Shown in pieces: positions 1-38,678 of a stretch of 38,678 bases of DNA (position 1 is the stretch's first letter; every line of letters begins with the position of its first letter). The position numbers and the translations under genes are program-made. Under the pieces are notes generated by a model. It worked only from the letters and a program-made list of their open reading frames with translations. It did not search any database and was not told the DNA's origin. The DNA is from Candidatus Wolframiiraptor gerlachensis (lineage in GTDB: Archaea; Thermoproteota; Nitrososphaeria_A; Caldarchaeales; Wolframiiraptoraceae), in the NCBI GenBank assembly GCA_021323375.2, contig JAJPCT020000006.1:1-38678 (forward strand), read 5' to 3'.

Positions 1-2
1 AA

Positions 3-104
3 ATCCTGATAAAAATTAGGGGTAGGGCTACAGAGAAAGATGTTGTATACCTAATATTCACTTTTCAAGCAATAATAGGCTTATTAGGATTATGGGTTTT
101 GTGA
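3..104 (+). CDS. 3' end of a membrane protein gene, possibly MraY/AglH-like glycosyltransferase family 4 (partial)
   Basis: Not in ORF track. Frame reads ILIKIRGRATEKDVVYLIFTFQAIIGLLGLWVL-TGA(102-104); the TE-x-x-VV plus terminal hydrophobic helix resembles AglH/MraY C-termini. Only 33 codons visible. Confidence 0.35.
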   Translation: MLIKIRGRATEKDVVYLIFTFQAIIGLLGLWVL

Positions 105-250
105 GAAAAAACTTATTTTTTAACAAATCCACTATAGTCGATCCTCGGCAGGTTAAAAAAGTTACGATTCTTTAAAAATTAAGAATCTTAAAATTTTAAT
201 ATTCTTAAGACCCTCATAATAGCGAGAAAATGAGGCGCGGAAACTCCCCC

Positions 251-258
251 TTAAAGCC
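251..258 (+). promoter_or_regulatory. TATA-like TTAAAGCC promoter motif
   Basis: 30 nt upstream of ATG 281; same motif at 1891(+), 1870(-), 4981(-), each 30-32 nt before an ATG. Confidence 0.6.
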
Positions 259-280
259 AGCCTATGAGAATGCCACGGTG

Positions 281-583
281 ATGGAAGCTGAGAGGCTTGT
301 CGAGATAAAGGCCAAGGTTCCAGAGAGGGTCGCGAAGTTCATAGGCTATGCCTCTAGGCGGCTCCACATCCCAGAAGAGGAACTGTATGCGAGGCTTATC
401 GGGGACGCCTTAAGCGCTTTGGAGAGTTACATGAGCCATCCTGAGGGCTGGACTCGCTTTGTTGGCCTGAGCCTTGAGCCGGTCTTGTGTTATGCTCTCG
501 CGAGCCTAGCCGAGTCGTTTGTGGGAAGCTATAGTAGCCAAAACTTCAGACGCATGCTAGAGGCAGAGGAAGTGGATGCCTAA
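281..583 (+). CDS. Small putative DNA-binding protein (RHH-like N-terminus)
   Basis: LVEIKAKVPERVAKFIGYASRRLHIPEEELYARLIGDAL has a strand-helix-helix pattern. Start moved from 230 to 281 by promoter spacing. Confidence 0.5.
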   Translation: MEAERLVEIKAKVPERVAKFIGYASRRLHIPEEELYARLIGDALSALESYMSHPEGWTRFVGLSLEPVLCYALASLAESFVGSYSSQNFRRMLEAEEVDA

Positions 584-701
584 CGTATGCGCTTCTTCCC
601 TCCTCCCTTTTTTTCTGCATACCTAAGAAGGTGATGATGCACACATGGCTGCCGGAGGCCCGCATACGCTAGCCTCAGAGGCTGGGGATGGGATTGCATA
701 T

Positions 702-1031
702 ATGCATAAGCGGAGGAGCTTCACATGCAGGTATTGTGGAGAGAGCTTTGGTAGCATGGCCAGCCTCGCGGCGCATATCTCCTGGCGCCACAGCCAGAAG
801 CGCCAGAAAAGCCGTGAAGAGCGGATCATAGAGCTGTTGGAGGAGCTTTTGGCAGAGGTCAAGGCTCTCAGGCAGGATCTCAAAAGCCTGAAGCTTGTCG
901 AGTATACGAGGAGGACCGAGGAAAAAGTCAGGGAGATCAGGCAAGAGAGGCCTCCTGATAAAAAGCTCCCAAGCTTTCTTATAGGCAATCCATGGCTTGA
1001 CATCTTATCAAGGAGGGCTGAATCAGACTAG
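702..1031 (+). CDS. C2H2 zinc-finger protein with coiled coil
   Basis: FTCRYCGESFGSMASLAAHISWRH is a C2H2 motif, followed by a heptad-rich helix. ORF track start 645; 702 preferred. Confidence 0.75.
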   Translation: MHKRRSFTCRYCGESFGSMASLAAHISWRHSQKRQKSREERIIELLEELLAEVKALRQDLKSLKLVEYTRRTEEKVREIRQERPPDKKLPSFLIGNPWLDILSRRAESD

Positions 1032-1044
1032 ATAATGAACAAGT

Positions 1045-1241
1045 AGGCGCCTCGATGAACAAAGATGTTCATCCGTTAGCGTCCGCGGACGCTAACGATT
1101 TAAAAAGGAAAGGTATTTTCGCCTTCTCTCCCTAGTTCTAATTCCTCTTTTAATGTGGTTGAAGAGCAATTCAACCGCATCCTTAAATATCTTGGAGATA
1201 TTTACCGGCAAATACCTCGCCCATCAGATATATATCTGGTG
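1045..1241. repeat. Cluster of six inverted repeats/palindromes
   Basis: AGGCGCCT 1045-1052; GATGAACA-AAGA-TGTTCATC 1054-1073; perfect 24-bp palindrome CGTTAGCGTCCGCGGACGCTAACG 1074-1097; stems at 1153-1180, 1184-1204, 1222-1241. Confidence 0.85.
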
Positions 1242-1269
1242 TATGTAGCTAAAGGGAGGGGCGCTCTTT

Positions 1270-1653
1270 CTATATAGTTTGGAGCTTCTCGGTCTTCCGC
1301 CACGTGAGGTTTTCTGTTAGCGGCAGCATGCAGGCCGGACACCCGGGGTATCGTATTTCTAGGCCGAGTTTGGGGACCGGCAGGTGGATGTTGAGGATCT
1401 CGGTCCTAAACCTGTTTCCTTGGAATCTGTAGCCGCAGTGTGGGCAGACTTCAGGCTCGAGTATCAGATCCCCTTTCCCTCTTTTCTCGGCCTGCTCCCC
1501 CTCTATGATAACCCCCCCCTTTTTCTCATTAAGCTCCTTCTCAGCCAGCTCTCTCAGGAGCCTGTTGAAACTCCTCGCGCCCCTCCGGTCTCTAAGCTCT
1601 CTTAGGAGGTCATAGGTCTCGGGCGAGACCCTAATCGTGACCACCATCCCCAT
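1270..1653 (-). CDS. RHH/VapB-like DNA-binding domain fused to a Zn ribbon
   Basis: VVTIRVSPETYDLLRELRDRRGARSFNRLLRELAE (RHH pattern) plus CPHC...CPAC. Confidence 0.7.
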   Translation of the reverse strand: MGMVVTIRVSPETYDLLRELRDRRGARSFNRLLRELAEKELNEKKGGVIIEGEQAEKRGKGDLILEPEVCPHCGYRFQGNRFRTEILNIHLPVPKLGLEIRYPGCPACMLPLTENLTWRKTEKLQTI

Positions 1654-1840
1654 TCACCTCTAATCTCACCTGACCATACTCGGCCTCAATCACCTTCGGG
1701 GCCGGGATTATCTCGACCCCGTTTTCAGGCCTCTCCCCTAGGAGCCTGAGGATGGCTTCTGAGAAGTCGTCTAGGCTGTTCCTATCCATCCACGCGCAGA
1801 GCTTGATCAAGGCCTTCTCAGAGATCCGGATAAGCGGCAT
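1631..1840 (-). CDS. Small RHH-like protein
   Basis: MPLIRISEKALIKL...DDFSEAILRLL; overlaps the next gene; TTAAAGCC 30 nt upstream. Confidence 0.6.
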   Translation of the reverse strand: MPLIRISEKALIKLCAWMDRNSLDDFSEAILRLLGERPENGVEIIPAPKVIEAEYGQVRLEVNGDGGHD

Positions 1841-1848
1841 CGTTAGAA

Positions 1849-1898
1849 ATGCATACGTGCTTGGCTTTAAGATGCATGCGTGTATCCCCTTTAAAGCC
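1849..1898. promoter_or_regulatory. Divergent promoters with an operator-like direct repeat
   Basis: TTAAAGCC at 1863-1870(-) and 1891-1898(+); ATGCATACGTG (1849-1859) and ATGCATGCGTG (1872-1882) flank the minus-strand TATA. Confidence 0.6.
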
Positions 1899-1922
1899 TA
1901 GCTCTCCAAGGTTATTTTACTG

Positions 1923-2120
1923 ATGCTGGTGAGGGTTCTCGCGAGAATCCCAGAGGCTTTTAGGGGCCAGAATGTGACGCGCGCTAAGCTCGCCTTCTGG
2001 GATTCAAGCATCTCCGCCTTCGCGCGATCCATTAAGCATCTTGATGGCGAGGAGGTTGAGCTGGAGTTCGAGATATCGGATATGAAGATTGAGCTCGCTC
2101 ACTGTTGGGATGAGGTCTGA
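1923..2120 (+). CDS. Hypothetical protein
   Basis: 65-aa ORF with TTAAAGCC 32 nt upstream. Confidence 0.5.
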   Translation: MLVRVLARIPEAFRGQNVTRAKLAFWDSSISAFARSIKHLDGEEVELEFEISDMKIELAHCWDEV

Positions 2121-2211
2121 CATCTTTCTCGCTGTTGATGAGAAGGGGGAGGGTTATGCGATCAGGAAATGGATGGCGGCAACCCCGATAAAAGCGGAGA
2201 CGCTCAGGTGA
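2110..2211 (+). CDS. Possible 33-aa protein
   Basis: MRSDIFLAVDEKGEGYAIRKWMAATPIKAETLR; overlaps the previous stop; its TGA lies in box C of the sRNA. Confidence 0.3.
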   Translation: MRSDIFLAVDEKGEGYAIRKWMAATPIKAETLR

Positions 2212-2264
2212 TGAGCCTTCGCCTTGCTGAGCCTGAGGGCTATGATGAGCCTCCTTCTAGCTGA
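2208..2264 (+). ncRNA. Box C/D sRNA (double guide)
   Basis: C GTGATGA 2208-2214; guide GCCTTCGCCTTG; D' CTGA 2227-2230; GCC-TGAG-GGC hairpin; C' ATGATGA 2242-2248; guide GCCTCCTTCTAG; D CTGA 2261-2264. Both guides are 12 nt. Confidence 0.7.
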
Positions 2265-3508
2265 TCTAGCTCCTCCTCAAGCTTTCTGATATGCCTCTTC
2301 ATCACCAGGTAGGTTATTAGGGCGAAGATTAAGGCCGTGGCCGCCATTATCCACGTCCACATCTTGAACCAATTAGCATTACGCTGATACATCGCGAGGT
2401 AGTCGAGGCATACGCTATAATTCGCGTTCAAGCTATTATATTCATTGACCAGTCTCCTTATCGTTTGGTTGCATTTCTCGCCCAGCTCCAAGCCCAGAGA
2501 CACGCAATAGGACAAGTTCGCCCTCAGCATCTCATTCTCCTCTTGGAGGCGGCTTATGATTATGTCCGCTGTCTGGAGCTGGCCCCATAGGTCCGCGGCC
2601 TGCTCCTCTAGGGCCGCGCTCATGACCCGGAGATCCTCGTTCTCCTGCCTGAGCCTCCGGTTCTCGTCATTAAGGTATGTGATGACATCGCTCGCATTTC
2701 TTAGATGATCCCAGAGCTTATCCATTTCAGCCTCGACCGACTTGACCCGATGTCGAAGCTCCTCATTCTCCCTCCTGAGCTGCCGTAGCTCGGCATCATA
2801 TGGAATGACCATCTTATATTCTAGGCCATCGGGTAGGGCTATTATCTCGAAGACCTCGCGGAAACTGTGGTTAAAGAATATCTCATGGATGGCGTAGAGG
2901 TCGAGGGTCGATGGATACGTTTTCTCGTTCTCCGCGGCGCCGCGCATAAGCTCAAACTTCCCATCGCCAGTGCGATCTTGGAATGCGTGTCCAAGGCCTA
3001 ATGCATGTCCAAGCTCGTGGAAGATCACTCCCCAAACCCACTCCGCTGATCCCCTATCGAATAGATTGCAGGCCACGTAGATTTGGGACTGGTAGGGGGT
3101 CCAAGCGCCCGTGAAGTTCGTATATGCTATGACCCCTTCCTGCCTGATGACCCTGAAAGTTATATCGGCCTCGCTATGATCGGAGACGTTTACAAACCAT
3201 ATTTCTAGGAGCCTGTGGAATTCCGGATGCTCATCGACAAACCGGAAGACCACTTTGCGGAACGACCTTAAAACATCGTAGAACATTGATGCAAACTCCT
3301 TTTGATATTGGCAGGTGAACTCTTCTCCATGATCCGCGTCTAGGGCGGTTGGATAAACATAGACCTTCAAGGGGAGTGCATTTGACGGCGGGGGAGTGAT
3401 ATATATTCGTGGTGATGTCGCGGAGGCGTGGACATAGCTAAAACTAGAAAAGAGCGCTAAAGCTAGCATTAACGTCAGAGTGAGAAGCTTTGAAACCGCG
3501 CTGCTCAA
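2240..3508 (-). CDS. Membrane-anchored matrixin-like (metzincin) metalloprotease with coiled-coil stalk
   Basis: Signal peptide; HELGHALGLGH zinc motif; probable Met-turn (ELMRG); long coiled coil; C-terminal TM. Confidence 0.8.
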   Translation of the reverse strand: MSSAVSKLLTLTLMLALALFSSFSYVHASATSPRIYITPPPSNALPLKVYVYPTALDADHGEEFTCQYQKEFASMFYDVLRSFRKVVFRFVDEHPEFHRLLEIWFVNVSDHSEADITFRVIRQEGVIAYTNFTGAWTPYQSQIYVACNLFDRGSAEWVWGVIFHELGHALGLGHAFQDRTGDGKFELMRGAAENEKTYPSTLDLYAIHEIFFNHSFREVFEIIALPDGLEYKMVIPYDAELRQLRRENEELRHRVKSVEAEMDKLWDHLRNASDVITYLNDENRRLRQENEDLRVMSAALEEQAADLWGQLQTADIIISRLQEENEMLRANLSYCVSLGLELGEKCNQTIRRLVNEYNSLNANYSVCLDYLAMYQRNANWFKMWTWIMAATALIFALITYLVMKRHIRKLEEELDQLEGGSS

Positions 3509-4950
3509 GGTCGTTCACCGGCTATGAAGACGAACTGGCTATATGGATAGTATATGATTACTGGTGACATCAGGAGGTATCGTCCTGCATAATAGCCTCC
3601 CCCATAGCCTCCTCCGCCTCCTCCACCATATTTTTCGACATACTTTGTTACCGTCACAGTTCTAGTGACGGTCGTCACAACAGGATAAGGCTCAGGAACC
3701 TTGACTGTCTCTTTTATGGTCGTCTTGACTGTCGTGGTCGTTACCTCCCATCTGGTTTCGACCTTTGTTAGGGTTTGGGTTTTGTATCTCGTGGTTGTCT
3801 GGGTTATTGTCTGGGTTGTCGGCTGGGTTACGATGGACGTGACGGTCTGGGTTTTGGTGTAGGTTGTCCCGGGCTCCGTGACCGCGTATGTGGTGGTGTA
3901 GGTTATGGTTTGGCCGGGCAGGATTATCAGCTCCGTCTCCGTGACCTTGGTGGTGTATGGGACGGTCACCGTGATCGTCCTTGTCTCCACGACCGGCGTC
4001 ATGCCCTCCATGCCGGACTCAGATGCCACCATGACCTCTGCTAGCGGCGCCACCGTGACATCTTTCTCGACTATCATCTCGAAGTCGCCGGTCTCCTTGA
4101 ACTCGAAGCTGAAGCAGCCGAGCTTTGCGTCCTTAAGCTCCCTTACCACGGGCTCCTCGTCCCCCTCGAACTTGACCACGCCTTGGTAGTCGGCGTAGAA
4201 GCATATCTCCCGCTCCTTTGTCTTCGGAGGCTCATTCGGGATCTGTAATCCCCCAGTGGGCCTCTCTCCGGCGAGGATCTTCCTCGCAAGTTCTTTCTCC
4301 CCGAGGGCCATTAAGTGGAAGACCTTCCCGGGGACTGACAGCTTCTCGAACTCCATCTTCTCCGGCGGGACGCCTTTCCCGGCCCTCTCAAGGGCCTTCT
4401 CGTGGATCACCTCGCCGTCAACGCTCACCTTGACCTTCACGTTGAAGCTGTATTCCTCCGGGATGCCTTGGTATGTCTTGACCCTGAGGATCGGCCTTAC
4501 CCATACTTCTCCCTCGAGGCCCCTCTGATGGTCGTAGAGCTTGAGGGCCCTGTAGTCCCCGAGCTTGGGCTTCACGTAGATGCCGGACATACCTATGAAG
4601 CCGGCCTGAACCCCCGAGAACTTCTGCGTGAAGATGAATGATTCGCCGCTCGTGGAGGTGTAGCCGATCTCGGCCTCGAGTCCGACCGATTCAACCTCAC
4701 CGGAGAGGGCCTTGCCGAGGTTGCTGAAGGCCTTGACTACTGGTGCTAGGGGACCCCAGTCCCTCTCGATCACCAGCTCCTCGGCGGGCTTGATGCCCGG
4801 GACGCTTATCCGCGGCTGCGGCCTCGTCACCGTTATGATCGGCTGGATGGCCATGGTCAGCCCGATCATCAATAGCAGGATTATGCCTAGCGCGAGGATG
4901 AGCCTGTGGCCCTCACGCCGCCTAACCCCGTAACCAGCCTTTCCCTTCAT
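3505..4950 (-). CDS. Membrane/surface protein with Thr-rich stalk
   Basis: N-terminal TM, beta-rich domain, long Thr/Val-rich tract, Gly/Tyr tail. Start 4950 by promoter spacing (track 4965). 4-nt overlap with the protease gene. Confidence 0.7.
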   Translation of the reverse strand: MKGKAGYGVRRREGHRLILALGIILLLMIGLTMAIQPIITVTRPQPRISVPGIKPAEELVIERDWGPLAPVVKAFSNLGKALSGEVESVGLEAEIGYTSTSGESFIFTQKFSGVQAGFIGMSGIYVKPKLGDYRALKLYDHQRGLEGEVWVRPILRVKTYQGIPEEYSFNVKVKVSVDGEVIHEKALERAGKGVPPEKMEFEKLSVPGKVFHLMALGEKELARKILAGERPTGGLQIPNEPPKTKEREICFYADYQGVVKFEGDEEPVVRELKDAKLGCFSFEFKETGDFEMIVEKDVTVAPLAEVMVASESGMEGMTPVVETRTITVTVPYTTKVTETELIILPGQTITYTTTYAVTEPGTTYTKTQTVTSIVTQPTTQTITQTTTRYKTQTLTKVETRWEVTTTTVKTTIKETVKVPEPYPVVTTVTRTVTVTKYVEKYGGGGGGGYGGGYYAGRYLLMSPVIIYYPYSQFVFIAGERP

Positions 4951-5180
4951 CAATAAACACGGCATAGCTACTTGGCTTTAAAACCGATTCTCTTCGCCAC
5001 GATCGCGGATGCCTCACTCCTCGTAATGTTGTTGTCGGCTATTTGCATGAAAAATAAACTTTGGCAAAAATGAAGATCTATAACGCAATGGACTTCTAGC
5101 CAGTTTCTTCCCCCCTACTCCTCGGCGCATGTTTCCCTCAATTCATCAATTCCACGCGTGTCCTTTTTTTATCTCTACAT

Positions 5181-6362
5181 CTACCAGGGCTTCTCCAAGG
5201 ATAGTATTGTGATGTAGGCGAAGTGTCCTGTCCCTCCAACATTATGTACTAGGGCTTGGCCATGTTTTATTGTTGCTTGCCTTCCTCGGTCTACTTCTTG
5301 TCGAAGCTGCTTAACGGCCTCATAGATCATTGCTAGGCCTGAGGCGGCTATTGGGTGTCCCTTTGCCTTAAGCCCTCCATCGGTGTTGACTGGGATTAGG
5401 CCTCCTATGTATGTCTGCTCCTCCCTCGCGAGCAGGTATCCCTCTCCCCTTTTAGCGAACCCGAGATCCTCGTAGGCGATTATCTCCGCTATCGTGAAGC
5501 AGTCGTGGATGAGGGCGAGGTCGAGGGACTTCACGGGATCCTCTATCCCGGCCTTCCTGTATGCCTGCTTAGCCGCTTCAACCACGCTCTCTATCGAGAG
5601 GAGGTCTCTTCTCATTGTGAGGTTTGCCGGCGCTGTCGCTATCCCCTGAGACTTCACCCAGACTGGCGTATCCGTGAGCCTTGAGGCGATCTTCTCCGAT
5701 GCCACGATGGCCGCGGCGGCGCCATCCGTTATTGGCGAGCAGTCATAGAGCTTGAGAGGCCAGGCCACATACCTAGAATTTAGGACATCCTCGATTGTTA
5801 TCCTCTTCTGGAATTGAGCCTTCGGGTTCATCGAGCCATAATAATGGTTCTTAACCGCGATCTTCGCGAGATCCTCCTCGGTCGCGCCATACTCATCCAT
5901 GTAGGCCCTGGCGAAGAGGGCATAGTATGCGGGGAATGTAAGACCGAGCGTCTCGAATTCCCAGAAGAAGTTTCCTCCCCTGCCAAGGAGCTCTACTATG
6001 GCGGGTGTTGATGCCAGCTCATTCATCCTCTCAGCCCCAACCGCGAGGGCTATATCCGCGTAGCCGGATTCAACGGCCATGCAGGCTGCTGCGAGCGCTG
6101 CGCTCCCGGATGCACAGGCCGCCTCAACCCTCATCCCTCCCCTTGGATTAAGCCCAGCATACTCGCATACTATCGGGAGTGGGAAGAACTCGCCGCTCCA
6201 CCCGCCGACGTTGCCGAAGGCGATGAATCCTATATCCTCTCTGGATACGCCAGCATCTCTCAAAGCCTCATCAACGGCCTTGAAGGCCAGCTCTGGGAGC
6301 TGGTGCTCCAGATCCCTCCCAAACCGCGTCATCCCAACGCCTATTATCGCGACGACCATCAA
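5181..6362 (-). CDS. Thiolase-family protein (archaeal SCP-x type acetyl-CoA acetyltransferase)
   Basis: VEAACASGS, HDCF, GGLKAKGHP, HNVGG motifs. Confidence 0.9.
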   Translation of the reverse strand: MMVVAIIGVGMTRFGRDLEHQLPELAFKAVDEALRDAGVSREDIGFIAFGNVGGWSGEFFPLPIVCEYAGLNPRGGMRVEAACASGSAALAAACMAVESGYADIALAVGAERMNELASTPAIVELLGRGGNFFWEFETLGLTFPAYYALFARAYMDEYGATEEDLAKIAVKNHYYGSMNPKAQFQKRITIEDVLNSRYVAWPLKLYDCSPITDGAAAAIVASEKIASRLTDTPVWVKSQGIATAPANLTMRRDLLSIESVVEAAKQAYRKAGIEDPVKSLDLALIHDCFTIAEIIAYEDLGFAKRGEGYLLAREEQTYIGGLIPVNTDGGLKAKGHPIAASGLAMIYEAVKQLRQEVDRGRQATIKHGQALVHNVGGTGHFAYITILSLEKPW

Positions 6363-6463
6363 ACTTCACGCATAATGCCTTGCTTTAGACCTTCCGGATG
6401 CCTTCTCAGGACCATGTGGGGAAAGATTTTAGCCGAGGAACGGCGAGCCGAGGATAGGATGGA

Positions 6464-7132
6464 ATGAGCGTTGATGCTGTTGTCTTCGACCTAGATGGAA
6501 CTCTTACGAGCTTCTCTCTCAGGATACTGGATGCGAAAAGGGAGTTTGTTAAGAGGATTAGGGGGATGGGGATAGATCTTGGAGCCCTCGACGAGCGTAA
6601 ACCAGCCGAGATAATCATCACGTATCTCGAGAGGTTTCATGGTATTCCGAGGGAGTATTCTAGGAGGATCTTGGATGAATGTATTGAGCCATATGAGCTT
6701 GAGGCCGCTGAGAGGGCTAAGCTCAGGGGTGATGGGCGCACGGTCTTGGAAATGCTTAGGGGCGCCGGATACAGGCTCGGCCTAGCCTCGAATAATAGCA
6801 GGAAATGTGTTGAGATTATCCTCGCGAGGCTGGGGATTCGCGACTTCTTCGACGTGATCGTCAGTAGGGATGACGCTGTGAGGATGAAGCCCCATGAGGA
6901 GATCATTGTCAAGGCGATTGAGCGCCTGAAAACACTTCCTCGAAGAACCGTATATGTTGGGGACTCGGCTGTGGACGTGATAGCTGGAAGGAGGGCTGGA
7001 GCGCATGTCGTGGCGATAGCTGGGGGAGCAGACCCAAGGGAGAGGCTCCTCGAGAACGGTGCAGACTTTATCATAGACGAGCTCGATGAGCTACTAGAAG
7101 TCTTGGAAGTTATCGAAGAGCGAGCTTTATAA
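6464..7132 (+). CDS. HAD-superfamily hydrolase (phosphoglycolate phosphatase-like)
   Basis: FDLDGTL, SNN, KP, VGDS..D motifs. Confidence 0.9.
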   Translation: MSVDAVVFDLDGTLTSFSLRILDAKREFVKRIRGMGIDLGALDERKPAEIIITYLERFHGIPREYSRRILDECIEPYELEAAERAKLRGDGRTVLEMLRGAGYRLGLASNNSRKCVEIILARLGIRDFFDVIVSRDDAVRMKPHEEIIVKAIERLKTLPRRTVYVGDSAVDVIAGRRAGAHVVAIAGGADPRERLLENGADFIIDELDELLEVLEVIEERAL

Positions 7133-7164
7133 GAGCCGGACTCAACTAACATAACAGGAGTATC

Positions 7165-8694
7165 ATGGAGAAGGTCATCCCGGACACGAGCGTGCTGATA
7201 AATGGGGCGTTATTAAGGCTGATTGAGGCCGGGGAGATAAGGGACTGCGAGCTAATAATCCCTCTCGCCGCCGTGGACGAGCTCCAAGCACAGGCATCAA
7301 AGGGGAGAGATATTGGTCTTAGAGGTCTCGAGGAGATTAAGAGGATAAGGGAGGTCTCGGGCGAGAAGGGTATACGGATCAGATTCTCGGGCGAGAGACC
7401 TAGCCTCGATGATATAAGGCTGGCTAGAAGCGGCAGGATAGATGCCTTAATACGTGATGTCGCGAGGGCTGAGGGTGGTGTGCTCTATACATCTGATTAT
7501 GTTCAGGCTCTCGTGGCCGAGGCCGAGGGAATCCCAGTGAGATATATTGAGCCTTATCAGAGGCCCGAAGAGCCGGCTTACAAGAGGTATCTCAGGCCAG
7601 ATGTCGTGAACCTATACCTGAGGGATGGGGAGAGACCCTATGCCGAGGTGCTTAGGGATGGGAGGCTTGAGGTTGTGATGCTTAATGATGAGTCATGTAG
7701 CGATGAGTTACTAAACGAGGTGCTGGAGGAGGTGATGGCCGTAGCAAGGGTTAAGGAGGACGCCGACATTATTATGCTCAGGCCAGAGACAGTGGTCCTA
7801 GAGATGGACGATTACAGGATAAAGGTTGCTAAGCCCCCTCTCTCGGATAAAATGGAGGCCATGATACAGAGGAGTATTCTCCGGCTGGTCCCGGAGAGCG
7901 ATGTCATCGAGCCGATCATCCGGGAATGCTCCTCGGGCCGCCGCGGCGTGCTCGTGCTCAATCTTGATGGAGTCTATAGTTTCCCGATCGCTGAGCGGGT
8001 TGCTGTAAGGCTTTGGGAGATGGGCTTAGATGCGAGAATCATCGGCCGCGCTAGGAGGGTTAATTCATCAGCCCCATACTATGGCCCGTTAGATGGCGAT
8101 CTCGAGAAAACCCTCCACCTTACACTCCTCAGCCCACCAGACTACGTTATCGTGGATGAGGCTATTGATTCGAGGGATCTCAAGCTCGTGAAGGATGCTA
8201 GGCTCGCCGGCGTCGGGGTGATAGCCTTCAAGCAGTCGAGATCCTTCGAGGCCGCGATCACATCACTTATGGAGGTGATGAGCCCGCCATTACTGCCACG
8301 AGTGATAGATACGATTATTCTCATGAAGTGCTCTGGAGTTTCCGAGACATTCCATGTATCCGACTCGATGAAAGTGCCGAGCGGCCTAAGCCCAGAATCC
8401 GGCATCAAGTACGTGATAGAGCTCACCCGCGCCGGAGAGACTGTCTATGAGATCTATGAGGTGAATGGCCGTCCAATAATCTCAAACATCAAGGAGCTGC
8501 GTGAGCATATTGAAAGAATCAGGAGAAATGTCGAGGAAATCTTAAGGGGGTCTGGGGCTGGGAATGCTAGGCTCGAGGCTCTTTGGCTTGATAAGGCTGT
8601 GATTAGGCGCGTGGGAAGGGGAAGGCGCGGGCTGAGAGATCTCGAGAAGAGGATCGTGGAGGAGCTTGGGATCGCGGTGGAGTTTAGGGCCTGA
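7165..8694 (+). CDS. PIN-domain/VirB11-like ATPase (PINA family), ATPase degenerate
   Basis: VIPDTSVLI and SGRIDALIR typical of the PINA N-terminus; Walker B-like YVIVDE; Walker A missing. Confidence 0.75.
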   Translation: MEKVIPDTSVLINGALLRLIEAGEIRDCELIIPLAAVDELQAQASKGRDIGLRGLEEIKRIREVSGEKGIRIRFSGERPSLDDIRLARSGRIDALIRDVARAEGGVLYTSDYVQALVAEAEGIPVRYIEPYQRPEEPAYKRYLRPDVVNLYLRDGERPYAEVLRDGRLEVVMLNDESCSDELLNEVLEEVMAVARVKEDADIIMLRPETVVLEMDDYRIKVAKPPLSDKMEAMIQRSILRLVPESDVIEPIIRECSSGRRGVLVLNLDGVYSFPIAERVAVRLWEMGLDARIIGRARRVNSSAPYYGPLDGDLEKTLHLTLLSPPDYVIVDEAIDSRDLKLVKDARLAGVGVIAFKQSRSFEAAITSLMEVMSPPLLPRVIDTIILMKCSGVSETFHVSDSMKVPSGLSPESGIKYVIELTRAGETVYEIYEVNGRPIISNIKELREHIERIRRNVEEILRGSGAGNARLEALWLDKAVIRRVGRGRRGLRDLEKRIVEELGIAVEFRA

Positions 8695-8743
8695 CTCTGG
8701 AGGCGATAAGCTTTTTACTTGGAGGAGTCTTCCCGCCAGCCGG

Positions 8744-9151
8744 ATGAGCTCTAGAAGGCGGAGCTTCTCAGAGAAGCTGGTCTCGCAGCTGAGATCGGAA
8801 ACCGCTAGCACTATCACCATTGCCATACTCATCGTGCTAACCATGGCATTCCTCAGCGGCGCGATCTACTCCATGGCGACAGATCGGCCGATCTCGATAG
8901 TATTTCTCCAAGATGGTAGCATGCGGGTCTTCCTCTGGGATATGAGATGGCAGACCCACGCCGAGACCATAGTCGTCTTCATCTACTATGCACTCGGGGC
9001 CGGAGGCCTCCTCCTCTACGCACGAGCCGTCTCAAGGCCATCAGACCCTAGAACCACGAAATACATGCTCTTCTTCAGCTTCCTCTTAGTGTTCCTCTCA
9101 TTCCTCGGGATATATAGCGGATATCTGGAGAAGTTTATGAGCCCATACTAG
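8744..9151 (+). CDS. Three-TM membrane protein resembling OST3/OST6/DC2 oligosaccharyltransferase subunits
   Basis: FLSGAIYS...P, then QTHAET before TM2, as in the OST3/6/DC2 Q-x-x-x-E motif. Start 8744 preferred over 8666. Confidence 0.5.
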   Translation: MSSRRRSFSEKLVSQLRSETASTITIAILIVLTMAFLSGAIYSMATDRPISIVFLQDGSMRVFLWDMRWQTHAETIVVFIYYALGAGGLLLYARAVSRPSDPRTTKYMLFFSFLLVFLSFLGIYSGYLEKFMSPY

Positions 9152-9816
9152 GGTGGTTGAGCCTGCATTAAGCCGGATCCCGTGATCTTGTAAGCCGTGG
9201 CCTCAATCCTCTCAGGTTTTTCGATCACCACCCTGCCCACCCTAGTCTTTGGATCAAGCCCGAGCCTGAGAACAGTGTCCGACCAGTAGCCGAGAATCCT
9301 ATGAGCAACGGCCCTCGACTCGCCCCGATCCGGTATATCATGTACATGGCCCACAATCACTACAGCTAGATCATTTCTCAGCGCGGCCTCCTTTAGTGCC
9401 GCCACCTGAAATGCCAGCTTCCTATAAACCGGCATATCAAGCCTGATATCCCCAGAGAGCTCAAGCCTATGAAGAGCCGTGAAATCATCGAAGACTAGCA
9501 GCCTAGCTGGAGGCATCAAGTCATGCAGGCTCAAAATAACCTTCTCCTGATCCTGAAAGCTCTCAATAGATAGTATGTATAGCTTATCCTCATCACCCCC
9601 GATAGCCCTCATTATCTGGGAGATCCTTGCCGAGTGGAGCCTGCCGGAGCAGTCGATGTAGGCTGCTGGAATCTGTCTTGTCGCGAAGGCGCACATCATG
9701 AGGACGAGGCTCGTCTTCCCAGACTTCTCCTCGCCATAAACTAGGGTCAGGGTTCTCGATGCAACCCCCCCTCCCAGCCTCTCATCAAGCCCCGGTAGCC
9801 CCGTGAGAAACCTCAT
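9148..9816 (-). CDS. RadB-like RecA-superfamily ATPase
   Basis: TGLPGLDERLGGG, Walker A GEEKSGKT, YWSDTVLRL. Confidence 0.75.
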   Translation of the reverse strand: MRFLTGLPGLDERLGGGVASRTLTLVYGEEKSGKTSLVLMMCAFATRQIPAAYIDCSGRLHSARISQIMRAIGGDEDKLYILSIESFQDQEKVILSLHDLMPPARLLVFDDFTALHRLELSGDIRLDMPVYRKLAFQVAALKEAALRNDLAVVIVGHVHDIPDRGESRAVAHRILGYWSDTVLRLGLDPKTRVGRVVIEKPERIEATAYKITGSGLMQAQPP

Positions 9817-9857
9817 TCAATAGATGATGTGCTGGAAGCTGGATAAAAACTCGTATA

Positions 9858-9927
9858 CCAATAGGCCTATTGGCATCTCGAGGAGCTTGAATACACTTGA
9901 ATACACATGATTAGCATAATTAGCATA
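9858..9927. repeat. 16-bp palindrome and two short tandem duplications
   Basis: CCAATAGGCCTATTGG 9858-9873; (CTTGAATACA)x2 9886-9905; (ATTAGCATA)x2 9910-9927. Confidence 0.8.
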
Positions 9928-10021
9928 AGCGGCCTGGAAAGGGGGGCTTTTCTGGGGCTTGGAAGATAAATGACCTATACGTCCTAGCAAAATATTAATG
10001 GCCCTTTTTAGCTCTTTTAGT

Positions 10022-10639
10022 ATGAGATTATTCGAGGTCGGCGGGGTGAAGTATCTCCACCTTTCTTGGAAAGATATTGAGGATCTTGCCGAGAAGCTCG
10101 CTGACATTATCTCGGCTAGCTATAAGCCCGATATTATGGTCGGAATCCTGAGGGGGGGCGCCACCGTGGCCCACCTGCTCTCCGACTTCCTAGACATTAG
10201 GACCATTTACCCCATCGGCTGTAATAGCTACGTGGATGTGGCCAAGAGGTTTAGCGTTAAGGTATATAGCCCACTAGCCATAAGCGACCTCTCCGGAAAA
10301 AGGGTTCTTCTCGTCGATGATGTGGCTGATGAAGGGCTGACGCTCGAGGCCGTGGTCAAGCAGGAGATAGCTCCGAGGAACCCGCTCGAGGTTAAGGTTG
10401 CGACACTTCACATGAAGCCTTGGTGCAAGTTCAAGCCGGACTACTATGTCCAAGTAACCGATGCCTGGATAATCTATCCCTGGGAAAAGAGGGAGGTAGC
10501 CCGCCAAGTTGCTGAGAGCTTCATAAAGCATCTCGGGGTGGAGGAGGGTCTCAAGATGATCGCGGAGATCCTTGAGGCGGATGTCGAGAAGGCTAAGAAG
10601 CTCCTCAAATCTGTCAAGAGCATCCCGCTGACCGGGTAG
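10022..10639 (+). CDS. Type I (purine) phosphoribosyltransferase
   Basis: GILRGG, VLLVDDVADEGLT, WIIYPWE. Track start 9998. Confidence 0.9.
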   Translation: MRLFEVGGVKYLHLSWKDIEDLAEKLADIISASYKPDIMVGILRGGATVAHLLSDFLDIRTIYPIGCNSYVDVAKRFSVKVYSPLAISDLSGKRVLLVDDVADEGLTLEAVVKQEIAPRNPLEVKVATLHMKPWCKFKPDYYVQVTDAWIIYPWEKREVARQVAESFIKHLGVEEGLKMIAEILEADVEKAKKLLKSVKSIPLTG

Positions 10640-10680
10640 CCTCATCTTTTAATTCTGCCAGCCCTGATGGTCTTTTCTGG

Positions 10681-11997
10681 ATGAAAGTTTACTGCGAGGC
10701 TTATGGCTGCGCGGCGAATATGGCTGACGCTGAGATAGCGCTCGGTATCCTGAAGAGCCGGGGGCATGAGATCGTCTCGAGGCCGGAGAATTCCGATGTA
10801 ATAGTGATCTTCACATGCGTGGTCAAGAGGCCCACGAGTGATAGAATGTTTTACAGAATTAGCAGGCTTAGGGGGCTTGGTAGGAGGCTTGTGGTCGCTG
10901 GATGCATGCCGGCTGGTGAGCCTGGGAGGGTTAGGCTCGCGGCGCCGGATGCCGTGATGATCGGCCCGAGAGCTGTTACGAGGATATGGGAGGCTGTTGA
11001 GCGGGGCGTCAGCATCTTGGAGGAGGTTGATGATGTTAAGCTGGGCTGCCCGAGGGTTAGGAGGAACCCGCTCGTCGCGATAGTCCCGGTCTCAGAGGGC
11101 TGTGCCTGGAGGCTCTGCAGCTTCTGTATAGTCGTGAGAACCCGCGGCTCGTTCAAGAGCTATCCGCTGGAGCTTGTGGCTGGGGAGGTTAAGAGGTTTG
11201 TTGAGGAGGGTGCGATAGAGATCTGGCTAACGAGCCAGGACATGGGGGGCTATGGTATTGAGTCTGGAAGGAGCATGCTCCCCGAGCTCCTCGAAAAGGT
11301 CTCGAGCATCGAGGGCCGATTCTTCATCCGGGTCGGCATGATGAACCCGCTCTACGTGTACCCAGTTAGGGGAAGGCTTGCCGAAGCATATCTCAGCCCG
11401 AAGATTTTCAAGTTCCTCCATCTCCCGGTTCAATCTGGATCGAATAAGGTTCTTAGGGATATGAGGAGGGGCTACACGGTCGAGGTCTTCAAGAGGATAG
11501 TTGAGGAGTTTAGAAGTAAGATGCCAGAGCTGACACTCTCGACTGACATCATCGTCGGATATCCGACGGAGGATGATGGCGACTTCGAGGAGACGATTAA
11601 GCTGGTTGAGGAGGTGAGACCCGACATGATAAATATCTCGAGATTTTTCGCTAGGCCGGGGACACCATCGGAGAGGCTCAGGCCGCTAGACCCGAGGCTT
11701 GTTAATGGGAGGAGCAGGATCCTGAGCGACATCGCGAGGAGAATTGCCCTCGAGAATGGTGAGAGGTGGATAGGTTGGAGCGGCTATGCGCTGGTTGATG
11801 AGATTGGTGAGAGGGGCGAGCCGATAGCAAGAAACATCTACTATAGGCCGATAGTCATAGAGGATGCGCGAGGCGATGAGATCTTTGGGAAAATCGTCGA
11901 AGTTGAGGTTGAGGATGCTAGGCCCTACTGCCTAATGGCTAGGCTCAAGAGGATTGCGAGCATTGAGGAAGCCTGGGAAACAATAATAGCATCCTAG
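10681..11997 (+). CDS. tRNA t6A37 methylthiotransferase (archaeal MtaB/CDKAL1-type radical SAM)
   Basis: UPF0004 domain (YGCAAN, TCVVK, AGCMP), radical SAM Cys cluster, HLPVQSGS, TDIIVGYP, TRAM-like C-terminus. Confidence 0.85.
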   Translation: MKVYCEAYGCAANMADAEIALGILKSRGHEIVSRPENSDVIVIFTCVVKRPTSDRMFYRISRLRGLGRRLVVAGCMPAGEPGRVRLAAPDAVMIGPRAVTRIWEAVERGVSILEEVDDVKLGCPRVRRNPLVAIVPVSEGCAWRLCSFCIVVRTRGSFKSYPLELVAGEVKRFVEEGAIEIWLTSQDMGGYGIESGRSMLPELLEKVSSIEGRFFIRVGMMNPLYVYPVRGRLAEAYLSPKIFKFLHLPVQSGSNKVLRDMRRGYTVEVFKRIVEEFRSKMPELTLSTDIIVGYPTEDDGDFEETIKLVEEVRPDMINISRFFARPGTPSERLRPLDPRLVNGRSRILSDIARRIALENGERWIGWSGYALVDEIGERGEPIARNIYYRPIVIEDARGDEIFGKIVEVEVEDARPYCLMARLKRIASIEEAWETIIAS

Positions 11998-12019
11998 ATG
12001 AGGTTGATTATGATGGAGC

Positions 12020-13162
12020 ATGCTCGAAGCGCTTAACCCCGAATACAACTCCATCGTAATACATTATGGTGAGATTACGCTGAAGAGGAACAGGCGTGGG
12101 AGGTTTGAACATATACTCCGCAAGAACCTTGAGGAGCATGTTGGCATGAGTGTTAGGAGGCTTCAGGGGAGATTTGTTATAGATCTCGGGCCTGGGATGG
12201 ATGCCGCCGAGCTGCTGGAGAAGATCGGCAAGGTTTTCGGCGTCGTTTGGTATGCTCCAGCGATAAGAGCCTCATCGCTCGAGGAACTTCAGAATGTTTT
12301 ACTTAGAATCCTTCCCCGGGTTGGCGCAAGGAGCATGAAGATTATGGTGAAGAGGAGTGATAAGAGGTTCCCAAGGACGTCAATCGAAGTTGCGAGGGAG
12401 CTTGGGAGGGAACTTTCAGTGAGGCTGGGGCTTAGGGTTGATTTGAAGAACCCCGACCAGGTGATCATGGTCGAAATAACCGAAGATGGCATTTATGCCT
12501 CTTTGATGAAGCTTAGGGGGCCTGGGGGGCTGCCGCTTGGGGCCTCGGGGAGGGTTCTCGGCCTATACTCGGGTGGGGCTGGCTCCGCTCTAGCATGCTG
12601 GTTCATGATGAAGAGAGGATGTAAGGTGGACCTGCTCCATGTTCACAAGGAGGATTCGGGCGAGAAACTGCTCAGGTCGGAGATCATGTATAATGTTGAG
12701 AGGCTCCTCGAGTATGCTCTCAGGATAAGGGTTTACATGGCGTCTTCGAGACCCCTTCTAGACATACTCGAGGATCATCGAAGCGATGATGGATCCACTA
12801 TTAGAGCCGCGTTCATTCTCAAGCTTGGCGAGGAGGTTGCTAGGCTGAGGGGTTACCTAGGCCTAGTTCTCGGATCACGCCTCGAGGAGCCAAGCGGGCT
12901 CGAGGGTCTCTTAGAGATTCTTTCCATGAGAAGCCTCCCGGTTCACATGCCGCTCATAGCATTCACTGGCGAGGAGATTGCTAGGAGATGTGGAATGCTT
13001 GGATTCCGCGTAACAGAGGATTCATGGAGACGTGAGAAGTATTTGGCGATCCCGGATCCAGCCGAGCTTTGGAGGAGGCTTGAGGAGCCCGTGAGGCGCG
13101 CGATCCAGGGTCTCGAGATATATGATCTTAGGCTTGGGGCCGAGCCGAGGCGGGTTAGCTAG
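12020..13162 (+). CDS. ThiI-like THUMP-domain protein, catalytic domain degenerate
   Basis: IHYGEITLK, KRSDKRFP, VDLKNPD, GPGGLPLG; PP-loop reads SGGAGS. Confidence 0.75.
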   Translation: MLEALNPEYNSIVIHYGEITLKRNRRGRFEHILRKNLEEHVGMSVRRLQGRFVIDLGPGMDAAELLEKIGKVFGVVWYAPAIRASSLEELQNVLLRILPRVGARSMKIMVKRSDKRFPRTSIEVARELGRELSVRLGLRVDLKNPDQVIMVEITEDGIYASLMKLRGPGGLPLGASGRVLGLYSGGAGSALACWFMMKRGCKVDLLHVHKEDSGEKLLRSEIMYNVERLLEYALRIRVYMASSRPLLDILEDHRSDDGSTIRAAFILKLGEEVARLRGYLGLVLGSRLEEPSGLEGLLEILSMRSLPVHMPLIAFTGEEIARRCGMLGFRVTEDSWRREKYLAIPDPAELWRRLEEPVRRAIQGLEIYDLRLGAEPRRVS

Positions 13163-14627
13163 CCAGCTTTATCGGCTTCATGGGGCTTGGCAAGATCACC
13201 TCACACCTTATCTCGCCCGCCTCCGCGAGCCTATGAAATTCCTGGGAATTCTCGGTATGCACGGGTATCAGAGCCCTTGGCCTTATCTCGTTTATTATAC
13301 CGATGAGGGATTCGCGATCCGCGTGCCCCGAAGAATGGGCTATCCTCAGATCAAGCCTGAGCAAGTTCACCCATCTCTCGAACTTGACCCATTCTATCTC
13401 CTGCTCCTCATCATGTGGTTCGCTTGTTGAGACCACGAGCCCGGAGCCGGGCTTAGGCCTAACTTGGGCGAGCTCCAAGACCTGATCCAAGCCGCCGAGG
13501 ATCAGTAGATAATTCTCCTGCTTCTCCGAGATCTCCTCGGCCTTCACGAGCACTCCGGGTTTCCTGCCATCAAGCCTATCAGCATACGTCTTCCTGAGCC
13601 ATCCGCGATAATGCTGCGATTCGAGATCATAGCCTCCGCCAGTAAGTGATCTTCGCTCAAAATATATGCCGGCGTCGCTGAGATCAGGGAGAGGTATCCT
13701 CGTGCCAGACTCCGCCAGCCGATCTATGAGATACGCGGCCCTCGGGCATAGCACTGGAATCCTGCCAAGCTCCCTCGATAACTGGATTATGCTCCTAATC
13801 CTATCAACATCAGCAGGCGAGACTATAACGCATACAAGCTTGCCCTCCTTCTCCTCAGCATATCTCCTTATCTCCCAGACAATTTCATCCTCGCGGATCA
13901 TTATGGATGAGTCTATCCTAGTTCCCTCGATTATCAGATAATCCACACCTCTAGCCCGCTCGATGAACCTATCAGTCAGGCTCTTAAGAGCGCCATGCCT
14001 CCTAATATCACCGGTGTAGGCTAGGGAGAGGTCCTCGATTACGAAGCCGAAGGCGGCTGGGATTGAATGGTCTATTGGGCATGGTGTTATGTGAAAGGGC
14101 GCGCCCTGGATCCTAGAATACTCCTCGAAGATCGCTGTGGGCCTAATCCGGGATTCGCGACTCTCTTCACCCCTACTCCTCATCTCGAAGACCTCAGCCT
14201 CGATGCCCGAGGCGGCGGAGGATTCTAGCATGGCCTCCATTATCGTCTTCATGGACCTGCTCATGGCGAGCGTTATATCCTCTGATAGGAAGCCGGAGGC
14301 GCCGTAATGATCCCTGTGAGAATGTGAGAAGATGCATGTCGAGGCCTCAATCTGCTCCCCCTTCTCCAAGATAGCTTTAACCCTTTCATCAACAGCTACT
14401 AGATCTTCACGGTAAATCCCCCTAATCCTAGGAAGCACCCCGGAATAGAGGTAGTAGTAGAGGGTGTTTGCAACCGCTAAAGCCCTATAGCCGATGAGAT
14501 AATCCCTCTTCCTCTTCATGTTGATGCCGAAGTCTAGGAGCACGGCCTCGCTGCCTGATGAGACCGCTATCTTATTCCCGCCAATGCAGTTCACGCCATC
14601 AAGCACTCTAAGCTCGAGCGAGGGCAT
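13155..14627 (-). CDS. RNase J-like metallo-beta-lactamase/beta-CASP hydrolase
   Basis: IGGNK, DFG, HSHRDH, DHSIP, YTGD, HSSGHA, PVHTE. Confidence 0.85.
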   Translation of the reverse strand: MPSLELRVLDGVNCIGGNKIAVSSGSEAVLLDFGINMKRKRDYLIGYRALAVANTLYYYLYSGVLPRIRGIYREDLVAVDERVKAILEKGEQIEASTCIFSHSHRDHYGASGFLSEDITLAMSRSMKTIMEAMLESSAASGIEAEVFEMRSRGEESRESRIRPTAIFEEYSRIQGAPFHITPCPIDHSIPAAFGFVIEDLSLAYTGDIRRHGALKSLTDRFIERARGVDYLIIEGTRIDSSIMIREDEIVWEIRRYAEEKEGKLVCVIVSPADVDRIRSIIQLSRELGRIPVLCPRAAYLIDRLAESGTRIPLPDLSDAGIYFERRSLTGGGYDLESQHYRGWLRKTYADRLDGRKPGVLVKAEEISEKQENYLLILGGLDQVLELAQVRPKPGSGLVVSTSEPHDEEQEIEWVKFERWVNLLRLDLRIAHSSGHADRESLIGIINEIRPRALIPVHTENSQEFHRLAEAGEIRCEVILPSPMKPIKLAS

Positions 14628-14656
14628 CCTCCCCGGATAACTACGCCAGCGCCGGA

Positions 14657-15766
14657 TTATAGCATTATTTCGATAAGCCTATCCTTTTCGAGAAGGAGGC
14701 CTGAAACCCTTCGCTCGAGGCTCTCACTCGGCGTAGCCCTCACGAATATGCTTTTGCGCCTGAGCTCTTCTAGGTTCGAGGCGCCCACATAGCCCATGCC
14801 GCTCTTCAGCCCGCCGATGATCATCCTCAAGATGTCGCGAACGCTCCCCTTGTATGGGACATAGCCCGAGAGGCCCTCGGGGACAAGCTTAGAGTACCTG
14901 TCAAGCTTCTGGATCACCTCGGAGCTCCCCATCCCCCTATACTTCTTCAACCTCATGCCATTTCTCTCGATAATCTCCCCCGGCGCCTCATCGGTCCCCG
15001 CCAGCATCCTCCCGAGCATGATGCAGTCCGCTCCAGCGGCGAGAGCCTTAACCACATCACCTATCCTCCTGATGCCGCCATCGGCTATCACGGGCACGCC
15101 GTAGCCTGACGCCACGTCCGCCACCCACGCGATCGCTTGTAGCTGTGGGACGCCGACCCCGCAAACCTCCCTCGTGAAGCACATGGAGCCGGCGCCAAGC
15201 CCAACCCTGAGACCATCAGCCCCAGCCGCGATAAGATCCTCCGCGCCCTCCGGGGTCACAACATTCCCAGCCACAATATCTATGCTTGCAATCTCCTTAT
15301 ATCTCCGAATGCTCCTGATGATGTTCTCGCTATGGCCATGGGCCGCGTCGACGACCACGAGATCCGCGCCCGCATCAACCACCCTACTAAAACGCTCTTC
15401 ATCCAGTATCCCGACCGCTGCTCCGACTAGAAGCCCCCTCTCCTTCACCCTCCTAACCTCCTCGGCTTCCCTGTCAGCCGGCATATTCCTATGGATTATC
15501 CCGATGCCGCCCTCCTCAGCCAACGCTATCGCCATCTCAGACTCTGTGACCGTATCCATGGGCGAGCTGACAATCGGTATCCTCAGGGCTACATTCCTCG
15601 AGACTCTCGTTGAGACATTAATATCCTCCCGGGGGATGATGGCTGAGAATCTGGGGACGAGGAGGACGTCATCGAAGCTAAGGGCGGCAGCCGCCCTCTC
15701 AAGTTTCCGTGAATAGAACCCCATACTGGAGGACTGGTAGAGCCAGCTTTTATCCATTAAGACCAT
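14657..15766 (-). CDS. guaB: IMP dehydrogenase lacking the CBS subdomain
   Basis: [29 protein letters not shown] catalytic Cys, ADGG, YRGMGS, flap RY dyad, PEG. Confidence 0.8.
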
Positions 15767-15833
15767 TCAGCTCGGGTATCATTCATCATCCAAGAGTCAG
15801 AAATACTAAGTCAGTCATACCCGCCTTCATCAC
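15767..15833 (-). ncRNA. Box C/D sRNA (double guide) abutting the guaB ORF start
   Basis: Minus strand: GTGATGA-AGGCGGGTATGA-CTGA-21 nt-ATGATGA-ATGATACCCGAG-CTGA, then ATG. Both spacers are 12 nt. Confidence 0.75.
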
Positions 15834-15920
15834 GTTAAGAATATGTCTTAGCGGGGGTATTTCTATTTTCGGTGAGAAGGATTATCTTTTTTACCTCGGG
15901 AGTATCCTAAATGTTTTGCC

Positions 15921-16205
15921 ATGGAAGCCGATGTGGTGGATAGGGCCGTCGAAGAATATAATAGGTTTAGGAGCCCAGAGGCTTTTGCCAGAATCATTGA
16001 GCGCAGAGGGGATGGCTTTGTCGTCGAGTTCTCCGGGAGCTTCTGCGCAACCTGCGGGGTCTATGACTGGCTTGAGGACTTGAGATATGAGATCCGGAGG
16101 CTCGACCTGGAGCTTGATGCTGTGATAGAGGATTGGAAACAGATCTCGGACGACACGATAATAGTCGAGTTCAAGCTTATCAGGAGACGGCGGGATGGGC
16201 CCTAA
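15921..16205 (+). CDS. Small CxxC protein, NifU-C/Nfu-like pattern
   Basis: VVEFSGSFCATCGVYDW. Confidence 0.6.
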   Translation: MEADVVDRAVEEYNRFRSPEAFARIIERRGDGFVVEFSGSFCATCGVYDWLEDLRYEIRRLDLELDAVIEDWKQISDDTIIVEFKLIRRRRDGP

Positions 16206-16744
16206 TACCTAGCGGCGATACTGAGGTATCTTGGCGGCAACTCTCCGGAGAGATAGATCTCCTCACAGGCCTTATAGAATTTCAGGCCATCCATTCGAGC
16301 TCTAGCAGCATCCACCCTTAATATCACGGGCCTAATTGTCCTCCTCAACGCGACCCTGCGGGCCAGCTCTATGGTCGGCGAGAGGTGGACCCAGTTTCTC
16401 CTCATCGGCTTCAAACCCTCCCTGAGGATCTTAGAAGCGGCTTCACACGTCGTCCCATGATATAATACGCTGACCTCGAGATCCTCCTCAAAGCTTATTC
16501 TCACTGGTATGCTGTGGCCGTAGAGCGCCCTGATTCTCCCATCTCTCATCTCAAACCTCCTCCTATCTCCCCCCTCAACTATCTCCATTATGAGGCGTAT
16601 ATCCACTCCAGGATACATTCTCCTCATCTTTGCGAGGAGCTCTCCGAGATTCACGAAGCCCTCAGCATCCATCTTGAGGCCCTCGGGATTATGCCTCAGA
16701 AGATAGCTCATGTACTTGCTGATCCTGACCTTGAGGTCTTCCAT
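16202..16744 (-). CDS. kptA: RNA 2'-phosphotransferase (Tpt1/KptA)
   Basis: SKYMSYLLRH, RRFE, IRALYGHS, LYHGT, GLKPMRRNWVHLS. Start 16744 avoids overlap with iscU. Confidence 0.9.
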   Translation of the reverse strand: MEDLKVRISKYMSYLLRHNPEGLKMDAEGFVNLGELLAKMRRMYPGVDIRLIMEIVEGGDRRRFEMRDGRIRALYGHSIPVRISFEEDLEVSVLYHGTTCEAASKILREGLKPMRRNWVHLSPTIELARRVALRRTIRPVILRVDAARARMDGLKFYKACEEIYLSGELPPRYLSIAARY

Positions 16745-16775
16745 CCCCTTGCTAGATTGCACGCTTGTGGGGCGG

Positions 16776-17285
16776 TTAATGACTGTTGCGCCCGCCCTCA
16801 CTAATCCTCTTTGCGAGGATCTTCATGAGCTCCTCCTCTTCCAGCGCATGTCTCTCATCTGGGGTGAGCTCATCGGGCAGCCAATCCGGCTTAGCCCTAT
16901 CCTTATAATATGCTCTTATCGCTCTTCTAAGAGCCCCGACCGCGAGGACTCCGCAATGATACTTTATTGGCGGCAATCCTCCAAGCTCATCTGATAACTG
17001 TTTCCAGCTTATGTTCCACGCATCCCTCAGGGTCATGCCCTTTATCATCTCTGTTAGCAGGCTTGCGGTCGCGATGTTCGCCGCGCATCCATAGCTCTCG
17101 AAAGATGCGTCAATTATCCTCTCCCTCTGATCATCTATCTTCAGGTATATTGTTATCATGTCTCCGCATGCGAGGCTCCCGGCGGTTGCAACCGCGTTAG
17201 CGTCCTCCATCCTCCCGAGATTCTTCGGATTCCTGAAGAGCTCCAAGACCTTCGGACTATAGGGGAGCGGTATCCTCGACGACAT
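16776..17285 (-). CDS. iscU: Fe-S cluster scaffold IscU/NifU-N
   Basis: YSPKVLELFRNPKN, ACGD, YGCA, KYHC. Confidence 0.9.
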   Translation of the reverse strand: MSSRIPLPYSPKVLELFRNPKNLGRMEDANAVATAGSLACGDMITIYLKIDDQRERIIDASFESYGCAANIATASLLTEMIKGMTLRDAWNISWKQLSDELGGLPPIKYHCGVLAVGALRRAIRAYYKDRAKPDWLPDELTPDERHALEEEELMKILAKRISEGGRNSH

Positions 17286-17287
17286 CG

Positions 17288-18532
17288 CTACATCACCACC
17301 CTCGGCGAGATCGCTCTAAGCCTTTTCACCGCCTCAGGCACCTGCTCCAAGACGTATTTTATATCATCTTCATCGTGCATCGGCGAGACCTTCATGAGTA
17401 TACTTCCATGCGCCACCTCATATGGCCTCTTGATCGCTAGTAGGACGTGAGATGGCTCGAGCGTTCTGCTGGTGCAGGCGCTGCCGCTCGAGACATATAC
17501 TCCCCGGAGACTCAGCTCGACCGTCAATGCCTCCCCCTCGCAGTAGAGGAAGCTCATGTTCACGTTGTCAGGCGCCCTCATATCGCCCTTCGGCCCATTC
17601 AATACAACATCATCAACTCTCTCAAATATTCCATCTATCAGCATGTCCCTTAGCCTCCTCATTCTCGAGCGATACTCGTCAAAGTTTTTCCTGAATAGCT
17701 CGAGCGCCCTCGCGAACCCAGCTATCGCTGGAATGTTCTCGGCCCCTGGCCAGAGCCTCTGTGAGCTTAATTGGCCATGGAGTATCGGCTCAAGCTTAAG
17801 ACCCTCCTTAACATAGAGGGCCCCAACGCCCTTTGGAGCGAATATCTTGTGACCGCTGAAGGATGCTATATCAACTCCGGCACTCTCGAGATCCAGCGGA
17901 ATCCTGCCCAAGGCATCGCATGCATCCGTATGGATTATCGCCCCGGGGCTCTTATCCTTAACAATCTCAGCGATGGCCCTGAGATCCTGGATCACGCCGA
18001 TCTCATGATTAACGGCCGCCACGCTCACCATCAACGTATCATCATCAACTTGGCCGGCGAGATAATCTAGGTCTATGAAGCCCTCCTCATCAACCGGTAT
18101 CTCCACGAGCTTGAAGCCATGTTCCTGAAGCCTCTCGGCGGGGAACTTCACGCTCAAGTGTTCTATCTGCGAGACGATTATCTTCCTCCGGCCGCAGCTC
18201 GCCCTAGCAAGCCCCATGACTGCCAGGTTATTCGCCTCCGTGCCGCTATGCGTGAACACCACCTCGCCATTATCCACTCCAATCAGATCCATTAAGCCCA
18301 GCTCAGCCTCCAGTATGGCCTCGAGGGCCCGCCACCCAGGCCTATGAGTTATCGAGGGATTACCATGGATCTTATAAGCCTCGTGAAGTGCCACCAAGGC
18401 CTCCTCAAAGACCAGGCCTGAGTTCTCTAAATCCAAGTAAACCTCGCGGTGAGGGCTGCCATGAGCTTTTACAAGCGACCTAACCTTTTCAAGCTGCTCC
18501 AGTAGATCTTCCCTCAATCCTCCCCCAGCCAT
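17288..18532 (-). CDS. iscS: Group I cysteine desulfurase
   Basis: FTHSGTEANN, NHEIG, SGHK (PLP Lys), SSGSACTS. Confidence 0.9.
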   Translation of the reverse strand: MAGGGLREDLLEQLEKVRSLVKAHGSPHREVYLDLENSGLVFEEALVALHEAYKIHGNPSITHRPGWRALEAILEAELGLMDLIGVDNGEVVFTHSGTEANNLAVMGLARASCGRRKIIVSQIEHLSVKFPAERLQEHGFKLVEIPVDEEGFIDLDYLAGQVDDDTLMVSVAAVNHEIGVIQDLRAIAEIVKDKSPGAIIHTDACDALGRIPLDLESAGVDIASFSGHKIFAPKGVGALYVKEGLKLEPILHGQLSSQRLWPGAENIPAIAGFARALELFRKNFDEYRSRMRRLRDMLIDGIFERVDDVVLNGPKGDMRAPDNVNMSFLYCEGEALTVELSLRGVYVSSGSACTSRTLEPSHVLLAIKRPYEVAHGSILMKVSPMHDEDDIKYVLEQVPEAVKRLRAISPRVVM

Positions 18533-18551
18533 CTTAGATAACCGTGTTATA

Positions 18552-18908
18552 TTAGCTTACTGTCCGGCTTCGGCCCCTCGGGGCCACACCATGCTTGCCC
18601 ATGACCCTCTTAACCGCGAGCTCGCATATCATGCAGAATGGCATATCCTCAGGTGGGGAACCTCTTGCAATCGCCTTCTCGACGTATGCATCTACGTAGT
18701 CCCGGATCTCCTTGGATCTTGATAGTATTCTCGCCATCTTGACCCCCCTCTTGGAGTTGAGGTAATGGCTTATCGAGGGCTGAGTTACCCCGAGGAGCTC
18801 CGCGACCTCTGCCTGGGTCAGATTATGCTCCTCTATAAGCTTCTTCGCTATCATCAGCCTGAGGGCAGGGATAACATATCGCGCTGAGATCTCGCACGGG
18901 AATCTCAA
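18552..18908 (-). CDS. HTH transcriptional regulator with Cys motifs
   Basis: PCE...IPALR, TQAEVAELLGVTQPSISHYL..KRG, C-terminal CMIC. Confidence 0.8.
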   Translation of the reverse strand: MRFPCEISARYVIPALRLMIAKKLIEEHNLTQAEVAELLGVTQPSISHYLNSKRGVKMARILSRSKEIRDYVDAYVEKAIARGSPPEDMPFCMICELAVKRVMGKHGVAPRGRSRTVS

Positions 18909-18955
18909 CCCAACTCCGGTATAAAATCTCGGATTACGCGGTTATAAAGATTCCC

Positions 18956-19195
18956 CTACACCTCGACGTATATCTCAAAGTAGTCGTCAACCTGCTTATA
19001 TCCGAGGAACTTATGTCCCGTCCTCGAAGCCCATTCTCTTATGTCATTTGGTGAGCGGGGATCGGTTGAGAGCAGCTTTATCCTCTGCCCTGGCTCAGCC
19101 CTCCTCATCACCCTTATCAGGCTTACGAGAGGGCCTGGGCAGGACTTATACCTCGCATCCACGACTAGTTCATCAGCCATCACCCGCCCCTCCAA
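18956..19195 (-). CDS. tusA: TusA/SirA-family sulfur carrier
   Basis: VDARYKSCPGP, TDP..DIREW. Confidence 0.85.
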   Translation of the reverse strand: MEGRVMADELVVDARYKSCPGPLVSLIRVMRRAEPGQRIKLLSTDPRSPNDIREWASRTGHKFLGYKQVDDYFEIYVEV

Positions 19196-19268
19196 TAATC
19201 CTCGCTGAGCATGCAGGAAATATAGCTTGACCTCCTCGAGCCGCAGAGAAGATCCTATCTTACTTCTT

Positions 19269-20495
19269 CTAGCTTTCTTTCATAAGCTCTCGGCATATGC
19301 GGCTTAGAACCTCCTCGAATACATCTAGCTCCTCCATTGTATTATAGAGGTAGAAGGATGCCCTGACAGAGCTCTGTATCCCGAGTATCTTATGTAGGGG
19401 CTGAGCACAATGATACCCCGACCTGACAGCGATGTTTCCATATTCATCTAAGAGTGCGGCGACCAGATCACCGCTCACGCCCCTTAGGTTGAATGAGACT
19501 ATCCCGCATCTCTCCTCTGGATTCCTCGGCCCATAAACCTCCACGCACTCAAGGCCTTCTAGGATCTCTAGAGCTCTCGCGGTCAACATTCTTTCATGCT
19601 CTCTTATCCAATCCATGCCCACGGACTTCAGGTATCTAACGGCCTCCGCCAACCCTATTGCTCCCGCGATGTTGGGGGTTCCGGGCTCAAACCTCCACGG
19701 CATCTCATTCAGCCTATAGCCATCAAGCTCGACATGCACGATCATCTCGCCCCCGCCGAATGGTGGATCAAGTTCCTCCTCAATACCCTCCCTGATGTAG
19801 AGGCATCCTATCCCTGTTGGGCCAAGGAGCTTATGGCCACTGAAGGTGAGGAAGTCGCATTCAAGATCCCTAACATTCACCGGCATATGTGGAACCGATT
19901 GAGCGGCATCTACGAGGACCAAGGACCCATGATCATGCGCCAGCCTCGCGATCCTCTTAACATCATTCATCGTCCCGAGCACGTTTGAGACATGGCATAT
20001 AGCGACCAGCCTTGTATTCTCCGTGATCTTCTCCTCGAGGCTCTCGAGATCAACCCTTCCCGGAGGCGATATCTCAGCATAGCTCAGCCTGAGACCGAAC
20101 CTCCTGCTAACTATCTGCCATGGTATCATGTTGGAGTGATGCTCCATGACCGATGATACTATTCCATCGCCCGGCCTCCACTTGATGCCATATGCCACTA
20201 AGTTTATCCCCTCTGTAGTGTTCTTCACGAAGACAAGCTCACTCGGCTTACAGCCTATGAAGCTCGCAACTTCGGCCCTCGACTCCTCATAAAGCTCCGT
20301 AGCCTCCTGCGAGAGGGCATAAACGCCCCGATGCACGTTAGCCGAGTAATCCTCATAATACCTTCTCACGGCATCTATAACCTGCCTCGGCTTCAAGCTC
20401 GTCGCAGCATTATCAAAATAGATCAGCGGCTTCCCATCCCACCGCCTCCTCGATAATGTCGGAAAATCATCCCTCAGCCTACTAGGATCCCTCAA
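19269..20495 (-). CDS. sufS: Group II cysteine desulfurase
   Basis: YFDNAATSLKP, NVHRG, MEHHSN, SGHK, RSGYHCAQP. Probable TTG start at 20495 (track 20618). Confidence 0.9.
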   Translation of the reverse strand: MRDPSRLRDDFPTLSRRRWDGKPLIYFDNAATSLKPRQVIDAVRRYYEDYSANVHRGVYALSQEATELYEESRAEVASFIGCKPSELVFVKNTTEGINLVAYGIKWRPGDGIVSSVMEHHSNMIPWQIVSRRFGLRLSYAEISPPGRVDLESLEEKITENTRLVAICHVSNVLGTMNDVKRIARLAHDHGSLVLVDAAQSVPHMPVNVRDLECDFLTFSGHKLLGPTGIGCLYIREGIEEELDPPFGGGEMIVHVELDGYRLNEMPWRFEPGTPNIAGAIGLAEAVRYLKSVGMDWIREHERMLTARALEILEGLECVEVYGPRNPEERCGIVSFNLRGVSGDLVAALLDEYGNIAVRSGYHCAQPLHKILGIQSSVRASFYLYNTMEELDVFEEVLSRICRELMKES

Positions 20496-20660
20496 GCACC
20501 AGCACCCTCTCACATAAGCGGATATGGGAGGATAATAAGGACTTGGCAAAAGATTTATAATGACACAGTTATATGCCGGCGAGAGACCTTTTCCAATACT
20601 CCCAGCGCATGCTTTCAAAGAAAAGGGGAAAAATAATGGATGTTCGGGTTGAGCTTGCTG

Positions 20661-21434
20661 CTAGCTCGAGAGGCTTATTGTTAGGCTTACGCTGGCTGTT
20701 ATCTCGCCCTCTCCAGGCGCTATCGGCACAGTGGCCATCTCCGCGGCTGATTTAATGATTATCGGCGGTGAGGTCTGCTGATGTGATATGCTTATGGATT
20801 CTATCTTGGCGATCCTTAGGCCTAGCTGTGATGCTGCGACCTCGGCCTTCTTCATCGCATCGCTTATCGCCGCCCTAATCGCCTGGTTTACGAGCTCCGA
20901 CTCCTTCTCCTTGGATAGCGTGAATTGGAGGCCATACATTCCATCAGCTCCGGCGGCGAAGGCGGCGTCAATCGCCTTACCTGCCAGCGATATATCCGAG
21001 ATCTCGACCATCAAGCTATAAGATGCCTCATAATCGACCAGCTTGGGCGGCCTCTGCTCCCAATCATATCTCGGATACACGTTTATTCCCGAGGTCCTCA
21101 TGTTATCCCTGCTTATCCCTAGGCTCTCCAAGGCCGAGAAGATCCTCGACATCTTCGAGGAGCATTCGCCCAACGCATCGGCTGCGGTCTTTCCATAGCC
21201 TAGCGCGACGAAAAACACCGTAATCCTATCCGGTACATAGGATGCCCTTCCATAGCCCGAGATCATCAAAGTAGTGTAGTTTTGGAGCTTAACACCATTA
21301 TTCTCCATACCTATATTAACCGCACCACTGACCGTTGGCGTAGCCTGCGCCGTCATCAAGCCCGCTATAGAGACGCCAAGAGCAGCAACAGCAATCAACC
21401 CGATGGCTAAAACCAAAGCCAGTATCCGATTCAT
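20661..21434 (-). CDS. SIMPL/DUF541 domain protein
   Basis: N-terminal TM; ISGYG...PD, INVYPRYD, AISDAMKKAE. Confidence 0.85.
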   Translation of the reverse strand: MNRILALVLAIGLIAVAALGVSIAGLMTAQATPTVSGAVNIGMENNGVKLQNYTTLMISGYGRASYVPDRITVFFVALGYGKTAADALGECSSKMSRIFSALESLGISRDNMRTSGINVYPRYDWEQRPPKLVDYEASYSLMVEISDISLAGKAIDAAFAAGADGMYGLQFTLSKEKESELVNQAIRAAISDAMKKAEVAASQLGLRIAKIESISISHQQTSPPIIIKSAAEMATVPIAPGEGEITASVSLTISLSS

Positions 21435-21539
21435 GCCTAAATCATGTTTCAGCACCTCTTTAATACTTGGGATCAGAACAGCCCCGTACTATGGTTCAGA
21501 ACAGCCTTGAGAAGAGAACATTGTTGGAGGAGAGAATAA

Positions 21540-21570
21540 TGGACCGGGCGGGGTTTGAACCCACGCCAAG
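21540..21570 (-). repeat. Partial intron-less copy of the tRNA-Ala 3' half (att-like)
   Basis: 21540-21561 matches 23063-23084 at 20/22 nt; the next 9 nt (cacgccaag) equal 23131-23139, the anticodon loop. Confidence 0.75.
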
Positions 21571-22056
21571 GGGGATAGTCCCCCTATAATCCAGTATTAT
21601 CAAGCTATTCAAGAACAAGAACACTTACAACGTTACTAGGATCATGTTCATTAAAAGTCCCGGAGACCTCATCCTCCTCGATAAACTTCTTTACAATCCT
21701 CTCTCGTCCGGCCTCAAGCTGACTACCCAAACATAAACCCCACGATTAGAGTCCCCATTTTCGGGATGGTCCTCAACAAATAAAGGAGGGCCTGTATTGT
21801 AGGGTTGTTGTGGGGGGAGGTTTATTGGGGTGAGTGGGCCTAGGATCTGGAGACCATATGAGAAGTTCGGAGGTTGTTTTAAAGATGCTGGGCTACTTGA
21901 TGATCTCACTAGGATGCTGAATTATACCAATGAGACGCTAGTTATTATCGAGTGTTACTGCCAAGTGGCTCGGTAATCCGTTGATAGAGAGATTGAAGGC
22001 AGAGATATACGAGCTGTTAGAGGAGGCCCTAGAGCGGCGGGGTAGACAGGAAGTCT

Positions 22057-22951
22057 GTGACAAAATGGAGGGTGAAGACAGTGAAGAAGTATAGGAGTCT
22101 TGAGGAGAGGCTCAGGTTCTATGAGCAGGTTATGAAGTTGAGGGGATTGGGGCTTAGTTATAAGCGGATAGCAAAGATTATTGAGGAGAGGTACGGCGTC
22201 CCGCTAAATCCGGGTATGATATGTAACTGGGTTAAGGGCAGATACCATCCTCTCGAGAGGTGTAACAGGATAGTTGAGGGGTCTGGGCTGGCATATGTCG
22301 TCGGTGCTTGGCTCGGGGATGGAGAGCTTAGTCGCGATAGGAGGAACTATGAATATTTTGTTAAGCTGGCTGTGAAGGATTATGATTTTGCCGAGGAGTG
22401 GGGTCGCCGTCTTGCAGAGGCCCTCGGCAGATCGAAGCCATATACGCCGAGGTGGGATGATAGTCTCCAGACATGGGTCGTCAAAGGATCCAGTATACTA
22501 TTATACAACCTGTTAAAGAGGGCTAAGGTGGATCCTTGGATTCTTATGATATACCTTTGATATACCTTGAGAAATATCCAGCAGAGGCGTGCCGTGGATT
22601 CTTCGATGCAGAAGGATGGGCTGAAGCCTACTATTATCGAATTGTAGCAGATAATACGAATTCCAGTATTATTGATTTATTTGGCCTGCTTCTTGAGAAA
22701 CTCGATATTAACTATAAAATATACCAATGTCATCAGAATGGGATGCTCGTAGACCCGAAATCCGGTAAAACGTATCGCCGTAATAGCGAGTTCATAATAT
22801 ACTTATTAGCGATATATGGAGAGGAGAACATCACATCCTGAAGTTTGCTGAGAAGGTTGGCTTCACGATTACACGGAAGCAAGTAGAGTTAATGAAACTA
22901 AGTGAGAAGATATCGAAAAAGGCTGAAGACGAAAATCTTAAACCCTCCTAA
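22057..22951 (+). pseudogene. HTH plus double-motif LAGLIDADG endonuclease, frameshifted twice
   Basis: HTH (GLSYKRIAKII...NWVKG); motif 1 LAYVVGAWLGDG; motif 2 CRGFFDAEG; C-terminal LKFAEKVGFTITRKQ. Frameshifts at tandem duplications 22547-22568 and 22828-22837. Confidence 0.85.
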
Positions 22952-23062
22952 GCCTTCTCTTTCCCTATCTTGAAGTCTTCATGCTCCTTTATATTGTTCT
23001 TGTCTGGAAAGTGGAATTAGGTGATAGGTTTTGGGCCGGGGGGCTTCTGAAGCCCCGTCTAT

Positions 23063-23188
23063 TGGACCGGGCGGGATTCGAACCTTATCGGCCAGCCCTC
23101 TGTTATCAGGGTCTGGCTCGCGACCTCCCGCACGCCAAGCGGGCGCTCATGGGGGGTTTAGAGGCTCTCCCAGCTGAGCTACCGGCCC
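23063..23188 (-). tRNA. tRNA-Ala(GGC) with introns at 22/23 (23148-23166) and 51/52 (23085-23118)
   Basis: Spliced: GGGCCGGTAGCTCAGCTGGGAG|AGCGCCCGCTTGGCGTGCGGGAGGTCGCG|GGTTCGAATCCCGCCCGGTCCA; G3:U70 Ala determinant; BHB at both junctions; CCA not encoded. Confidence 0.9.
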
Positions 23189-23216
23189 CTAGGTCATAGC
23201 TTATCTACTGGCTCGT

Positions 23217-23228
23217 CTTAAACCTTTC
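23217..23228 (-). promoter_or_regulatory. BRE/TATA of tRNA-Ala
   Basis: GAAAGGTTTAAG about 30 nt upstream of the tRNA 5' end. Confidence 0.6.
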
Positions 23229-23239
23229 AGGCTTTCCTG

Positions 23240-23419
23240 CTAGGCGAGTAGCTTCTTTGGCGTGAGCCACCTGTATTTCCTCCATTTCTTGGTTTCTCCG
23301 AAGCCGCAGTGTGCACATCTCCGCTTTGAGACGTTGAATGAATGCCTTCCGCATCGCCTGCATCTTATATGTGTCGGGCTCCTATTCCTCTTCCCGAATG
23401 ATGGCGTCCCCTTCGTCAT
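23240..23419 (-). CDS. rpl37e: 50S ribosomal protein L37e
   Basis: Not in ORF track: [59 protein letters not shown]; follows Lsm as usual in archaea. Confidence 0.95.
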
Positions 23420-23420
23420 T

Positions 23421-23663
23421 CTACTCTCCCTCCTTTACTGCTGGTGAGATCATCATAACATTATCTCCCCTGACGACTATTACCCCGAGCTGCTTCTGGG
23501 AGGTGTTGTCGTCGGAGATCTCTTCAGCCTGCTCGAGCACTAGGTTCATATGCTGATCATATCCCTGGAGTATTCCTCTAAGCAGCTTTCCACCCCTAAG
23601 TCTCACTAGTACTGTGCAGCCGAGGCTTTTCGCGAGTATCTTTAATGAGATGTCCGATGACAT
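23421..23663 (-). CDS. Sm-like (Lsm/SmAP1) RNA-binding protein
   Basis: [21 protein letters not shown]. Start 23663 preferred. Confidence 0.9.
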
Positions 23664-23826
23664 CGCCTTTAGCCCAAGTCTTGGAGAATACATGGCAGAT
23701 AAAAATCTTTATCCCGACGAGGAATATCCAAGGATATATTCAACGCATATCGTGGAACATGCGGGCAGCCATCTCGGGAGCTATGCTTTTTGAGGGGTCC
23801 TGTATCCCTCGAGCTGGAGGATAATC

Positions 23827-24156
23827 ATGTCTGGGGAGGATGAGCTGATCAAGGATGTTGAGGAGGAGGTTAAGAGGCTTCTGGCCGAACGGAGGCAGGA
23901 ACGAGTGCAGAAGAAGCCCGCCCTACAGATATACTACTTCAAGTCTCCAGAGGAAATGCGTGAGGAGGATTTGATGATGGGCTTGAGGGATGGCGCGGTC
24001 TTGATCGCGCTTAAGGATGGGCCACCGGAAAATACGAGAAAACTTCTCGAGAATGTCTTAAGGATGGCTAAGCAGGCTGGTGGAGCCATCTATCTAATTA
24101 GATCACCCTCAATCCTCATTTTAGGTGAGGGCGCTAGGCTTGAGATCCGGGGCTAG
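23827..24156 (+). CDS. Divergent SepF-like protein (tentative)
   Basis: LRDGAVLIAL...helix...AKQAGGAIYLI...ILILGEG fits the SepF alpha/beta pattern, with GGAI for GGDI. Confidence 0.45.
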   Translation: MSGEDELIKDVEEEVKRLLAERRQERVQKKPALQIYYFKSPEEMREEDLMMGLRDGAVLIALKDGPPENTRKLLENVLRMAKQAGGAIYLIRSPSILILGEGARLEIRG

Positions 24157-24163
24157 CCGCCTC

Positions 24164-26089
24164 TCAGCTCTGGGACTCTAGGACTATTGATTCCAAGTTG
24201 TAGGGCGTGTATATCCTCGTGCCCTCTAGTATTCTTGAAGCGCTCTTCGCAAGGCTCATAACAGCCTCCGGCTCACCGTGCACCAAGATAAGCTTCCTCG
24301 GCCTCGGCTTGAATGCCTTAAGGTAGCTTAGTAGCTGCTGTCTGCTAGAGTGCCCAGAGAATCCGTCAACCTTATTGATCTCAAGCTTCACGTTGACTAT
24401 CTCCGTCCGCCCGGACTCATCCATGACCGGGAACTCCTTGACGCCTTTTAGGAGCTTTCTTCCAAGCGTCCCCTCAACCTGGTAGCTGACGAAGATAAGC
24501 ATGTTCCTCTCATCGGAGGCGAACTCCCTGAGATATGTGAGGATCGGTCCTCCCTCGAGCATACCTGACGTCGCCATTATTATCATGGGATCATCCGAGT
24601 TCAGGATCTCATCCCTCTGCTGCTGGCTCCTGACGGGGACGAAGTACTCGCTCATAAAGACGGAGCTGAGCTCATCAGACATGTCCCTCAACTCCTTCCT
24701 GAGGTAGCTCGGGTATGCCACGTGGATCGTGGTGGCCTCTATGAGGAGGCCATCTAGGAAGACTGGGACCTCGGGTATGGCCTTGGAAGCGAATAAGTGG
24801 TTTAGCACGAGCATTATCTCCTGAGCCCTTCCAACCGCTGGAACCGGTATCAGGACCTTCCCGCCGCGGTTTAGTGTCTTCTCGACATAGCTTGCGAGGA
24901 GCTGCTCGCTCTCCTCGCGCGTGAACTGTGTGGGCGTCGCGCCATACGTGCTCTCCATTATGAGCGTCTCGGCCCTCGGGAACTTCGTCACCGCCGCGTC
25001 CAGCGTCCTGCTCGCCTCATACTTGAAGTCACTCGTGTATATGACGTTGTGGAAGCCCTCGCCTATGTGAATATGCACTATCGCGGATCCCAGTATATGC
25101 CCAGCATTATAAAATGCTATCCTTATGTCTGGGGCGATATTCGTCACCATGCCATATGATAGTGGCACGGTATGCTGTATCGCGGTCATGACATCCCGCT
25201 CGCTATATGGCGCGAAGACCCCCTGCTTTCCCGCCACGTTTATGAAGTCTAGGTGCTGCATAAGCATCAGCGGGAGCGTTGGCTCGGTGCAGTAGACCGG
25301 GCCCCTATAGTCATATTTGAACAGGTATGGGACCATGCCCATGTGATCTAGGTGGGCGTGGGTTATCACGACCGCGTCAAGCTCCTCAGCGAGGTTCTCG
25401 ATGAAGTCGAATCTCGGTATCATCTCCATGTTGCCGGAGCCGCCTGGGGCGAACCCGCAGTCTAGGAGAACCTTGCTCTCCGTGGTCTGTAGGAGTATCG
25501 CGGATCTGCCGACCTGCATCCCCGACCCGAGTATCGTTATGACGGCGTCCTTTGTCTCGAAGACCTGGTTCCTGAATACCTTCTCGCCTATCCTCCTGAG
25601 TGCCTGGAGCCTCTCCTCCACATAGCCGTAGATTATGTTGTTTACTTGCTCTATGATCTTCGTTTCCATCGGCGGCTTTATGCTGATCGTGACTATCCAT
25701 CCTGTGGAGGCGCTGAGCTCCTTGACGATATCATCGCTCGGCGGCCGGACGCTTGGATCCAGCTCGACCACAACCTCGCCCATCAGGTCGTTGAAGAAGA
25801 GCCTTTTGATCCCCTTGATCCTCCTCCGCGCCTCGGCCTCAAATTCCTCCTTATCCACCCTTATCGACTCATCAGGCCTGATCACGACGCGCTTTTTTAT
25901 CAGGGTCACCAAGTCCTTCGCCACTTGATCCCTGTTGCTGAACATCTCCGGGTTCCTCGTGTAGATGGCGATTCGCGGGCCCTCGAACTCTATCTTCGTT
26001 ATCCCTGACTCCAGCGGATTCACGACAGAGAAGTATCTAATTATCTCCTGCCTAAGCCTATCAAGCGAGAAGAGCTCCTGTGATGTCAT
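24164..26089 (-). CDS. fttA: aCPSF1/FttA beta-CASP ribonuclease (KH-MBL), transcription termination factor
   Basis: IEFEGP KH N-terminus; THAHLDH; NAGHILGS; ESTYG; AVGRAQE; GFSGHS; downstream of psmB. Confidence 0.9.
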   Translation of the reverse strand: MTSQELFSLDRLRQEIIRYFSVVNPLESGITKIEFEGPRIAIYTRNPEMFSNRDQVAKDLVTLIKKRVVIRPDESIRVDKEEFEAEARRRIKGIKRLFFNDLMGEVVVELDPSVRPPSDDIVKELSASTGWIVTISIKPPMETKIIEQVNNIIYGYVEERLQALRRIGEKVFRNQVFETKDAVITILGSGMQVGRSAILLQTTESKVLLDCGFAPGGSGNMEMIPRFDFIENLAEELDAVVITHAHLDHMGMVPYLFKYDYRGPVYCTEPTLPLMLMQHLDFINVAGKQGVFAPYSERDVMTAIQHTVPLSYGMVTNIAPDIRIAFYNAGHILGSAIVHIHIGEGFHNVIYTSDFKYEASRTLDAAVTKFPRAETLIMESTYGATPTQFTREESEQLLASYVEKTLNRGGKVLIPVPAVGRAQEIMLVLNHLFASKAIPEVPVFLDGLLIEATTIHVAYPSYLRKELRDMSDELSSVFMSEYFVPVRSQQQRDEILNSDDPMIIMATSGMLEGGPILTYLREFASDERNMLIFVSYQVEGTLGRKLLKGVKEFPVMDESGRTEIVNVKLEINKVDGFSGHSSRQQLLSYLKAFKPRPRKLILVHGEPEAVMSLAKSASRILEGTRIYTPYNLESIVLESQS

Positions 26090-26112
26090 GATTGTGAGAC
26101 CAACCTCTTAAG

Positions 26113-26778
26113 CTAATACAGGGGCTTGATGTACTGCGCATAGAGAGGCTTCTTCTCCTCCATGCTAAGCTCCCTATACTTCCCATCAACCCTAATGTAG
26201 GCCACATCTATGCTGTCGCCTGAGCCTATATCTCTTTGGATCGCCATGGCAACGGCCTTGAATGCCAGCTTGGCCGCCTCCTCTACCCCCATGTTCTCAT
26301 CATACCCGCTCTCGAGAACACCATATGCTATCGGCGAGCCGGAGCCCGTCGCCAGCAACCTCTCCTCAGTCATCGCTCCATACAAGTCGACATTATAGAG
26401 ATGTGGGCCTGTCGAGTCAACGCCAGCTATTATGAGTTGGACCTCGTAGGGAAAGATCCTCCACCTGAATGCGAGGTTTGCCGCAAGCCTTGCGATCGAG
26501 GCTATGGGCATGGGCCTACCCCAGCTCGCGTGATAGTATCCTATGTTGGCTTTCAGGTAGTCTACCATGTTTTGAGCATCGGCAACCCTTCCGGCGATGG
26601 TCATGGCCGCGTAGTCTGCCAGTGGATAAAGCTTCCTAACCTTCCTATGAGCGACGAAGAAGCCGGCCGTCGCCCTGGTATCTGTCGCGAGAACCACGCC
26701 ATCCCTCACTACTAGTCCGACGGTGGTCGTGCCGGTTTTAATCTGCTTACCCTGATCTAGATTCATGCCCCAAATCAT
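26113..26778 (-). CDS. psmB: Proteasome beta subunit
   Basis: Propeptide then KTGTTTVG (Thr1); TGSGS; RDIGSG. Confidence 0.95.
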   Translation of the reverse strand: MIWGMNLDQGKQIKTGTTTVGLVVRDGVVLATDTRATAGFFVAHRKVRKLYPLADYAAMTIAGRVADAQNMVDYLKANIGYYHASWGRPMPIASIARLAANLAFRWRIFPYEVQLIIAGVDSTGPHLYNVDLYGAMTEERLLATGSGSPIAYGVLESGYDENMGVEEAAKLAFKAVAMAIQRDIGSGDSIDVAYIRVDGKYRELSMEEKKPLYAQYIKPLY

Positions 26779-26942
26779 AGCTCACACCTACACCTCACAG
26801 CTTTTGCGAGCCGCTGAGCCTAGCCAGAGGAGCGGCCCACTGGGAATTGTAGAAAGATGCTTAATAAAAGTATTGCTTGAGGGGGCGGCGCTCGCAACCA
26901 ACCCTTAATAAGGAAGCATTAATCGAGAATCCGCCGAGTCCT

Positions 26943-27689
26943 ATGTCTGAGGAGCAGCGGGGAGAGATTGCTGAGAGGGTGGAGGGAGTAGTTGAGCTCG
27001 TGAAAGAGGGAGACCTCGTGCTGATAGATTATGTGATAAGGGTGAAGGAGACGGGCGAGCTCATCGAGACCACGATGAGGGATGTTGCCGAGAAAGAGGG
27101 CTTAGAGGTCTCTGGGAGATTCGAGCCCAAGCTAGCTATACCGGGGAGGGGCTACATGCTGAAGGCGTTCGAGGAGCAATTGATAGGAATGGCTGCCGGG
27201 GAAGAGAAGCGCTTTGAGATACCACCTGAGAAGGCCTTCGGCCCAAGAGATCCATCGAAGGTGAGGGTGATACCTGTTAGGAGGCTTAGAGATGTTGAGG
27301 GGCCAATAACCGTGGGCTCAAGGATAATAGTGGATGGCAAGGAGGGGATAGTTAGGAGCGTAGGCTCCGGCAGGGTTCAGGTTGATTTCAATCCATATCT
27401 CGCTGGAAAAACCCTCGACTGCTATGTGAAGGTCGTCAAGATATTATCCGACAACAACGAGAAGATCAGAGCCCTGATACATAACAGGATACCGGATGTC
27501 GATGTGGAGAAGTTCGGGATAACGATAGCCGAGTCCTCGGTGACGGTCGAGGTGCCCGAGGAGGCCATGCTCCTCCCGGGTATACAGGTTGCTAAGAGGG
27601 CTTTAGCTAGGGAGATCATGGAGCATATAAATGGCGTGGAGAAGGTAGTCTTCATCGAAACCATACGCAAGGAACAGGCTCGAAGCTAG
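26943..27689 (+). CDS. Long-type FKBP/SlyD peptidyl-prolyl isomerase
   Basis: GDLVLIDY, IPPEKAFGPRD, VDFNPYLAGKTL. Start 26943 fits the TATA near 26906. Confidence 0.9.
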   Translation: MSEEQRGEIAERVEGVVELVKEGDLVLIDYVIRVKETGELIETTMRDVAEKEGLEVSGRFEPKLAIPGRGYMLKAFEEQLIGMAAGEEKRFEIPPEKAFGPRDPSKVRVIPVRRLRDVEGPITVGSRIIVDGKEGIVRSVGSGRVQVDFNPYLAGKTLDCYVKVVKILSDNNEKIRALIHNRIPDVDVEKFGITIAESSVTVEVPEEAMLLPGIQVAKRALAREIMEHINGVEKVVFIETIRKEQARS

Positions 27690-27706
27690 CGGTCTCCAAA
27701 ACAGTT

Positions 27707-28360
27707 TTATAGCGTTGTCAGCTGTGGGTCCACGGCGGAGTCCTCGATCTCTATTATCGCACAGAATCCATCCTTGGCCGGCCCTGCATTAACTATCATA
27801 GTGCTGCCCAGCCGCGTTATTGATCTCCCCTCATGGGCATGGCCTGCACATACTAGGAGCGGCTTAACCTCCTCGATGAACCTCTTTACTGAGATGCTCC
27901 CGATATGCTTTGTCCCGGTGTAGTCTGCCTCGGTACCATAGGGTGGGCTGTGCGTGACTAGTATCAGCCTATCACCCGCATCCTTGAAGCCCATCAGTAT
28001 GTTCTCGAACTCATCCTCCTCAAGCTCCGTTAGCGTTCCGAATTTCCCGCTTCCACCGCCCACCCCTGCGAAGAGATAGCCGGAGAACTCCCTCATCCGG
28101 CCGTGAAGATTATGGGCATTAAACCCCTCCGGCTGCCATGATAAGAGCTCCGGCGAATCACAGTTACCAGATACGAAGAATATCGGGAGACCAGGCTTGG
28201 AGATGATCTCTAAGATCTTCAGGGCGGTTGAGGGGCCTCCGAAGTGTGTTATATCGCCAGCGATCACTATTAGGTCCGCGTTCACCTCGCCAGCCTTGCG
28301 AGAGATCTTCTCAGCCGCCTCCAACTTGCCATGAATATCGCTCGCCTGAAGTATTCTCAT
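27707..28360 (-). CDS. Calcineurin-like metallophosphoesterase
   Basis: SDIHG, AGD, GNCD, THSPP, GHAHE. Confidence 0.9.
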   Translation of the reverse strand: MRILQASDIHGKLEAAEKISRKAGEVNADLIVIAGDITHFGGPSTALKILEIISKPGLPIFFVSGNCDSPELLSWQPEGFNAHNLHGRMREFSGYLFAGVGGGSGKFGTLTELEEDEFENILMGFKDAGDRLILVTHSPPYGTEADYTGTKHIGSISVKRFIEEVKPLLVCAGHAHEGRSITRLGSTMIVNAGPAKDGFCAIIEIEDSAVDPQLTTL

Positions 28361-28454
28361 GGCATCTTATCGCGTGAAAAAGCCACTTAAAACGGTTACG
28401 TGAGGTATAATCCTCCTGATTATGGGGAGGGGGCGTGTGGCCGCGATGATCTGG

Positions 28455-29171
28455 CTAAAAGCTAGAGGGTGGTGGGATTATCCTCGATATGCTCTCGAGC
28501 GAGAGGAGTGAGGGCGCATATAGTGAGGCCAAGAGTAGTATTATGAATGATGCCAGCGGCACCGTAATGTTGTCGTCTATTGGGGGGTATTCGAAGTGTT
28601 CGATGATTGATGCTAAGACTCCGGCCACCATTCCCGCCACGCCGAGTATCGCTCCCATGGGTATCGAGACGGCTGCCATGGCCAGATTCCCCCACCACGA
28701 CTTAGTCCTCCTCTTGAAGAGCACATTCCTGACAAAGCCGGTTGCCGAGTCTCCGATGGCCATGAAGAGTACCGGCACGATGCCAATCCAGAAGTTCCCG
28801 CCCGAGACAAGCCACCCGAGCGCGATGATAACGCCCCACATGATGCAGAACGAGACCTCATACATGTTGTCCTCAACCTGAAACCAGTACATCAGCTTCC
28901 CAACTCTATGCGGCATGTATGTGAAGACGCCTAGGAGGAGCGCCATGACGAGGGGCAGCAAGGGTGTCTCAAAGACGTATGGAACTATGAAGGCCACGAG
29001 GCCGCCAGCCAAAACATGAATTATCTTGCGATTATAGTATACTGCAACCTTATCCTGCACTCCTCTTCCAAGCATGAGCATATAGGTTTTCTTGGTCAGA
29101 ACCGTTACCAAGAAGACAACCCACGCGAATAAGACCCCCGTGGCTATAATCTCCGATATCGAGGGCCACAT
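28455..29171 (-). CDS. Dolichol/phytol kinase-family membrane protein
   Basis: RKIIH, GDSA, KSWWG, IDDNITVP. Confidence 0.8.
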   Translation of the reverse strand: MWPSISEIIATGVLFAWVVFLVTVLTKKTYMLMLGRGVQDKVAVYYNRKIIHVLAGGLVAFIVPYVFETPLLPLVMALLLGVFTYMPHRVGKLMYWFQVEDNMYEVSFCIMWGVIIALGWLVSGGNFWIGIVPVLFMAIGDSATGFVRNVLFKRRTKSWWGNLAMAAVSIPMGAILGVAGMVAGVLASIIEHFEYPPIDDNITVPLASFIILLLASLYAPSLLSLESISRIIPPPSSF

Positions 29172-29315
29172 ACGAAAAGACAAACAACCCCCCATGAATA
29201 AAAATTTCCCTCTCCTCAAACCCGCATTTACATGACAGAGTTGATAGCCCGGATCGGCTTCCCGGATAGTCCAGATATAATGTTAAAATAGCTAGAGGAG
29301 TGCTGGTGTAAATGA

Positions 29316-29434
29316 GCGGGGGTAGCCAAGCCTGGACAAAGGCGCCGGGCTTAAGACCTGATGAAAGCTGGTCAGATTACTGGTTGGAGACCCGGTCCCG
29401 TAGGGGTTCGCGGGTTCGAATCCCGCCCCCCGCA
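29316..29434 (+). tRNA. tRNA-Leu(UAA) with a 34-nt intron at 37/38 (29356-29389)
   Basis: GCGGGGG/CCCCCGC acceptor stem; anticodon TAA 29352-29354; long variable arm; GGTTCGAATCC; TTAAAATA at 29283-29290. Confidence 0.9.
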
Positions 29435-29448
29435 TACTTATCGTCTTT

Positions 29449-31350
29449 TCACGTTATGTTTGCGAGGATCTCGTCTAGGGGGGCTTTGGCGGCGCATACA
29501 TACGTGTCCGCTCCACCATAATAGAGGTAGACAATGCCATCTCTAACGATCGCGCCGCATGGGAAGACGACGTTTCTCACATATCCCTCCTTCTCATAGG
29601 CCTCACTCGGCTCTATTAGCGGGAAGAGCGTTCTCCCGATGACCTTCTCCGGCCTCCTCAAGTCTAGGAGAAATGCTCCAACCCGGTATACGTTGTCATG
29701 TGAGACGCCATGGTAGAAGACTAGCCAACCCTTTCGGGTCTTTATTGGAGGGGCTGCAAGGCCGACCTTCTTACCATCCCACATCCCAGGCCTCGGCGGG
29801 AGAAGCGTGATGCTTAGAAGCTCCTCGGTCCTCACATCCTCCAGAGAATCAATGTAATCGTAGCCGATGTTTATTCCCATGGCCCTGTGTATGAAGAAGT
29901 ATTTGCCGTCAATCTTCTCCGGGACTATGCAAGCATCCTTATCATCTACTCCAGGCGGGGAGATTATCCGCGGCCTAGACCAGGCATCCCAATTCCTGCT
30001 GAGAAAATCATCCACGGATATGGAGGTTACTGCGACCTTTGGGGGATGGACGTTATCGTATGCCGTGTAGAACATGTAGAGCCTATCCCCCAGCCTAATC
30101 ACCCTCGGATCCTCGCATCCGGAGTGACCCGGCGTGAGCTTCATCTCAAAGCTCTCCCTCGGGACATAGATCGGCTCTTCAAGCCTCTCAACGATGTTAA
30201 ATCCATCCTCGCTTACCGCGAGCCCTATCGTGGAAGTCTTATCCCTCGATAATGCCCTGTACAGTATGTATATCCTGCCCTCGAGCTCTATCGCTGCCGG
30301 GTTGAATGTCGCTAAGCTCTCCCACTCATGCTTAGGGTCGGGCTTTATTATCGGGTTCCATGGACACCTCTTAAAGACCTCTTTCATACCATCCATCGCC
30401 ATGAGCACATCCCTTATCTTAACCGTTGCGAGACAGCACGTGGTATCAGCAGCCCCATAATATACCCTGAGAGTATCCCTCTGCTTCAAGACCGATGTAG
30501 GGAAGACGACGTTCGGCACATTACCATACTTCTCATAAAACTCTTCAGGGACCATTAACGGATACCTCGTCCTCCTCAGAACCCTCCTAGGATCCTTCAA
30601 GTCCAGTAGAAGAGCCTCAACACCGAAGATCCTATCCTCCAGCCTTGGTGAAAAATAGTTCTGAATATAGGAGTATATCAGTAGCCATCCCTGCTTAAGC
30701 CTCACCGGTGGCGCTCCAACCTCGATGTGATCAAGCTTAGATCTCCTAGGATCCGGGCTCAGCGTATAAGCCATGAAGTTGTTATACCATTCATCCATCT
30801 CTTGGAGCCATTTTGATGGATCATCCCCGAGCGGCGCGACAGCAATATATGCCGGGGGCTTATCCGTATGCACCGTCAATATTGCCATGAGCTTTCCATC
30901 TATCCTCTCTGGGAAGAGCGCCATCGCCTTGGCGTTGAATGACGTCACTAGGTACTTTGCCTCAACCCTCTCCAAATCACGGCTGATAGCTACACCAACT
31001 CTGATGCCCTCAGCTCTCGGCGGCAGCGTCGAGATTGCCGTGTAGAAAATATAATACCTCCCGTCGATGTAGGTGGCTCTCGGGTCCTCGCATCCAAAAA
31101 GCTCCCAATCCTCCTCCGGGGATATGAATATCCGCCTATCATAGAAGTGAATTCCATCCCTGCTCCTAGCGATGCCTATAGAGCTATAACTTGACCCCTG
31201 CTTCTTTAGGAGGTCGGATGATGAGAGAGCCCGGTAGAGCATGTAATAGTACTTGCCACGCTTAACAACTGATGGGTTGAAAACCGCGTAAGCCTCCCAG
31301 GAATGCTCCCTTATAGGTGATAAAATGGGATTCCAGAGGCACCTTCTCAT
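29449..31350 (-). CDS. Tandem two-domain GH130-family glycosidase/phosphorylase
   Basis: Two repeats of FNP, GCEDPR, NVVFP, YYG.AD. Confidence 0.85.
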   Translation of the reverse strand: MRRCLWNPILSPIREHSWEAYAVFNPSVVKRGKYYYMLYRALSSSDLLKKQGSSYSSIGIARSRDGIHFYDRRIFISPEEDWELFGCEDPRATYIDGRYYIFYTAISTLPPRAEGIRVGVAISRDLERVEAKYLVTSFNAKAMALFPERIDGKLMAILTVHTDKPPAYIAVAPLGDDPSKWLQEMDEWYNNFMAYTLSPDPRRSKLDHIEVGAPPVRLKQGWLLIYSYIQNYFSPRLEDRIFGVEALLLDLKDPRRVLRRTRYPLMVPEEFYEKYGNVPNVVFPTSVLKQRDTLRVYYGAADTTCCLATVKIRDVLMAMDGMKEVFKRCPWNPIIKPDPKHEWESLATFNPAAIELEGRIYILYRALSRDKTSTIGLAVSEDGFNIVERLEEPIYVPRESFEMKLTPGHSGCEDPRVIRLGDRLYMFYTAYDNVHPPKVAVTSISVDDFLSRNWDAWSRPRIISPPGVDDKDACIVPEKIDGKYFFIHRAMGINIGYDYIDSLEDVRTEELLSITLLPPRPGMWDGKKVGLAAPPIKTRKGWLVFYHGVSHDNVYRVGAFLLDLRRPEKVIGRTLFPLIEPSEAYEKEGYVRNVVFPCGAIVRDGIVYLYYGGADTYVCAAKAPLDEILANIT

Positions 31351-31413
31351 GATCTGAGTAGGGAGAAATGACCGCGGCGTTATATGTATTACACATGAAC
31401 CTCGAAGATGGAA

Positions 31414-31476
31414 TATGTGAGAGTAATACTCGGGAATCTATGTAAGGGTAATACTTAATTATGTAACGGTAATACG
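31414..31476. promoter_or_regulatory. Three 17-bp direct repeats between divergent GH130 genes
   Basis: TATGTGAGAGTAATACT 31414; TATGTAAGGGTAATACT 31439; TATGTAACGGTAATACG 31460. Confidence 0.65.
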
Positions 31477-31496
31477 CTATCGTAGGGGAAGTAAAA

Positions 31497-32567
31497 GTGC
31501 CTGTTACTTCTCCATTTAAGCCTAGAGCTAGAGAGGGACTAGGCGAAAAAGCTTATGAGCGTGAGAGGGAGGTTCCCAGCCCTCAAATCCCCGTGAAAAA
31601 TCCTTGGAAGGAGGTTTTCACAAAGTCGCCCTCTAATCCCATAATTAGGCCTAACCCGGATAATCACTGGGAGGCTTATCAGACATTTAACCCAGGCGCG
31701 ATAATTCTTAGCGGGAGAATCCATATAGTGTATCGGGCTCTGGGGGTTGACTGGATATCGCGCTTCGGCTACGCCTCATCAAGCGATGGAGTCGCGATTG
31801 ATGAGAGGCTTCCCTATCCAATATATCAGAGTAGCGTGGATGCGAATGTATTCTCGGTCTCGATCTCCGGCGGCGGCTTCGGCGGGTGTGAGGATCCTAG
31901 GCTGGTCGCAATAGATGATGTCGTCTACATGACCTATAACATATTCGACTCCAAGGGGTTGAGGGTCGGGCTAACATCAATACGCGTTGAAGATTTTCTC
32001 GGTAAGAATTGGAGGTGGAGTGAGGAGAGGGTAATATCTGATCCCAGCAAGATCAATAAGAACTTCGTGCTCTTCCCCGAGAGGATAGATGGGCGATACG
32101 CGATCCTCCATAGTATCTCGCCCAGAGTCCAGATAGCATACCTCGATGACCTGAGATTCGACGGCTATATCGAGAGTCATTATGAGGCCTGCTCATATCC
32201 AAGTGGATGGGAGCTTGTGGTAAAGGGGGCTGGGGGGCCGCCGATAAAGACGAGCGAGGGATGGCTCCTATTCTACCATGGGCTGGGCAAGAATGATCCT
32301 TGGAAATACAAGATAGGGCTCATGCTATTGGACTTGGATAGGCCGGAGAGGATACTGCATAGGGCTAGAAACCCCGTTATAGAGGCCGATCAATGGTATG
32401 AGTATGATGGGTTTAAGCCCGGGATAACATATACGTGCGGGGCTGTTTTAAGGGGTGGGGAGCTGCTCGTCTATTATGGCGCTGCTGATAAATATGTGTG
32501 CATGGCTAGGGCTCCCTTAGACCTAGTTCTGGACACGTTAAAGAGATATGGCGTGCATCCGGGCTAA
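31497..32567 (+). CDS. GH130-family glycosidase/phosphorylase
   Basis: TFNPGA, GCEDPR, KNFVLFPE, YYGAAD. Confidence 0.85.
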   Translation: MPVTSPFKPRAREGLGEKAYEREREVPSPQIPVKNPWKEVFTKSPSNPIIRPNPDNHWEAYQTFNPGAIILSGRIHIVYRALGVDWISRFGYASSSDGVAIDERLPYPIYQSSVDANVFSVSISGGGFGGCEDPRLVAIDDVVYMTYNIFDSKGLRVGLTSIRVEDFLGKNWRWSEERVISDPSKINKNFVLFPERIDGRYAILHSISPRVQIAYLDDLRFDGYIESHYEACSYPSGWELVVKGAGGPPIKTSEGWLLFYHGLGKNDPWKYKIGLMLLDLDRPERILHRARNPVIEADQWYEYDGFKPGITYTCGAVLRGGELLVYYGAADKYVCMARAPLDLVLDTLKRYGVHPG

Positions 32568-32637
32568 TGGTCGAACTTACACCCCCGCCACCAGCACATG
32601 ATTAATAATATTAGGATGTGAGAGGTATTTTTCCAGC

Positions 32638-33678
32638 ATGTCCCAAGTCATTGTCTCTCACGAGGATCTTCGTAAATTCACTCGCGAGTGCTTTCTCAGG
32701 GCAGGCGTTCCCGAGCAGGATGCAGATATTATAGCTGATCATCTTGTTCTCGCAAACCTTAGGGGCGTTGACTCTCATGGTGTTATCAGGATACCATATT
32801 ATCTCGAGGGTGTTGAGAGGGGTTATGTTAGGCCTGAGAGCGAGTTTAGGATTTTGAGAGAGAATCCTGTGCTGGCGCTCGTTGATGGTGGGGGCGGCCT
32901 CGGTATACCAGTCGCCGCCAAGGCCACGGAGCTAGCAATCCAGAAGGCTAGGAACATGGGTGTTGCGGTTATCTGTGTGAGGAATCTCGGCCATATTGGC
33001 ATGCTCGCATATTATACGCTTAAGGTGGCTGAGGCTGGGATGATGGGGCTCGCGGCCGCTAACTCCCCAGCGCGGGTCGCTCCATGGGGAGGCTCAAAGC
33101 CATTATTCGGGACCAATCCCATTAGCTTTAGCATCCCGTCAGCTGGTAGGCCCGTGATCTTTGATATGGCGATATCCAAGATCGCGGATTTCAAGATTAG
33201 GATGGCCCTAATGCGCGGGGATAGGTTGCAGGAGGGTATAGCGCTGAGCCCGGATGGTAGGCCAACCACGAGCCCAGAGGAGGCTATACGCGGAGCGCTA
33301 CTCCCCTTTGGAGAGCATAAGGGTTATGCGATCTCCCTAATGGTCGAGGCGCTCTCAGCGCTTCTGGGGGGCGCGCCGCTCAGCGTGGATGTGATAAGAC
33401 ATGCATCAACTCAGGGAGGGTTCTTCATTATGGCCCTAAGTGTATCGGCCTTTCGGGATTATGCCGAGTATCTAGCGGATCTGGAGAGACTTATAGAGCT
33501 TATCAAGTCCTGCCCACCCGCACATGGCTTCGAGGAAGTCCTGCTACCGGGTGAGCTTGAGGAGAGGATTCGCGAGAAGAGGCTTAGGGACGGCATACCG
33601 ATAGATCATTCTACTTGGAGCATGCTTGTCGAGGTTGCGAGGAGGCTGGGCGTCGAGCTTCCTAGGATTAAGAGCTAG
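32638..33678 (+). CDS. Ldh_2 family (type 2 malate/L-lactate/sulfolactate) oxidoreductase
   Basis: RGVDSHG, HIG, GTNPI, FDMA, GEHKGY, LPGELE. Confidence 0.9.
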   Translation: MSQVIVSHEDLRKFTRECFLRAGVPEQDADIIADHLVLANLRGVDSHGVIRIPYYLEGVERGYVRPESEFRILRENPVLALVDGGGGLGIPVAAKATELAIQKARNMGVAVICVRNLGHIGMLAYYTLKVAEAGMMGLAAANSPARVAPWGGSKPLFGTNPISFSIPSAGRPVIFDMAISKIADFKIRMALMRGDRLQEGIALSPDGRPTTSPEEAIRGALLPFGEHKGYAISLMVEALSALLGGAPLSVDVIRHASTQGGFFIMALSVSAFRDYAEYLADLERLIELIKSCPPAHGFEEVLLPGELEERIREKRLRDGIPIDHSTWSMLVEVARRLGVELPRIKS

Positions 33679-34096
33679 CCTCCTCCTTCGACGTTCTAAC
33701 TTTTCTCTCGATGAGCCTGAGCCTTAGCGTGATATAGGCTATCGCAGTGGTTATTATTGCTAGGATGTAGTAGCCCGCGCCCAAGGCCATTCCTATCGAG
33801 GATGTAACCCATAGAGATGCCGCCGTCGTTATGCCAACAATCCTCTCCCTAGTCTGAATTATTGTCCCAGCACCGATGAAGCCTATCCCGGCGACAATGT
33901 AGGAGGCAACCCTAGCTGGATCCCCGCCCGGAAACGCCGTTATCGAGAGAATTGTGAACAGGCATGAGCCGAGCGAGACGAGTATATGCGTCCTCAGGCC
34001 GGCTGGCTTATCCACCTGCTCGCGCTCATAGCCCAGAACGCCACCTAAGGCGAATGCCGCTACAAGCCTGATCACTAGCTCCAGCTCGGGCACCAT
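33668..34096 (-). CDS. MgtC/SapB-family membrane protein
   Basis: GYERE, AGLRTH, GIGFIGAG, GITTAASLW. Confidence 0.9.
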   Translation of the reverse strand: MVPELELVIRLVAAFALGGVLGYEREQVDKPAGLRTHILVSLGSCLFTILSITAFPGGDPARVASYIVAGIGFIGAGTIIQTRERIVGITTAASLWVTSSIGMALGAGYYILAIITTAIAYITLRLRLIERKVRTSKEEASS

Positions 34097-34146
34097 AGCC
34101 ACGCGCTTATGGGGTGTGATCGCTATATTAATACTGAGCCGCGGCT

Positions 34147-34755
34147 TCACAGCTCGGATGAAAGCCTGTTCAGCGTCTCCATCACGCTGGATAAGACCTG
34201 CTTCACGCGGGAGATCCTATCCTCATAACCCTTCAGCCTAGACTCATACTCGGAGATCCTCGACTCATATTCGGAGATTCTTGATTGGTATTCTGAGATC
34301 CTTGACTCGTATTCGGAGATCCTTGCCTTGAGAGAGTCTAGCTCAGATTGGAGCTTGGAGATCTTCTCGGCCTCAACGCCCTCGCCGAGGGGCGCATACT
34401 TCTCCTTGAAGAGCTCCGTCGGCAGCTGTATCTTCACCCCCTCTCTCAGGAACCTCTCGTATGTCTCTCGGACGATCTGGCCCGCCTTCGTCTTACCTTG
34501 AAGATGGTTTCTTATCGTGGCCTCGGTTCTCCCGAGCTCCTCAGCTATCTGCGGGATGGACATCTTGGCCTTTTCCCTCGCGAGAGCCGCCGCTGCAACA
34601 GCCAAGCTATCAATCCAAGTCAACCTCTCCCTCGGGTTCTCGAGCTCCTCCAAGACCCTTGGGCTGAAAATGCTGGCGATCAGTAGCGCCGACTCGAGCT
34701 TGTGTATCTGCTCCCTCCCAATCGGCGTTAATGGTATCTCCTCACTCTCGCTCAA
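34147..34755 (-). CDS. KaiC-associated HTH regulator with C-terminal coiled coil
   Basis: [44 protein letters not shown]; overlaps the KaiC gene. Confidence 0.8.
34241..34324 (-). repeat. Four 21-bp coding tandem repeats (RISEY[EQ]S heptads)
   Basis: Units start at 34241, 34262, 34283, 34304. Confidence 0.9.
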
Positions 34756-35488
34756 TCTCCCTCACCTCCTTCAAAACCTCCGCCGCCTTCACAATTATAC
34801 CTTTATCCGTTATCTCGAAGGGATGCCTCCTCATAGAGTGCGCAGTCCCCCTCATCTTCCAGACTATCAGGCTTCTCTTCAGCTCCCCACGTATCTCGTC
34901 GAGATCGAGCCTCACGATTCCGTCAACTGCATGCTCTACTCCGGGCCCGCCGAAGCCTCGCTCAGTCACGCTGACCTGTGAGACTAGGATTGAGGTGCAG
35001 CCCAGCCCCGATAAGACCCTCTTCAGCTGGAGAACCATGCCCCTCGCCATGACCGGCTTGGTTATGTAGAGCGTTGTGACCGAGTCGACGACGACGCGCT
35101 CAGCCTTAACCTCCCTAATCGCCGTCCTCAAAACATCGATTAGCATCTGGAAGTCATCCGGCGCCCTGACAACATATCTCTCCCTCTTGGCAGCCTCGCC
35201 TATCCCGGCCGTGAATGCGTCAACTATCGCAAATCTCCCCTCTTCCTCATACTCCGAGACATCCCAGCCGAACTGCGACATCGCTATCCTCACGGCCACC
35301 GGGTGCTCCTCCAGCGCGACGAGTATGCCGGGCTCTCCGCGCCTAAGCCCATTATACAGATACTGGTATCCGAAGATAGACTTCCCAGTCCCAGGGCCCC
35401 CCGAAAGCAGGACGACATTCCTCTTCGGTATCCCGCCACTCAATATCTCATCAAACCCAGGTATCCCGGTTATAACCCTCTCAACCAT
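34742..35488 (-). CDS. Single-domain KaiC-like ATPase
   Basis: [47 protein letters not shown]. Confidence 0.9.
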
Positions 35489-35586
35489 AAGCTCCCAGAA
35501 AATTATATCCCCCTCGCCGCATAAATGCCTTTCCATATCTTTAAGCCATCAGCTAATCCAAATAAGTAATGGGGGATGATTGATCC

Positions 35587-36051
35587 TCAGGGAGGCGGTG
35601 TTATCTCGAACGTCTTTGGATCAGCGTATGAATAATACCATAGGATTGTTTCACCATTGCTTAGGACGTATTTGTCGCATGCTGATCCGCCATGAGCCCA
35701 TCCGAGGTTCGTCCACATCCACCAGGTCCAGTATCTCGATTGCTCGATGGATTGTTCTACACCATTTATCGCCTTCACATATAACCCCATTGTGCCGTAG
35801 GATTCCGCGTCAACCTTCCATCCAGCCTCCAGCATGGCGTCATAGAGCGTCAGCCCCCGAGTCCCATTAAACCAAACCCGGGTACCATTCCCATAGTCTA
35901 TGCCGAGGTTTATGATCGCCTTCGATCTCTCAAGCCTCGAGGTAAGATCCGTGTACTGGTAATAGTAGTAGCCGAGTAGGAGTGATGCGGCGATCGCCCA
36001 GCATAGGATGCATATCGCGGCTAAGGCCCATCTATTTCTCAGAGACGCCAT
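35587..36051 (-). CDS. DUF4430 (transcobalamin C-terminal-like) membrane-anchored protein
   Basis: N-terminal TM; IDYGNG, GLYVKAING, YW.WW, ILWYY. Confidence 0.75.
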   Translation of the reverse strand: MASLRNRWALAAICILCWAIAASLLLGYYYYQYTDLTSRLERSKAIINLGIDYGNGTRVWFNGTRGLTLYDAMLEAGWKVDAESYGTMGLYVKAINGVEQSIEQSRYWTWWMWTNLGWAHGGSACDKYVLSNGETILWYYSYADPKTFEITPPP

Positions 36052-36587
36052 GATATCATCCCCCTATAACTCCTCTCCAAGACCGTGATCAGCGGAATGG
36101 AGCAGATTCCGAAGAGGGCTGCATTGCTCATTTCATGGATTATCGCGAAGGGTATGCCGGCGATCAGCGCCGCAATGATCGGGACGTTGAACGTCAGGGC
36201 GAAGGCGATATTCGTGATTAGGTCGTAGATGAGGGTTAGTAGGAAGCCCATGGCGCCAAATAGCATGCTCAGCCCAGCCCTATTGCCGGAGGTGCTCACT
36301 ATTGATAAAGACTTACCGAGGAGGCCTCCCGCGACGCCGTACATCGACTCGGATAACATGGTCGCGATCCAGATCTGGGGCACGAATCCATAGGGATTCA
36401 GCACGCCGTAAACGGCCCAGACGAGGATGCCAACGGAGGCGCCGATCAGGGGGCCGAAGACGAAGCCGCTCACGAAAACAAGAAGATCCATGATCTTGAA
36501 ATTCGCAACCCCTATCAGGGCATAATTTGAGCCCAAGCATGCGGCCACCGTAACTGCTATTAGGCTGACCTTTTTGCTCTCGAACAT
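36039..36587 (-). CDS. ECF transporter S component (CbrT-like)
   Basis: About six TMs; NFKIMD...GFVFGP..G, YDLITN, GIPF..IHE.SN. Confidence 0.75.
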   Translation of the reverse strand: MFESKKVSLIAVTVAACLGSNYALIGVANFKIMDLLVFVSGFVFGPLIGASVGILVWAVYGVLNPYGFVPQIWIATMLSESMYGVAGGLLGKSLSIVSTSGNRAGLSMLFGAMGFLLTLIYDLITNIAFALTFNVPIIAALIAGIPFAIIHEMSNAALFGICSIPLITVLERSYRGMISWRL

Positions 36588-36688
36588 GTTGGATGGATAA
36601 TCCATCCAATTCATAAATCTTATCCTTACCCGCCTCCCAAAATATTACCAAAGGTCTAAGCGATGCCCCAGCATTTATCAGCTCGGGG

Positions 36689-36745
36689 ATGAAGAGACCC
36701 TCGATTGCTGATCGTGATGTGATGAGCTGGGGGAATGCTTTCAGA
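36689..36745 (+). ncRNA. Incomplete box C/D-like RNA candidate
   Basis: ATGAAGA-12 nt-CTGA-7 nt-GTGATGA; no canonical terminal D box. Confidence 0.3.
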
Positions 36746-37088
36746 CCCGGTCAGGCCTGAACATTTTGAGGAGGGCTCTTCGAGCGTTCTCATCGTTCCG
36801 GCGCATGAGGACTATTACCTCATCTGGGCTTGATGCATTGATCGCGCCCTCGCGGATCATCGTCGAGAACAATACTCTCAGGAGGGCCTCCGCCCCCTCC
36901 CCAAATACCGCTCTGAAGGCGTTGTAAAGCCTGTTAGGATTCTCGTAAAACACTTGGTAGGGGCTCTCGCCGAGAACCTTCCTCAACTGATACTCAAGTG
37001 CCACAAGCCCTGTATTACCCAATAATCTTAGGAGCCATTGCTTCAGAAGCCTCTCAACATAATCCCTAGATGAGTTCTCACCGACCAC
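36741..37088 (-). CDS. Small helical protein, DUF3227/NitrOD5-like
   Basis: LLG...LEYQL...ENPNRLYNAFRAVFGEGAEALL pattern. Confidence 0.5.
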   Translation of the reverse strand: MVGENSSRDYVERLLKQWLLRLLGNTGLVALEYQLRKVLGESPYQVFYENPNRLYNAFRAVFGEGAEALLRVLFSTMIREGAINASSPDEVIVLMRRNDENARRALLKMFRPDRV

Positions 37089-37286
37089 CTCATCAGCCCT
37101 AAAACATGGTCATTCCCATAAGATTTAGTGTTTTCACATGTTGGCCACACGCCTTGTAAGCGGCCTAAATTACAATAATAAGGAGCATATTCGGCTCCAA
37201 GTGCCCGCCGATAGACGTTATTGCCGGATGAATGTTAAAAATCTACGGGGAGCATTGTTTTCTTGAATCTTGTTCTTGAGGGTGGC

Positions 37287-37937
37287 ATGGGGCTGATGGG
37301 GCTTAAGCTCCTCTGCTTAATTCTCTTAAGCACAATCATTTTAGGAGCAGTTCTTGGAGCATCTTTAGAACTTGAGACAATCAGCATGCTCCCATCCCTG
37401 AAAGCAGCCTCCTCGAGAGCGATCATTATTGCGAAGACGATCTTTCAGGCTATCCGCCACCTAGGGCTCGACGACGCTCAGACATTGACCCTATCACCAG
37501 GCATAGGGATATTCGCCAACAACGCCCTCACAACCATACTCATACTCTTCTCGCCGATACCAATCCTACTGGCCAAGCCATTCTCGGATAAGCATCTATC
37601 CAAGCTCCATTATGAGCATGGAATCCGGCTCTTCAAGCCAATAGGATGCTATCGCTAATCCTGCCATCATATGCGCTAGGCCTACAATTCTACATGATTG
37701 GAGGAGCCCTCGCGCTTCATGGCTTAGACGTGGCCGCATTAACAATTTCTAGCGATCGAGACAGCTACAGTATCATTCTCATGTATCCTTGCTCTCCTGC
37801 CAGGCCTCTCAAGAAACCCTTTCCAGTATCTCGGGAAATATGCCAGAGCGCTTAAGCTCGCCATGCCAGCGATATTGGCATGTCTTCTCGCTGCCGCGAT
37901 CCTCGAGTCCCATCAACTACTCCTATTGGCCAGCTGA
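37287..37937 (+). pseudogene. SpoIIM-like membrane protein, two frameshifts
   Basis: IFANNA in frame 1; a hydrophobic segment in frame 2 (37646-~37748); LAIETATV...LLAAAILES-...TGA(37935-37937) in a third piece. Confidence 0.55.
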
Positions 37938-37997
37938 CGGGGAAATGCGCGGAATATGGTTAAAGTTAAATATGTCTCGTGATGCCGTGGCGGGAGA

Positions 37998-38498
37998 ATG
38001 GGGCTTTACGGGAAGCTTGAGGAGCTGTGGCGGGAAAAGCCTGAGGAGCTCCGAGCCCTAATGAGGCAGAGGCTAATCAGGTGGCGGAGGGAGCCCGCGG
38101 TAGTCAGGATTAGGAAGCCCCTCAGGCTGGATAGGGCTAGAAAGCTCGGCTACAAGGCGAAGCAGGGATTCATAGTGCTCCGGGTCAGGGTTAGAAGGGG
38201 CGGGTTCCAGAAGCCTAGACCAAGATCAGGCAGAAGGCCGAAAGCCCTCGGAGTCGTAAAACATAAAGTGAATGTCTCAATGAAGGAGGAGGCGATCCAG
38301 CGCGCAAAGAAGAAGTACCCGAACCTCTACCCGCTCGGAGCCTACTGGATCGCCGAGGACGGCTTATACAAGTGGTATGAGGTCATAATGGTTGATCCGC
38401 ATCACCCGGCAATACTAAATGATGAGGAGCTTCGGCTTCCCGATCCCCTCCTGAGAAGGATTAAAAAGAAATTGGAGAAAAAGAAGCAAGAGAAGTAG
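37998..38498 (+). CDS. rpl15e: 50S ribosomal protein L15e
   Basis: RLDRARKLGYKAKQG, GRRPK, KWYEVIMVDP. Confidence 0.95.
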   Translation: MGLYGKLEELWREKPEELRALMRQRLIRWRREPAVVRIRKPLRLDRARKLGYKAKQGFIVLRVRVRRGGFQKPRPRSGRRPKALGVVKHKVNVSMKEEAIQRAKKKYPNLYPLGAYWIAEDGLYKWYEVIMVDPHHPAILNDEELRLPDPLLRRIKKKLEKKKQEK

Positions 38499-38505
38499 GG
38501 AGCTA

Positions 38506-38678
38506 TTACTCAACCTTTATCACGCCGACTGGGCATCCGTCAGCGGCGCTCTTAACATCATTCAACAGGTTATTAGATGCTTCTCCAACAGCTGGATCTC
38601 CGCCAACCCTATACTTCTCGACTATCTGGCTCTTACCATCATCGGGGTTTTGCTCGAAGAACTCGGGGACGAGGGCCC
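38506..38678 (-). CDS. Ferredoxin, single-cluster type (partial, 3' end)
   Basis: Not in ORF track: ALVPEFFEQNPDDGKSQIVEKYR...AADGCPVGVIKVE-TAA. Confidence 0.75.
   Translation of the reverse strand, partial: ALVPEFFEQNPDDGKSQIVEKYRVGGDPAVGEASNNLLNDVKSAADGCPVGVIKVE

Follow-up and report, generated by a model that had tools for sequence, protein, structure and literature searches.

A box C/D guide RNA gene resides at positions 2208 to 2264 on the forward strand of the window, by which we mean the entire 38,678-nt stretch of DNA that was analyzed. As judged from its sequence, this locus is confirmed as a genuine archaeal guide RNA gene that belongs to a known RNA class and has an ordinary build. 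The perfect C, D′, C′, and D boxes and the two 12-nt guides that a preliminary description had recognized here are borne out. They follow one another in the order C–D′–C′–D with exactly canonical spacing and guide lengths of 12 and 12 nt. The small RNA (sRNA) and its immediate neighbors, with the boxes read from the sequence, are as follows.

1890–1895, forward strand: TTTAAA, a TATA-box-like hexamer and candidate promoter, ~30 nt before the ATG at 1923
1923–2120, forward strand: 65-aa ORF with its 3′ end overlapping the beginning of the 33-aa ORF; probably the leading gene of the sRNA-carrying transcript
2110–2211, forward strand: 33-aa ORF ending in box C, its protein conserved in metagenome variant L048
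2206–2267, forward strand: probable mature sRNA, predicted to be ~62 nt
2208–2214, forward strand: box C, GTGATGA, which fits RUGAUGA
2215–2226, forward strand: D′ guide, GCCTTCGCCTTG, 12 nt, inside 2212–2239, the sole stretch that is non-coding on both strands
2227–2230, forward strand: box D′, CTGA, perfect
2231–2241, forward strand: D′–C′ spacer, GCCTGAGGGCT, 11 nt, with a possible 3-bp GCC/GGC hairpin
2242–2248, forward strand: box C′, ATGATGA, perfect
2249–2260, forward strand: D guide, GCCTCCTTCTAG, 12 nt, antisense to codons of the convergent 422-aa ORF
2261–2264, forward strand: box D, CTGA
2240–3508, reverse strand: 422-aa protein, the last 25 nt of its ORF overlapping the sRNA
3505–4965, reverse strand: 486-aa protein of unknown family, sharing an operon with the 422-aa ORF and located upstream of it

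The guide RNA gene and its immediate neighbors

The four-box pattern with 12-nt guides occurs once in the window and in none of 100 dinucleotide-preserving shuffles. A slightly looser version of this pattern yields six matches across the 1,277,965-base genome, and a relaxed C/D scan returns 21 genome matches versus none in a block-shuffled genome. Several C/D families of Rfam match exactly the sRNA interval, all with scores below their gathering thresholds (snoPyro_CD, 25.5 versus 45 bits; sR42, 25.2 versus 38 bits; sR5, 22.4 versus 40 bits). Because these models represent individual Pyrococcus-type families with differing guides, a sub-threshold score is no argument against membership in the class. 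The thermodynamic fold of the sRNA is not distinctive relative to shuffles (z −0.78), and a strong fold is not expected for C/D sRNAs. The view that these are merely chance box-like motifs with no RNA gene behind them could draw on the Rfam scores and on this unexceptional minimum-free-energy fold, but its probability is negligible in light of the empty shuffle controls, our estimate of ~2e-4 occurrences expected per genome, the canonical spacing and box order, and the retention of the motif in all variants.

An earlier remark that the two guides resemble each other also holds, as they are identical at eight of 12 positions; the two halves of the sRNA are identical at 19 of 27. The mature RNA may be closed by a possible 3-bp terminal stem formed by A2206–U2267, G2207–C2266, and G2208·U2265. 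Chromosomal sRNAs of the same genome (on two other contigs, C18:124463-124511 and C25:66134-66188) have the same boxes and 12-nt guides. The D′–C′ spacers of sRNAs in this genome are 4–12 nt long, with lengths of 10–11 nt in two of the five other perfect-box sRNAs.

Box C was said to contain the stop of an upstream mini-ORF, and indeed the TGA at 2209–2211 ends the 33-aa ORF. This ORF differs from its counterpart in L048 at 11 of 102 nt, with just three amino-acid changes, which indicates that it is truly coding and under purifying selection. By the archaeal rule for promoter position relative to the ATG, the TTTAAA hexamer is a candidate promoter for a leaderless transcript that would carry the 65-aa ORF, the 33-aa ORF, and the sRNA. 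Since its last stop codon lies within box C, such a transcript would continue directly into the sRNA. The sequence has no TATA-like box suitably spaced to give the sRNA a separate promoter. A scan of the window for sigma-70 promoters and intrinsic terminators gave no match either; models of these elements are not applicable to archaea.

The antisense overlap that had been described on the opposite strand is present as well, with positions 2240–2264 facing the last seven codons (QLEGGSS) and the stop of the convergent 422-aa ORF. The protein encoded by this ORF has a hydrophobic signal-like segment at its N terminus and a membrane helix at its C terminus, together with a coiled coil and the zinc-protease-like motif HELGHALGLGH. 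Its initial label as a protease is not retained here, having as its basis just this motif and sub-threshold matches. The adjacent 486-aa protein combines an N-terminal membrane helix with a Thr-rich region and a Gly-rich tail. The overlapped tail of the 422-aa protein is not conserved, as a 40%-identical homolog aligns just to residue 414 of 422. Most simply, the antisense overlap is the result of tight gene packing. Neither this overlap nor the stop codon within box C is special, because both are common published layouts among the Pyrobaculum sRNAs described in PMC6009581 and PMC3388794.

The integrated element and its variants

The sRNA is probably cargo of a tyrosine-integrase element that resides at the 3′ end of a PEPCK-like gene in this hot-spring archaeon. 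The element is split between the start of the window (contig C6) and another contig of the same genome, C7, and has the following parts and boundaries.

1–5073, no strand assigned: right-hand part of the element, which continues on C7 (C7:32303-36342), the middle being unassembled
5074–5095, forward strand: 22-bp direct repeat, attR; the other copy is attL at C7:32281-32302
5181–6362, reverse strand: thiolase gene, the core chromosomal gene nearest the element
C7:32303-33745, reverse strand: tyrosine integrase, 480 aa, adjoining attL at the far end of the element

The 22-bp repeat has exactly two copies in the genome, one at each junction, and the attL copy constitutes the 3′ end of the PEPCK-like gene. 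The integrase ORF matches Phage_integrase (E 1.3e-13) and an XerA-like model (E 1.3e-22, below the equivalog cut-off). In sister genomes G005 and G002 (93.5% and 87% nucleotide identity, respectively), the sequence corresponding to window position 5074 is joined directly to that of C7:32305, and the insert is absent. The thiolase gene beyond the junction is 96% identical in G005 and 95% identical in G002. It had been asked whether this region might be core chromosome; it is not, since the insert is bounded by the 22-bp repeats and is missing from two sister genomes.

The original term “virus-like island” was therefore half right: the att repeats, integrase, and empty sister sites identify a genuinely inserted mobile element, but no viral hallmark was found. 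Pfam and NCBIfam searches revealed no capsid, packaging, or other viral hallmark genes among the ORFs of the assembled element parts, and none of seven element proteins has a PHROGs match with a named virion or replication function. The only PHROGs matches are three weak ones (E 0.001–0.007), all to the coiled-coil part of the 422-aa protein. IMG/VR yielded no relatives of the two large element proteins (422 and 486 aa), and Pfam found no Nop-domain gene on the assembled element part. The end of C7 and the start of C6 overlap neither each other nor any other contig end. Small contigs C27 and C24 were considered as missing parts of the element and rejected as core DNA. Contig C21 was likewise rejected because it starts in core DNA, and the rest, which is absent from the sisters, is a different variable region.

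Whether the sRNA travels with the island was a question posed at the outset, and three metagenome contigs that are close variants of the element do carry it. These contigs account for three of six metagenome pattern matches and have identities of 95%, 90%, and 97%. The boxes are thus conserved in homologous loci over the range in which conservation was measured, namely close variants of 90–97% identity. These variants retain every box and guide without change, and a single substitution (A2235G) occurs in the spacer loop; the D′–C′ spacer is the only part of the sRNA that varies among them. In addition, contigs from all four hot-spring runs examined cover the sRNA, and the sole change within it, among the 40 of 110 substitutions listed, is a 1-nt spacer deletion at 2236.

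At greater distances, a DNA search of 40 relatives found no homologous sRNA, and an exact-pattern scan of IMG/VR for a homolog gave zero matches. The same type of scan applied to the genome contig collection produced one half-match in a bacterial MAG, which was set aside as chance. No C/D sRNA lies near the homologs of the 422-aa protein in genomes G011 and G020 or near the integrase homologs in G068 and G073. A 39-nt match in G014 that resembled a CRISPR spacer was rejected as coiled-coil coding sequence.

Viral contigs were also surveyed for other C/D-like loci. A strict 12/12 pattern has six matches in IMG/VR, four of which are tandem duplications with identical “guides.” One of the remaining loci is within an ORF adjoining a phage-connector-family gene on what is probably a phage contig, and the other is the host flank of an archaeal provirus. 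A looser pattern returned at least 149 loci and was uninformative, with most representing a 27-nt periodic coding repeat of low-GC contigs. One provirus fragment in IMG/VR has an integrase directly beside an ortholog of a chromosomal sRNA of the present genome, which indicates that elements integrate next to sRNA genes and could capture them.

Candidate targets and roles

The perfect 12-nt targets predicted for the two guides in the preliminary description occur nowhere in the genome except at the trivial cis-antisense site. The next-best genome-wide matches have 11 Watson–Crick pairs and one G·U pair and number four per guide, which is near a rough chance estimate of about one per guide with base composition allowed for. 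A 12-mer present in eight copies, TTAGGAGGAGGC, is a near-match to the D guide and was rejected because the copies lie in unrelated coding contexts. Complementarity to mature tRNAs reaches at best 8–9 contiguous pairs, and pre-tRNA-Phe offers one 11-pair run that includes three G·U pairs. With the element's own transcripts, the D′ guide reaches no more than 10 bp and the D guide no more than 9 bp; these matches are to two ORFs on C7 and are at about chance level.

The best candidate for a target in trans, which we propose only tentatively, is a pair of sites in the host 16S rRNA, with the D′ guide directed to G1137 and the D guide to A1144 (numbered according to the genome's own 16S gene). Positions +2 to +11 of the D′ guide pair with 16S nt 1134–1143 through nine Watson–Crick pairs and one G·U pair, which would place the methyl group at G1137. 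Positions +3 to +11 of the D guide pair with nt 1142–1150 through eight Watson–Crick pairs and one G·U pair, with A1144 as the predicted methyl site. The two sites are 7 nt apart in a GCCGCC-GAAA-GGCGG hairpin identified by eye, which we take to be helix 40. The predicted footprints overlap by 2 nt, and the D guide is unpaired at +1 and +2. Hotspots for 16S methylation are helices 3, 18, and 27 (PMC7994747), and the candidate site is outside of these.

Taken singly, the rRNA matches are not significant, because ~45% of shuffled guides match as well. A score of at least 9.5 out of 10 is achieved by 7% of random genomic 10-mers and by 18.5% of D′ guide shuffles. As a positive control, several chromosomal guides of the host have perfect 10-mers in the same rRNAs, whereas the element guides reach just 10 and 9 bp, each with a G·U pair. 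Co-location of both guides within 100 nt is observed for 1.8% of 1500 same-permutation shuffles, 0.4% of 4000 random genomic 12-mer pairs, and two of the 19 C/D candidates of the genome (the element sRNA included), in a test that was devised post hoc, after the hits had been seen. An order-wide pattern search for guides to the same 16S site matched 12 of 76 genomes, including this one, versus four control matches. No box C lies upstream of the non-self matches (11 of the 12 matches inspected). No chromosomal guide for this site was found among the 76 genomes of the order, and the present genome has no other perfect-box guide for this 16S region.

The proposed mechanism would begin with transcription of the small-ORF operon (65-aa and 33-aa ORFs) from the TTTAAA-type promoter near 1890. 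Host L7Ae, Nop5, and fibrillarin would bind the C/D and C′/D′ motifs, and a ~60-nt sRNP would be trimmed out of the mRNA. Genes for all three proteins are present in the host on other contigs (fibrillarin on C18, E 4.6e-95; Nop5 on C23, E 1.3e-71; L7Ae on C13, E 1.7e-30), and this chromosomal Nop5 is the sole Nop gene found. The sRNP would then direct ribose 2′-O-methylation of the target nucleotide that pairs with the guide five positions upstream of box D′ or D. If so, the element might use its own guide to borrow host fibrillarin, methylate 16S G1137 and A1144, and re-tune host ribosomes for its own benefit, a reading we consider somewhat unlikely. It is just as doubtful that these methyl groups would be ones not specified by chromosomal guides of the host or its relatives, which would make the sRNA an archaeal counterpart of v-snoRNA1 of Epstein–Barr virus.

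It is quite unlikely, in our judgment, that the sRNA is instead a cis-antisense regulator, with the mRNA of the convergent operon (486-aa and 422-aa proteins) as the target of either the sRNP or the antisense RNA by itself. In this scenario, 2′-O-methylation directed by the D guide would fall on the central A of the GAA codon that lies five codons ahead of the stop, and the 3′ UTR would be the target of the D′ guide; another version is that the duplex would alter mRNA 3′-end stability. We assign these details the same low probability. The opposite strand at the sRNA locus does hold the only perfect 12/12 complements of both guides genome-wide, but such complementarity is automatic for any overlapping gene pair and is therefore uninformative. 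As described in PMC3388794 and PMC6009581, convergent 3′-antisense C/D sRNAs are frequent and conserved in Pyrobaculum, making up 28 of the top 34 conserved 3′-antisense cases, and mRNA methylation or antisense regulation has been proposed for them. However, the accounts of these sRNAs in the two papers report no demonstrated archaeal case, and 40 of 47 Pyrobaculum guides antisense to gene 3′ ends still have rRNA or tRNA targets (PMC6009581). Furthermore, the 40%-identical homolog in which the QLEGGSS tail is not conserved has no sRNA nearby, as fits an accidental overlap.

Very unlikely, too, is that the sRNA is a functionless passenger or is purely structural, having been captured from an earlier host chromosome or created by half-duplication, with orphan guides. 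At most, and with similarly slim prospects, its protein-bound kink-turns might cap and protect the 3′ end of the small-ORF mRNA. This would agree with the lack of any single significant rRNA or tRNA target and with the situation in Pyrobaculum, in which orphans account for 28% of guides and are a frequent outcome of overlap with coding genes (PMC6009581). The similarity between the guides and between the sRNA halves fits internal duplication, and the provirus integrase beside an sRNA ortholog makes a capture route possible. Yet the four perfect boxes speak against this reading, as do guides that are unchanged in variants whose flanks diverge by 5–10%. The co-located 16S complementarity is unusual in controls. 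A DNA search of 40 relatives found no chromosomal source copy, and 76 genomes of the order yielded no chromosomal guide directed to this 16S site.

Relation to known guide RNAs and significance

The sRNA most readily invites comparison with the convergent 3′-antisense sRNAs of Pyrobaculum, such as PAEsR53 opposite etfA, which are described as having the same dual 12-nt guide architecture (Bernick et al. 2012, PMC3388794). Here, as in 23 Pyrobaculum cases, the upstream gene ends with a stop codon contained in box C (Lui et al. 2018, PMC6009581). Other features shared with the sRNAs described in these reports are a D guide over the 3′ end of a convergent gene, the lack of an own promoter, and a weak or absent rRNA match. 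In contrast, the Pyrobaculum sRNAs are depicted as chromosomal and syntenic across the genus, whereas the present sRNA lies in a strain-specific element and is absent from all 40 relatives searched.

Epstein–Barr virus v-snoRNA1 is likewise a C/D guide carried by a mobile genome that uses host methylation proteins (Hutzinger et al. 2009, PMC2718842), and it methylates host rRNA according to the abstract of a 2026 preprint (10.64898/2026.05.13.724956). That RNA is intron-encoded in a eukaryotic herpesvirus and is experimentally proven, whereas the RNA described here has an archaeal host and is known from sequence. The TIGR-Tas arrays of phages and archaeal viruses, as presented in PMC12045711, also comprise mobile-borne dual-guide RNAs with box C/D-like motifs and belong to the same Nop-domain RNP superfamily. 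Their tandem dual-spacer guide RNAs are bound by Nop-domain proteins (PMC12045711). However, TIGR loci are described as long arrays that lie beside a Tas (Nop-domain) gene and target DNA, whereas the present locus is a single unit with full kink-turn boxes.

The locus had been put forward as a candidate for a new system, but its RNA belongs to a known class, and what is new is the genomic context. In archaea, box C/D guide RNAs are regarded as chromosomal housekeeping genes, and an archaeal C/D sRNA borne by a mobile element appears to be unreported. Full-text literature searches found no report of a C/D sRNA encoded by a virus, plasmid, or integrated element of archaea. Small or non-coding RNAs are not mentioned in the main text of a survey of 68 thaumarchaeal integrated elements (PMC6563490).

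If the guide is active, mobile elements could alter host RNA modification without carrying any enzyme, and strain-level differences in ribosome methylation could be horizontally transferred. The natural sister populations with and without the element constitute a simple test system. Even if the guide is inert, the locus documents a route for guide RNA genes moving between genomes.

A box C/D sRNA gene behind two small ORFs

The stretch at 2208-2264 is a genuine box C/D sRNA gene. It adds a new member to a known class and is carried on an integrated mobile element. The preliminary description had recognized its boxes and guides, and this observation holds: the window has a single match to the four-box pattern with 12-nt guides, which occurs in none of 100 dinucleotide-preserving shuffles. 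With a slightly looser pattern there are six matches in the 1,277,965-base genome. Relaxing the scan to tolerate at most two box mismatches yields 21 matches at 19 genome loci and none in a block-shuffled genome.

Features of the sRNA locus (window coordinates)
1923-2120, + strand: 65-aa ORF, its end overlapped by the 33-aa ORF
2110-2211, + strand: 33-aa ORF, its stop (TGA, 2209-2211) within box C
2208-2264, + strand: box C/D sRNA (GTGATGA, 12-nt guide, CTGA, 11-nt spacer, ATGATGA, 12-nt guide, CTGA)

Rfam C/D families align to exactly 2208-2264, all under their gathering scores (snoPyro_CD, 25.5 bits versus 45; sR42, 25.2 versus 38; sR5, 22.4 versus 40), these models being particular Pyrococcus-type families whose guides differ from those found here. 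The minimum-free-energy fold is unremarkable (z -0.78), as is usual for kink-turn RNAs. By eye, the ends could be closed by three pairs (A2206-U2267, G2207-C2266 and G2208·U2265), and a GCC/GGC hairpin is possible in the D'-C' spacer.

The 33-aa ORF is truly coding. Against L048, a metagenome variant of the element, it has 11 differences in 102 nucleotides yet only three in its 33 residues, and six consecutive differences fall at third codon positions. A TTTAAA hexamer precedes the ATG at 1923 by about 30 nt. By the usual promoter spacing, the sRNA has no A/T-rich box where a promoter of its own would need one; the nearest, ATAAAA at 2188-2193, is only 15-20 nt from box C. Given this upstream hexamer and the absence of a separate box, we infer that the sRNA would be cut from the 3' end of the ORF65-ORF33 transcript. 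ATGCAT palindromes recur at 1841-1922, where a divergent promoter region precedes the small-ORF operon.

The other strand of 2240-2264 encodes the last seven residues (QLEGGSS) and stop of a convergent 422-aa protein with a signal-like N-terminus, a HELGHALGLGH motif, a coiled coil and a C-terminal membrane helix. The earlier designation of this protein as a protease is based on the motif, which is the metzincin consensus, and on sub-threshold matches to metzincin or serralysin families. The tail overlapped by the sRNA is not conserved, because a homologue in genome G011 (40% identical) aligns only to residue 414 of 422. No C/D sRNA was found beside that homologue.

The integrated element

Contig C6, one of 27 in the genome, begins with the window (its first 38.7 kb), and NCBI taxonomy places the genus Wolframiiraptor within Nitrososphaerota. 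The thiolase gene at 5181-6362 is core (protein identity 96% and 95% in sister genomes G005 and G002), and in both sisters the DNA adjoining it runs directly into the equivalent of C7:32305 and downward. C6:1-5073 and C7:32306-36342 have no counterpart at that site in either sister. A 22-bp repeat occurs in exactly two genome copies in direct orientation, C7:32281-32302 (attL) and C6:5074-5095 (attR). The repeat forms the 3' terminus of a 601-aa PEPCK-like gene; the element completes the gene's final Phe codon with its last T and provides a new stop. A 480-aa tyrosine recombinase is encoded immediately within the left junction. A survey describes 14 of 68 thaumarchaeal integrated elements as sitting in protein-coding genes at the 3' end, with short att sites (PMC6563490). 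The element is at least 9.1 kb long with its middle unassembled, and no overlap was found between contig ends that would bridge its C6 and C7 parts. Its other assembled genes encode small ribbon-helix-helix, zinc-finger and unknown proteins.

This region had been called a virus-like island. The empty site in the sisters, the repeats and the integrase show that it is a mobile element, whereas its being a virus is not shown: PHROGs gave nothing informative for the element proteins (only three weak coiled-coil matches), NCBIfam no viral family, and IMG/VR no relatives of the two large proteins (422 and 486 aa).

A motif adjoining GCAT (GAAAAATAAACTT and its complement) is shared, in inverted orientation, by the sequences just inside both element ends (C6:5025-5073 and C7:32306-32350); this motif and the ATGCAT palindromes may be binding sites for a regulator or recombinase. 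Relative to G005 and G002 there is also a second, roughly 2-kb insertion (C7:27430-29409; about 3431-5410 of locus L044), which lies 3 kb from attL and encodes a 289-aa ORF, the same length as a neighboring presenilin-like ORF. Past its first 245 bases, contig C21 (5204 bases) lacks a continuous counterpart in all three sister genomes compared; it is probably a further region that is mobile or specific to the strain.

Persistence and possible capture of the sRNA

An exact-pattern scan of JGI metagenomes yielded six loci, three of which are element variants (95%, 90% and 97% nucleotide identity). Two of these hold the whole sRNA and the third contig ends inside it; the single difference is A2235G in the spacer loop. 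Parts of the window are also present in seven runs from seven studies (six hot-spring metagenomes and one sediment metagenome), and contigs of all four runs examined cover the sRNA. Among 40 listed of 110 substitutions, the sole change within it is a 1-nt deletion at 2236, in the spacer. Thus, whether the RNA travels with the island, a question raised in the preliminary description, can be answered for close variants (90-97% identity), which keep it with boxes and both guides unchanged. Such conservation provides modest evidence, because the variants are close. Searching the DNA of 40 relatives did not turn up the sRNA. It was likewise missing near distant homologues of the 422-aa protein and of the integrase, and exact-pattern scans of a one-genome-per-species collection and of IMG/VR did not detect it.

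In IMG/VR, six loci fit a strict pattern, and none is convincing as a virus-borne sRNA. One of them (L091, last 1620 bases) is a provirus fragment in which a 390-aa tyrosine integrase abuts a C/D sRNA orthologue, 92% identical over 120 nt to a chromosomal sRNA of this genome (C18:124393-124512) downstream of the acetolactate synthase small-subunit gene. No second repeat of this provirus was found in the fragmentary record. Homology between L091 and the host stops at the box D side of the sRNA, so C/D sRNA genes may act as an integration site or lie next to one. Elements therefore do insert directly beside sRNA genes, which points to a way in which such a gene could be captured. Elsewhere in IMG/VR (L096-L175), a 27-nt periodic coding repeat (TGATGA-N11-CTGA-N6) mimics two C/D half-units; common in low-GC and giant-virus contigs, it swamps loose C/D sRNA pattern searches.

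Candidate targets and known guide RNAs

Genes for fibrillarin, Nop5 and L7Ae all reside on other contigs, and no Nop-domain gene was found on the assembled part of the element; the predicted sRNA most likely works through the host methylation machinery. Perfect targets had been proposed earlier, and these perfect complements to the guides occur nowhere but at the cis-antisense site. Several chromosomal guides, which served as a positive control, have perfect 10-mers in the host 16S or 23S rRNA. The 16S (C26:59838-61333) and 23S (C16:19245-23012) genes lie on different contigs, and a second 16S gene, partial and slightly different, ends contig C11 (C11:19792-21097). The 23S gene probably contains introns, because it spans 3768 bases versus a 2987-position model. 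The default tRNA tool overlooked an intron-containing tRNA-Leu(TAA) at window 29316-29434, which Rfam and ARAGORN with intron search both detected.

Under the N+5 rule (PMC6009581), the best match of the D' guide pairs +2 to +11 with 16S 1134-1143 (nine Watson-Crick pairs and one G·U; target G1137), and that of the D guide pairs +3 to +11 with 1142-1150 (eight and one; target A1144), leaving +1 and +2 unpaired. The predicted footprints overlap by 2 nt, and the likeness of the guides (8 of 12 positions) mirrors that of the two adjacent 16S segments. Single matches of such quality are common: about 45% of shuffled guides have one, and a score of at least 9.5 is reached by 7% of random genomic 10-mers. 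Co-location of both guides within 100 nt is much rarer (1.8% of 1500 shuffles permuting both guides identically, 0.4% of 4000 random genomic 12-mer pairs, and 2 of the 19 C/D candidates in the genome, the element sRNA included), in a test devised post hoc after the hits were seen. Targets within 100 nt are typical for dual guides of real rRNA sRNAs (PMC6009581). G1137 and A1144 are testable, if unproven, candidate targets. The predicted site falls outside helices 3, 18 and 27, the published 16S hotspots (PMC7994747).

The anatomy of the sRNA is ordinary, because its three notable features are described as common in Pyrobaculum. Two papers report an upstream stop codon within box C in 23 cases and 28% of guides as orphans (PMC6009581), and, among the top 34 conserved antisense cases, 28 with convergent 3'-antisense overlap (PMC3388794). 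The earlier reading as a new system finds only partial support: a guide RNA on an integrated element stands, but the RNA class is known and its layout familiar. What is unusual is the carrier. A full-text literature search found no archaeal C/D sRNA on a virus, plasmid or element; "virus" and "viral" are absent from the text of the Pyrobaculum sRNA survey (PMC6009581), as are "sRNA" and "non-coding" from that of the thaumarchaeal element survey (PMC6563490). TIGR-Tas arrays of viruses are related guide systems, but their architecture and partner protein are not those of this sRNA. The closest precedent is Epstein-Barr virus v-snoRNA1, which methylates host rRNA according to the abstract of a 2026 preprint (10.64898/2026.05.13.724956). 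Because no other perfect-box guide for the predicted 16S region was found within the genome, nor any guide for it in 76 genomes of the order, the 16S modification would be element-specific if the guides act there.
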